Positions 1-64,000 of a stretch of DNA of 64,000 nucleotides are shown in pieces. How positions within the stretch are numbered: the stretch's first letter is position 1; the number at the start of each line of letters is the position of its first letter. Source of the DNA: Candidatus Marinacidobacterales bacterium (lineage in GTDB: Bacteria > Acidobacteriota > Vicinamibacteria > Marinacidobacterales > SMYC01); the NCBI GenBank assembly GCA_965237955.1, contig OZ250169.1, forward strand, positions 1,984,001 to 2,048,000. Direction: 5' to 3'. The position numbers and the translations under genes are program-made. The notes below the pieces were generated by a model. That model saw nothing but the letters and a program-made list of their open reading frames with translations. It searched no databases and was not told the origin of the DNA.

Positions 1-903
1 GTTCAGGCCGCACGTGAGCGTGGTGAGGCGATGGACCATCTGCTCACCTACGGACCTCCCGGGCTCGGTAAAACGACGCTCGCGCACGTGGTGGCGAACG
101 AGCTCGGGGTGAATATCACCACGACCGCGGGACCGCTCATCGAAAAATCCGGAGACCTGGTCGCGCTCCTCACCAATCTCGAAGAGCGGGACGTTCTTTT
201 TATCGACGAGATCCACCGGCTCCACCCTTCCATCGAGGAGGTCCTCTATCCGGCGATGGAGGATTTCCGGCTCGACATCATTATTGGACAAGGGCCGTCG
301 GCGAAATCCGTCAAGATCCCGGTGTCTCAGTTCACGCTGATCGGCGCGACCACGCGCGCCGGCCTGCTCACGTCACCTCTCCGCTCACGCTTCGGCATCG
401 TGCATCGTCTCGACTTCTACACGGTGGAGGATCTGACCTCCGTCATCGAACGCTCTGCGTCGATCCTCGGCGTTCCCGTCGACAACGCCGCATCGGTTTC
501 GATGGCCAAGCGCTCCCGGGGAACACCGCGCATCGCCAATCGTCTGCTGCGCCGCGTGCGGGACTACGCACAAGTCAAAGCGGACGGAACCATCACCGCC
601 CCAGTAGCCGCCGACGCACTCACCCTTCTCGAGGTCGACGAGATGGGTTTCGATGAAATGGATCGCAGCATCCTGCACACGCTCATGGACAAGTTCTCTG
701 GAGCACCCGTCGGGCTTTCGACCGTCGCCGCCGTCGTCGGCGAAGAGCCCGACACCATCGAGGACATCTACGAGCCGTACCTGATCCAGATTGGATTCCT
801 CGATCGCACGCCGCGAGGCCGCATTGCTACCGAGCGCGCCTACCGTCACTTCGGGCTGACGCCCACCGAGCGACAAAAAGACCCGCAAAAACGTCTGTTT
901 TGA
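1..903 (+). CDS. ruvB: Holliday junction branch migration ATPase RuvB (5' end outside window)
   Basis: Walker [47 protein letters not shown]; frame open from base 1. Confidence 0.97.
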
Positions 904-1913
904 AACTGTCCGCGTTCGACTACGAGCTCCCGGGAAAGCTCATCGCGCAGGAACCCTTGTCGGTGCGCGATCAATCCCGCCTGCTGTGCATCGGGAAGGG
1001 TGGGGGGCTCGCTGGGGCCATTCACCATCGTCGCTTCGACGCGTTGCCGGATCTGCTCGAGCCAGGCGATCTTCTGGTGCTGAACGACACGAAGGTGTTT
1101 CCGGCTCGACTCCTTGGCAACCGCGCGACGGGGGGCGCGGTGGAGCTTCTGCTCCTCGAAAATCTCGATGACGACACGTGGCGGGTTTTGGGAAAGCCCA
1201 CCAAAAAACTTCGCGTGGGCGCCGAGCTCACGTTCGGCGAGGGAAAACTCAAAGGCGAGGTCGTCGACCAAAAGACGCTATCGGTACGCTTCGACTACGA
1301 CGGTGATTGGGATGAGGTCGTCGACACCCTCGGTAGGACACCGCTGCCTCCTTACATTCGTCCAACGGACGATGAGCTCGAGACCCGCGAGCGTTACCAA
1401 ACGGTATACGCCACAACGCGGGGCTCGATTGCCGCGCCGACCGCAGGTCTGCACTTCACTGACGCCCTTTTCGATGCGCTGAAGCGTCGCGGCGTCGGCG
1501 TCGCCACGATCACGCTTCACGTGGGGTACGCCACGTTCGAGCCCGTGCGCACCGAAGAGGTGTCCGAGCACCGGATGGGCATCGAGCGCTTCGAAGTGCC
1601 ACGGGAGACCCTCGAGCGTATTCGCTCCAGCCGAACCGTGGTCGCCGTGGGAACGACGACCGTGCGCGCGCTCGAGTCTGCGGCCCGGCTCGACTTCGCG
1701 CCCGGATGGCACGCGAGCGATCTCTTCATCATTCCTGGGTTCGATTTCCGTGTCGTGGGCGGCCTGGTGACGAATTTCCATCTTCCCAAGAGCACGTTGC
1801 TGATGCTGGTGTCCGCGCTCGGCGGTGTGGAAAACGTGCGCGCCGCCTATCGTGAGGCCGTAGAGCAGAAGTACCGCTTTTATAGCTACGGCGACGCTAT
1901 GTTGATTCTATAA
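900..1913 (+). CDS. queA: S-adenosylmethionine:tRNA ribosyltransferase-isomerase
   Basis: [47 protein letters not shown]. Confidence 0.96.
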
Positions 1914-3100
1914 AGGGGACAGGTATACCTGTCCCTGAAGAATCCCCACGAAATCGTTGGCGGGAACTGGCAAGAAGCCAGTAGAGTTGAGCCACGGAGC
2001 GCGACGCAGCAACGACTCGATGCGTGGGCGATGGGCCACCGGCGGAGCACCGGGTTCATGGCTGTCGTGCGAGGGCGGTGTCTCAGGCGACTTTGTCCCG
2101 GCAAGCGCGAGCGTCGGCTGAGGTTCGCCGACTCGGTCGCCCGAGCGCCGGTGCCGGTCCATCTTCTTCTTGCCGTAATCAAGCTCAGCCATGTAAGCGT
2201 TGTGAGCCGGACACGCCAGTCGTACGTTGTCCACGCTTCGATCCCAGCTAACGCGTAGGGCTCGTCGTGGTGGAACTCGAGCCGGTGGCGCTCCGGGCAG
2301 CGTTTGCCCTGGGCGCTGATGAACGTACATTGACCCCCATCGCGCTTCCAGACGGCGCGTTTCACCGCGGCGGAGATGCCGCGCACGCCCGGTGATGTGT
2401 CGGCGTCTTCGAGTTTTTTTCTCGGCTTGTTCGTCTTGCCATACCGTTTGGCTTCGAGACGCTCGAGTTTGTCGCGGAGCTCCTCGCTCGCCGTGAAAGC
2501 CACTTTGTAGCGCGCGGGTGACAACGGTTTGACTGTTGCCGGCTTCTCAGGGGTTGCCGAAGGCTCTTCCTTCGCTACCCGAGCCTTTTGTTCAACTGTG
2601 TCCGGACACAGTTGCGTCGACAAGTGCGATTTCAATGGCTCGGAGTTGGCTTTCCGTTGCGGCCGCTTTCGAATCGTCGGACGAACATCAGGCTTCGGCG
2701 CCAACTCGGCCACGAGCTCTTCGATCTCACGCTTAGTCCTGTGAGTGGCTCGATCCAAAACGTTTTCGTAGTTGGCGTCCGTTAGATGCTTTTTCAATAC
2801 CGAGATACCGGCCAAGTGAATGCGTCCATCCTCGAGCATTTTTAGGAGCACAGGATAGCTGCGGGAGAGACGAGCCGCCGCGATGCGTCGATAGGCTTCC
2901 GACTCTGACAAATGCAACACGTCAAGGCAGTATTGAAACATCGACGGCGACCCTTCACGCGCATAGAGTCGCCGCGCATCGACTTCGGCAATGTGTGCGA
3001 CAAGAACCCACTCCACTCGTCGCGACTGCGCCAACACATTGGACAAACAACGAAGCAACTCGTCGTCGGAAAGTGATTTCAAATCGTCTTTGTCGTTCAT
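1908..3100 (-). pseudogene. DUF222-like / HNH endonuclease protein, frameshifted within the HNH motif (~2245)
   Basis: N-term LVAHIAEVDARRLY..S.F.YC..LHLSE.EAYRRI; C-term VWKRDGGQCTF...C..RHRLEFHH continues in another frame as NVRLACPAHN. Confidence 0.8.
2593..2614. repeat. Perfect 22-bp palindrome CAACTGTGTCCGGACACAGTTG in the HNH gene linker
   Basis: Self-complementary; one-mismatch copy at 6429-6450. Confidence 0.9.
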
Positions 3101-3292
3101 TTGTTTCTTATAGCATGGACTTTTTCATCGCTTGCACTTTGCGTGTGCGAAGCGACAAGACATCAACCCTCTTTCAAAGTCTCGACGATGAAGACAGGGC
3201 GACTAGCGTTTCTCTAACGCACGCACAGACGCACTACAGAGCGCACCCACCCTTTTTACCAAAGTGCTTCCAAAAGGCTGTCAACTAAATAA

Positions 3293-5008
3293 GGTTCTCC
3301 TGTCGTTTCGGGGGATCTGATTTGTGTTGGAGGGCATGGCCTATGGACGCTGCCGCGATTGTGGAAAACGCCGGAAACTCCGGGCGAGAGAGGCGTTTAG
3401 GGAAAGGTTGTGAGCACGTACAAACGTGGAGCGGCGTTTTCCACAATCGCTTGGAAAACGCTTCGCGTTTCCCACGAGCGCCCACAGGCCCCTCCTGATA
3501 TATATACAAGAAAGATTAATTCATATGGAATAAGGAAGGGGGGGCTCGATTAGTGGAGGCTATGGAAAACGCCCTTCCAGGCTTCGAAGAGAACTCAGTC
3601 GTGAGCAAGGTCTGAACGACCAGAACCGTGGGGGCGTTTCCCACAGCCTTGTCTCCCGCTGAGGGGCAGTGGCATTTGGTGAGGCCCGTGGGTTGAGAGG
3701 GTAAGCCATGTGTAGATGCGCATCGGCGAGAACGCTAGAATCTTTTTTTCCGAAAGAGAAAAGAGCGTTCCCGCGATGCGCGTTACTACGTTAGTCAACA
3801 AGCTCATCGGATTGCAAGGCCTGTGGGTCCGAGGTTTCCACTTCCAGGCGGACAAAGCCAGAGTGGTGGTGGATGTAGTACCACGGAGGAGGAAGCCTCT
3901 GTGCGGGATTTGCGGACGAAAGGTCCGCAAGAACAAAGATCGCTACAATCGCTACTGGCGGCACTTGGACCTGTTCGGAGTCCGGACCTATCTTCGCTAC
4001 TCGATCCGACGAGTGGTATGTCGGCGGTGTGGAGTGGTCAGAGAAAAGGTGCCTTGGGCAGACAAGGGAAGCCGCTTTACCAAAAGCTTCGAACAAGAGG
4101 TAGCGTGGCTGGCACAGAGGACGGACGTCAGCGCCGTAGCGAACTATTTCCGAGTGACGTGGCGTTCGGTGCGACGGATCATCCAGCGAGTGGTTGCCGA
4201 GCAGCGGGATGAGCGGCGCGAGCTCGATGGATTGCGGGTGATTGGGATGGACGAGATCAGCTACCGCAAACGCCACAAGTACTTAACAGTGGTAATAGAC
4301 CATCTCAGCGGCCGGGTCGTCTGGGCGGGAAAGGAGCGCAAGGCCAAGACGCTGCTGCGGTTTTTCCGCAAGCTCGGACCACAAAGAGCCGCGGAGCTCG
4401 AAGCGGTCAGCATGGACATGTGGGAGCCGTACATAACTGTCGTCGGCAAAAAGGCTCCTCAGGCACGGGTGATCTTTGACCGCTTCCACATCGTCAAGCA
4501 TCTGAACGAGGCCGTGGATAAGACCCGGCGCGAGCTGGTGCGCGAGCTCAAAGGGACTGCCCGGCGCAACCTCAAGAACACCAAGTTTCCCCTTCTCAAG
4601 GCCAAACACAACCGCAGCGCGAAAGACAAACGGGTGCTCCGCGAGCAGGTGCGAGCTAATCGTCGCCTCTACCGCGCCATGCTTCTGCGCGACGACTTCA
4701 TGGACCTCTACACCTACAAAACCGAGACATGGGCCAAGAAGTTTCTCCGAGGATGGCTGCGGCGCGCTATGAGCTCGAGGATAGAGCCCGTCAAACGCGC
4801 GGCGAAGATGAGCAGCCACTTCGATGGCGTCATCGCGTGGGTCACGTGGAGACTCAGCAACGGCCGACTCGAAGGAATGAACAACAAAATCCGGCTGCTG
4901 AGCCACCGCAGCTTTGGACTCCACTCTGCCGAAGCTCTCATCAGTCTCGTCTACCTAAACTGTGGCGGTCTCACCCTCGAGAGGATCCACTGAAATGGCA
5001 GGAGAGGC
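3293..5008 (+). mobile_element. ISL3-family insertion sequence
   Basis: Imperfect IRs GGTTCTCCTGTCGTTTC / GAAATGGCAGGAGAGGC; 8-bp TSD CTAAATAA at 3285-3292 and 5009-5016. Confidence 0.9.
3776..4993 (+). CDS. ISL3-family transposase
   Basis: Zn finger CGIC/CRRC, IGMDEISYRKRHKY, SMDMWEPY, FDRFHIVK, SNGRLEGMNNKI. Confidence 0.93.
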   Translation: MRVTTLVNKLIGLQGLWVRGFHFQADKARVVVDVVPRRRKPLCGICGRKVRKNKDRYNRYWRHLDLFGVRTYLRYSIRRVVCRRCGVVREKVPWADKGSRFTKSFEQEVAWLAQRTDVSAVANYFRVTWRSVRRIIQRVVAEQRDERRELDGLRVIGMDEISYRKRHKYLTVVIDHLSGRVVWAGKERKAKTLLRFFRKLGPQRAAELEAVSMDMWEPYITVVGKKAPQARVIFDRFHIVKHLNEAVDKTRRELVRELKGTARRNLKNTKFPLLKAKHNRSAKDKRVLREQVRANRRLYRAMLLRDDFMDLYTYKTETWAKKFLRGWLRRAMSSRIEPVKRAAKMSSHFDGVIAWVTWRLSNGRLEGMNNKIRLLSHRSFGLHSAEALISLVYLNCGGLTLERIH

Positions 5009-5017
5009 CTAAATAAT

Positions 5018-6390
5018 TGGTCCGGACCGGGTACATTGGTGACAAAACAGACCGGCGACATGGGTGACAATCCCTTTACCAGGGAGGTGGCCGATGCCGT
5101 GGGACGAGACGAATTGCATGAATGAACGAGTGAGATTCATCGCTACGCGCCTTGAAGCTGGGGAGCCGTTCAGTGCCCTGTGCGAACGGTTTGGGGTGAG
5201 CCGAAAGACTGGCTACAAGTGGGTCGAACGTTACGAGTTGGATGGGGTCGCAGGTCTGGAAGAGCGTTCTCGCGCCCCTTTGTCGCATCCTCACGCTGTC
5301 GCGGACGACGTGGTGGAAAAGATTCTGAGAGCCCGGAAGAAACACCCGCGTTGGGGACCGCGCAAGTTGCGTGTCATCCTGCAACGGCACTATCCGCAGC
5401 TCGCGCTGCCGGCGACGAGCACGATCGGAGAGGTTCTGCGTAAGAATGGGCTCATCCAGAAGCGGCGGCGGATACGCCGAAGCTCTCCGTATGGCGATCG
5501 TCTGGGCGACTACGGGAGCCCCAATGCGGTGTGGTGTGCCGACTTCAAGGGACATTTTCCGGTTGCAGGGGAGCGTTGTCACCCCTTGACCGTGAGCGAC
5601 GGATGCAGTCGCTATTTATTTGCCTGTCAGGGTCTTCACCGGCCATTGTTCAAGCCGACACGGAAGATATTCGAATCGGTATTTCGAGCATACGGTCTGC
5701 CGGACGCGATTCGAACCGACAACGGAGCGCCGTTCTCGACTCTTGCGCCAGGAGGACTGTCCAGACTTGCTGTTTGGTGGATTCGTCTCGGAATCCGTCC
5801 TGAGCGGATTCAGCCCGGCCGACCCGATCAAAACGGAAGACATGAACGGATGCACAGCACCTTGAAGTCAGAGACGGCTAAACCGCCCCGAGCGAGCTTT
5901 CGAGCACAGCAACGGGCATTCGATCGGTTCCGGGAGGAATACAACGAAATCCGCCCGCATGAGGCACTTGGTCAGGAGGTTCCTGCATCTCGCTATCAGC
6001 CCTCGAACCGCCCCTACCCTCGTCAGCTCCCGCAAATCGAATACCCGGAGCACTTCTACGTCGCTCAAACCTATCCCAACGGAATGATCTCTTTTGAGTC
6101 CAAGCAGTGGTACATAAGCAGCTGTCTAAAGTCAGAGCGCGTCGGTCTCGAGCAAGTCGATGACGACCGGTGGAAGGTTCACTTCGGTCCCGTCCCTCTC
6201 GGGATTCTCGATGTTCGAAACGCCAGGGACCGTGGATATCGCGCCTTTGGGCTTCTAGTTTCTCCCGAACGACGAAGCAAGAGGCCATACAAAAGACGAG
6301 GCCCGAAATGATCTCGAAGAGAATCCACGACACCGCAAACTGTTACCTATGTGCCCGGTCTGTTTCGTTACCGATGTAGGCGGTTGCACA
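5018..6390 (+). mobile_element. IS481-family insertion sequence
   Basis: ~50-bp imperfect IRs (TACATTGGTGACAAAACAGACCGG / CCGGTCTGTTTCGTTACCGATGTA..ACA) around the transposase; left tip approximate, no TSD identified. Confidence 0.82.
5094..6311 (+). CDS. IS481-family transposase
   Basis: MPW.E..M.ERVRF, HTH GVSRKTGYKW, WCADFKG, IRTDNGAPF, QNGRHERMHSTLK. Confidence 0.93.
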   Translation: MPWDETNCMNERVRFIATRLEAGEPFSALCERFGVSRKTGYKWVERYELDGVAGLEERSRAPLSHPHAVADDVVEKILRARKKHPRWGPRKLRVILQRHYPQLALPATSTIGEVLRKNGLIQKRRRIRRSSPYGDRLGDYGSPNAVWCADFKGHFPVAGERCHPLTVSDGCSRYLFACQGLHRPLFKPTRKIFESVFRAYGLPDAIRTDNGAPFSTLAPGGLSRLAVWWIRLGIRPERIQPGRPDQNGRHERMHSTLKSETAKPPRASFRAQQRAFDRFREEYNEIRPHEALGQEVPASRYQPSNRPYPRQLPQIEYPEHFYVAQTYPNGMISFESKQWYISSCLKSERVGLEQVDDDRWKVHFGPVPLGILDVRNARDRGYRAFGLLVSPERRSKRPYKRRGPK

Positions 6391-6428
6391 ATTCGTTTTG
6401 TTCTACTTTTTTTCTGGAGCGTTCACAC

Positions 6429-6530
6429 CAACTGTGCCCGGACACAGTTGCCCAAAGCACGACGGCCCAACCCGCGCCCGAACCTGGTGCCTGGAGCTCC
6501 CGTCCGCCCATCGCCCACTTATCGAATCAC
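6429..6530 (+). repeat. Palindrome-initiated ~100-bp segment, inverted imperfect copy of ~2010-2105
   Basis: Shared ordered blocks GGACAmAGTyGCC, GCACGACrGCC, GAACCyGGTGC, GCCCATCGCCCAC, ATCGArTC. Confidence 0.75.
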
Positions 6531-6597
6531 AACGGCGCGCGGCGCGAGGTACTGGCAGCCGCCATACCGAAAAGCCCGCCGATATATAATCCCGTTC

Positions 6598-7170
6598 GTG
6601 GATCGAGACTCGCTGTTATCCGCAGTCGAGGACAGCGTTGCCCTGAAGCAGTCGTTCTTCGACCAAGAGGCGGATACGGTTTTGAAAGCAGGCGCGCTTC
6701 TCGCGGATGCGCTGCGAGCGGGTAGGAAAGTGCTCGTTTTCGGCAACGGGGGAAGTGCGGCCGATGCGCAACATTTTTCCGCGGAGCTCGTGAACCGCTT
6801 CAGAGACGATCGGCCCGCCCTCGCCGCCATCGCGTTGACGACGGATTCGTCGATCCTGACGAGCGTCGCGAACGACAGTCACTACCACGACATCTTCAGC
6901 CGTCAAATCGAGGCCCTTGGCGCCGAAGGCGACGTCGCCCTCGCGATCAGCACGAGCGGTAACTCCCCGAACGTGTTGAAGGCGGTTTCGGTATCGCGAA
7001 CCAAGCGGTTGAGAACGATCGGTCTCGCCGGCCGGGACGGAGGCGAGCTCGCTTCGTCGGTCGAGCTCTGTCTCACGGTTCCGCACCAGGAGACCGCACG
7101 CATTCAGGAAGTGCACGGCATGCTCGTGCATTTTTTCTGTCAAATGATCGAGGACGAGCTTTTCCCATAG
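6598..7170 (+). CDS. gmhA: D-sedoheptulose 7-phosphate isomerase (SIS domain)
   Basis: GNGGSAADAQHFSAELVNRF, ISTSGNSPNV, ARIQEVH; GTG start at 6598. Confidence 0.93.
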   Translation: MDRDSLLSAVEDSVALKQSFFDQEADTVLKAGALLADALRAGRKVLVFGNGGSAADAQHFSAELVNRFRDDRPALAAIALTTDSSILTSVANDSHYHDIFSRQIEALGAEGDVALAISTSGNSPNVLKAVSVSRTKRLRTIGLAGRDGGELASSVELCLTVPHQETARIQEVHGMLVHFFCQMIEDELFP

Positions 7171-8129
7171 TGGCCGTCATGCCGTCGAAATATTCCATCC
7201 AGCCGCTCGAGCTCGACGGTCTCGACACGTACCCACTGGCCTCGCGCGCAAGCAAAGTGGGTCGGGAGCAGCTCGGGAAGGCTCCCGCGCCGGGCGCGAG
7301 CTTCAGCGATTTCTGGAATGGCCTTCCGGACATTCTTGCGGCCAAGGCTCTCCGCGAGCTGGTGCAACGGATGCAGGAGGCACGTTCGCGTGAGCGCGCG
7401 ATCGTGTGGGGTCTCGGCGCCCACGTGATCAAAGTCGGGCTGTCGCCGCTCCTGGTCGAGCTCATGGACAGAGGATTCGTTTCCGGGCTCGCGCTCAACG
7501 GTGCGGGCATCATCCACGACTTCGAGCTCGCGATGGTCGGTCAGACGTCGGAGGAAGTGGCCGATGGTCTCGGAGAAGGCAAGTTCGGTATGGCCGAGGA
7601 GACGGCAACGTTACTGAACGAAGCGATCAAGAGTGGCGCCGTGAACGACATCGGGCTCGGCGAAGCGGTGGGGGCGCTTCTCGACGGGGAAGACCCGCCT
7701 CATAAACAGATCAGTCTTCTCTGGAACGCGTATCGGCTTTCGATCCCGGTCACGGTCCACGTGGCGGTCGGCACCGACATCATCCACATGCACCCGCAAG
7801 CGTCGGGCGAGGCGATCGGTCAAACGAGCCTGCACGACTTCAAACTGTTCGCGAGTGTGGTACGTAGTCTGAACGATGGCGGGGTTTATCTCAACGTCGG
7901 CTCCGCGGTGCTGTTGCCGGAAGTCTTCCTCAAGGCGGTGAGCGTCGTACGGAACCTCGGCCACCCGCTCACCGATTTTTCGACGGCCAACTTCGACTTC
8001 ATTCGGCACTATCGGCCGCGCGTGAATGTCGTCGAGCGGCCTGTGACCGGAAGCGGCAGAGGCTTCGAGTTCGTGGGCCACCACGAGCTGATGCTCCCGC
8101 TCTTGGCAGCGGCCCTAATAAGCTCTTGA
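7170..8129 (+). CDS. Conserved deoxyhypusine-synthase-like-fold protein (GSU2086-like)
   Basis: GAHVIKVGL, NGAGIIHDFELA, HVAVGTDIIHMHP, GSAVLLPEVFLKA, GHHELMLPLL. Confidence 0.7.
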   Translation: MAVMPSKYSIQPLELDGLDTYPLASRASKVGREQLGKAPAPGASFSDFWNGLPDILAAKALRELVQRMQEARSRERAIVWGLGAHVIKVGLSPLLVELMDRGFVSGLALNGAGIIHDFELAMVGQTSEEVADGLGEGKFGMAEETATLLNEAIKSGAVNDIGLGEAVGALLDGEDPPHKQISLLWNAYRLSIPVTVHVAVGTDIIHMHPQASGEAIGQTSLHDFKLFASVVRSLNDGGVYLNVGSAVLLPEVFLKAVSVVRNLGHPLTDFSTANFDFIRHYRPRVNVVERPVTGSGRGFEFVGHHELMLPLLAAALISS

Positions 8130-8137
8130 TCCGAACA

Positions 8138-8190
8138 CCCCTCTCCCGCGTGCGGGAGAGGGTGCCGGCCGCAGGCCGGCGGGTGAGGGG
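8138..8190. repeat. REP-like palindromic element between convergent genes
   Basis: CCCTCTCCCGC-GT-GCGGGAGAGGG, then GCCGGCC-GCA-GGCCGGC-GGGTGAGGGG. Confidence 0.75.
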
Positions 8191-8256
8191 TGCTCCAAAT
8201 AACTCGTGAGATCTCGAAGAGTCGATCGCCCGTTGCCACTAGCCACCCCCGGCCCT

Positions 8257-9300
8257 TCATGGCGTTTCTGCCTTGCTCTTTCGATCCCAGCGAAATCCGA
8301 GCTGGAACGCGAAGGTGAAATCCGTTGAGACGTCCGAGAGGTCTTCGACGAAGCGCCATTCGTACACGAATCGATCGGAATAGCGCCACCGGAGCCCGAG
8401 AGCGAGCTGCTGCGCTCCTTCATTGAAGATGGGTAGCTCGCTCTCGACGAAAGGCCGCACGTGGTCGAACTGCAAGTGAGCCGTCATCCGGGGTTTGAGC
8501 CTCAAGTCGAAGCCCACCATGAACGAGAAGAAATTCTTGACTCGAAAAGCGTCCGGTTGACCGAGGAAGTGAAAGTTGGCGTTCGTATAGAACGCCCAGC
8601 GATCGGTGATCCGGTCGAACGCCGCGCCGACGCCGACGTCGGTGGCACCGCTCCCGCTCAATGTCTCCGGATTCCCCGTGGGGAGCTTGAGGTCGCTTCG
8701 AACGGCGACAGCGTAGCGTTCTTTCTCGAAGAGCGTCTTTTTGAAATGAACTGTAATGTCGCCAACAGTGGTGAGGCTCTCGTCCCCCAGAAACGGTGTG
8801 CCTCCGTTGGTGATGAGCTCGTAGCGAGTCTGCCCGTTCTCGGTCTGACCGCGGAGGAAGTTAGGGAGGCCGAACAAATTGTGAAAGCCGCCCACGAATG
8901 GATCGAGAAAGCCACCGTAATAGATGTAGAAAGGGATCGAAACGCCGAGCTCCATTCGCTTTGGTAGCCCACGTTTGAGCTCGACCTGGGTTCTCAGATA
9001 TTCGAGGTCGAGGTAGAGGATCTCGTCGTCGGACTCCTGGGCGCTAATAATGTTGGAGTAGTCGAAGCTGACGTCGAGGGCGGTTCGTCCGTTGGCCAGC
9101 GACGACGCTTTGTCCGGCGCCAGCGACACGAAGAAAAGCGATACCGGAAACTGATTCCGGCTCGCGAGGGGGCGGCGCCAGCTGGTGTCGGTTGGCTCAC
9201 TCGGCTCCGACTCTTCGTCCGGGGCCTGAGCGAATACGAGCGCCCCTGAGATGAAAATCGCGAGCGTGGTTGTGCCGAGGACGTGTGGTTGAGTGCGCAT
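8257..9300 (-). CDS. Putative outer-membrane beta-barrel protein (DUF3187-like)
   Basis: Signal peptide; GGFLDPFVGGFHNLFGLP, LKLPTG...GSG..D; aromatic alternating C-terminus. Confidence 0.65.
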   Translation of the reverse strand: MRTQPHVLGTTTLAIFISGALVFAQAPDEESEPSEPTDTSWRRPLASRNQFPVSLFFVSLAPDKASSLANGRTALDVSFDYSNIISAQESDDEILYLDLEYLRTQVELKRGLPKRMELGVSIPFYIYYGGFLDPFVGGFHNLFGLPNFLRGQTENGQTRYELITNGGTPFLGDESLTTVGDITVHFKKTLFEKERYAVAVRSDLKLPTGNPETLSGSGATDVGVGAAFDRITDRWAFYTNANFHFLGQPDAFRVKNFFSFMVGFDLRLKPRMTAHLQFDHVRPFVESELPIFNEGAQQLALGLRWRYSDRFVYEWRFVEDLSDVSTDFTFAFQLGFRWDRKSKAETP

Positions 9301-9333
9301 GCGTGAGGGGTTTCGCGGTTCCTGGCTGCCACT

Positions 9334-9639
9334 ATGATATACCTCAAATCGGAGGTACGACGCATCGTGGAACGCAAATCTGTTGGAAGCGGAGTTTCAT
9401 GGGAAGAAACCTATGGGTATTCCCGTGCGGTTCGCGTCGGCGATCGGATTTGCGTTTCCGGAACGACGGCCACCGGTCCCGCCGGGCTTGTCGCACCCGG
9501 AGACGCGGCTGGCCAAGCTCGCTATGCTCTCGACAAGATCGAAGCGGCGATCGATACCCTCGGCGGTACGCTCGGCGACGTCGTTCGCACGCGCATTTTC
9601 GTGGCTCGCATCGACGATTGGAAAGGGAATTATAAATAA
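9334..9639 (+). pseudogene. RidA-family protein truncated by IS1595
   Basis: WEETYGYSRAVRVG...VSGTT...DVVRTRIFV, ends at AT-rich IS end ~9625. Confidence 0.85.
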
Positions 9640-10529
9640 TCCTTGACAAGCCTATGGGGTTAGTGTAGCATGTCTCCATCATGACGTACAAAGCCCCAGG
9701 GCGTGCCGACCGCGAAGGCCTGACGGTTGTTGAACTTATGGACATGTTCCCCAGCGAAGAGGCGGCGATCAAGTGGTTTGAAGAAGCCGTTTGGCACGGC
9801 GAGCGCAGCTGTAGCCACTGCGGGAGTCTGGCTACGAGCGAAGTGCCGAACCGAAAGCCGATGCCCTACTGGTGTCGGCTTTGCCGGAGCTACTTCAGCG
9901 TGCGGACTGGCACTCCGATCGCCAACTCTAACGTCCCGCTGCGCAAGTGGACCATCGCGATCTACCTCTGCCTCACGAGCCTCAAGAGCGTCTCGAGCAT
10001 GAAGCTGCATCGCGACATCGGCGTTTCACAGCCCACCGCGTGGTTCATGCTGCACCGCATTCGCGAAGCGTGGAGGTCGAACGGTGGGACGGCCTTCTCC
10101 GGCCCCGTCGAAGTGGACGAATCCTACTTCGGAGGCAAGCGCCGCAACATGAGCCTGTCGAAGCGCAAGGCGCTCACTGGCCGCGGCACCAAGGGCAAGA
10201 CCGCCGTCGTCGCCATGAAGGACCGGACGAGCAAGCAAGTCCGGGCCAAGGTGGTCGAGAGCACCGACCAGCCTACCCTCCAAGGCTTCGTGATTGAGAA
10301 TTCGGCCCCGGCCGCGAAGGTCTACACCGATGAAGCCTCAGCCTACGATGGGCTACCGAGGGACAGGGAAGCCGTCAAGCACTCAGTCGGCGAGTACGTG
10401 CGCCAGCAAGCTCATATCAACGGGGTCGAATCGTTCTGGGCCACCCTCAAGCGCGCACATAAGGGCGTCTTCCACAAGCTCAGCCCCAAGCACCTACAGC
10501 GCTACGTCAACGAGTTTGTCGCAAAGAAC
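9625..10529 (+). mobile_element. IS1595-family element, 3'-truncated by IS5 (transposase 9681-10529)
   Basis: Zn ribbon CSHC/CRLC, VEVDESYFGG, VYTDE, HINGVESFW, SPKHLQRYVNEF then IS5 IR. Confidence 0.88.
9643..9671 (+). promoter_or_regulatory. Sigma70-type promoter of IS1595 transposase
   Basis: TTGACA-17 bp-TAGCAT, 9 bp before ATG. Confidence 0.6.
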
Positions 10530-11616
10530 TGCCTTGGTGCACAACTCCGATAGAGGCCGATAGCTCGCTTGGCCCCGACTCCCATCATCCGATCATCTCG
10601 CTATCAGGCATCCCGAGCGCCGTCATGGTGTTGAGAATCTTGCACCCGATCCTTGCCTCGACTCTCTGTGCCGCCAACCCTCTCGCTCGCATCGCTGAGC
10701 CCACGATAGCCTTGTAGCGATGGAACGTTGTCTCGACTTTGCTCCGTTTGCTGTAGCCCGATTCTGTGTGCCACTTTCGTTTGCCGAGCCGAGCTTGTGC
10801 TGCAATGTTGCGATTGCGCTGTCGGCTGCTCGCCGGCCCCGATGCGAGCTGGGCGCCCTTGCGCGGCGGTATCAGCACCCTCGGCGAGCAATGAGCGCTG
10901 TGATTCTCGATTGCCTCATAGACGCCGCCGGCGTCGTATGCGGTGTCAGCTCTGGCCGATGAGATGGGACTGTCGATCTGTCCGACAAGCGATGCAACCC
11001 GCGATGAATCGCGGGCTCTTTTGCTCGTCAGCTCGCCGGCGACGACTTCGCCACTCTGCTCGTCGACACACAGATGGAGCTTGCGATAGTCCCTGCTCTT
11101 TGGTGCTCTGCGCAGCTGGCCGGCGTGGACAGCGAGACCGCTGCTGTCGATCAAGATGTGCAACGGCGTCTTCTGCTTGTCTTGGTAGAAGGGGACCTTA
11201 CCCAGCTTCGCCTTGCGCCTCGAGATCGTGGTGTGATCGGGCACATCATTGTCTAGCTTCATCAGAGCGAACAACGATCGCAGCAATCCCTCGCTCTGCC
11301 TAGATGACAGATGAAACACCATGCCCAGGGTGACAGCCGTCTCGATGGCGTGGTTCGAGTACTTGCGTTGACGGCCCGGTTTCCTCCTCCTCGGCCGGGG
11401 CGCGTCCCAGTTCACAAGCTTGCCGGCGGTGAGCGAGATCCAGACGGTCAGGCTCCCACGGTTGCGTAGACCCGCCTCATATTCACGCCAATTCCTCACG
11501 CGATAGGCCTTCTTCACATACTTCCGCTGAGTGCGTTTGGAAATGCTCATGGGGAACCTCGAATCCGTGAGTAAAGGACAATTGTGGACCGAGATCGCGA
11601 GTTGTGCACCAAGGCA
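10530..11616 (-). mobile_element. IS5-family (IS903-like) element, transposase 11550..10585
   Basis: Perfect 18-bp IR TGCCTTGGTGCACAACTC; YRVRNW.EYEAGL..RGSLT.W, IDSSG, RKLHL, ADTAYD, RSKVET; no TSD. Confidence 0.92.
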
Positions 11617-11640
11617 TCTTTTCGTTGGTACAGCCACCGA

Positions 11641-12957
<1,317 letters not shown>

Positions 12958-13135
12958 TTAGGGGCGTATGGGCCGTCCGATTGACAGGCCTCACCCCCTG
13001 TGATAACAAGTCAGGGTAACATTGGGGTTAATCTTATCGAATGCCGACAGGACTGTCTCTAAGCAGTTTTTTCCTCGCTATTCATACCTTCGTTTGCTCG
13101 AGCGAGGCCGAGCCATCTCTCGGGGGAACGCGATC

Positions 13136-14974
13136 ATGATGAGAACTCGCGCTGCCATCATCTTCATAATTCTCGGATGGGTCCTCGCTTTCAACGCCTC
13201 TGGGGAAGCGCTGCCGCGGGCCGGGGAAGCGCCTCCGCGGGCCGGAATCGAGCTCGGAGGAAGCGTCAGTGACGAGCTCGGGCAACCGCTCGTGGGCGCC
13301 GTCGTCTCCGTTTTCGGAAAAAATCTAGCCGATGGGGCGCTCATCGCCGTCACCGACGCGTCCGGCCAGTTCCAGCTCGAAAGTGTCCCGCCGGGGCTGT
13401 ATCGGCTCCGCGCATACCTTTCCGGATTCCTGCCCTCGTCCTACGCCAAAGTCATCATCGAAGAAGGTGTGGAGCAAGTGGGCGCGGTTTTGATGAGTCT
13501 CGCCGCCCTCGACGGCGCCGAGGAAGCATCGGACGAAGCTTCGAGTAACTCTGGGAATAACTCTGGGCCCGATCGCAAGCGCACGCTCGCCGAGTTGAAC
13601 TGGCTCGTGGCCCACGGCGATCGCAACGTCTTGAAGAGCGACGATTGGGAGCTTCCGGTCGCGTCGCTCGAGCGCACTGAGACTGACACGCTTGCCGCTG
13701 ACGAGCCGACGTTCGCGTTCAGCGGAGAATTCGGCGTGCGCGCCGCGGCCTACGACCAAGGCCTCGACGAGTTTCCGGGAGGTGGCGCCGGGCTCGACGC
13801 GCGCCTCGCGTATGCGCGGCTTCATATCCCGACCAAGAACGACGGTCGCTGGCTCGTGAGCGCGCAAGTGCTGGAATCGGCGCTGTCGTCGTGGGCGGGC
13901 CGCGCCGACTACGTCAAAGGCAACCTCGCCGGGCACAAGCTCGGAGCCGGCGTCACGTACGGGAACTTCCTCTACGGCGACCTCGAGGATTTCCGGCCGC
14001 CAGAGGCTGCGCTCACGCGCCGCCGCGACCGTCCTGTCGGGCAGCGGTCCACCGAATGGTTCGGCTCGGTCTACGCTTCGGATTCGTTTGCGCTCGGCTC
14101 GGCTTCGATCAACGCTGGCATCGCGTATGAATATTTCGGTTTCCTGTCCAAGTCGGGCTATGCGGCTCCTCGCGTGGAAGTCGCGCAACCGTTGGGCGAG
14201 ACAGGACGAACCGTCGTCAAAGGGGCTGTCGACTACCGTGTTCTCGCTCCCGGTGGAGAGGACATCGGCCTACTTGCCCGCGTTGCGTTTGGAGACGTCT
14301 ACGGTCCGTCGCAGTCTCTCGGCTCCTCCTCCTCCTCGTTGCGTGCGGAGAGCACGGCGCGCTTTCAACTCGGGCTGGAGCGACAACTCACGAGTCGCAC
14401 CCGCATCGGCGTGCGGATGTTTCAGGAGAATGCTCACGACCAGCTCGTCAAGGTTTACATGAAAGACACGCTCGAAGGAGCCGGGGCGGGTCATTTCACC
14501 GTGGGCAACAAGGGCGATTTCAGAACCCGGAGCGTCGGGCTCATGGTCTCCCAGAGCTTCGGTGCGATGGAAGGCTCGATTGGATACACGTTCGGCATGG
14601 GCCGCGCGTTGTCGCCTCGGCTTCTCGGCGTTTCCTCTCCTACCGACAAGGAGATCCACGACGTGACCACCGCGGTGGCCACCTCGATCGATCGGACGAG
14701 AACGCGGCTGACCGCTCGGTATCGCTTCGTCAGCCATCCGACGTTCGCCGCCAGTCGAGACGGATTTGCTCCCGGCACCACCCAGGACTCACGCTTCAAC
14801 ATCCAGGTCTTCCAAGCGCTCCCGTTCGTGGGCTGGGACGGAACGAGCTGGGAGCTGATGGTGGCCGTGAGAAATCTTTTCTACGACGATTTCGAGAACA
14901 CGTCGGTACTCGACGAGATTGCCGTCATCGACGCACCACGCCGCGTCTTGGGCGGGGTTACTGTCCGCTTCTAG
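13136..14974 (+). CDS. Exported carboxypeptidase-regulatory-like domain plus beta-barrel (TonB-receptor-like) protein
   Basis: Signal peptide, GSVSDELGQPLVGAVV..TDASGQF..VPPGLY; C-terminal VTVRF. Confidence 0.7.
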   Translation: MMRTRAAIIFIILGWVLAFNASGEALPRAGEAPPRAGIELGGSVSDELGQPLVGAVVSVFGKNLADGALIAVTDASGQFQLESVPPGLYRLRAYLSGFLPSSYAKVIIEEGVEQVGAVLMSLAALDGAEEASDEASSNSGNNSGPDRKRTLAELNWLVAHGDRNVLKSDDWELPVASLERTETDTLAADEPTFAFSGEFGVRAAAYDQGLDEFPGGGAGLDARLAYARLHIPTKNDGRWLVSAQVLESALSSWAGRADYVKGNLAGHKLGAGVTYGNFLYGDLEDFRPPEAALTRRRDRPVGQRSTEWFGSVYASDSFALGSASINAGIAYEYFGFLSKSGYAAPRVEVAQPLGETGRTVVKGAVDYRVLAPGGEDIGLLARVAFGDVYGPSQSLGSSSSSLRAESTARFQLGLERQLTSRTRIGVRMFQENAHDQLVKVYMKDTLEGAGAGHFTVGNKGDFRTRSVGLMVSQSFGAMEGSIGYTFGMGRALSPRLLGVSSPTDKEIHDVTTAVATSIDRTRTRLTARYRFVSHPTFAASRDGFAPGTTQDSRFNIQVFQALPFVGWDGTSWELMVAVRNLFYDDFENTSVLDEIAVIDAPRRVLGGVTVRF

Positions 14975-14979
14975 GTCCA

Positions 14980-15012
14980 CAGCCATCGGCCATCAGCCAT
15001 CGGCCATCAGCC
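14980..15012. repeat. Heptamer tandem repeat (GCCATCR)n
   Basis: CAGCCATCGGCCATCAGCCATCGGCCATCAGCC just after the stop codon. Confidence 0.75.
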
Positions 15013-15172
15013 CAGCCAGCTCGGCTATCGCGTTGCTTTGCGGTGGTTTGACGATCCTTTACGTTGGATACTGGATCCAGCCCCGTGGATCCACTCGGAT
15101 GGACTTTCTCCACTCTTTTTCGTAAGTTGCTATAATTGAGTGACTTAAATCCATCGTCGTGCGCTGGCGTCG

Positions 15173-15188
15173 CGGTATAGAACTTGCT
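15173..15188 (+). promoter_or_regulatory. Putative sigma54 -24/-12 promoter
   Basis: CGGTATAGAACTTGCT fits GG-N10-GC spacing, upstream of the kinase / sigma54-activator pair. Confidence 0.4.
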
Positions 15189-15213
15189 TTAATGATTGTG
15201 AGGTCACTACAAA

Positions 15214-18111
15214 TTGACGAAGCGTGATTCGGGGTCTTGGAAGATTCCGCTCGTCCTGCTGACGAGCTCGATTCTGCTGACCCTTGCCGTCCACAACATC
15301 CATCAGAAATCACGCTTCGAGATCCTGGATGATGGCGTTTTTTGGGAAGATCACCAGGGACGCGTCACCGCCAAGCGCTTAGATCCCGATGGGCCGGCGT
15401 CTCGAGCCGGGCTTCAGATGGGTGATGTTCTCGTGCTGCTCGATAACGAGCCTATCGAGGAGGCGGCCGACGTTCGACTCGCTCTCGACGCCGCGACCGG
15501 CGGGCAGCAGATCGCCTATCAAATCGTTCGCGAGGAAGCTCGCCAGGCCGTCGAGCTGACGGTCGAGCCCCTCCCGCAGGGGAACGTCCCCGTTTACTAC
15601 TTTCTCGCTGCCGTCGGAATCTTCACGCTCGGCGTGGGAACCGTCGTCTACGTGCGACGGCGCGGGGTCGCGGCCACGGCGCACTTCTACATGCTGTGTC
15701 TGTTCTGGTTTCTCGCTTTCGGGTTCTCGTTCACCGGCGAACTCAACAGTTGGGACCGAGCCTTCTTCTGGATGGATGTCGCCGGGCTTCTGTTCTTCCC
15801 GCCGATCTTCCTCCACTTCGCGCTGTGCTTCCCAACGAGGCAAGCGCTCGTTCAGCGCCGCCCGTGGATTATCTGGGCGGTGTATCTCCCGGCGGTGGCA
15901 CTCCTCTACGTGCGCCTTACCGGGGAAGTCGCGTTCTTCTCGAACCTGGCGTGGGGAGACCGGCTCTTCATCGGCGCCGCGAACTTCCTCGACCGCATCG
16001 TCCCGGCACATATCGCGGCGATGTCGTTTCTGGCGTTCGTGTCGTTCGTCAACGCTCACCGCACGGCACGGAGCATCACCGTCAAGAAGCAGACGAAGTG
16101 GATCGTCTGGGGGACCGGTTTCGGGACGCTCCCGTTCGCGCTTTTCTATGCCGTTCCGTACCTATTCGGGGTGACTCCGTCTCTGGAGATGGATCTTTCG
16201 GTCGGAGCACTCGCCCTCATCCCGCTCTCGTTCGCGTACGCGATCGTCAAATACCGGTTGATGGACGTCGAGGTGTTGTTCAAGCGGGGAATGGTGTTCA
16301 CGCTGGCAACCGCGGTCGTCGGCGGGCTCTATCTCGCCATGTTTCTAATAGGCGCGAGCTACATGGTGGGCGACGAGCACAGCACCATCCTCGCGCTTTT
16401 GTCGGCGTTTGTCATCGTGCTCCTGTTCACCCCGATCAAGAGCCGTATCCAAAACGCAATCGATCGTTTGTTCTATCGCGGGCGCTACGACTACCGGCGA
16501 GCGCTCCTTGCGTTCTCGAGAGATCTCAATGCCCATCTGGACCTCGATCATTTGTCGTCGCGCGTGGTAGAGCGCGTTGGCGATACCTTCGAGGTCGAGA
16601 AGGTGGCGCTCCTGGTACCGTCGATGGATGGACTCCGCGTCCAAGCGGGTCACGGACTCACGGATCAGGAGTGGAGGAGCGTGCACATCTCGGAAAACTC
16701 TCCTCTGTACGCCCGGCTCGCGAACGGGGAAGCGGTCTATTACGGCGAGTTCGAGTGGAACCCGGCGCACAACGTTACCCGGGGCGAGAGCGGTGACGTC
16801 GTCGCCATCGAGGATTTGCAATACGCCATCCCCTGCCGTTCGCACGACAAGGTCGTCGGCGTCATCCTTCTCGGTCGTCGGTGGGACCAGAGCGCGCTTT
16901 CCAGCGAGGACATGGACCTCTTGGATATGCTCTCCGGTCAAGCGGCGACCGCGCTCGAGAATGCCCGGCTGTACCGCTCGCTCGAGCGCAAGGCAGCGGA
17001 GTTCGAGGTGCTCAAGGAACACAGCGAGAACACGATCGAGTCGCTCGAAGCAGGTATTCTCGTAATGGATCTTTCCGGAAACGTCGTCCGTTTCAACCGC
17101 GCGCTCGAGACGTTGTACGGGCTTCGGCGCGCACAAGCCATTGGAAGGCCGTTCGATACGCTGTTTCCCGCGTCGCTTTGCGACACGCTGGTCGCGTCCA
17201 TGGGCGAGTCATGGTGGACTCGGGGAGAGGCGAGTGGCATCTCCCGGTTGAACCTGAAGAACCTGCACGACGAGGACAAAGTCGTCAAGCTTCAGGTTGC
17301 GCCGTTCATCACCGAGGAGGAGGAGCCCGAGGGGACGATCGTGATCTTCGAGGACGTCACCGCACGGGTCGAGCTCGAGACCCAGCTTCAGCTCAAGGAG
17401 AAGATGGCTTCTCTTGGCCTCCTGGCCGCCGGCGTGGCCCACGAAGTCAACACGCCTCTCACCGGCATCAGCAGCTTTACCCAAATGCTGCAGGATCAAA
17501 CCGAGGCTAGCGACCCCAAGGCGACGCTTCTCGACAAGATCGAGCAACAAACCGAGCGCGCATCGAAGATCGTGAACAACCTGCTCAACTTCGCGCGCCA
17601 AGGTCGTGCGAGCTTCGTGCCGGTCAAGCTCAACGACGTGATCCGCGACGTCTTGTCGCTCTTGGAGCATCAGCTCATGCGCGCGCGCATCCAGGTGCGT
17701 CTCGAGCTCGCCGACGAGCTGCCGGAAGTCATGGGCGACGAGAACAAGCTCCAGCAAGTTTTTCTGAACCTCATCCTGAACGCGCAAGACGCCATGCCTT
17801 CGGGCGGGTGGGTGACATTGACCACCGCTCATAAGGGAGTCGAGGTTGTCGCCACGATCTCGGACACCGGCCAGGGCATCAGCCAGGAAGACATCAAGCG
17901 CATCTACGACCCGTTTTTCACGACGAAGGGCGCGGGTTCGAGCGGTACCGGTTTGGGACTTTCGATCACCTACGGAATCATTCAGGAGCATTCGGGTCAC
18001 ATCAACGTCGAGAGTTCGATCGGGAAGGGCACGAGCTTTTCGGTGCGCTTGTTACAGGCCGAGCGGGCTGAAGGCCGGCCCGCGCTGCGCCGCGCGCGGC
18101 CGAGTCGTTAG
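15214..18111 (+). CDS. Membrane sensor histidine kinase (PDZ, multi-TM, GAF, PAS, HisKA, HATPase)
   Basis: GPASRAGLQMGD, AGVAHEVNTPL, QQVFLNLILNA, DTGQGI, PFFTTK, GTGLGL. Confidence 0.93.
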   Translation: MTKRDSGSWKIPLVLLTSSILLTLAVHNIHQKSRFEILDDGVFWEDHQGRVTAKRLDPDGPASRAGLQMGDVLVLLDNEPIEEAADVRLALDAATGGQQIAYQIVREEARQAVELTVEPLPQGNVPVYYFLAAVGIFTLGVGTVVYVRRRGVAATAHFYMLCLFWFLAFGFSFTGELNSWDRAFFWMDVAGLLFFPPIFLHFALCFPTRQALVQRRPWIIWAVYLPAVALLYVRLTGEVAFFSNLAWGDRLFIGAANFLDRIVPAHIAAMSFLAFVSFVNAHRTARSITVKKQTKWIVWGTGFGTLPFALFYAVPYLFGVTPSLEMDLSVGALALIPLSFAYAIVKYRLMDVEVLFKRGMVFTLATAVVGGLYLAMFLIGASYMVGDEHSTILALLSAFVIVLLFTPIKSRIQNAIDRLFYRGRYDYRRALLAFSRDLNAHLDLDHLSSRVVERVGDTFEVEKVALLVPSMDGLRVQAGHGLTDQEWRSVHISENSPLYARLANGEAVYYGEFEWNPAHNVTRGESGDVVAIEDLQYAIPCRSHDKVVGVILLGRRWDQSALSSEDMDLLDMLSGQAATALENARLYRSLERKAAEFEVLKEHSENTIESLEAGILVMDLSGNVVRFNRALETLYGLRRAQAIGRPFDTLFPASLCDTLVASMGESWWTRGEASGISRLNLKNLHDEDKVVKLQVAPFITEEEEPEGTIVIFEDVTARVELETQLQLKEKMASLGLLAAGVAHEVNTPLTGISSFTQMLQDQTEASDPKATLLDKIEQQTERASKIVNNLLNFARQGRASFVPVKLNDVIRDVLSLLEHQLMRARIQVRLELADELPEVMGDENKLQQVFLNLILNAQDAMPSGGWVTLTTAHKGVEVVATISDTGQGISQEDIKRIYDPFFTTKGAGSSGTGLGLSITYGIIQEHSGHINVESSIGKGTSFSVRLLQAERAEGRPALRRARPSR

Positions 18112-18230
18112 TCGGTTGGGACAGAAAGCGGCGGGTCGGGCCTTTTGAAATCTTTCGAGAACCCCAAGTCTGGACGCGGATGACGTAAGAGCCTTGGACT
18201 AGAGCAAGCTTCGAGCGAGAATGGGTACGC

Positions 18231-19634
18231 GTGACTGAAGCAGGGACGATCCTCGTCATCGATGACGAAGAAGTCATGCGCGAGATCCTCGAGTCCGTTC
18301 TCAGCTCCGAGGGCTATCGAGTCAAGCTAGCGGCTACCGGTGAGCAGGGGCGCGAAATAGCCGCTCGCGAGCCCATCGAACTTGCCATCGTCGACGTGAT
18401 GCTTCCCGATGGGTCCGGCATCGACGTGCTCGACGAGCTGAAGAAGTCCGACCCCGAGCTGGTCGCGATCGTGATTACCGCGTTCGCTTCGATCGAAACC
18501 GGCATCGAGGCGATGAAGCGCGGCGCGTTCGACTATGTGATGAAGCCGTTCAACAACGACGAGCTGCGCGTCGTCGTGGCGAACGGGATGAAACAGCGCC
18601 GGCTCGTCGACGAGAACCGCACGCTCAAGGCCGCGTTGATCGACCGTCAACGCTTCGACGTTCTCGTGGGCAAGTCGCCCCGCATGCAAGAGGTCTACTC
18701 GCTAATCCAGCAAGTCGCGCCTTCCAAGAGCACGGTCTTGATTTCCGGTGAAAGCGGCACCGGTAAAGAGCTCGTCGCCAAAGCGATTCACAACCACAGC
18801 CCGCGGAAGCTGAAACACTTCGTCACCGTGAACTCGGGGAGTCTTCCGCCGGATCTGCTGGAGAGCAACCTGTTCGGGCACGTCAAGGGCGCCTTCACCG
18901 GTGCAGTGAGCCCCAAGAAAGGGCTTTTCGAGATCGCCGATGGCGGCAGTATCTTCCTCGACGAGATCGGCACCGTGCCGCTGGAAACACAAGCGAAGCT
19001 CCTCCGCGTCATTCAAGAAAAGGAGTTCATGCGTCTTGGGGGCGTCGACACCATACGCGTCGACGTTCGTATCATCGCCGCCACCAACAGCGATCTCAAA
19101 GAGCTCGTCGTCGACGGTCTGTTCCGGGAAGATCTCTTCTACCGATTGAACGTCATCAACGTCGGCCTTCCGCCGCTCCGCCAACGCAGAGAGGACATCA
19201 CGCTTCTCGCCCAGCACTTTCTCAAGAAATACGGCGACGAGAACGAACGCCCGGATCTCGAGCTTTCCTCCGAATCGGTTCAAACCCTGCTCGGCTACGA
19301 TTGGCCGGGGAACGTCCGCGAGCTCGAGAACGTCATCGAGCGTTCCGTCGTTCTTGCCAATGGTCCCGTCGTCGATCGACGATTGATTCCCGAGCACGTT
19401 CGCTCAGGTCCATCGTTTCGGCTGCCGCAGGTCGTCGTGCCCGAAGAGGGCATCTCGTTCCGCGACGTCATCACCGGTTTCGAGAAGCGGCTCATCGAAT
19501 CGAGCCTCGAAACTTCCGGTGGAGTTCAGAAAAAGGCGGCCCAGTTGCTCGGTCTGAAGCCGACGACGCTGAACGAAATGATCAAGCGCTACAACATCAC
19601 CTTGGAGAGGAAAGAGCCCTCTTCCACGCGGTGA
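18231..19634 (+). CDS. Sigma54-dependent response regulator (NtrC family)
   Basis: Receiver domain, GESGTGKE, GAFTGA, FLDEIG, WPGNVRELEN, Fis HTH. Confidence 0.96.
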   Translation: MTEAGTILVIDDEEVMREILESVLSSEGYRVKLAATGEQGREIAAREPIELAIVDVMLPDGSGIDVLDELKKSDPELVAIVITAFASIETGIEAMKRGAFDYVMKPFNNDELRVVVANGMKQRRLVDENRTLKAALIDRQRFDVLVGKSPRMQEVYSLIQQVAPSKSTVLISGESGTGKELVAKAIHNHSPRKLKHFVTVNSGSLPPDLLESNLFGHVKGAFTGAVSPKKGLFEIADGGSIFLDEIGTVPLETQAKLLRVIQEKEFMRLGGVDTIRVDVRIIAATNSDLKELVVDGLFREDLFYRLNVINVGLPPLRQRREDITLLAQHFLKKYGDENERPDLELSSESVQTLLGYDWPGNVRELENVIERSVVLANGPVVDRRLIPEHVRSGPSFRLPQVVVPEEGISFRDVITGFEKRLIESSLETSGGVQKKAAQLLGLKPTTLNEMIKRYNITLERKEPSSTR

Positions 19635-19688
19635 GCGCATTGGTCTTGCTCACTGCTTTTCTGTTCTCTCTGCTGTCACTCGAGCTCG

Positions 19689-20204
19689 ATGGTGAGCAAC
19701 GTGCAGTCAAAGCGCGTCTCGCGCACTACGATGCGGATCCCGGAGCTCGCTGACACTCGCGCAAACGACAACACCGTGGCCTTCACTAGCATTCAAAAGA
19801 TCCGGTTCGACGACGTGGACGGTGCCGGCATCGTCTACTATCCGCAGTTTTTCCACTTGTGCCACGCCGCGTTCGAAGACTTCTTCGATTCGGCGGCTCC
19901 GATGTCGTACCCTCAACTCGTCGGGGAGCGACGGCTGGGCTTTCCGACGGTTGCGATCCAGAGTGAGTTTCATGCGCCGTTGTCGTACGGTGACATTGCT
20001 ATCGTGGAGTTGTCGGTTAGCGAGATTGGTAACTCATCGTTGAAGCTCGGTTACGATATCCGGCGCAAGCGCGACGGAGCGCTTTGCTTTCATGGTGATA
20101 TCACTACGGTGCTGGTTGATTTGGATACGCTGAAGCCCGTCGGGATCGATTCTGAGCTAAGGAGGATTTTGGAGCAGTTTTTGTCGGGCTCGGGCTCGGG
20201 GTAA
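19689..20204 (+). CDS. Acyl-CoA thioesterase (4HBT/YbgC-like); real start probably downstream
   Basis: IRFDDVDGAGIVYY hotdog-fold motif. Confidence 0.85.
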   Translation: MVSNVQSKRVSRTTMRIPELADTRANDNTVAFTSIQKIRFDDVDGAGIVYYPQFFHLCHAAFEDFFDSAAPMSYPQLVGERRLGFPTVAIQSEFHAPLSYGDIAIVELSVSEIGNSSLKLGYDIRRKRDGALCFHGDITTVLVDLDTLKPVGIDSELRRILEQFLSGSGSG

Positions 20205-20213
20205 CTCCTAGTT

Positions 20214-21125
20214 TTAGGGGAGCGATGATAGGGCGGATTGGGCCATTTGGGCTTGGGGGCTTTCGGGGGCTACTTCCACGGTCTTTTGGAACGCGGCTTT
20301 GGCAGAATCCAGGTCGCCGGTGTTCAGGTACGCGTAGCCCAATTTCAGATGCGCGTCTGGCCAGTCCGGCTTGTATTCAGTCGCGACCCGATAAAACTCG
20401 ACGGCCTTCGCCGCGTTTTGTTGGTTGAAGTACATCTCGGCAACGTTGAACGGCACGATGGCGTCGGTCGTTTGACCAACGGCTTTCTCGAAGTACTCCA
20501 CCGCTTCGTCGAGCTTCTGCTGCGAGACGAGCATGTCGCCGACGCCGATGAGGGCGCCGGCGTGGCTTGCGTCCTCGGCAAGGACTTTTTCGAACTGCGC
20601 CAGAGCGGCATCGTAGTCACCCATCTCGCGATAAGCGATCGCGATGAACTCGTGCGTCTGGTAGAACGATGGCTGGGCCACGAGGAGCTCTTCGTACTTC
20701 GCGATGGCTTCTGAGTATTGCTCTTGCTTCAGAAGCTCGTTGGCCTCGTTGAGGAGCGCCTCGCTTCTCACCAGGGGATCGACCGCTACTACCAGCGGGA
20801 TGAGCACGACGTCCGCCATCTCGTTCGCCCCCAACGTTCGAACCGATCTTTTCTCGATCTTCAGCTCATAGCCCTCGGCTTGGAAATTGAAGTCGTAGGT
20901 TCCCGCGCGGAAGCCAATGAGGGCCCACCGACCGTCCTCATGGCTCGTTCCTGTGAGCTTCTTGCCGCTCTGGAGGAAGACGGTGATGACTGCCCCTTCG
21001 ATGGCGTTTCCTGCAGCGTCGGTGATCTTGCCGTTGACGCGCCCGGTGCCCATTTGCGCGAGCGCGACCCCGGTCGCGACGAGCAGAACCAACGAAACGG
21101 GAAGAGCGAGTTTTCTGATAGGCAT
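20214..21125 (-). CDS. Secreted TPR protein with N-terminal carboxypeptidase-regulatory-like domain
   Basis: Signal peptide, GKITDAAGNAIEGA, repeated TPR helices. Confidence 0.85.
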   Translation of the reverse strand: MPIRKLALPVSLVLLVATGVALAQMGTGRVNGKITDAAGNAIEGAVITVFLQSGKKLTGTSHEDGRWALIGFRAGTYDFNFQAEGYELKIEKRSVRTLGANEMADVVLIPLVVAVDPLVRSEALLNEANELLKQEQYSEAIAKYEELLVAQPSFYQTHEFIAIAYREMGDYDAALAQFEKVLAEDASHAGALIGVGDMLVSQQKLDEAVEYFEKAVGQTTDAIVPFNVAEMYFNQQNAAKAVEFYRVATEYKPDWPDAHLKLGYAYLNTGDLDSAKAAFQKTVEVAPESPQAQMAQSALSSLP

Positions 21126-21275
21126 GAAACGTCTCCAGTGTATAAGGCCTCGCCAACATTATAGATCAGGTGGCCGCCGTTTTCGTTCTCGCGCTGGCGC
21201 GCGCTCGTTGGGGGGAGTCTCTTCCCAGAACCCATTGACCTCAAACAACTTGCTGTGCTAGCGTGACATTCGATT

Positions 21276-21869
21276 ATGGGAGCACACAAAGAACCACCGA
21301 AAGAAAATGCAGAGCTCGAAGGCTCGATTCGAGAATTCAACGTCTCGGACATCGTTCAGTTTTTGAGCGGATCCGAGAAAACCGGGAAGCTCCGCCTCAG
21401 GGCGAGTCAATCGGGCGCCGAAGGTTCGATCCTATTCGCCGAAGGAACGGTCGTCCATGCCGAGCTGGGCGGCTCGGTGGGGGAAGACGCGTTTTTCGAT
21501 CTAATGCTTTGGGGCGAGGGACAGTTCGCGTTCGAGCCCGATGTCGAGCCGACGGAGAAAACGGTTTGCCAAAGCAGCACCAACCTTCTTCTGGAAGGGG
21601 CGCGGCGAAAGGACGAATGGAGCGTGCTGTCGCGCCACATTCCGGATATGGGACTCGTCCCCGAGTTCGTGCTTCCGGACGACAACGAGACCGGCCAGCA
21701 GATTACGTTGAACACGAGCGAATGGGTCGTTCTCTCGAAAATCGACGGCCAGCGGAATCTGAAGGAGGTTGCCGAGGCGGCAAACATTTCCGAGTACAAC
21801 ACGTGTCGGCTTCTCTATCCTCTCGTCGCGAACAAGCTCATCCGACTTCGCTCCCGTCGAGAGCCTTGA
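21276..21869 (+). CDS. DUF4388 (PATAN-like) domain protein
   Basis: LEGSIREFNVSDIVQFL..KTGKL, W.EGQFAF, LLLEGARRKDEW. Confidence 0.85.
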   Translation: MGAHKEPPKENAELEGSIREFNVSDIVQFLSGSEKTGKLRLRASQSGAEGSILFAEGTVVHAELGGSVGEDAFFDLMLWGEGQFAFEPDVEPTEKTVCQSSTNLLLEGARRKDEWSVLSRHIPDMGLVPEFVLPDDNETGQQITLNTSEWVVLSKIDGQRNLKEVAEAANISEYNTCRLLYPLVANKLIRLRSRREP

Positions 21870-22897
21870 CTCTCGAGCGCGATCGTTTCCTGAAGGCGTG
21901 CCGCCGCGAGCGCACCGACTGCACTCCGGTGTGGTTCATGCGCCAAGCGGGCCGCTACCTGGCGGAGTACCGCGAGCTTCGACGCCGCCACACGCTTCTC
22001 GAGATTTGTAGAACGCCCGAGCTAGCCGTCGAAGTCACTCTGCAGCCCATCGACCGCCTCGGTGTCGACGCCGCCATCTTGTTTTCCGACCTCCTCATCC
22101 CGCTTATGCCTCTGGGAATCGACTTCGACTTCGTTCAAGGGGAAGGACCCCAAATCTCGAACCCGATTCGATCGGAAAGCGACATCGATGCGCTCCGTCC
22201 CGTCGAGCCGCGCGAGTCGATGGCGTTCACGTTCGATGCGATCCGAGCTCTGCGTCGAGAGCTGACCGTGCCCCTCATTGGTTTCGCGGGCGCTCCGTTC
22301 ACGTTGGCGTCTTATGCCATCGAGGGCGGACCGTCCAAGAACTTCGAGAGAACGAAAGCGCTGATGTACGAAAACCCACGGGGCTGGCACCGACTTCTCG
22401 AAAAGCTCAGCGTTTGCATCAAAGACTATTTGACGGCGCAAATCGAAGCAGGTGCTCAAGCGATCCAGCTCTTCGATTCCTGGGTCGGTGCGCTCGCGCC
22501 GTCGGACTACCGTGAGCTCGTCGCACCGCACACGCGCGCGATCCTCGAATCTCTCGGCGGGCTCGACGTGCCCCGAATTCACTTCGGCACGGGCACGACG
22601 GGCATTCTGGAAGAATTGAAGCCTGGTAGTGACGTCGTGGGGCTCGACTGGCGTGTCGATCTAGATCGTGGTTGGGACATCTTGGGTTCCGACGTTGCCG
22701 TTCAGGGCAATCTGGATCCGTTGGCGCTTTTTGCCCCCCGCGACGTGTTGATGGCGAAAGCTGACGTGGTCCTTGAGCGGGCACGCGGGCGCCCGGGTCA
22801 CATCTTCAATCTTGGTCACGGGATTCTGCCGACAACGCCCGTCGAGAATGTGGCCGCACTCGTCGCGCACATCCATCAGGCGACGAGCTCGAGCTGA
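21866..22897 (+). CDS. hemE: Uroporphyrinogen decarboxylase
   Basis: PVWFMRQAGRYL, DAAILFSD, GFAGAPFTLASY, QLFDSW, NLGHGI; TTG start at 21866. Confidence 0.96.
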   Translation: MTLERDRFLKACRRERTDCTPVWFMRQAGRYLAEYRELRRRHTLLEICRTPELAVEVTLQPIDRLGVDAAILFSDLLIPLMPLGIDFDFVQGEGPQISNPIRSESDIDALRPVEPRESMAFTFDAIRALRRELTVPLIGFAGAPFTLASYAIEGGPSKNFERTKALMYENPRGWHRLLEKLSVCIKDYLTAQIEAGAQAIQLFDSWVGALAPSDYRELVAPHTRAILESLGGLDVPRIHFGTGTTGILEELKPGSDVVGLDWRVDLDRGWDILGSDVAVQGNLDPLALFAPRDVLMAKADVVLERARGRPGHIFNLGHGILPTTPVENVAALVAHIHQATSSS

Positions 22898-24270
22898 TGC
22901 GCTCGACGAGCGTTTTGATCGCAGGTGGAGGTGTGTCCGGGCTGACGGCAGCCTACGACCTCGGACGCCACGGCGTCGACGCCGTCGTTGTCGAACGCGC
23001 CCGACGTTTGGGAGGTCTCGTTTCGACCGACGCCCGGGATGGGTTCGTGATGGACGCCGGTCCCGATGCGTTCCTGACGCAAAAGCCGCAAGCGACCGAG
23101 CTGTGCCGAGAGCTCGGCCTCGGCGACGAAATGATCTCCACCAATCCGGATCAACAAAAAGTCTACATCCTTCACGGCGGGACATTGCACGCACTCCCTC
23201 GAGGAATGCGGTTGACGGTACCGACGCGGTGGCTTCCGCTCATCGCCTCGGGCCTGTTCACGTGGCGAGGCAAGCTTCGCATGCTGCGCGAGCGGTGGAT
23301 ACCGCCGCGTTCGGGAGAGAGTGAAGAATCGGTCGAGAGTTTCATGGTGCGACGTTTTGGAGGGGAGTCGTACGAGCGTGTCGGCGAGCCTTTGCTCGCG
23401 GGGATCCACTGCGGCGATGGGGAGCGGCTGTCGATGGATTTCCTGTTTCCGCGACTCGTCGCCATGGAAGAGCGTTTCGGAAGCGTGACCCGCGGGATGG
23501 CCGCGGCCGGTGCGGGCGGCACGGCGTTCGCGTCGCTGGCCGGTGGCATGGGCCGATTGATCGAAGCGCTCTCAGGCGAGCTCCCCGACGACAATGTCCT
23601 GCTCGAAGAAGCGGTCGAGGACGTGCGCCTCGAGGACGGGCGTTTCGTCGCGAACTTGACCTCGGGAGAAACGATCCACGCGAAGGTCGTGGTGCTGGCT
23701 CTCCCGATCTACGCGACGCGTGGGTTGGTGCGACGCCGGTTCCCGGCCGTGGCCGAAATCCTCGAGCGCATCCAGACGGTGTCTTCCGCCGTGGTCTTTC
23801 ACGCCTTTGCCAAAGACGACGTGCGGCATCCGCTCGACGGCTACGGCTTCGTCGTGCCGCAAGGGGAGCCGAACCGGTTGCTCGCTGCGACGTTCGTGAC
23901 CACGAAGTTTCCCGGACGTGCGCCCGATGACAGCGTTCTGATCCGAACGTTTCTCGGCGGGCTCCACGATCTGGATGCGGTGTCGCTTTCCGACGATGAG
24001 CTCGTCGCGCTGTCACGACGCGAGCTCGCGCGCGCGGTTGGGCTTTTGGGAGAGCCGAAGTTCTCGAAAGTTTTTCGCTGGCTAGACCGCACCCCGCAAG
24101 TCGAGCTCGGCCACAGCAAGATCCTGGAGGAGCTCGACGAGGAGCTCACGCGGATTCCTGGCCTCTACGTGCTGGGAAACGGCCTCAAAAGTGTAGGAAT
24201 CCCCGACTGCATCGGCCAAGCAAGAGAGACAGCAAAGCAAATCGCTGCGTTCATGGAAAGCGGCGGGTGA
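22897..24270 (+). CDS. hemG: Protoporphyrinogen/coproporphyrinogen oxidase (HemY type)
   Basis: GGGVSGL FAD motif, DAGPDAFL, PLDGYGFVVP, GIPDCI; follows hemE. Confidence 0.9.
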   Translation: MRSTSVLIAGGGVSGLTAAYDLGRHGVDAVVVERARRLGGLVSTDARDGFVMDAGPDAFLTQKPQATELCRELGLGDEMISTNPDQQKVYILHGGTLHALPRGMRLTVPTRWLPLIASGLFTWRGKLRMLRERWIPPRSGESEESVESFMVRRFGGESYERVGEPLLAGIHCGDGERLSMDFLFPRLVAMEERFGSVTRGMAAAGAGGTAFASLAGGMGRLIEALSGELPDDNVLLEEAVEDVRLEDGRFVANLTSGETIHAKVVVLALPIYATRGLVRRRFPAVAEILERIQTVSSAVVFHAFAKDDVRHPLDGYGFVVPQGEPNRLLAATFVTTKFPGRAPDDSVLIRTFLGGLHDLDAVSLSDDELVALSRRELARAVGLLGEPKFSKVFRWLDRTPQVELGHSKILEELDEELTRIPGLYVLGNGLKSVGIPDCIGQARETAKQIAAFMESGG

Positions 24271-24283
24271 CCGGCAAAAAAAA

Positions 24284-24357
24284 TGGCTGGGAAGCAGGGA
24301 TTCGAACCCCGATTCCACGGTCCAGAGCCGTGTGTCCTGCCGTTGGACGACTTCCCA
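24284..24357 (-). tRNA. tRNA-Gln(CTG)
   Basis: TGGGAAG..anticodon loop CTCTGGA..GGTTCGAATCC..CCCAGCCA. Confidence 0.95.
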
Positions 24358-24446
24358 GAAATCTCAAGCTTGGCTTCGGCTTGGCAGCCGAGTGATCGTC
24401 AGAGTACCGATCGCCCGGCGCTTTGTCAAAAAGTTGCGATGAAGTG

Positions 24447-24541
24447 TGGCGGAGAGGGAGGGATTCGAACCCTCGACACAGGCTCATCACCCGTGTAACT
24501 GCTTAGCAGGCAGCCCTGTTCAGCCACTCCAGCACCTCTCC
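24447..24541 (-). tRNA. tRNA-Ser(GCT)
   Basis: GGAGAGG..CTGCTAA loop, long variable arm, GGTTCGAATCC..TCCGCCA. Confidence 0.95.
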
Positions 24542-24642
24542 GCTTGATGGACGCCCGGGCCTCGGCAGGCAGTTCATACTACAATGCCCAAACGAAAAAA
24601 CAAACCACGGAGAAACAGAGAAAAACGCGGCGGTGAAAAAGG

Positions 24643-25866
24643 GTGACTGATTCGCTGCCGAGGTTGCGGGGTGACATCGATGTCATGCCGTCCCCGCTTC
24701 CCGAGCAGCCGGGGCTCTTGTTGCGAGACCCGTTCCTTTACACCGAACACATCCTTGTGATCCCTCCGACGTGGGTTGTCGTCCTTCAATGCCTCGACGG
24801 AGCCCACTCCGCCCTCGACGCCCAAGCGATCCTCACCCGTCTTGCCGGGGGCCAAATCGTCGCCCGGGAGGAAGTGGAGCAATTCGTCTCGGTTTTGAAC
24901 GAGGCCGGCTACATCGAGGGCGACGAGCTGGACGAGCTGAAAGAGCGCCGCCACGAAGAGTTCCGGCTCGCTCCGATCCGAGAAGCGACCCACGCCGGCT
25001 CGGCCTATCCCGCGGAGCGCGACGACATCGATACGCTGTTCTCGAAACGAATTTCGAAGGCCGAGGATTCGGATACGCCATGGCCGCTCGCGCTCGCGGC
25101 GCCCCACGTTTCGCCTGAAGGCGGGTTCGCGTCCTACCAGGCAGCGTACCAGCTCCCGCCGGTCGCGGAGGAAACCACGTTCGTCGTCTTGGGGACGTCA
25201 CACTACGGAGCGCCCGAGCGCTTCGGCACGAGCACGAAACCGTTTCGCACTCCTCTCGGGACCGCGGAGGTCGACCGGAAGGCGCTTCGCGACTTCGTGT
25301 CGCTCGCGGGAGACGCGGTTGTCGAAGAAGACTATTGCCATCGCGCCGAGCATTCGATCGAGATGCAAGTTCTCTTTCTTCAACACCAGCTCGCGCACCC
25401 GTTCAAGATTGTCCCGATTCTCTGTGGCCCTTTTGTCGAAAGCTTGAAGACCGGGAAGCCTCCAGAGAGCATCGATGGAAACCGGCGCGTGTTCGACGCG
25501 CTGGCCGAGCTCCACGCGAAGCGCAACAACCTCGTTTGGGTACTCGGTGTGGACATGGCTCACATCGGAACGCGCTACGGCGACCGCGAGACCGCACGCG
25601 CGGGAGAGGGCGTGATGGAGGAAGTTGCCGAAAAAGACCAACGCCGACTCGAGCGCATCTGTAAGGGCGACGCGGAGGGATTCTTCGACCTCGTCCATCC
25701 CGGCGGCGACGAGCTCAACTGGTGCGGCTACGCACCGATCTATACGTTTCTAAGATCGGTCGGCGCGGCCGTGAAGCTGAAGGGCGACGTCCGCGCGTAC
25801 GAGCAGTGGAACATCGACGATAGCTCCGTGGTCACGTTTGGGGCGGTGCATTTTTTCGCCCGCTGA
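24643..25866 (+). CDS. amrB: AmmeMemoRadiSam system protein B (MEMO1 family)
   Basis: REATHAGSAYP, APH, LGTSH, EHSIEMQ, DMAHIG.RYGD, WCG..P. Confidence 0.88.
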   Translation: MTDSLPRLRGDIDVMPSPLPEQPGLLLRDPFLYTEHILVIPPTWVVVLQCLDGAHSALDAQAILTRLAGGQIVAREEVEQFVSVLNEAGYIEGDELDELKERRHEEFRLAPIREATHAGSAYPAERDDIDTLFSKRISKAEDSDTPWPLALAAPHVSPEGGFASYQAAYQLPPVAEETTFVVLGTSHYGAPERFGTSTKPFRTPLGTAEVDRKALRDFVSLAGDAVVEEDYCHRAEHSIEMQVLFLQHQLAHPFKIVPILCGPFVESLKTGKPPESIDGNRRVFDALAELHAKRNNLVWVLGVDMAHIGTRYGDRETARAGEGVMEEVAEKDQRRLERICKGDAEGFFDLVHPGGDELNWCGYAPIYTFLRSVGAAVKLKGDVRAYEQWNIDDSSVVTFGAVHFFAR

Positions 25867-25889
25867 ACAGTTCGGCTATCAGCCGTCCG

Positions 25890-26130
25890 CTATCCGCTTT
25901 CCGCCACAGGACGCAGCAACTCCTCGGCGCGATCGGATACCTCGGTCCTGCCGCATCGGTGGCCCCCAATTCCATGGATCGGCGGGCGCTCCGCGCGCTC
26001 GACCTCCTCGATGTATCTGCGTAGAGCCTCCCGGATCAGCGCGGCTTGACTCCTTCCCTCGACAGCAGCTCGGTGACGGAGCGCGACGGCGACTTCCTTG
26101 TCGACGTAAAGCGATTGTTTCTCCTGCTCG
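25890..26130 (-). pseudogene. Ribbon-helix-helix (CopG-like) antitoxin remnant without start codon
   Basis: Hand translation EKQSLYVDKEVAVALRHRAAVEGRSQAALIREALRRY..GIG..GRTEVSDRAEELL. Confidence 0.6.
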
Positions 26131-26176
26131 AGCTCCTCGTTCTCTCGCTGCAGGAATCCGTTGGATGGCGGCCGCG

Positions 26177-26350
26177 CTACTTGCCAGGCGGAACAGAGCC
26201 GAGCGCGAGGAACATCGGCGTCGGCTGGGGTCTTTGCGCGGCGGCTCCCTCGACAACTTCCAACGTCATGAAACCGTAGCGCTGGTAGAACGCCACTGCG
26301 TCGCGCTTTGCGTCCACGAGAAGGCCGACACAGCCGAGCTCCTCCATCAT
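26177..26350 (-). pseudogene. C-terminal half of a GNAT acetyltransferase (TacT/AtaT-like)
   Basis: Hand translation GCVGLLVDAKRDAVAFYQRYGF..PMFL. Confidence 0.65.
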
Positions 26351-26548
26351 TTAGGTTCTATGTAAATCTAACCCCGATTCAGTTCAGGAGCGCCTCGTCC
26401 CGCCCTCAAATTTAGTGGACCGCGGGCCCAGAACTGACCGATCGGCGGGACGATTTTGGGTCCGCGAACGGCTCCGTGAGTGTGTAGAAAGGAAACAGAT
26501 AAATCTCTTTAAGTATCTGTATCTATTGATTTTGTGGATGTGCCTAAT

Positions 26549-26577
26549 TTGACATTCACTTGTTATTCACCTACAAT
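26549..26577 (+). promoter_or_regulatory. Near-consensus sigma70 promoter
   Basis: TTGACA-17 bp-TACAAT, then AGGAGG RBS and ATG at 26616. Confidence 0.7.
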
Positions 26578-26615
26578 TGAATCTTCTTGGGAACAGTGAT
26601 TTTAGGAGGACGGTG

Positions 26616-27833
26616 ATGGCGAGCCCGGCTACTGCTGCTGCGAAGTGTCTGCTCACGGAAAAAGACCTCGAGATGGAGCGAGGGTTGAAAGCGATGGACG
26701 TCCACGGTCGGCTCGTCCTCCTGGCACGCGTGGAGCTGAGGGTCGAATCCGCGCTGTGCTTCTACCTTCAGGAAGTCGAAGAGCGAGGGCTCTACATCGA
26801 CTACGGCCACGCCTGCACGGTCGACTACGCACGCGAGTGTCTCGGCTTCGAGGACCGGAAGACCCGAACGCTTCTGCATCTAGCCCGTCGCTTCAAAGAA
26901 CTGCCGAAGATGAAAGAGTCCTTCAGCCGTGGCGAGATCCCGTATACGAAAGCGAGGGAGGTGGTGAAAGTCGCCACCGCGAAGAACGAAGATGAATGGA
27001 TCGACAAGTGCAAGACGCTGAGCAACCGCCAGCTCGAACAAGCGGTCAAGAAAGTGCTGCCACCGCAAAAGACGAGAAAGCTCGTGCTCGTCCTCGACGA
27101 AGAGCGCATCGAGACGTGGGAGCGGACGCGCGAAGCGATGGAGAAACCCGCGGGCAAAACGCTCACCGAGATCGAAGTCTTCGATCTCACGTGTGCCGAG
27201 TCGCTGTGCACGCACGATCTCACCCCGCCCTTGGGCGACCCCGAGGCGCCGATGGGCGGCTACGTCGCCAAAGTCATCGAGCGGGATGGATTCCGCTGTC
27301 AGCGGCCCGGTTGCAGCAATCGAACCGCGCTGACTGGTAGCCATATCGAATCGCGCGCGCGGTGCGGCTCGGAAGAACCGGTGAACATTCTCACGCTCTG
27401 CATGGTGTGTCATAGCGCGATCGAACGAGGGTCGCTGAAGGCGACCGGCCGCGCGCCGGACCAGATCAGGTGGGAAGGGCCGTTTGGTGTGATCGAAGAG
27501 CCGCTCGAAACCGCGAGTGAGGAAGTCAGCTCCGGCGGCGCTCGTTACGAAGACATAGGCGACGCGAGTGACGAGAGTATTGTTGCGCCAATGGTAAGAG
27601 AAACGCCGCCGGGCTATGGGAACCCAATCCGTGACTCACGTGAGTCATCGCTACCGAAGCTGAGCGGCGAGCTTGAAGAGGGTACGCTCGAGCCGATCTC
27701 GTGCGGGAAGCGTGTGAGGACGACCGAGAAAACATGCCGAGAACGGGTGAAACGTCGATACGACGCGGCGGGGGACGGCGTGACTCACGTGAGTCATGGA
27801 TCGAGTCCAGGGATGGTTGGACGTGCTTGGTAA
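26616..27833 (+). CDS. DUF222-like protein with degenerate HNH domain
   Basis: YARECLG..RKTRTL..LPKMKESFSRGEIPYTKAREV; ERDGFRCQRPGC..SHI..NILTLCMVCH. Confidence 0.75.
   Translation: MASPATAAAKCLLTEKDLEMERGLKAMDVHGRLVLLARVELRVESALCFYLQEVEERGLYIDYGHACTVDYARECLGFEDRKTRTLLHLARRFKELPKMKESFSRGEIPYTKAREVVKVATAKNEDEWIDKCKTLSNRQLEQAVKKVLPPQKTRKLVLVLDEERIETWERTREAMEKPAGKTLTEIEVFDLTCAESLCTHDLTPPLGDPEAPMGGYVAKVIERDGFRCQRPGCSNRTALTGSHIESRARCGSEEPVNILTLCMVCHSAIERGSLKATGRAPDQIRWEGPFGVIEEPLETASEEVSSGGARYEDIGDASDESIVAPMVRETPPGYGNPIRDSRESSLPKLSGELEEGTLEPISCGKRVRTTEKTCRERVKRRYDAAGDGVTHVSHGSSPGMVGRAW
27630..27797. repeat. Two direct copies of CGTGACTCACGTGAGTCAT, each with a perfect 16-bp palindrome
   Basis: TGACTCACGTGAGTCA at 27632-27647 and 27781-27796. 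Confidence 0.9.
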
Positions 27834-28044
27834 GTGAAGCCGAACGCGCAACCCCCTTGGGGCGGGTCCGTGAAGCGGCCGGGTCAGGATGGGTCAGGGG
27901 TGGGAAGCAGCTCGCTGACCTCGATATCACCACGTCTGGCCACTCCTCGGGAGCGACACGGTCCCCGGAGCGGTAGGTGGCACGTTCTCGATAGACGCCT
28001 TCGTGGGGAGAGCGAAAGACCACGAGCTCCCGATCGACGAGGTT

Positions 28045-30131
28045 GGGGGACGGCGGCGTACATGTCGCCGCAGCAAGCGCGTGGCAAGACCGTCGACAAG
28101 CGCTGCGACGTCCGGGCCTTCGGCGTCGCGCTCTACGAAATGTTGACGGGGCGGCGGGCGTTCGACGGCAATGATGCTTCGGAGATTCTCGCCGGTGTCA
28201 ACAAGTCCGAGCCGTCGTGGGAGCGATTGCCCGAGGACGCGCCGCCGACGCTGAAGCCGCTCCTGCAATGCTGCCTCGCGAAAGATCCGAAAGAGCGGGT
28301 ACGCGACATCGGCGATGTAAGGCTTGCGCTAGACGGCGCCTTCGAGGCTGAGACGAGGCACCCAATCCTTTCGCGAACGCGAACCTTGGTGCCGTGGGCC
28401 ATCGCCGGGATCGCGTTCTTGATGGCGATCGTTTCCATCGGCACCCGAGACCCCGTGTCCCCGAACTACGAGCCTACCCGATTTGCGGTTTCCATCGACG
28501 GCGAACTGCCTCCGCGGAATGGAACGCTCGTCGCGATCTCTCCCGACGGGCGCGACCTGGTCTACGTGGCCGTTACCGAAGAGGGAGACCAGCTCTACCA
28601 TCGCTCCATGAACCGTCTCGAAGCCGTCGCGCTTCCCGGTACCGAGGAAGCGCGTGCTCCGTTTTTCTCTCCGGATGGTCAGTGGGTCGCCTTCAGCTCC
28701 GGCGACCAGCGCATGAAAAAGGTTTCGCTTTCCGGAGGGCCGCCGCCGACGATCTGCGACTGCGATCCATCCGTCGACGGTGCCTGGGGCCCGGACGGGA
28801 CGATCGTGTTCGCGGACAACGCCAGTAGAGTGTTGGTGCGGGTCTCGTCGCACGGTGGTATTCTCGAGCCCATCACGACGCTCGCGGAAGGGGAGGTGGT
28901 CGACGAGCCTGCGTTCGTTCCAAACGGCGAAGCGGTGCTCTTCACGTTGTGGTCGAGATCACTGGACGACGCTCGACTCGCTGTGGTGTCGCTCTCCACG
29001 GGAGAACGGCGGCTTTTGGGGGACGGTTTTTTCCCCCGCTTCGCCCCGACGGGTCACTTGATCTATGGACAGGCAGGCGCCGTCTGGGCGGTTGCTTTCG
29101 ATGCCGATCGGCTCGAGATGACGGGGGACCCTGTCCAGGTGCTGGAGGGCGTCCGCATCGAGGCCGGGGGCTCCGTGCAGTTCGCCCTTGCTGAGAACGG
29201 CGCCGCTGTTTATATCGCCGGTGGGCTGATTCGTGCCGAGCGCACGCTGGTGTGGGTCGATCGCAAGGGCCGCGAAGAGCCCTTGCAAGTTCCTCGACGC
29301 GCTTACCATTCGGTCTCGATCTCACCGGACGGAACAAGGATCGCACTCGAGGTGCTGGGCTCGGGCCTCGAGGACTTGTGGCTGTATGACGTGCGCGGGC
29401 AGAGGGCGACCCAGTTGACATTCGACCCGGCTAACGACGTCTCGCCGGTTTGGACGCCGGACGGGCAGCACGTGCTTTTCGGGTCCAAGCGGGGAGGCCC
29501 CTATGCGCTGTACTCGAAACGCGCCGACGGAACGGGTCAGCCAGAGCAGCTCGTTTCGTTCGAAGGCAAGCCCCGACTCTGGTCAATCGCGCCCGACGGA
29601 CGGACGTTGGCGTACGTCGAGTCGACCCCGGAGACCGGTTGGGACCTTCACAGTGTGGCGTTAGAAGGCGAGCCTGTGCTGCAGCCGCTTCTTGCCGGCG
29701 ATTTCCAGGAGACCAACCCTCAAATCTCCCCCGACGGTCGTTGGTTGGCTTATGCCTCAGATGAGTCGGGCCAAAGAGAGATCTACGTCAGCCCGTTTCC
29801 CAACGCGGCCGAAGGAAAATGGCGCGTCTCGCGAGATGGTGGAACGGAGCCCTTGTGGGCCGAGGATGGCCGCGAGCTCTTCTATCGGAATGGATCGGCC
29901 GTGTTTGCGGTCTCGGTCGACACCAGCTCCGCTTTTGCCTCGGGAGAACCGCAGCTGCTGTTCACCGGCCCGTACTATCGAACCGCACTTAATCGCGGCC
30001 ACACGTATGATGCTATGCCGGACGGTCAGAAGTTCGTCATGATCCGCGAGAGCGAGACGGACGCCGCCCGAAGCGAGATCATCGTGATCCAGAACTGGCT
30101 CGAAGAGCTCGAACGCCTCGTCCCCAACTGA
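28045..30131 (+). pseudogene. 5'-truncated Ser/Thr kinase with TM and PD40/TolB-like beta-propellers
   Basis: Starts at GTAAYMSPQQ..D..AFG..LYEMLTG with no N-lobe, HRD or DFG; SPDG repeats. Confidence 0.85.
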
Positions 30132-30189
30132 CGCCGCCATGCAGGCCGGATAGCGGGAAGCGGATAGCTGACAACAGCCGAATACCGAT

Positions 30190-30450
30190 CTGGCGGATGG
30201 CGCAGTCTGGTGCTATCCGGTCTCGGCTGGAAACCCTGAATAACAGGGAATTAACAGGGAATAAGTGCCATTTTTGTGCTGATTGGGCCGTTTTCCCACG
30301 TGATAACCCTCCAGATTTCATATGGTTAGCAGGCAATTCCCTGTTCCGGAAGAACAGGAAATTTGAATGTGATTGAACAGGGAATTTGGAGATGGCGATC
30401 AGGGAATCACTCCTGGAAGAACAGGGAATTGAGATGATCGAACAGGGAAG
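30190..30450 (+). repeat. TGGCGGA..CTATCCGGTCTCGGC motif followed by phased AACAGGGAA repeats
   Basis: Copies at 30242, 30253, 30353, 30376, 30398, 30420, 30441; inverted copy at 30337. Confidence 0.8.
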
Positions 30451-30566
30451 TGTCACGAGCAGCACGTGACAGGTTCCATTCGAGCACACGAGCGGCGCCT
30501 CATACTCTAGCGCGAGCAGCCGGAAGTAGTTTCTCATCCAGGGTGATGTTCCGGAAGGCGTCGTCG

Positions 30567-30620
30567 CTAAGCTGCTGATTTATGGTCTATTTCAAAAGGG
30601 CCGAGTTTTGGCACAGGACG
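30567..30620 (+). repeat. Type-A transposon terminus with IHF-like site
   Basis: CTAAGCTGCTGATTTATGGTCTATTTCAAAAGGGCCGAGTTTTGGCACAGGACG; six copies in the window. Confidence 0.85.
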
Positions 30621-30758
30621 CGATGACGCTGCCAGCTTGTCGACCTCACGAATGAACTCCACGTAGAGCGTTGACAAGTAGCTCCCACGCAGAGGTCTTT
30701 TCACCATTTAGTTTCATGTTGTTTGGTGTGAGAACAACGTTCTGTGGGGAGGAGAGAG

Positions 30759-32073
30759 TGAACCGCCCCGGGTTTTCCGGAGACTGTTTTAGTTGAGTCT
30801 CGCCATCTCTAGCGAGCCTTCCTGCGACCGATAGTAGTTCATCTCGTACTCGACGGGGGAGACATTTCCGATCGGCTCCAAGAGTCGTTGCGTGTTGTAC
30901 CAATGGACCTACTCGAGGGTGGCGAACTCAACGTCTTCGAGACCACGCCAGGGCCCACGTCGACGGATCACCTCGGTCTTGTAGAGGCCGATGATGGATT
31001 CAGCCAAAGCGTTATCGTAAGAGTCGCCTCGGCTGCCGACGGACGGCTCAATGCCCGCCTCGGCGAGCCGCTCGGTGTAACGGATCGAGACGTACTGCAC
31101 GCCGCGATCGCTGTGATGCACCAATTGATCTTCTGGGTTTAGTCGGCGCTCGTGCAGCGCCTGCTCCAACGCATCGAGAGCGATGCCGGCAGTCAACGAT
31201 GTCGTCGCTCGCCAACCGACGCTGAGTCGAGCGAAGACGTCGATGACGAAGGCGACATACACGAAGCCGCGCCACGTGGCGATGTAGGTCAGGTCCGAAA
31301 CCCAGAGCTCGTTCGGGCGTGTGGCGTTGAAGTCGCCCTCCACGAGGTCCATCGGGCGAGCGCCGCTCGAATCCGGCTTCGTCGTCTTGAATCGACGTCC
31401 ACGGACCGCGCCCTGGAGACCCATTTCACGCATCAGACGGGCCACCGTGCATCGAGCCACGTCGCGGCCCTCACGGCACAGCTGACGCCAGACCTTGCGC
31501 ACGCCATACACGTCAAAGTTCTCTTGCCGTACACGACGAATCTCGCCGCGGAGTTGGACGTCGCGCTTCGCTCTCGCTGGCAGGCGGCTTGGGTCCTTCT
31601 CTCGCGCTTTCTGCTCGTAATAGGTCGACGGGGCGATCGGAAGCATCCGGCAGATCGGCGCGTCCCCGTAATTTTCACGGTTCGCGTCCACGAACAACAC
31701 ATTCACCTCGGTCGGCGGTCGAGCTCCGCCTGGGCGAAAAACGCCGACGCCTTGCGAAGGATCTCGTTCGCCCGCTTTAGCTCACGGTTCTCTCGCTCAA
31801 GCTCCTTCAGCCGCTGACGCTCGTCCGTCGTCAGTCCCGCTCGTTTCCCAGCATCACGCTCTGCTCGCCGCACCCACGTGCGTAGCGTTTCCCGCGTACA
31901 GTCAATCTTCGACGCAATCGATGAGATCGCTGACCACTGAGATTCGTGCTGAGCCTGCTGGTCGAAAACCATCCGCACTGCGCGCTCTTTTACCTCCGGT
32001 GAATACCTGCTTCGTCTTGTCATGACTCCATCCTCTCAAGAGTTGGAGTCTCCGGAAAACCCGGGGCGGTTCA
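30759..32073 (-). mobile_element. IS3-family element (orfA 32023..31703; orfB with premature TAG at 30909)
   Basis: IRs TGAACCGCCCCGGG..; [23 protein letters not shown]; no TSD. Confidence 0.93.
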
Positions 32074-32599
32074 CCCTGCTCTTTGGTGCTCTGCGCAGCT
32101 GGCCGGCGTGGACAGCGAGACCGCTGCTGTCGATCAAGATGTGCAACGGCGTCTTCTGCTTGTCTTGGTAGAAGGGGACCTTACCCAGCTTCGCCTTGCG
32201 CCTCGAGATCGTGGTGTGATCGGGCACATCATTGTCTAGCTTCATCAGAGCGAACAACGATCGCAGCAATCCCTCGCTCTGCCTAGATGACAGATGAAAC
32301 ACCATGCCCAGGGTGACAGCCGTCTCGATGGCGTGGTTCGAGTACTTGCGTTGACGGCCCGGTTTCCTCCTCCTCGGCCGGGGCGCGTCCCAGTTCACAA
32401 GCTTGCCGGCGGTGAGCGAGACCCAGACGGTCAGGCTCCCGCGGTTGCGTAGACCCGCCTCATATTCACGCCAATTCCTCACGCGATAGGCCTTCTTCAC
32501 ATACTTCCGCTGAGTGCGTTTGAAAATGCTCATGGGGAACCTCGAATCCGCGAGTACAGGACAATTGTGGACCGAGATCGCGAGTTGTGCACCAAGGCA
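32074..32599 (-). mobile_element. 5' half of a second IS5 copy, truncated by IS3
   Basis: Near-identical to ~11091-11616 including the IR GAGTTGTGCACCAAGGCA. Confidence 0.9.
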
Positions 32600-32829
32600 C
32601 CGTATCGATGCCTCGTCCGCCGAGCCCGGAGGCTCTAGCGAAGGCGCTACGGCACAGACCGCCGAAGCCAGCAAAAAAGCGTGCTTAGTCAAGTCTGTAA
32701 TCCCCTTTTTCAACGCACTCCGTGTTCCCCAGGAGGCCGAGACAAGGGGAATCACAGGAAAAGCCTGAAAAAAATACTCTGACAGAATTTCTGATATCCT
32801 GTATTCGCTGTTCATTCGCCATAGTAGCC

Positions 32830-32897
32830 TATGCGCAAGCCGGCCAAGCTGGAGTGTCTCTACGTTGATTTCGACGGTTTTTTGCGTCCTGTGAGGA
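32830..32897 (+). pseudogene. N-terminal stub of a Y-family (DinB-like) polymerase
   Basis: MRKPAKLECLYVDFDGF(F)ASCE with a 1-nt indel in a T run. Confidence 0.45.
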
Positions 32898-32996
32898 GGG
32901 GGCGGACCCACCGTGAAGTGGTGGCGTCTCCATTAATGATAAACTTGGGAGGACAGCGTCGGTGATCTGCTTCGGTGCAGGGGGTACAAGGAGATT

Positions 32997-33880
32997 TTGA
33001 TGGTTCGACGACATAGTCAGATCGGAGTGAGCGGGATGTTGATGTCGGCATTGCTGGTCACGGCGTGTGGCGACAACAACAGTCCCACCGCAGTCAACCC
33101 GGAGAGTCTCGAGTTGTCGTTCAACGGACTCCAGAGTCTGGGTTCTGGTTTCGTCTACGAGGGCTGGGTCATGGTGAACGGCAATCCCGTTTCGACGGGC
33201 AAGTTCAGCGTCGGTGCCGATGGCAACTTGAGTAGGCAACGGTTTGTTGTCGTGGATGGGCTTTCGTCGACGACGAAGTTCATCCTAACCATCGAGCCGG
33301 TACCAGATTTCGATCCGGCACCGTCGGCGACGAAGTATCTCGCCGGTGACTTCTCTGGAAACAGAGCGGCGCTTTCTGTGGCGGACGGTGTAGCGCTGGG
33401 GACAAACTTCGCTTCTGCGTCCGGGAGCTTCATCCTGGAGACACCCTCAACTGCCGCTGTGGCGCGTGATTACGCGTCCGGCATCTGGTGGCTCGACCCT
33501 GGCGGTCCGAGCGCGTCGCTGGTGCTCCCGGCGTTGCCAGCCGGCTGGCTTTACGAGGGCTGGGTGGTCGGCCCCGAAGGACCAGTGTCAACGGGCCGAT
33601 TCGCTCAGGTAATGGGTGCCGACTCGGACGCGGGCGGACCGGCGGCGGGCCCGGATGGCATGCCGCCCTTCCCAGGGCAGGAGTTCATCACGCCGCTGGT
33701 CTCGCTGATCGGCTACCAAGCTGTCGTGTCGATCGAACCGGAGCCGTCCGACAGTCCTGGCCCCTTCACGCTGAAGCCGCTCGTGGATACGAACATTGAA
33801 GATGTTGGACCGGCCGTCCTCCAAGCCCATGGCCAACAGCGTGAGCATGTTCCCGACAGGGACCGCGACCCGCTGACCCG
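32997..33880 (+). CDS. Lipoprotein with duplicated YEGW-type domain; probable 3' frameshift at ~33826
   Basis: Lipobox LVTAC; two YEGWV..PVSTG.F repeats; C-term MANSVSMFPTGTATR* in another frame. Confidence 0.65.
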
Positions 33881-34055
33881 CGTGTCGCGCCGGTCAGCCA
33901 GCCAAGGGCTGCGATCGACCTCGCGGTGGCCATTGGAGAAAGAACGCCTACCTCGTAGAAGTGATGGCCAGGTCGAGCGGGAACGGCAGCGAAGTGAATG
34001 GAGTATAATTGGTGGCTCGATGGGAAAGCATAGCCCATCTCCGGAGTGTTGATCT

Positions 34056-35186
34056 TTGCTCAAGCGCGCGGCACGGACGTTAAAGAACCAGGCAACCCGC
34101 ACGGTTCGGCGTTACCGTACCAATCGAATCGTCAAGCAGGGCGACGGCCGAGCTCCCGAAGTTCCCCACTTCATGGTTTACGAGCCGACGCTGCTCTGCA
34201 ATCTCCACTGCAGCTTTTGCTACGTCGCGGACATCCTCAATCCTTCGGATTGGCGGTCCCGCGAGCTCAGCCTGGAGGAGCTCGACGGCATTTTCTTCGA
34301 AAACGGACTGAAGGCCGTCAACATCACCGGCGGCGAGCCGTTTGTACGCAAGAACCTCCTTTCGATATTCGAGCTGTTGCAAAAAAAGGGGATGCACTGC
34401 GATTACATCACCACCAACGCAACGATGTTGACCGAGGAGAAGGTACAATCTCTGGGGGCACTGGCGGCGTCGGGTTTCCTGCGGCATATCAGCGTTTCCA
34501 TCGACGGCCCGGAGGAGTTCCACGACGAGGTGCGCGGGCTGAAGGGAGCCTTCCAGAAAACCACCACCAACATCAAACGCCTTCGCAAGGCGTTTCGCGA
34601 AAATGGCGTCCCGCCCCGTATCTCGGTAAACACCACGCTCAATCAGGGCAATGTCCATCTCTTCCCCCGGATCATCGACGCGGTCGCCGAGTTAGGGGTG
34701 ACGCTCATCGGCGTCAATCACCTGATGTTTGCCACTCACCAGGAGATAAACGACACACTGGCCATACTCGGCGAGACCGATCCGGAGCTCATCAGCACTC
34801 TGGTCACCGATGACCCGGGGATCGAGCCTCGGGCCGTGCCCAAAGTGCTCGAAGAAGCAGTGGCCTACGGCAAGAGCAAGGGAGTGACCATCAACTGGCG
34901 GCCGGCCCAGTCATTTTCCGCCATGGAGAACTACTACACTCCCAACTACCCGCTCAAAGGCCAGTGCTTTTATCCGTTTTTTGGCGGGAGGATCACCTAC
35001 GACGGCAAGGTCCAATTCTGTCCGTTCATTCGCACCGAGATGGGCGATCTGCGCAAGCAGAGCCTCGCCGAGATCTGGAACGGACCGAAGTTCGTGGACT
35101 ACCGGAAGAAGCTTCTCGATCACGGCATCTTCCCCGCTTGCCGTCGATGTTGTAAAGTCGAGCTCACTCCTATCTCGGTGGACTGA
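34056..35186 (+). CDS. Radical SAM / SPASM-twitch domain protein
   Basis: CNLHCSFC, ITGGEP, SIDG, C-terminal CFYP..FCP..CRRCC. Confidence 0.9.
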   Translation: MLKRAARTLKNQATRTVRRYRTNRIVKQGDGRAPEVPHFMVYEPTLLCNLHCSFCYVADILNPSDWRSRELSLEELDGIFFENGLKAVNITGGEPFVRKNLLSIFELLQKKGMHCDYITTNATMLTEEKVQSLGALAASGFLRHISVSIDGPEEFHDEVRGLKGAFQKTTTNIKRLRKAFRENGVPPRISVNTTLNQGNVHLFPRIIDAVAELGVTLIGVNHLMFATHQEINDTLAILGETDPELISTLVTDDPGIEPRAVPKVLEEAVAYGKSKGVTINWRPAQSFSAMENYYTPNYPLKGQCFYPFFGGRITYDGKVQFCPFIRTEMGDLRKQSLAEIWNGPKFVDYRKKLLDHGIFPACRRCCKVELTPISVD

Positions 35187-35198
35187 GGCTCGGAGCCA

Positions 35199-35643
35199 AT
35201 GCTCTGGGCAGTGCCCGCCAAGAGCCCCGTCGCGCCAAGGGCGCTCGCCGTACTTGCTTTTTTTCTGCTCCTGACGCTCTATCTCACCTGGCCACTGCCA
35301 CTGCGCATGGGAAGCGGGCTGAGCACCAACCCCGACTCGCTGCTGAACTTCTGGGCCATGGCCTGGAGCTATCACATCCTCCCGCTCCAGCCGCTCTCCC
35401 TGTTCGACGCAAACATTTTTTTCCCGCGTCCGGATACTCTGGCGTATTCGGAGCATCTGTTCGGTATTACCCTGCTCGCGGCCGCCCGTCTGGTGGCTGA
35501 GTGGCAGCCCGCTGATTGCCTATAATTTCGCCATCGGCCGCATCGTTTTTCTTCTCCGGGCTGGGCATGTATTGCCTGGTGCGAGAGTTGACCGGCAGCC
35601 GCTGGGGCGGCATGGCCGCAGGCATCGTCTACGCCGCCGCCCC
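35199..35643 (+). pseudogene. Membrane glycosyltransferase-like (YfhO/GT-C type) protein, frameshifted and truncated
   Basis: [27 protein letters not shown]; ends at a type-B terminus. Confidence 0.7.
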
Positions 35644-35710
35644 CGTCGTGTCCAAAAACTCGAACGGTGCCGAGAAGCTAGAATCCTAGAGGCGTTCTCG
35701 AAGTCCGCAA
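35644..35710 (-). repeat. Type-B transposon terminus
   Basis: CGTCGTGTCCAAAAACTCGAACGG..GAATCCTAGAGGCGTTCTCGA, similar to 48586 and 59850. Confidence 0.8.
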
Positions 35711-35734
35711 AAATTTTCTGCGGGCGCCGGGCTG

Positions 35735-36025
35735 GTGACCGCGTAGTCTTCTCCGCTGCGTTTAGACGGCTTGCTCACAAGACACAGGTACACCCTCTAT
35801 CGGACAACGATCACGTTCATACGAGGCTGACTCATAGTATCGAGGTTGCATCGGTTGGCAGGTCTATGGGTACGATCATTGGATCGCCGATCGCGGTTAG
35901 ACTGGGCAATCCCCAGATTACCCCCGATACGTTCGGGTACATCGTGCAAGCAGCCTGTCTCGCCCACGACATCGGCAACCCTCCATTCGGCCATGGTGGG
36001 GAAGATACAATAGGCGGATGGTTTA
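35735..36025 (+). pseudogene. dGTP triphosphohydrolase (HD) internal fragment
   Basis: [40 protein letters not shown]. Confidence 0.88.
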
Positions 36026-36027
36026 AT

Positions 36028-36427
36028 GTCCCTCTCGGGGATGGGTGAAATCCCTCGCCTTTAGGCGAAGCCTTCAGGGGGCTTGCGGTACGATGTATGG
36101 ATGCAAGGTTATCGTAAATCATCGCACACGACGTATTTACTGCATTATCACTTTGTATTCATCCCGAAGTACCGCAAGCCGATATTGCGAGGAGATGTAG
36201 CAATTCGAGTTCGGGAGCTGGTAAGGGAGATCTGTCGGACGAACAACATAGAGATCCTGAAGGGACATGTGCGTCCGGAGCACGTGCACCTGTTGTTGAG
36301 CGTGCCGCCGCACCTGGGGCCGAGCCGAGTGATGCAGGCGATCAAGGGGAAGACCTCGCACCATTTGCTGAGAGATTTTCGGGCGCTGAGAAAGCAGTTC
36401 TGGGGCCGGCACCTATGGGCTCGAGGG
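36028..36427 (+). mobile_element. tnpA: IS200/IS605 tnpA, 3'-truncated
   Basis: YHFVFIPKYR, EHVHLL (HUH), FWGRHLWARG, then break before the catalytic Tyr. Confidence 0.88.
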
Positions 36428-36833
36428 AACAAATCGCTCACACCGAAAAATCTGTGGGCGTTCGCCGCTGGACGCGGCGCGCAAGAAAAAACGCTCGCCG
36501 AGCTGCGCGGTCAGTTCGCACTCGACGTCGTACCCACCAACGACTATGCCGCCAACAACGCTTGGCAGCAATTGAAACATCCTCGCTCACAATCTCTGTC
36601 GAGGATTTCAACTGGATACTATCGCCGAGAACAAGCCGCCCTCACCAAAACGGACCTCCATGTACGTTCTACACAGCGTGAGAACGTTGCGGTTTCTCAT
36701 TATTTCCAAAGCGGGACGACTCGTTCGTATCGGGGGCCGCAACGTCCTCCGAATGTCCAGAAACTCGGACACTCAGCGGCTATTTGAAGATCTCGAACTT
36801 GCCTTGGCGTCTTAGATTTATTTGCGATTAAGG
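36428..36833 (+). mobile_element. IS1380-like transposase 3' remnant
   Basis: LW.FAAGRGAQEKTLAEL..ANNAW; after a frameshift ILAHNL..TLRFLII.KAGRLVR; ends GATTAAGG. Confidence 0.6.
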
Positions 36834-37003
36834 TTAAATTACGGCCAAAATAGCGCTCACGACCTTCGCTGCGCGCTAAATGAAGCGTAAGCGCCTTTTT
36901 TGCAAAGGGATGCGTACACATCACCAACAGCAAACAGCGCAAGCACCATTTTGTCAGTAACCAGCTCAAGTTGACAGTACCCTTATAACCATTTGTTTCA
37001 ATC

Positions 37004-38315
<1,312 letters not shown>

Positions 38316-38316
38316 A

Positions 38317-39501
38317 TCAGTTGGATCGTTGAACGGCTTTCAATAGATGCTCTAACCGTTCGGCTCGGTGCTCCCACGCAAAGCCATTAGCGTCCTGGAA
38401 AGAATTTTCAGCAATTCGAGTTGCCAACGAAAGGTCATCTACAACACGATTTATGCCGTCAGCGAGCGCGTCTGCATCTGACGGAGTCACAAGAACTGCA
38501 TTACGCCCATCCTCAAGAACTTCACGCGTGGCCTGTAAGTCAGACGCAACAATTGGCTTTCCTGCAGCAAGATACTCAAATAGTTTGAGAGGCGAAGTAT
38601 AGCGATCTGCAGATTCAGTCGACGTGGTCGGAAGGACCAACACATCAGCAGTCCCTAACCTCGTCTGTACATCAGCCACCGAAATCATCCCAACAAAGTC
38701 CACCCGATCACTAATGCCAAGAGACCGTGCTAAATTCTGCAGTCGGAGACGGTCCCCCTCTTCAGGATGGCCACCGACAATAACTGTTCGAACCTTTGGT
38801 AAACGGGTAACGGCACGGAGTAATACCTCGACGCCCTTCCATGGATACAGATGTCCCGCGTATAGGACGACCGGCGACTCAAGCCAACTCGGTGGTGTAA
38901 ATCGCCTATTTGACGAAAGGCGAACACCGTTCGGGATAGTAATAATGTCATCTCTCCGACCAAAACGCGTCTCGAGCTCACTTGCGAGAGTTCTTGTCGT
39001 GGTCACATAACCATCCGCAAGCTTCCATACTCGCTTTTCACGCCTAAAAAGACGGTCCTTTTGGGGCGGCCTTGCACGGCGCCCCCCAGACACGAGTTCG
39101 TCCATTGTCGCGGCAAACACCGGAGCAAATCCGTGAGACTCAAACACAATTGGTGGACGCAGCCACCGCGGCAGGTCCAAAAGTAAGGAAGCGATGCCAA
39201 GATCACGAGTCAGAATTACGTCGGACCGATGGCATACCGAACGTTCGACAGCGAACGCGAAATAGAGGGCCCGACGGACTGCCGGTGGACCGACAACACG
39301 TAGACGGTCAATGGTCAGTGTTGAAAGAGCTTTTAACCCGTAAAACTTGAGCGGGTCCCGTGAGGGTCGTGCAGTATCCGAACGCACGCCCAGAAAGACT
39401 TGGTGCCCACGCGCGGCGAGAGCGTGACACGTTTCCATCGTTTGTACGCCATTGGCTCGCTCAAGTGGAAATCGGATGTCCGAGAAATAGCGAATTCGCA
39501 C
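38317..39501 (-). CDS. Glycosyltransferase family 4 protein
   Basis: YAGHLYPWKG, SPLKLFEYLAAGKPIVASD; visibly more AT-rich than the core genes. Confidence 0.9.
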   Translation of the reverse strand: MRIRYFSDIRFPLERANGVQTMETCHALAARGHQVFLGVRSDTARPSRDPLKFYGLKALSTLTIDRLRVVGPPAVRRALYFAFAVERSVCHRSDVILTRDLGIASLLLDLPRWLRPPIVFESHGFAPVFAATMDELVSGGRRARPPQKDRLFRREKRVWKLADGYVTTTRTLASELETRFGRRDDIITIPNGVRLSSNRRFTPPSWLESPVVLYAGHLYPWKGVEVLLRAVTRLPKVRTVIVGGHPEEGDRLRLQNLARSLGISDRVDFVGMISVADVQTRLGTADVLVLPTTSTESADRYTSPLKLFEYLAAGKPIVASDLQATREVLEDGRNAVLVTPSDADALADGINRVVDDLSLATRIAENSFQDANGFAWEHRAERLEHLLKAVQRSN

Positions 39502-39589
39502 GTCAAGTCACTGGCTTCCGCTCGGACGCGCCCTGTCGGGCGGGCGGCTTTGCGTTGGTCATTTCGATGACACGGGTGCTTCCGCAATT

Positions 39590-40092
39590 AGCGGCTGCCA
39601 CGAGAGGAAATCCCGCAAAAGGCGTTCGACGGCCTGCGCGTCCTGGAGCGTGGCGGCGTTGCTAGCGTCAGCAGCAACATCACCCGACAGCCGGACGACT
39701 CGGTCACAGAGCTGACCATCTCGGTAGAGTGCCCATTCATTGCCGTCGGTGTAGAGAATGTTTGGGATGGCCGAGAAACGCTTGAATTGTTTGCGATTGT
39801 GACCCTTGAACCGACTGGCGGTGGCGCCAACCCCGGGTGCCTTGAGTTCGGCGTATCCGGCGAGCAGTTGGTTGAGATGAACGGCGTAATCAGGTCGCCC
39901 GATGCGCCCAGGCAGGAGCGTCTCACCCGTGCAAACAATATTCCAATTCAACGCCTCAGCGACAGCGTCCATAAAAGCCTCGAACGGGCCACGCATCTGA
40001 TCTTCTTGTGCGCCAGCGATGACCTGCGTACTTTTGGTTGTTACGGCGTTGGCGAAGGCTTGCAGAGCCACGTGGAAGCAAGTCAGATCCAT
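39590..40092 (-). pseudogene. N-terminal nuclease fragment of a type ISP/IIG restriction-modification enzyme
   Basis: EDQMRGP..GRPDYAV..GYAELKAPG..NILYTDGNEWALYRDG; no methylase or helicase follows. Confidence 0.7.
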
Positions 40093-40595
40093 ATCATCTC
40101 GACTATTGTCGATCCTTGTCCTCTTTGGCAATTCGCAATATGAGATTGTCTCAGGCGAGGCCCGAGGCATCAGCGAGCTCGGCTGGCATCCCGCCGGCCG
40201 CCGTGATCGCGTTCCTAACAGCCCGTGGAAGAAGTCTGTTCGCTGAGCCGGCCTGTTTCAGGCAGCTTGGCGATGAGCGATTGAGTTGACGAGCGCCGCC
40301 GGTGTCCCTTTGGACCCTGGCTCGCTCTTGCGACTGTTTTCGAATATCCGGCCTATTGTTCTGAACGCCAGGGCTGCCCCTAGGCGGTCGTGGAGATCCT
40401 CGCCCATTCGAACGAGGTGACACCAATGCCCTGGGAGGGTGACGTTGTGGCCGGCGATTCGGGTTCCCCGTACGCGCAGGGAAACACCGTCCAGAAACGG
40501 GATGCCACGCTCTCTGGGGGAAGACCTGGATCCAGGTCCTGGGCAAAGATGGACATCAAGGAGGCCCGGGCCGCACCTGGATCAGAACGCGCTAG

Positions 40596-40720
40596 TCCCC
40601 TGGATCTTTGATTACTATACAAAGTTAGGCTTTTCGCCAGCCCATAATATTCATAAGATTCATGCACTTAGAAGGGTTTCGGCAAGCTCTGCTTTATCTA
40701 GTTTGTTCTGATACATGGGA
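40596..40720. mobile_element. 125-bp MITE, copy 1
   Basis: CTAG TSD; TCCCCTG..CATGGGA ends; single-CTAG empty site in the paralog at ~58203. Confidence 0.88.
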
Positions 40721-40875
40721 CTAGCCCGCTGCGCCGCGGTAGCCCCGGCCCCGATTCTGGGCCTCTCGGGTGGCCTCTTTTCCCGCCGCCCGCATGGCCC
40801 GGTCAGCGCCCGCTCCCCTATTTGGGGCAAACGTGTCCCTCGGAAATCGAGATTAGAGACGAAAACGAATATGAG

Positions 40876-43800
40876 TGTTAGCGGCGGGCGTAAATTGCAC
40901 ACTTATGGCGGGCGAAAATTGCACACTCGGCCATCCGTAAAAGGAGGCCGTTGTCGTGTGTCTGGAGTGCCAGACATGACGGCGCGCCTTCAATCAGAAT
41001 GGCGTTTCCGGAGTGGAGGCGCCGATGTACGGAAGGGAGAAACGAGTGTTACTACGAGAGTATTTGGAGCAGGGAATCAAGAAGGCGGCGCTAGCAGACA
41101 AGCTAGGAATCAGCCGCCGAACGGTCCACCACTGGATAAAGACGGGTCAACTGGACCGAGAGTTGGACGAGGAAACGGTGCGCTACAAGAAGCGTCCGCG
41201 GATCGAGCGCAGGATCGACCCGTACCGGGAGATCCTTCATTCGCGCCTGCACGAGTTCCCGGAGCTGAGTTCAGTACGCCTGCATGATGAGATCCGTGCC
41301 GCGGGCTATGAAGGCGGCTACACGCAGGTCAAGGAGTACGTGCGGCAGATTCGCCCACAGCCACCGGCGGAGCCGCTGGTGCGTTTCGAGACCCCACCAG
41401 GCCACCAAGCTCAGGTCGATTTTGCACACTTTCGTTTGCCATGGGGTCGTCGGTGGGCACTTCTCGTGGTGCTCGGATACTCGAGGCTGCTATGGCTTCG
41501 GTTTTTCAAGCGACAGGACATGCGGACGTTGTTCGCGGGGCTTGAGCAGGCCTTCCTATTTTTTGGAGGAGTTCCCAAAGAGCTCCTTTTTGACCAGATG
41601 CGTTCGGTCATCGTCGAGGATCACCGCCGGGAAGGTGGCCCTCTCGTTGAGAACCCAGAGTTCGTCCGCTTCGCCCACCACTGGGAGTTTCGAACAAGAG
41701 CGTGTCGCCCGTATCGGGCGAAGACCAAGGGCAAAGTGGAAAGGCCAATCCGCTATGTGAGAGGAAGCTTCTTCTACGGTCGCCACTTTATCAACGATGA
41801 CGACCTCGATGCTCAGCTCGAGCGTTGGCTGAGTGACGTCGCCAACGTCCGACTCCATCGCACAACCAACGAACGACCGATAGAACGATTCGCGCGCGAT
41901 GAAAGGGCCACTCTGAGACCGCTCGTTGAGCGGCCATATCGCTCTCTTGTACTGCCAAACCAACCCGCGAGAAGAACTCCAAAAGCCTGCTTAACCACAC
42001 TGCCTTCGATGGATGTCGAGCATCGTCCCCTCGAAGTCTACACGCGGCTCGTTGGAGGTGGACAATGAAGGCGAGCACAATATCGCGACGTGAGCAGATC
42101 CGTACGATGCTGGCCGACCTAAAGATGCCTGGCGCGCTCGAAGCTGTCGACCGCGTACTATCTGATGCCGATGGCGGTGCGGTCACAACGGCGGAGGCCA
42201 TCGAGAACCTTCTTGGAGCGCAGATCACGTTGAGAAACAACCGTCGTCTCCAAGCGGCGATGCGCTCCTCACGACTCCCCGCGGTCAAAACAATCGATGA
42301 GTTCCGATTTTTCGTTCCAGCCATCGATCAAACGCGAGCAGATTGAGAACCTTCACGAGCTCGGGTTCGTTGAACGTAAGGAGAACGTCGTCTTATTGGG
42401 ACCTCCTGGTGTGGGCAAAACTCATCTCGCGATTAGTCTTGCCATCGCCGCTGCCCAGAATGGACGGCGCGTCTATTACGGCACCCTGGCTGAGCTCATC
42501 ACCTCCCTCGAAGAGGCTCGTGACGCGGGCCGCCTCACTCGTCGACTCGCGGTTCTCAGTTATCCGTCACTGCTTGTTGTCGATGAAATCGGATACCTAC
42601 CCGTCACCCAGACCGGCGCGGTGCTTTTTTTCCAGCTCATAAGTAGGCGATACGAGCGCGCTTCGACCGTGCTCACCTCTAACAAAAGTGGGTCTACGCG
42701 GGTTCGTGTGGGTTGAAAACGGCATTTCTGGGTAATGGCGGAAGGAATGCCGCCACGATCTTCAGCTTGAGATATCCCTCGTCACGATAGCCGTAGGCGC
42801 GTCGTTGCAGAACACGGATTTTGTTGTTGACCCCTTCAACCAGTCCGAGACTGACTTTGTTCTCAGGATGACAGTAGGAGGCGATACCATCCCAATGGGA
42901 CTCAATCATTCCGGCGAACTTCTGGTAGGGATGCAGGCGCTGCCATTTGAGGCTGTCTTTCCAACGTGTGAAAAAGGCGCGAGCCCCGCGTTCGGTGCGG
43001 TAATCCCAGAGTTGCCCGAAGGCCTCCTTCAAAACATAGGCGGTGTTCAGGCGCCGGTTGGCCTGGAGCAACTTCTTGAGTGCGCGGCGACCGTCCAGGC
43101 TCAGGTTCTCCCGCCGGGAAAGCAACGTGTAACGCTGCCCCTTGATATACGACCGGTCCTCGCCGCTGAGGCGTTTGTACTCACGGCGCCGGACCTCATC
43201 GAGAGCCTTTGACAGGTGACGCATGATATGAAACTTGTCGAAGATGATCCGCGCATTGGGTGCGTTGTTAATCACCGAGTTCCGGAAGGGCTTCCACATA
43301 TCCATGGCGGCCAGCTTGATACGGGCGCTTTTCTTCCCGCCCAGCGCCTTGAAGAACAAATCGATGTCGGTTTCTTTGCGACCCTCACCGCCCACCCAGA
43401 TGGGACGCGCCCGCTCCAGGTCGCTGACAATGACACGATAGTTATGTCCCTTGCGGATGGAGATCTCATCGAACCGATGGCCCGAGGCGCCGGCAGCCCC
43501 GCCCGCTCGACTTGCTCTTGCATGTAGAGCTTATCCAGGTCCTTCACCGTAGTGTGGTGCAGACGTTCCATCTCGGCCACCGCCTTGTTCGGCATATCCC
43601 GGCACAGCTTGCCCACATGCGTCGCAAAGCGCTGGGTGTAGCGCGGGTTGTTCGCCAGCCAGTCCAAGTGTTCTACATGCACACCACCGCACCCACGACA
43701 GTTGACGCGCCAACGCTCGTATTCCAGATAGATCCGCCAGCCTGCCAACGACAGGTCGCGGACCCGGCACACTTGCTTGTCATAGCGCCCCCGGCACCGA

Positions 43801-44368
43801 TGCCCACAGTACGAGCACACGGCTGTTTTTTTCGCCTCTTGAGCTGGATGACGCGGGCGTATCGGTCACCGAATACACCGTTCAATCGGGCGCCAGCCAC
43901 GAAACCTGGTAGCGCAAAAAGCGAGCGGATCGACTGGGGATTTTTCACTCGGTTAGCCTATCCTAAAAACGGATCACTTCTCAGCACCTGATGAAGTGCT
44001 GAATACCTTTTCCACACAATGAGTTACACTATTTCTCCGTCAGCATTCGCCCACAGATTTCCGCGTAGACCCACAAAAGTTTCGAGGAATGGGGCGAGAT
44101 CCTTGGCGACGAAGTCATGGCCGCCGCTCTCATCGACCGCATTCTGCACCACTGCCACCTCGTCAACATCCGAGGAAACAGTTACCGCATGAGAGAGCAC
44201 TCCGAACTGTGGCGAGCGCTCCATCCGGCGGGTTCGGACGAACCTCACCCGCCGGCTAAATCTCATAGGAAATACACGGAGGCGACGGCGTCATAGGGTT
44301 CGCCACCCATGGCTCGGGTGTGCAATTTTCATCCGCCATGAATGCGCAGTTTTCGGCCGGCGTTGACA
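40876..44368 (+). mobile_element. IS21-family element (istA ~41025-42068; istB frameshifted and interrupted)
   Basis: TG..CA ends with repeated AAATTGCACAC; 5-bp TSD ATGAG; FETPPGHQAQVDF, KGKVER; GPPGVGKT. Confidence 0.93.
42690..44072 (-). mobile_element. ISL3-family element nested in istB; transposase in three frames
   Basis: IR GGGTCTACGCGG / CCGCGTAGACCC; 8-bp TSD ACAAAAGT; MDMWKPF, FDKFH, VEGVNNKI. Confidence 0.92.
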
Positions 44369-44735
44369 ATGAGACCCTTTCAGCCCTTTTTAGCGCGTCT
44401 CTGGTGACACCTGTTCCTGCAAAACCCCGCAAACCGCGCGGAAAATCTCACCCGTCTCTGCAGTGCCGCAATTGGCCGGACTGGTTGGCGGATGGTGAAG
44501 TCCGGAGCTATCCGGTCTCGGCTGGAAACCCCGAAGCACAGGTCGGAACCTACGTCCTGGCCCATACGGGGGGTTTTGCGAGTTTTGCGAGTCATATCGC
44601 CCTTTTCGCCATGCGCGTGTTGGGGCAATGTAGCGAATACTCAGAGAAGCCGTGGTGTCCACATCATTTTATCCTCTTTTTCTACAGTGATTTAACGGCT
44701 GCCTTCACGTGCTCGGTCCCCGCACACCTCATGGA

Positions 44736-47678
44736 TGCGTATTCCAGCCATCGTGAACGCCGAATCCAGAGCAAGCTGAACAGCGAATCCGGTGAAGCCG
44801 AACGCTCATCGAAGCGATGAAGTGTTGGGTGACCTCCTTTCCACTGATTGAAAACGTGAACCTATCTTACCTGCGTGTTGTGTAGCAAGGGGCGGCAGGT
44901 CGCTGCCTACGGGAGCGGGCGTAAGGAAAGACGCGAAGCGACCTTCCCGCTCCCGTAGGCAGCGACCTGCCGCGGCCGAACCCCGGGCGATGTGGGGCTG
45001 GTTTCGGGGGGTTGCTGGGGTATGGCCTGGCTCGAGAAGACGCTTCCTGAGGCATTCTCGCGCGTCGTTTTGGCGCCGCATCGTCTGGTACCCCGGGTTT
45101 GGCGGTTTCACCCGTTTTTATCGCATCGACGCTGTGGTCCCTCGCTCGCTCATGCATCGGCGTTGTCAAATGCCTTTGGCGCAGCCTTGGTCTTTCTCAG
45201 AGAAGCTCCTTTGAGAGTGATGCGGTGCGCGCTGTGGAGAATGCGATCGCAGATAGCGTCTGCCTGGTTTGGGTCGCCAATCGCTTCGTGCCACTGCTTG
45301 AGCGGAATCTGGGTCGCGATGAGTGTGGAGCCACGCTCGGCGCGGTCTTCGATGACCTCCATTAGATCCCGTCTCTCCGATTCTTTCAGCGGGTGAAGCA
45401 GCCAATCATCGATAGCCAGTAAGTCCAGCTTGGCGAGTTTCGTCAAAAGCCGGGCGTAGGAACCATCACCACGAGCGACCGCGAGCTCGTGGAGCAAGCG
45501 CGGTGCTCGCACGTAGCATCCGGTGAAGCCGCGACGACAGGCCCGCTCCACGAAGGCGCAAGCCAAGAACGATTTGCCAATCCCCGTCGGGCCGGTGATG
45601 AGCAGGTTATGGCGCTCACCGACAAAGCGGCAGTTGCCCAGGCTCAAGATCTGTTCGCGGTTTAAGCCTCGAGGCGCTTGGAAGTTCACGTTCTCCAAAC
45701 ATGCCGGATAGCGGAGCTTTGCCGCTCGCAGTCGTCGAGAAAGCTTACGCTGTTCGCGGGCGGTCCACTCGGCATCGACCAGGAGTCCCACACGTTCCTC
45801 GAAGCTCAGCTCCTTGTATTCGCTCGAGCTCAACTGGGTTTCGAACGCGGACACCAAGCCGAACAACTTCATGGCGTTCATCTTTTCTATCGTTTCGGGT
45901 GTCAGCATCGGGACTCTCCTCCTTCGTAGTGATCCGCGCCTCGGATGTTCTCGTGCTCCTCTCGCGGTTTCGCTTCGGCGTCCGATTCGAGCACCACACG
46001 ATCTAGACCAGCCGAGAGAATGTTTTTCACCGTGCGATAGCTGTAAGAGCTCAAAGCTTCCGCTCGTGCGCAAGCGGCCTCGAGACGCTCACTGCCCCAG
46101 CGGCTGCCTAGTCGCATGACTCCCAGGCAAGAGCGAAATCCCTGCTCCGGGTGAGGCCGACTCTCTAGAATCCCCGCAACCAGCCTTCCCGTGGCGCGAC
46201 CTGACTGCTCCGCCCAGTGGAGCAGCCGCGACGGCGTCCACTCCAGGTGCTCCCGATGCGAACGTGGCATATGCTCCGGGTTCGTGGAGTAGTGCCCCTT
46301 TCCTTTCTTGCGGGGATGCGACGCGACGCGCTTTCCCTTGAACAGGACCTCCACCACCGAGGCCGTCACCCGTGCCTCGACTTTCTCGTGAATGAGCTGA
46401 TAGGGAACGCTGTACAAGTTGTTCTCCACCTCCACGTGGTAGTCGATGTTCACTCTGCACCGCTTCCACGTCGATAACTCGTAGCTCTCCTGCGGTAGCG
46501 GTTTCAGTACGGGCCGGTCTAGCCTTTCGTACAACTCCCGCCGACTCACACCGAGCTTCTGCATCGGACGCGCATTCAGGACCTCTAACTTCTCCCAGAT
46601 GGCTTCGTTCAGTTCCGCCAGGCTGAAGAACGTGCGATGACGAAGCACCGCCAGGATCCAGCGCTGCGCCACCTGCACTGCCGACTCCACCTTCGCTTTG
46701 TCTTTCGGCTTGAACACCCGAGCCGGGACCACAACCGCACCGTAATGCGTCGCCAGCTCTTCGTACGTCCGGTTGATCCCTGGCTCGTAACGGTCCACCA
46801 AATCCACGCCGCTCTTCAAGTTGTCCGGAACCCAGATCTCCGTACTGCCACCGAAGTAATCCGACATCCCCTTATGGGCCTTCGCCCACGATTCCAGCGA
46901 CTGGTTCAGTGTCGCTTCGACGTAGGTGTAACTGCTCGCGCCCAACGTCCCGACGAACAGCTCCATTTCGACGAGCTCTCCCGTTTTCGGATCGACGATG
47001 TGAGGCTTCTTCCCCGAAAAATAGACGAATGTCTTCTCGCCTGCTCGATGCCGTTGACGCATCGTCGGGTTCAGCTTCTTCTTCCACTGACCGTACAGCT
47101 CGCAATAACGGCTGTAGCCGTACGCTCCCGGCTTATTCTCCGCGTACTCCACCCACAGCTGCAGCAACGTCAGCTCTCGGTGACGCCTCAGCTCCTCGTG
47201 GATGTGGGCATAGTCCAGACCCGGCCGTGCGCCAGACGAGCCCGGCGGCGGAAACAGCCCTGCCTCCAGCTCCCCGTCGCTCAGCTCCTCCGGGAGCGGC
47301 CAGCTCAGACCACCCTTCTTCGCCTTGGCCAGGTACTCACTCACCGTTCCAACCGCCACGCGAAGTGCCTTTGCGATCATGCGGTGAGTAAAACCCAGCT
47401 CGTACTTTAACCTTAGAACCTCTCGTATTTTTCTCATCGATAACCTCTTAGCTGCCATTTCCTAGATCGTCCTCCTTCCGGGTACGACCTAGAGTTGCCT
47501 TGAAACGTGCTATCGATGAGCGTTCGCGATGCCGGAACCGGCGTTCACGTTGCCTGGAATCCGTGTTCACCTTCCCCGGAATCGATGTTCACGATCCCCG
47601 GAATCCGTGTTCACGATGCTTTGGAATGGATGTTCACCTTCGGCTGGAATCTGCGTTCACGATGCCCCGGAATACGCA
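44736..47678 (-). mobile_element. Second IS21-family element (istA 47458..45902, istB 45908..45150)
   Basis: TGCGTATTCC ends with multiple ~22-bp GTTCAC/GGAAT repeats; PDNLKS, KDKAKVE; GPTGIGKS; first catalytic Asp appears replaced (FVYF); no TSD. Confidence 0.92.
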
Positions 47679-47684
47679 CTCTCC

Positions 47685-48466
47685 ATGCGATGAAATTGTA
47701 CGCGTGGATGCGGAACGCGGAAATTACCGCCGATCGAGTAGGCATGGTTTGTTGCCGCAGCTTCGACGTCGCGGCCAATACGTTCTTCAAGCTGTCTTCG
47801 GGTATCACGTCTTCCGTTTTCCAGTTCAGCGTGAAGGAGTACCTGGCGCAGCTCGATGATCTTCGAAGCGAGGTAGCCTCGCAGGAGTCCGATCCAGAGG
47901 ACTGGTTCAGCCCGTATCCCTTCAATCCCATGCGGCTGAAAGCGCTTGAAGTCTTCACCAAGGGCCAGCCCTACCGCGAGCTGATCGGCTCCAACGGAGG
48001 AACCCTCACTGCCGACGAAGTCGCCGATCAGGTGACCGAGCTCATGAGCATCATGGAGCCGACACACCTGACCGACACCGGCGACGTCGGCGACAAGGCG
48101 CGCGCCTATCTACTGAGGGCAAAGTTTCTCGTGGCGGCCGCCAACGGAGTCTTCGAGCGTTCCGAGGTCGAGGCACTCGAGAGTTTGGTGGGGCTGGCCG
48201 TCTCACTGGACGAGATTCGTGAAGTCTTCAACCAGCCCGTCGATGTAGTCCGTGAGCAAGTAGTTGAGCTTTCCAAGGACATTGCCTACATGATGACCGG
48301 CCTCCAGAGGCTTCAGCTGATTCGGGACATTGTTGTGATTTCCTACGCGGACGGATCGATCGACCAGCAGGAAATCGATTGCCTCGTTTGGCTCTGCGAG
48401 AATGTCGGAGTCAACCCGCGGTTCATTCAGCAGATCCTCACTAGCGCGGCCCGCGGAGTGGATTAG
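47685..48466 (+). pseudogene. 5'-truncated M48 peptidase-TerB fusion
   Basis: W.RNAEITADR.G, SP.PFNPMRL; TerB-like VAAANG.FE.SE and YADG.IDQQE. Confidence 0.65.
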
Positions 48467-48585
48467 AGTTCTTCGACTTGGATCTTCAGGGCGGCGAGCG
48501 TTGTGGCCGATCCGTCGAGCCCTTGTGATGATGCTAGGATCATCCGACCGACGGAAAGCGGCGAGAAGGCGCAAGCCTGCCTGGG

Positions 48586-49792
48586 CGTCGTGTCCTAAAA
48601 TGCGAACGGAGCCGAAAGCTCGAATCCTGGAGGCGTTCTCGAGATTCGCGGAGACCAGCCGACGCGACACGGGCTCTGCGATAGGCGCTCCCGAGCAGGA
48701 CCTCTCCTCCAGACCATCCGTTTCGTCCAGCTGGCGCGCCCGAACTCCTATGCGGCGGCGCGGTGGTAATAACTGAGCAAACCGCCCAATCGCTTACGAC
48801 ATCGCACCTTCCCGTGAGGACTGCCGACGCATTCTTCCGCTTCGAGCAACGAGTTCCCAAGCCCTTGATGGTTGCGCTCTCCGTGATAATGATGGATGAA
48901 CTCAGTGATGGCACGACGCAGCGATGGCTCACTGAAGAAGATCATCCGCTCCAAGCACTCGCTCTTGATCGACAAAACAAACCTTTCGACATAAGCGTTC
49001 AGATTCGGCGAACAGTGCGGCAGCCGAATGACGTCAGTTCCGGCGTGCTCGAGCAAATCGCGAAACTCCGTAGTGAACTTCCTGTCGCGGTCCAGGATGA
49101 GGAATCGCTTGCCGCGCAGAAAGCCGTCGAATGGGTCGGTGAGATTCCGACCCCCGGAGTGATTCCGGCAATGTGTACTTTTCGCGAAGACAGCTCGATG
49201 ACGACGAGCACATAGTAGGTCACGAGCCTACGAACTGTGGCGACCTCGACGGTGAAGAAGTCGGTCGCCGCAACGGTTTCCCAATGGGCGGCGAGAAACG
49301 TACGCCATGGCGTTCGCTCACTTCGCTCCGGCGCAGGCTCGATGCCATGTTCTCGCAGAATATTGGCAATGGTGCTCCTGGCTACCGTATGGCCGAGATT
49401 CAACAGGGCGCCGCGAATGCGTGTATACCCCCACTTCGGATTCGACTTCGCCATCCCGTCGTGTCCAAAAACACAAACGGACTCAAGACCGTCGCGCCGG
49501 GACGTTTCGCATCGGTCAGGCGCAAGCGACCCTGGATCTGATTTCGAAGAACTCGATTCTCGGCCACAAGATACCCGTTGCGCAGGAGCAATTTCTCATC
49601 CACGGATCCTGAGACGTAGCCCAGCATGGTCTTCCAGTCCATCGCGACTCCTTCCGCTGAACTGGAATACGTATCCGACCGCGATGGCGGATTCAAGCAG
49701 CCTTTGGAAAGGTGCAAACTGCTGACCCGCTGGGCGTTCGAGTATATTGACCAGACGCGACGTCGAGCTCGACGTACTATTTGCACCATACG
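48586..49792 (-). mobile_element. Decayed rve/integrase-core element with CGT..ACG termini
   Basis: [59 protein letters not shown]; GGG on both flanks (possible 3-bp TSD); internal type-B terminus at 49457. Confidence 0.8.
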
Positions 49793-50036
49793 GGGTTGCT
49801 CCGTTTCTACCATCGGGAAGCCGCATGAGTATTTTGATCTAACGACCACGTGCAATTCCTACCGCTCGTTCTGGCTGGCTGGGTCAACCGCCAGCAACAG
49901 GATGTGATTGACTAGCTGCGAGAGGAGAACCGTGTGCTCCGAGCCGGGCTTCGGGGCAAACGTCTCTGGCTTTTTCGCTTGCATCGTTCTCACATTTTGT
50001 ATATATGGCATTGTTGGGTTCTATTAGGAGGGAGCG

Positions 50037-50354
50037 ATGAAGAGAATCTTTGGTTTCGCTGCGATCGCAACTCTTATGTTGATAGTGGGTTTCACCCACG
50101 CCATCGCCGCGCAGGAATCGGAGGCCGTGCAGGAATCGGAAGCGGTAACCGACGCCGCTGGGGAAGCCGCTGAGGCTGCTGGCGAGATGGCGGACTCGGC
50201 TGCCGAATCGGTAGAAGAAATGGCAGAGTCCACCGCTGAAACGGATGAGGCGGCGGCAGCGGAGACCGGGATGAGCCCCGGGCTCATGTTCGGTCTTTTG
50301 ATCCTGGCGCTGGTTCTGGTGGTGCTTGCGGTGAAGCGGCTGCGCAAAGCTTGA
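50037..50354 (+). CDS. Small acidic Ala/Glu-rich protein with signal peptide and C-terminal TM anchor
   Basis: RBS GGAGGGAG, signal peptide, C-terminal TM plus KRLRK. Confidence 0.7.
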   Translation: MKRIFGFAAIATLMLIVGFTHAIAAQESEAVQESEAVTDAAGEAAEAAGEMADSAAESVEEMAESTAETDEAAAAETGMSPGLMFGLLILALVLVVLAVKRLRKA

Positions 50355-50405
50355 GGTAATCCAACCTTCGCAATCAAGATGGCGCACGGCGACGGGGACA
50401 ACTAG

Positions 50406-50529
50406 TCCCCTGGATCTTTGATTACTATACAAAGTTAGGCTTTTCGCCAGCCCATAAGATCATAAGATTCATGCACTTAGAATGGTTTCGGCAAGCTCTG
50501 CTTTATCTAGTTTGTTCTGATACAGGGGA
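50406..50529. mobile_element. 125-bp MITE, copy 2
   Basis: CTAG-TCCCCTG..CAGGGGA-CTAG, near-identical to 40596-40720. Confidence 0.88.
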
Positions 50530-50553
50530 CTAGGCCCACGCCCTCGCCAGACC

Positions 50554-50755
50554 TGTGCCTTCTATTTATTCATCCGGGCGCCCCGAACTTGATTAGTCTC
50601 CGGTCTGCCGGCACCATACCTGCTTGATTTCGTCGTTTGTTCGCGCTCTCATCTCCGCCTTCAAGGCTCGTCGCGAACTGGCTCTTGACAATGTCGCTCT
50701 TCGGCAGCAGCTCGCCGTCCTCTGCCGTACGGTGAAACGGCGCGGCTCTCGAAGG
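50554..50755 (+). mobile_element. Left end and 5' stub of another rve-type element
   Basis: TGTGCCTTCTATTTATTC end; RRELALDNVALRQQLAVL. Confidence 0.6.
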
Positions 50756-50775
50756 TCGACTGCGGGTGGGGTAAC

Positions 50776-50859
50776 TGTAAAGCCTAGGGGCCCTTGGCCC
50801 AGTCGCTAAGCTGCTGATTTATGGTCTATTTCGAAAGGGCCGAGTTTTGGTACAGGACG
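50776..50859 (+). repeat. Type-A terminus
   Basis: CTAAGCTGCTGATTT..GAGTTTTGGTACAGGACG. Confidence 0.85.
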
Positions 50860-50952
50860 GGGTCGTTTTACCCACAAGGAAGTTTCCTGAGATTATGAAC
50901 GCCGACTGCCCCGTGGCCAGCTCCTATCGATCTGGCCCACAATAGCCGGACG

Positions 50953-53493
50953 ATGACGGGTCCCCTCTACGAGTTGCTGCCCCGCGGCGAGGCAGGGAGC
51001 GACGAGCTTCTCGGTCGCTTCCTCGACTATATCTCGCACCTGGGTCTCACACTCTACCCAGCTCAGGAGGACGCGATCCTCGCGCTCTTCGAGGGGCACA
51101 ACGTCATCCTGAACACCCCTACCGGTTCAGGGAAGTCGCTGGTCGCCTCCGCGCTACACTTCATGTCTCTCGCTCATGGGCGACGCTCCGTCTACACCTG
51201 TCCCATCAAAGCGCTAGTCAACGAGAAGTGGATGGCACTCTGCCGCGAGCTTGGTCCTAGGAACGTCGGCCTCTCCACGGGCGACGCCACCGTCAACCGC
51301 GGAGGACCAGTCCTCTGCTGCACCGCGGAGATCCTCGCGAACATGGCCTTGCGAGAGGGGAAAGATGCGGCGGTGGACGACGTGGTGATGGACGAGTTCC
51401 ACTGGTACGCCGACCGCGATCGCGGGGTTGCCTGGCAGGTACCGCTTCTTACCCTGCCCCAGACACGCTTCCTCCTCATGTCCGCCACTCTCGGTGACGT
51501 GGCCTTCTTCGAGGAGGCGCTCACCGGCCGGAATGGTCGGACCACCGTCACGGTGAAGTCCATTGAGCGACCCGTTCCGCTCGACCACGCCTATTCCGAG
51601 ATCCCCTTGGCGAAGGCGGTAGAAAAGCTCGCCTCCGAGGACAAGGCGCCGATCTACATCGTTCACTTCACGCAGAAAGACGCCGCGGACAGCGCGCAGG
51701 CCTTCACGAGCCTCAGGCTCTCGACCCGTCAGGAGAAGAACCAGGTAGCGGCGGCGATCGAAGGGGTCCGCTTCACGAGCCCCTACGGCCCCAAGGTCCG
51801 CAAGTGGCTCCGGCAGGGCATAGGTGTGCACCACGCGGGACTCCTTCCCAAGTACCGGGTGCTGGTCGAACAACTCGTCCAGCAAGGACTCCTCAAGGTC
51901 ATCTGCGGCACGGACACGCTGGGTGTGGGCATCAACGTGCCGATCCGGACGGTTCTCTTCACCAGGCTCTGCAAATTCGACGGGCACAAGACGGCGGTCC
52001 TCTCCGCCCGCGATTTCCACCAGATCGCCGGGCGCGCGGGCAGGAAGGGCTTCGACGAGGAAGGCTTCGTGGTGGCACAGGCCCCGGATCATGTGATCGA
52101 GAACTTGAAACTCGGGGAGAAGGCGAAAGAGGGCAAGAAGGTCGTCAAGAGGAACCCCCCCGAGCACAACTTCGCCAACTGGGACCGGCAGACCTATGAG
52201 CGGCTCATCGTCGCTCCCCCGGAGCGACTCACTTCCCGTTTCGACGTGTCGCACGGGATGCTCTTGAACGTCCTTTCGCGTCAGAGCGACGGGTGCCTCG
52301 CGATGCGGAGGCTTATCCGGGTGAGCCACGAGCCCGACCGCGCCAAGGGAGGTCACTTTCGACGGGGATGGCAGCTTTTCCGTTCCCTTTTGGCGCGCGG
52401 CATCGTCGAAATCGTTCCCAGAACGGCGGAGGGCTCGCGGCTTCGTGTGAATGTCGAGCTTCAAGAGGACTTCTCGATGGATCAAGCCCTCTCGCTCTAT
52501 CTTCTCGAGACGCTCCCGCTCCTCGACCCGGAGTCGGAGATCTACGCGCTCGACATCCTCACGCTGGTCGAAAGCATTCTCGAGGACCCAAAGCTTATCC
52601 TGCGCCGACAGCTCGACAAGCTGAAGGGGAGGGCGGTCGCGGAGATGAAGGCCGAGGGCCTCGACTACGACCAGCGCATGGAAGAACTCGAAAAGCTCGA
52701 GTACCCGAAGCCTCTGCGGGAATTCATCTACGCGACGTTCAACGCCTTCGCCGACCGGCACCCCTGGGTCGAGGAGGAGAACATCCGGCCGAAGTCGATC
52801 GCGCGGGAGATGTTCGAGAGCTTTCGCTCGTTCTCGGATTACGTGCAGGAGTACGACCTTGAGCGGGCCGAGGGGCTCCTCCTGCGCCACCTCAATAGCG
52901 TCTACAAGGTTCTCCGACAGACCGTGCCAGACCAGGTGAAGACCGACGAGGTCGTCGAGATGGAACTCTACCTGCGCGATATGTTGCGTCAGGTGGACTC
53001 GAGCCTTCTTGAGGAGTGGGAGAGGATGCGCGACTCGAACTACCGGCCGGAGGAGCGGGAGGAGTCGCGGCCACCACTTTCGGAGGAGGCACCGGACGTC
53101 ACGCACGATACCAAAGCCTTCACTGCCGCCATTCGCACGCGTGTCTTCGCCTTCCTCCGTGCGTGGTCGGTCGGAGACGACGAAGCGGCGCTTCGTACCA
53201 TCGACTCGGAAATTGATGCTGACGGAGAGCTCTGGAGCCCGGAGCGCCTGCACGCGGCTCGCGAGGCCTTTCGCGTAGACCACGCGGGCCTGCGCCTCGA
53301 CCCCGAGGCGCGGAACCTCCGCCACACGCACGTGAAACTCTCGGACGATCGGACTACATGGCGCGTCGAGCAGATGCTCGTGGATCTGGAGGACCTCAAT
53401 GATTGGATCGCGGAGCTGGGGGTAAATCTCGAAACCTCGCGCGAGGCAGGACAGCCGATGATTCAGCTACTGCGTCTCGAAACCCTGGTCTGA
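50953..53493 (+). CDS. Ski2-like DEAD/DEAH-box helicase with DUF3516-like C-terminus
   Basis: [40 protein letters not shown]. Confidence 0.92.
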
Positions 53494-53561
53494 GCGGCGT
53501 TCAAGGGCGTGAGGTCAAAATACTCATGCGGCTTCCCGATGGTAGAAACAGAGCAACCCCG

Positions 53562-53655
53562 GTAGGGTCGAGGGCTGGCGCGGTGCTCCGTAGGCGCGGC
53601 CTATCTGTTTCTCCCCGTTTCCTGTGGGAGTGCCTCACTAGCCGCACCGTAAGTC
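53562..53655 (-). ncRNA. Group II intron 3' remnant (domain VI)
   Basis: Identical to 57086-57179; same CGGG 3' exon. Confidence 0.85.
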
Positions 53656-53718
53656 GAGCCCGCGTGCGAGACGAGGAAACGGGAGAAACGACAGAGTTCA
53701 GGAGCGAGCTGTTGCCCC

Positions 53719-54951
<1,233 letters not shown>

Positions 54952-55188
54952 TGTCTCTTCATACTTTTTGCCTAAGCCACGCGCCTTTTCCCGGCATATC
55001 TTGGTCAATTCGGCAACGGCAGGTATGAGCGGCTGCGTCTTATCCTTGTCATCGGGCACCGCCACTCTGATCGCACAAGATGTGCCAGCACCTAAGAAGA
55101 AAGCGATAGGCTTGTCATGCCGCGCAAGATGGTCCCTCAGGCTGGAGAGTATTTGTTGAGCGTCATGCGTTTGCTGTGTATTGTTCAT
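54952..55188 (-). pseudogene. SIR2-like protein N-terminus truncated by IS3
   Basis: IAFFLGAGTSC..LIP motif. Confidence 0.7.
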
Positions 55189-56687
55189 CCGGGCCCCTCC
55201 GGCATCACGATCAAGCTGTCAAGAGCATCCCGCAGAACGCGCGTCGCACGGCAATCGTCTTCGCTATAATCAAGAATGCGCTGGCGAATCGTAGGGTCAC
55301 CCGTTTCTACCCACCTATGGAACCATTCGATTGAAGCCGCCCCCGAGGGATGTGTGTCGCGCCACGCAAAGACGAGATAGTTCGCCAGTGTTTTGATTGA
55401 GAAGTCTCGTGTTGGCCATTCTGTGGCCTTCAGCACCACATTAGAATAGAGGTCCACGGCCCGTACCGGGTCGAATAGCGCCTCCAGTTCGTCCTCCTTG
55501 CAGACGTCCGGATATTTCTCACGTAGCTTTCGATAGATGGTTCGCTCGTACTTCGAGTAGTAGTAGATCACGCAGGGCTGGCTTTCCTGCATGTAGCGCC
55601 AAGCCTCGGCAAAAGCCTGCTTCTCAGCCTCTGCGGTTGTTTGCTCGGCGAAGAAAGTGATAAACCGTTCTGTGTCGTTGTCGCCGCCCCGCCGTTCGAC
55701 AAAACCGTGCAGGTAACAGATGTTGCGCATGGGATCGACTTCGATGTCGAAGTACAGTTCCAGATCGGCGACCGGCAGCGTTACCGGTTCGCGGAGATAG
55801 GGCTTGGCCTTCTTCCCCGCCGTAATCAGCTTCGCTCGGGCGTGCAGCTTCTCTAGAGTCGCGAGACCTATGCCGGGGAAGATCGTTTTCTTGCCCGTGA
55901 CAAATTCTGCGGGGTAAGCCTCGGCCAGGTCCCGGATCGTTGCGATACGTTCCATCATCACGTCACGCTTCGACCTGCCCAACTCAGGAATCAGCGTCAG
56001 ATCGTTCGCATCGGTTAGGCGTGAGATACAAGCGCTGTACCAATGACAGAGCTTGCAAACCCCGCTATAGGCGGCAAGCGTCTCCGTGCTCTTGCCGACT
56101 ATCGCCTGGGCCTCGGCGAGGCAATCCTGATAATCCTCCCAGAGCGTGCGTGGATTCCGTTTCCCGTATGGTTTTATAAAGTCATAGATGATTTCTTGGC
56201 CATCAATATCCCAGATAAAGCCACGTTTCCCGGCAGAAAGGCCCTTACGTTCCAGGATGTCTGTGTAGAGCCCGAGTTGCACCGCGTAGTGCTTCTTGGG
56301 TTTCGACAGGTCACCCGAGCCTTCCTCCCCTGCGCCTGACTTGATATCTCCAGCGACATACCCGTCACCCTCTTGGCGCAGCAGGTCCGGGTCTCCAAGA
56401 AGGCCTTCGGCCTGCATACGTCCACTGTAGATTAGCGGTTCGCCGCCATGCATAGCCTCAAAAGTCAGCCGTTCCTTTTCATCACCTGCGTATATTGAGA
56501 GATCGGTAAGGGGCATTTCCAGCCTCTCAATAACCTCTTTCTCATAGATGTTACCCTTCTCCCAAAGCAATTGAACAAACGGGTTTGACTCATCGCGTTG
56601 CGCCTGGTCGGCGAAAAGGTCCATGGTCACGCGATGCGGACAAGAAACCAAATCGTAAAGCATTGAGGCGGTGACCGGCGCGGTCAT
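55185..56687 (-). CDS. TM0106-family RecB-like nuclease with RNase H-like domain
   Basis: CPHR, GDPDLL..GDIK, QLGLY, C..C.W..C, YFDIE, FSIKTLA, Y.EDDCRAT. Confidence 0.88.
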   Translation of the reverse strand: MTAPVTASMLYDLVSCPHRVTMDLFADQAQRDESNPFVQLLWEKGNIYEKEVIERLEMPLTDLSIYAGDEKERLTFEAMHGGEPLIYSGRMQAEGLLGDPDLLRQEGDGYVAGDIKSGAGEEGSGDLSKPKKHYAVQLGLYTDILERKGLSAGKRGFIWDIDGQEIIYDFIKPYGKRNPRTLWEDYQDCLAEAQAIVGKSTETLAAYSGVCKLCHWYSACISRLTDANDLTLIPELGRSKRDVMMERIATIRDLAEAYPAEFVTGKKTIFPGIGLATLEKLHARAKLITAGKKAKPYLREPVTLPVADLELYFDIEVDPMRNICYLHGFVERRGGDNDTERFITFFAEQTTAEAEKQAFAEAWRYMQESQPCVIYYYSKYERTIYRKLREKYPDVCKEDELEALFDPVRAVDLYSNVVLKATEWPTRDFSIKTLANYLVFAWRDTHPSGAASIEWFHRWVETGDPTIRQRILDYSEDDCRATRVLRDALDSLIVMPEGPG

Positions 56688-56690
56688 GAT

Positions 56691-56828
56691 TCAGCCCTCC
56701 TTGTACTGACGGAAATTGGTAGCAAGGTCGGCAAATGATTTTGGGCTGTATCTGTTGAAGCTCTCTTCGTCCACAAAGACGAAATCATAGGACACGTCCG
56801 ACTGTGCCCGATTGATCTCCTCGCACCA
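56691..56828 (-). pseudogene. C-terminal tail resembling a type III restriction Res subunit
   Basis: Hand translation WCEEINRAQSDVSYDFVFVDEESFNRYSPKSF. Confidence 0.5.
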
Positions 56829-56834
56829 TGTCTT

Positions 56835-57030
56835 AGGAACACCAGCGTCCGACAATCGAAGTCACCTCGGCGAAGCCGACGCTCCAGCTTTCTCGTCGCT
56901 TTAAGGAGCGCTCGGATGATGACCAAATCCTCCCCCTGAATTCCGTTGGTCGGCTAGCCTTTGTCGACGTTGTCGAACAATAGCCACAATGAATTCTTCA
57001 GTCCCAAGTTAAGTGTCAGCAGTTCCCGCC
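56835..57030 (-). pseudogene. P-loop ATPase (Sll1717-like) internal fragment with a stop codon
   Basis: LWLLFDNVDKG*P..IIRALL.ATRKLER..VFLR. Confidence 0.45.
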
Positions 57031-57085
57031 TTGCATAAAGGTATCGCCAATCGAATCAGTACTGCAATGCAGTTTTGCAATCCCG

Positions 57086-57985
57086 GTAGGGTCGAGGGCT
57101 GGCGCGGTGCTCCGTAGGCGCGGCCTATCTGTTTCTCCCCGTTTCCTGTGGGAGTGCCTCACTAGCCGCACCGTAAGTCCGTTTCCAGCCCCCGCCACAT
57201 CGCACGCAGCGTGCGGCTTTCCCGCACTACGCGCTCCTGCACACTTCCCGCGAAGGGTTATGTGACCTATCGAGCCGGGGCGTCTTTCGGCGAATCTACG
57301 AGATATCGAACTCGGTAATCTGTGAACAGTCCGACAGTCGCCTACATCCATCGCCTACTCCATCGCTTCCAGCCGAAACCTTGGCGCAAGAAGCGCCAAG
57401 ACTTCTCGGCCTTCGCCTTGACGTATATCCTTCATCTCAGCTCCTGCAGAGTGATGGGTGATTTTGTCATCTCACCCCTGCCTCGCTTGTTGACGAAGGA
57501 GTTGTGTGCAGCAGGGCCCCTTTGCTCCACGGGCGTTGCCCCGTTTCAACGCTACTACGGACCCAGCCGCCACCGTCTCGTCTTCAACCGTTTTCCCGGG
57601 GCCTCCGGTTATGCGGTCTACCTTGCTCCGTCGATTTCTCGACGGGACGAGGACGGCTTCTCCAGTTGCTTGGCATGTCCTTATCACCGTGCTGTCCCTA
57701 CCACCCCGCCAGAGGGATGTGCCTCATCAGATAGTCTGGCGACACATCCTGTTGCCTTCGTCCGACAGGAGAAAACTCGGCCTCTGGGGCTATTTTTTTG
57801 TCGGGGCCACCTATGGGTTCACTTGTGTTACGGCCCGGTGACTCGCTCACCATCCTCAAGATGGCTTTGTCAGTCAGCTTCATCCGTCTCGTTTCCTCCA
57901 CGAACGTGACTCAAGCTACGGGGCGCTAACTTTTACCCCGGTGGGACTCTTTCCCACTGAACATGCCAGCCTTCGCTGGACGCAC
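57086..57985 (-). ncRNA. Group II intron, 900 nt, with internally deleted IEP
   Basis: 5' GTGCG at 57985; domain V GAGCGCGTAGTGCGGGAAAGCCGCACGCTGCGTGC; 3' CCCTAC; IEP remnant MTKSPITLQELR*RIYVKAKAEKSWRF joined to GFGWKRWSRRW. Confidence 0.9.
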
Positions 57986-58089
57986 TCCTGTCCAAAAACA
58001 CAAACGAACTCAAGACTGGCGCGCCGGGCCGTTTCGATCGTCATCACCCCGTGGCGAGCCCCAGATCAGGAGCGTGTCGGAGGCGATGT

Positions 58090-58730
58090 CGGCGATTCGG
58101 GTTCTCCGCACGCGCAGGGAAAACACCGTCCAGCAACGGGATGCCACGCTCCCGGGCGGAGACCTGGGTCCAGGCCCGGGCCGCACCTGGACCAGAACGT
58201 GCTAGCCCGATACGCCGCAGTAACCCGGGCCTCGATTCTGGGCCTCTCGGGTGGCCTCTTTTCCGCCGCCGCACGGCCCGGTCAGCGGCCCGCCACCCTA
58301 TTTGGCGCAAACGTGGCACTCGAAAATCGGGATTAGAGACGAATGTCGAAAATGAGGCCCGTTCAGCCCTTCTAGCGCGTCTCTGGTGACACCTATACCT
58401 GCGAAACCCCGCCAACCGCGCGGAAAATCTCATCCGTCTCTGCAGTGCCACAATTGGGCAGACTGGGTGGCGGATGGTGCAGGTTGGAGCTATCCGGTCT
58501 CGGCAAAATGTGGTCCAGCTTTTGCCGGAAATCCTCAAACAGAAAAGTAAGTGGAGATTCAGGAGGTTTCGAGCTTCGCGCATTTCTTGAGTTTTTTGAT
58601 GCGTACGCAGGTTTGGCGAGAAGGCTGTTTTACGCGCTCTCGGGTTTCAACCGTGATGCCCACGTCGTTCTATCCGCTTCCCCTACAGTGATTTAACGGC
58701 TTCCGTCACGTGCTGGTCCCCGCACGCATC
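58090..58730 (+). repeat. Copy 2 (uninterrupted) of the ~650-bp non-coding module
   Basis: Colinear with 40452-44732; contains TGGCGGATGG..CTATCCGGTCTCGGC. Confidence 0.85.
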
Positions 58731-59315
58731 ATCGACGGGTGGTCGTTCGAGCCGGAATTTTAATCAGCTTTTCTATACGGCAATTTCAAACTCCTGGACG
58801 CCTGAAAGAGGGCCGTGTCGTAAACCCTCCGGAGGCGGCTCCGACCGTTACTCATTGTCGCAAAAGGCTTTACGTCTCATCAGCGAATGTTCGTCGACGG
58901 GAACATCTTTCCGACTATCGCAGTCGGGAGGCTCGAGTGGAGCTTCCGATTCTTGGCTGGAAACGATCAGAAACAGAGCAAAACAGGCCATTAACGTGCA
59001 ATTTGGGGCGATTTTGGGGCTTATCGTGTCGTTTTTCCACTTAATCGCGCAGACAATGAGAAGACGCTCTACGCCTAGATCGCGCCTGAGGAGAGGACGA
59101 ATAGCGGAATTCGAATTGGCCAAACCTCGAATTCATCCAGTGGAGTTTTACGGAGGAAACGAAGATGACTCCGCAGACGGTCCAGTACAAGGAGCTATCC
59201 GAGTCTGGAAACCATGACAGGGAATTTGGGCCAGTTTGAGGCTGATTGGTGGAGGCCAGTGTCGGAGAGCAGCTTGCTGCTAACCGAGGCCATTCACGAA
59301 GTGGGCGCTGGAGGC

Positions 59316-59825
59316 TCACAGCGTTTTGACGAGCACTCGCTGTTTCTCCCAATCGTCGGGAAGCGGATGATGCAAGAGGTAGCTCGAGGTCAGCCCAACG
59401 GGCTGGCGGCCTTCGACAATGGCGCGGACGATGTCGGGAGCCAGGAAGGCATAACGGATTGCCTTGCGCACGCGGTCCGTTGGGATGGCGTTTTCGGTGG
59501 CAATCTGCTCATAGGTTTTGCCTGCTTTGATTCGGTTGAGCCAGGAGAGGGCGTTGGCGATATTGCGCAGGAGTGTGCGGTCGACGGATTTCGTGGGGTT
59601 GCCCAGAACGAGCTTGGTCTCGACGCCGCGTCGACGCAAGCGGAACGGTGCGAGGATGCGGAGTGCATCCTCGCGAATGCGGTCGGGCCCCATAGACAGG
59701 CAAGCAGCGAACGCATTGCGGTCGAGCAGGATGGACACAGAGCCGGGGCTGATATCGACCCGCCGGATAAGACGGAGCAGGGGGGCTGCCGAGGCACTAT
59801 CATCATTACTACCGGAACACAGCCC
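59316..59825 (-). pseudogene. C-terminal domain of a large serine recombinase
   Basis: PFRLRRRGVETKL..L..A..W..AFLAPDIVRAIVEGRQP..LP.DW..Q; cut near the type-B terminus at 59850-59885. Confidence 0.7.
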
Positions 59826-59885
59826 GTCTAAAAAGCGACGCACCGAGGCGAGCTCTCGGCTCCGTTCGCATTTTCGGACACGACG

Positions 59886-61440
59886 GCGTTCAGGTCGATG
59901 AGATCTGGAATTTCACCTACGCGAAAGCGAAGAACGTCGCGCGGGCGAAGGCCGCACCCGAGGGCGCGGGCGACACCTGGACGTGGACGGCACTCGACGC
60001 CGACTCCAAGCTGATCGTCTCCTGGCTGGTCGGCGGGCGCGACGCCGGATACGCGGCGGAGTTCATGCAGGACCTGGCCGGTCGTCTTGCCAACCGCGTG
60101 CAGCTCACGAGCGACGGCCACAGGGTGTACCTCTCGGCGGTAGAGGATGCGTTCGGATCTGATATCGACTACGTAATGTTGATCAAAAACTACGGAGACG
60201 CGCCGGAAGGTCAGAGGCGGTACAGCCCGGCCGTCTGCACCGGAGCGACGCGGATACGCGTCACTGGCGACCCCGACGATGACCACATCTCCACGAGCTA
60301 CGTCGAGCGCCAGAACCTGACGATGCGGATGTCGATGCGGCGTTACACGCGGCTGACGAACGCCTTCTCGAAGAAGCTGGCGAACCTGGAGCATCACGTC
60401 GCGCTCTACTTCGTGCACTACAACTTCTGCCGGGTCCACAAGACGTTGAGAACGTCGCCGGCGATGGCAGCCAAAATCACGGACACGCTTCACGACATGG
60501 AGTGGATCGTCGGCCTCATCGATGCGCGGGCACCGAAGCCAGGCCCACGCGGACCCTACCGAAAGCGCCAGCAGGCAGCATAACCCAGGGCTTGGGACTG
60601 TTGGTGCTTGATCTGCCAACCTCGTTCAGCTTAGAATCCCACTAGCTCGGTTTCCCCGAGTCCGTTGATTCTTTCGGCTTAGTCTCCATAGAATCAGCCG
60701 CCCCGCTAGCCGGCCGCTAGCGGGGCGGCGCACTTTCGCCGGCCTCGATGGAGCCGAAACATGGAGACTAAGGATGATAATTCCGTCTTTACCCCCGATC
60801 CCTGATCCGTTCGACGACCCACGACTCAAAAAAGAACTTCTCCAAATGGCGAAGGCGTTCGAAACCCACGAGAAGAAGTTCGCTGCGCTTAAGCCACAAG
60901 TGGAGCGTCAGTTCCGTCATATGTCGGCAGAGTTAGCGCGAAGCTGGCCTGCTCTGAGGCAGTCGCGTGTCAAACTTGAAGGAAAACCAAGCATGAAGAT
61001 TCCATCTATACCCGTCGCTCCATTTGAGCTGAAGCTCCCTAGAAGCGATCAGCTAGAAACCATCATCCGTAGACTTGACGAAATTGATTCTACTCTGGGA
61101 AAGGTCGTAATTTTGATGCAGGAAGGGTTGAATCGGAAGGTTCAGACCGAGACGAGCCCAACGTCGGAAGGACATACTCAACCACCCTCAAAGCCGAAAA
61201 CTGTTCGTTAAATGTCGTTCCACTGTTTTCCAAAAGCTCGATGATAGACTGGGCCAGGGCGAGCGAAATGGCGCGTTTTCCGACTAGATGAGAACCGGGA
61301 AGGTCCGACATGAAACCCCACTTGTGAAGGCCTGGAAGGAAATTATAGCATGAAGCCCAACTGGTAGCGTTCAGAGCGGCGAGGCTTACGCCTTCCAACT
61401 TGTGAGCTCCATTTTCTTAATTTCAAACTGAGACACTACC
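59886..61440 (+). mobile_element. 5'-truncated IS1-family element with passenger region
   Basis: DEIW, WTWTALD, LTSDG, STSYVERQNLTMR..FSKK; right end TTTCAAACTGAGACACTACC. Confidence 0.8.
60774..61211 (+). CDS. Hypothetical passenger protein
   Basis: 145-aa ORF inside the IS1 boundaries, RBS-like GGAG. Confidence 0.45.
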   Translation: MIIPSLPPIPDPFDDPRLKKELLQMAKAFETHEKKFAALKPQVERQFRHMSAELARSWPALRQSRVKLEGKPSMKIPSIPVAPFELKLPRSDQLETIIRRLDEIDSTLGKVVILMQEGLNRKVQTETSPTSEGHTQPPSKPKTVR

Positions 61441-61483
61441 CCATCAAGTGTTGCTTCAGTTGGCCTGCCTGTGCCGGCGAACG

Positions 61484-62306
61484 CGTCGTGTCCAAAAATA
61501 CAAACGAACTCAAGATCGGCACGCCGGGACGTTTCGGAATAGATTGATGACAGCTAGTGGACCCACTGGTAGTTGATGCGGGCACGAATCAAAGCTGGGG
61601 ATTATTACAGCGAATTGGAATCCTCGTTCAAGGGGAAACCGTAGTATCCTGGGAGCGTCTTTCAATACAGAAGGGGGCAACGCCATTTGGAGGAGAACTA
61701 TGGCAAAAGCGCGAGTGTTGACGCGGTTGGAACTAGCCGAGCATTTGGGTGTCGATAAACAGATGGTAACGAAATGGGAGCGGTCTGGGATGCCGGTCCA
61801 CACCAGAGGGCGCGGCGTGGCGTCTCAATTCCGTCTGGGGGAGGTCCGGGCGTGGCTAAGGGTGCGGGAAGCGAAGGCCAAAGCGGCGGAGAAGGCGAAG
61901 GTGCGGGAAGCCAAAGCGTCAGAGAAGGCGAAGAAGACAGCGAAGGGTTAGCCCCAAAGGTTTGCTCCCAGACCCGCCGTAAGCTGGCGAAGTCCAAACC
62001 GTCCAAAACGACGTTCCGGCCAATCCCTGTATCCTGCGGCATCACCGAACGTTCGCTCTTGTGCTCGATAAAGTCCAGTCTAATGAAGGACTTCCGGGTG
62101 CGAAGTTCACTGCCCGCAGCTCGCCCCGCAGCCGATTTGAGCCAGCCGTGCGCACCCCCGGTGGGCCTGTCGCTCGCCACCCGCAGCCCAGGGGTCGGAA
62201 GCCAGCCCTGCGGCGCGAAATACCCTCGATTCTGCGCGGATTCCAAGAGCGTCTAAGCTGCTGATTTGTGGTCTATTTCAAAAGGGCCGAGTTTTGGCAC
62301 AGGACG
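61484..62306. mobile_element. Putative non-autonomous unit bounded by type-B (left) and type-A (right) termini
   Basis: CGTCGTGTCCAAAA ... TTTTGGCACAGGACG in inverted orientation; no TSD. Confidence 0.6.
61700..61951 (+). CDS. Small HTH protein (Nu1/terminase-small or excisionase-like)
   Basis: RBS GGAGGAG; LTRLELAEHLGVDKQMVTKWERSGMP..FRLGEVRAW. Confidence 0.7.
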   Translation: MAKARVLTRLELAEHLGVDKQMVTKWERSGMPVHTRGRGVASQFRLGEVRAWLRVREAKAKAAEKAKVREAKASEKAKKTAKG

Positions 62307-64000
62307 GGGTGAGCGACCCGCCGGAGGAGAACACGTGCTCATGGCTGGCCTCGGTGCTCAGCCGCAGCCGCCGCATGTCGACCGTCACCGCCCCGAACGT
62401 CTCCCCATCGCCCGCGACGTCGAGCCGCGCCAGCGCCCCCTCTCCCTTCAGCTTCACACTCGTCGTCCCGCGCGCCAGGAGCCGACCGCTGACGCCTACC
62501 GCTCCAGAGTCCAGCATCGCCTCGCTCGTCCGGGGATCCCCGGCGAGGTCGTCCACGATCCGGATTTCTCCCCAGGAGTGACCGACCGTTCCCCACACGT
62601 CCAGGTCGGACGACACCGACCAGCCCAGGTAGGGATGGACGCCCGTCAGCTGCAGCTCGTACGCGCCGCCCCCGGCGTCTCTGCCGCCCGCGTAGTAGTC
62701 GAACGAACCCCTCGACCGGGATACGGACAGCCCCGCCAGCACGTCGGAACCAAGCCGCACATCGGCCCCGAGGTGCACGCTGAACACCTCGCCGTTCCAA
62801 GCGACCACGCCGTCCTCGCCGCCGCCCGCCAGGTTGCGGTAGTCGCCGCAGCCCCACGCCGCGAAACGTCCCGCCCCGCCCTCTTCCTCCTTCGACGGCA
62901 TCAGGAACGACGAATCGCCGAGCGCCTGCTCCAGGGTCAGCGGCTCGGTGCCCGCCGCGGCCCACCCGTCGGAGGTCGGCGCGAGAGATAGCGACAGACG
63001 GCCAACCGGCTCCTCCGCCCTGCCCTGGGCGGCGTCCGAGAACGCCTGATCGCTGCGACACCTGACAGCGCTGAAAGCCAGCGTCCGCCCTATCTCCGGA
63101 AGGACGGTCTGGTTAACCAGCCCGATGCGGCGCTCCACGTCGTCGGTGATCGTTCCCACCCCTGTGTCGTCCGCCAACGTCGTCCCCACCGGGTCGCTCA
63201 ATTCCACCGTAAACTGCTCGGCGCCCTCCATCAGCTGGTCAATCAGCGTCGCCACGGCAACCGCCCGGGTCGTTTCCCCCGGCTCGAAGCGCAGCGTTCC
63301 CGATGTCGTCGTGTAGTCCGAGCCCGCAACCGCCGTCCCGTCGACCGTCTGGTACGACACCGTCACTGCGACGCCGCTCACGGCGCTCAACCGCATCACG
63401 AACTCCGCCGTACCCCCTTCGCCAACTGGCGGCGCGTCGTCGATCGCAAGCGTGGGCGGTTCGTCTTCGTCGGTGATCGTCCCCGCGCCGGTGTCGTCCG
63501 CCACCGTCGCCCACGACGGGGCGCTCAGCTCCACGGTGAAAGCTTCGGTCTCCTCCGGCGTGTCGTCGGTCGGCCGGAGCGTCTTCGTCGTGTCGCCCGG
63601 CTCGAAGCGCAGCGTTCCCGATGTCGTCGTGTAGTCCGAGCCCGCAACCGCCGTCCCGTCGACCGTGCGGTAAGCCACCGTCACCGGCTCGCCGCTCTCT
63701 CTGCGCAACGTCACCCTGAACTTGGCCGTGCGCCCTTCGGGCACCGGCGCGGCGTCGCCGATGGACAGGGTCGGGAGGCTGCGGCTCCCGCCGTCGTCGT
63801 CGCTGATCGTCCCCGTCCCGGTTCCGTCGGCCACCGTCGCCCCCGACGGGGCGCTCAACTCCACGGTGAAGGCTTCGGTCTCCTCCGGCGTGTCGTCGTC
63901 CACGGTCGGTACCCGGAGCGTCTTCGTTGTCTCCCCCGGCTCGAAACGCAGCGTCCCCGCCATCGCCGTGTAGTCCGAGCCTGCAACCGCCGTTCCGTCC
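62307..64000 (-). pseudogene. Calx-beta repeat autotransporter-like protein, barrel truncated
   Basis: Repeats TVDGTAVAGSDY..GTLRFEPGET..E.F.VELS; barrel-like HLGAD..HPYLGW; cut by a type-A terminus; continues beyond the window. Confidence 0.85.

Follow-up and report, generated by a model that had tools for sequence, protein, structure and literature searches.

What is a group II intron doing at the very tip of an insertion sequence (IS), and did it arrive there by chance or by targeting? This question is raised by a locus on the reverse strand of the window (the whole stretch of 64,000 nucleotides that was analyzed, from a Candidatus Marinacidobacterales bacterium; contig OZ250169.1, positions 1,984,001 to 2,048,000). 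In our view, it is very likely that a group IIB intron devoid of an open reading frame (ORF) occupies the tip of a type-B end between A and CG (denoted A/CG), that it is complementary to its exons through EBS1, EBS2 and EBS3, that it probably retrohomed to this site with a reverse transcriptase (RT) borrowed in trans, and that it probably disables the end. The boundaries, the pairing and the census of targets are direct observations. The targeting of IS ends is real and well supported, while splicing and retrohoming activity is predicted from the sequence.

The Intron and Its Insertion Site

The intron (Table 1) has a 5' end of the form GUGYG, a 3' end of the form AY, a domain V (DV) and a bulged A in domain VI (DVI), all features of group IIB. 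Its domain I matches the Rfam model group-II-D1D4-4 with 116 bits. Folding of the 3' part yields DV plus an extended DVI in which an A is bulged (z -3.2). Rfam detects DV/DVI with an E-value of 0.0036 and 28 bits, below the gathering score of 40, because DVI is long. The RT ORF is deleted while the ribozyme is kept; relative to relatives of ~2.0 kb, ~1.1 kb of the RT gene is missing.

Excision restores ..GGACAGGA followed by CG, which places the insertion site between A and CG at the type-B tip, 2 nt inside the tip. The original prediction had proposed an RT-less group II intron at 57086-57985 whose removal restores an end continuing with CG. This is borne out by the domain I score and by 627 of the 660 ends in the genome, which continue with CG. 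The type-B end is an orphan, with no family transposase within 1.5 kb upstream.

Table 1. Features of the intron, its target and related sites in the window.
Feature	Position	Strand	Remark
ORF-less group IIB intron, 900 nt, GUGCG...CCCUAC	57086..57985	(-)	3 full copies in genome
DV and extended DVI, bulged A 7 nt from 3' end	57086..57236	(-)	Rfam and fold
RT gene remnant with stops; ~27 N-terminal codons joined near 57390 to C-terminal end	57285..57470	(-)	
ID(iv)/ID3 region: GCC/GGC stem and GUUU/GGAC stem	57754..57782	(-)	
EBS1 UCCUGUC, 7 nt, ID3 loop	57764..57770	(-)	
EBS2 AAAAA, 5 nt	57794..57798	(-)	
IBS1 GACAGGA, -7 to -1	57986..57992	(-)	
IBS2 TTTTT, -13 to -9	57994..57998	(-)	-8 unpaired
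5' exon: outward-pointing type-B terminal inverted repeat, IS481/IS3-like element	57986..58036	(-)	
CG opening the 3' exon: tip dinucleotide displaced from the IS end	57084..57085	(-)	C is IBS3
3' remnant of the window intron, CGGG 3' exon	53562..53655	(-)	one of 39 3' ends
Unoccupied type-B end (GACACGA followed by CG)	49459..49509	(-)	more with tips near 35645 and 61485
Type-C end (..CACCATACG)	49772..49792	(+)	pairs 3/7 with window EBS1; no fit to window intron

Downstream of the intron, a 500-aa ORF (window 55185-56687, (-)) has RNase_H_2 and PD-(D/E)XK domains. The region is rich in IS debris, including an IS21-type pair with adjoining 22-nt repeats, ISL3 pieces, other rve elements and two ALIL pseudoknots (45150-47458 (-), 47530-47696, 42694-43820, 41013-42068, 53998-54921, 31629-31745, 37332-37445).

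The Target IS Family

In the genome (8.13 Mb), ends were counted as matches to one end pattern (660 sites). CG comes next at 627 of these and the intron at 3. Exact counts are 437 for type A, 146 for type B and 37 for a sister end. Nineteen elements of ~1428 bp are bounded by inverted type-A ends (e.g., G000:C1:168673-170100), and most of them code for a 356-aa rve/DDE-type protein in a single ORF. Type-B ends border a sister subfamily with 47-58% identity. The tips of the family are CG (types A and B) or TG (some relatives). Its more than 600 ends in this genome are clustered and have the outer flank consensus GGGT, and MITEs of about 129, 317 and 392 bp occur.

Among empty sites revealed by repeated flanks, CG precedes in only 47 of 174 cases, so that CG is part of the element. 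Among 174 end pairs, none showed a target duplication longer than 3 nt. These pairs also yielded no matching empty-site allele; among 2612 pairs, one 869-bp repeat was found.

Elements of the IS481 family have TGT...ACA ends and duplicate their target. The target IS resembles IS481/IS3 elements in having a single rve/DDE-type ORF, terminal inverted repeats and TG-tipped relatives. It differs by CG tips in the main subfamilies, by the lack of a detected duplication and by a transposase that fails both NCBIfam cut-offs (99.8 versus 224 bits for IS481, NF033577; 81.5 versus 160 for IS3). Plasmid relatives of the 356-aa transposase are mostly annotated just as integrase core domain proteins. The family thus appears to be unclassified, as judged by the NCBIfam cut-offs, and it appears to be highly rearranging.

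A second, unrelated intron family occurs in the genome (G000:C1:375227 (-), which is L003, and 466168, 881615 and 3640597; Rfam D1D4-6). Its EBS1 (CGUAUGG) matches the type-C end at 49792 perfectly, each of its four 5' ends comes exactly after the tip of an IS-like end of another kind (..ACG or ..GCG), and one copy has an open 466-aa RT frame.

Pairing of the Guide Loops with the IS End

In the ID(iv)/ID3 region, the GCC/GGC and GUUU/GGAC stems are paired in 95% of the cells of an alignment of 22 hand-picked rows (one of them mis-cut), with changes on both sides. The CCGA/UCGG hairpin in which EBS1 had originally been placed has to be abandoned: only 69% of the cells are paired, with no covariation. 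The IIB-type stem register puts a 7-nt EBS1 at 57770-57764. By the layout of IIB introns, we take delta to be C57771, delta' to be G57778 and EBS3 to be G57759. The delta/delta' positions are complementary in the window intron. EBS3 is complementary to IBS3, yet it is an invariant G in 65 of 65 sets and so is devoid of covariation.

The original prediction had located UCCUGU at 57770-57765 and CAAAAA at 57800-57795 correctly, and both guide sequences do pair with the exon; their extents, however, are 7 nt (57770-57764) for EBS1 and 5 nt (57798-57794) for EBS2. Across 106 distinct EBS/exon sets, 6.45 of 7 EBS1-IBS1 positions are paired, as compared to 3.37 upon shuffling (maximum 3.82 in 2000 shuffles), and 3.74 of 5 EBS2-IBS2 positions, as compared to 1.96. 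Both pairings thus occur at conserved positions, and the anticipated covariation between EBS and terminus is found across these related sets. Within the 59 end-like sets, the values are 6.54 versus 4.28 (shuffled) for EBS1 and 3.90 versus 3.01 for EBS2. These 59 sets contain 34 distinct EBS1 sequences, and the 25 validated sets contain 16.

In a register scan, EBS2 pairs with -9 to -13. A six-nt EBS2 at -8 to -13 was rejected, having no signal within end-like exons in that register. A candidate EBS2a (C57800 versus 57999) is weak: Watson-Crick pairing at -14 is 0.39 versus 0.26, with a similar excess at -16, so that there is a weak hint at an EBS2a-IBS2a pair in this intron class. In PMC8643678, no homologue of this pair is reported to have been found outside IIB1/IIB2.

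The genome was also searched for sites that fit completely. For EBS1 UCCUGUC together with EBS2 and IBS3, 32 of 33 such sites are type-B ends. For the variant UCGUGUC, the eight commonest contexts are all type B and account for 111 of the 139 full-fit sites. Type-A ends mismatch the window loops at -7 and -9. They had been thought to fit as targets, which these two mismatches contradict, as does their total absence among 21 insertion contexts (see below) even though type-A ends outnumber the others (437 versus 146 type-B and 37 sister ends).

Copies in the Genome and Probable Fate of the Occupied End

The genome contains three full copies, and 39 intron 3' ends as compared to four 5' ends. Possibly, this excess reflects that upstream DNA is deletable IS debris while downstream DNA belongs to the host. 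The other two full copies have EBS1 UCGUGUC and reside at GACACGA ends. When near-identical 5' ends were collected (31 rows, from which three short alignments to other introns were dropped), the remaining 28 represented 21 distinct contexts: 20 type B, one ectopic and none type A. The ectopic context comprises two rows, with EBS1 pairing at 4 of 7 positions. EBS1 is readable in 17 rows (UCG at CGA in 12, UCC at GGA in one, UCC at CGA in two, ectopic in two). UCCUGUC copies thus reside at a matching end in one of three cases and at a one-mismatch end in two, and covariation is weak inside this lineage. The idea that a single C/G change in EBS1 tracks the end perfectly is weakened by the two mismatched copies.

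The 39 3' ends have 27 distinct flanks, of which 25 start with CG. The bases after CG are GG in 14 and CG in 7 of the intron flanks, and GG in 417 and CG in 85 of the 627 free ends. These varied flanks right after CG look like fresh IS target junctions, as expected if the intron still traveled with a transposing IS, by way of the CG tip 900 nt away or of an end restored by RNA splicing; this is barely credible, since the 5' contexts are just as varied, homing into ends already inserted yields the same flanks, and splicing acts on RNA and leaves the DNA end unchanged. Hitchhiking had been suggested; it cannot be direct, as only the last 2 nt of the end lie beyond the intron, and what survives of this suggestion is passive carriage in composite units.

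The second remnant that had been reported (53562-53655) is real and has the CGGG 3' exon. Its flank had been matched to the sequence outside the terminus at 49792. The match itself is genuine (57 nt, 93%, to 49791-49847), but the terminus is of another subtype (3/7) and is not the empty allele. The same flank is found without any IS end in at least eight places, which points to a shared insertion hot spot.

Among 28 distinct 5'-truncated junctions, an intact IS tip is joined in 16 (in one case recognized by an ad hoc pattern). Many remnants can thus be explained by IS ends that cut into the intron; intact ends would have done so later, leaving 3' remnants behind, a step documented in part by these junctions. 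An intron fragment that is 72-75% related and has a different target (G000:C1:6210729-6212203 (-)) is split by an insertion beside its EBS1 loop.

At the occupied end, the last 2 nt are parted by 900 nt from the transposase-binding repeat, which would inactivate the end. Type-B cores in the genome are followed by GT or GC only at the three intron copies and at one unrelated site, from which it may fairly be inferred that the intron disables the type-B end. No type-B core running into new DNA with an intron-derived tip was found in the genome.

Probable Movement of the ORF-less Form

Full 900-nt copies with 98-99% identity are present in four further genomes (G012, G015, G021, G033), which span two families. 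A single deletion junction recurs next to 12 distinct CG flanks (or 13, if a one-base variant is counted). Together with the 21 distinct 5' contexts, this argues that the ORF-less form itself moved. It would be mobile with the RT supplied in trans. EBS pairing would direct retrohoming into A/CG, where, in line with established knowledge, the intron would reverse splice into the top strand and cDNA would then be primed at the replication fork. For RmInt2 (see below), such priming is described in the accessible text of PMC4615759. Replichores show no bias in this genome (12 versus 9, with the origin guessed from GC skew).

The helper was looked for extensively. The full-length RT-encoding copy that the original prediction had called for was found intact neither in the window genome, the RTs of which (L001-L003) belong to other classes, nor in G012, G015, G018, G021 or G033. 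These genomes carry either the ORF-less form or sizeable pieces thereof and, with all candidates scored, cognate RT fragments only. Among 55 genomes of the order, a full-length cognate RT was found only in G009 (for three genomes, among 30 scored of 44-65 candidates). The intron in G009 has a different target, and its RNA is 88% identical, the nearest full-length RNA. The helper is thus missing, transient or non-cognate. RNA contigs from four runs contain intron pieces with other flanks and the EBS1 variant. Since ligated exons are indistinguishable from DNA ends that are empty, splicing could be recognized only by a lariat or circle joint. No splice or circle joint was found in these contigs, which drop rare forms.

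The failure to find an intact cognate RT where the full ORF-less form sits would also be expected if this form were the fossil of an end-homing, RT-encoding ancestor, spread thereafter solely through recombination and as DNA cargo of composite IS/MITE units. In agreement with this, one copy lies inside a 1115-bp unit flanked by intact ends, and a 73-nt intron remnant occurs in eight copies, all with one flank. The copy at G000:C1:2998915-2999816 combines the 5' variants of the copy at 4677440 with the 3' exon of the window copy and is likely a recombinant; recombination can reshuffle flanks. Cargo, however, keeps both flanks, yet there are 21 5' contexts and 12 3' flanks with exact junctions. 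Furthermore, none of the 41 related genomes contains a near-identical RT-encoding parent. We consider this scenario rather unlikely and prefer retrohoming with a borrowed RT.

A Clade of Introns Targeting IS Ends

Relatives were retrieved by the intron 5' end, ignoring the exon, from 41 related genomes, from 120 metagenome loci (drawn from 21 of the 64 parts of the collection) and from 91 genome loci. After removal of exact duplicates, 218 intron 5' ends remained, with some residual overlap between collections, and these relatives are not independent. By regular expressions, 111 exons were classified as end-like, 33 as intron targets, 11 as transposase gene and 57 as other; six were too short. 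Where at least 600 nt upstream were available, an opposite repeat, or else a family transposase within 350 nt, was found for 36 of 80 end-like exons, as compared to none of 21 intron-target exons and two of 38 other exons. The remaining 44 end-like exons were devoid of such independent validation; beside the 14 of them that were checked with Pfam, there was no family transposase. L055, L057, L059 and L079 are among the complete elements with an opposite repeat, and L099 is a 283-bp MITE carrying a full-length intron with the EBS1 of the window. Upstream transposases occur in either orientation, so that both IS ends are usable.

The tip of the element agrees with the 3' exon (CG for CG-tipped, CA for TG-tipped elements) in seven of eight loci, the eighth being a tandem insertion. 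The clade thus lands at A/CG in CG-tipped elements and at A/CA in TG-tipped ones, and its EBS1 varies with the ends of different subfamilies within one IS family. A tree of 33 RT proteins places every one of the 15 end-like rows on one side of 22 rows (support 100/99). When 49 hand-picked rows were compared by their RNA, with EBS masked, the tree placed the window copy together with all 25 end-like rows on a side of 35 rows (100/98). With midpoint roots, these supported sides also hold 6 (RT) and 10 (RNA) rows classified otherwise. Named hosts of validated ends belong to Acidobacteriota and Gemmatimonadota, while further records with end-like exons bear the names Pseudomonadota, Myxococcota and Krumholzibacteriota.

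Sister introns use other targets. Some reside at two fixed sites in this IS family's transposase gene (L051, L060, L087, L134, L146, L151, L220, L232; L101, L118). Others enter group II introns in domain V or VI, or insert at an intron's 3' end, resulting in twintrons and tandems (L047, L049, L056, L098, L105, L137; L058, L088, L095; L077, L102, L174). Additional ORF-less derivatives (764-912 nt; L013, L068, L073, L170, L174, L222, L237, L249) are scattered on the tree, which suggests that RT loss was repeated in the clade.

If ends were simply the most abundant safe sequence, they might be hit by opportunistic retargeting, just as the sisters enter introns and the transposase gene. The 107 of 218 sampled 5' ends that are not end-like, as well as the more than 600 ends in the genome, are compatible with this reading. 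It is, however, very unlikely, given that the distance from the tip at which the introns land stays constant over many EBS1 variants, that end-targeting clusters on both trees, and that the most abundant end type (type A) is unused. The intron had originally been described as specialized on the termini of an abundant transposon family. Such specialization now has clade-wide support, but the target in this genome is the type-B subfamily and not type A.

It is tempting to speculate further that one undescribed IS family has a dedicated parasite in this multi-phylum clade, that the site is fixed at A/CR because transposase cutting opens the DNA or supplies the primer missing from an endonuclease-less intron, that the ORF-less dwarf spreads between bacterial families by non-cognate RTs, and that the second intron family converged on the same tips. 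Taken as a whole, we regard this as a long shot.

Comparison with Known Systems

The literature that was searched (most subscription journals being out of reach) yielded no paper on introns in the ends of this IS family and none describing the family. IS4321 and IS5075 (IS1111 family; cited in PMC11187229) are said to aim at Tn21's terminal inverted repeats. Like the window intron, they hit the terminal repeat of another element, but they are ISs of the DNA recombinase type and not retroelements. Among group II introns, sheltering in mobile elements is a general habit (PMC7306698, accessible text).

RTs from full-length relatives in the clade have ~435 aa, FADD in RT5 and no endonuclease domain, and are encoded by introns of ~2.0 kb. 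According to the accessible text of PMC3552965, the same features characterize g2/class F introns (sensu lato) such as B.th.I3. With 48% identity over 432 aa between a clade RT and the RT annotated at the B.th.I3 coordinates (one pairwise comparison) and with the FADD motif, the clade probably belongs to g2/class F. The best Rfam model differs (D1D4-6 for B.th.I3, D1D4-4 for the window clade). No mention of end-targeting by g2/class F introns was found in the accessible text of PMC3552965. The class D C-terminal motif LX3AX3PXLF[V/A]HW, as given in the accessible part of PMC4615759, is absent from the clade RTs, the tail of which is of the GFGWKRWS type when read by eye.

ORF-less introns in Thermosynechococcus elongatus are moved by related RTs, diverge in their targets and enter other mobile elements (PMC2882425, accessible text). 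More generally, as stated in the accessible text of PMC4424553, a genome with a bacterial ORF-less intron nearly always also contains a related helper intron. TeI introns share their genome with the helper RT, whereas the genomes with the full form of the window lineage yielded no intact cognate RT. A copy with 98-99% identity in two families raises the question of which RT moves it.

The closest parallel is RmInt2, a class D intron from Sinorhizobium meliloti GR4, which homes to the inverted repeats of ISRm17, as demonstrated by assay (PMC4615759, PMC5894124, accessible text). The strategy of homing to IS ends is thus already known from RmInt2. The window lineage has the same habit, with one fixed site in 20 of 21 contexts. 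As far as the accessible text of these papers goes, both are endonuclease-less IIB introns that use IS inverted repeats as homing sites (predicted ones in the window clade) through EBS1, EBS2 and EBS3, the last being a candidate by its layout in the window clade. They differ in that RmInt2 is one intron with one IS, while the window clade belongs to another class, targets an unclassified IS481/IS3-like family, has 34 EBS1 variants and includes an ORF-less derivative. The fixed site 2 nt from the tip is a feature of the window clade; for RmInt2, the position within the repeat is given in figure S1 of PMC4615759. The clade represents a natural set of matched EBS/target pairs, and it offers a direct test of introns as brakes on IS spread, because the cutting site is hit rather than a gene. 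What is a single-intron habit in RmInt2 becomes a clade-level pattern, with guide loops retuned many times at a fixed position in one IS family.
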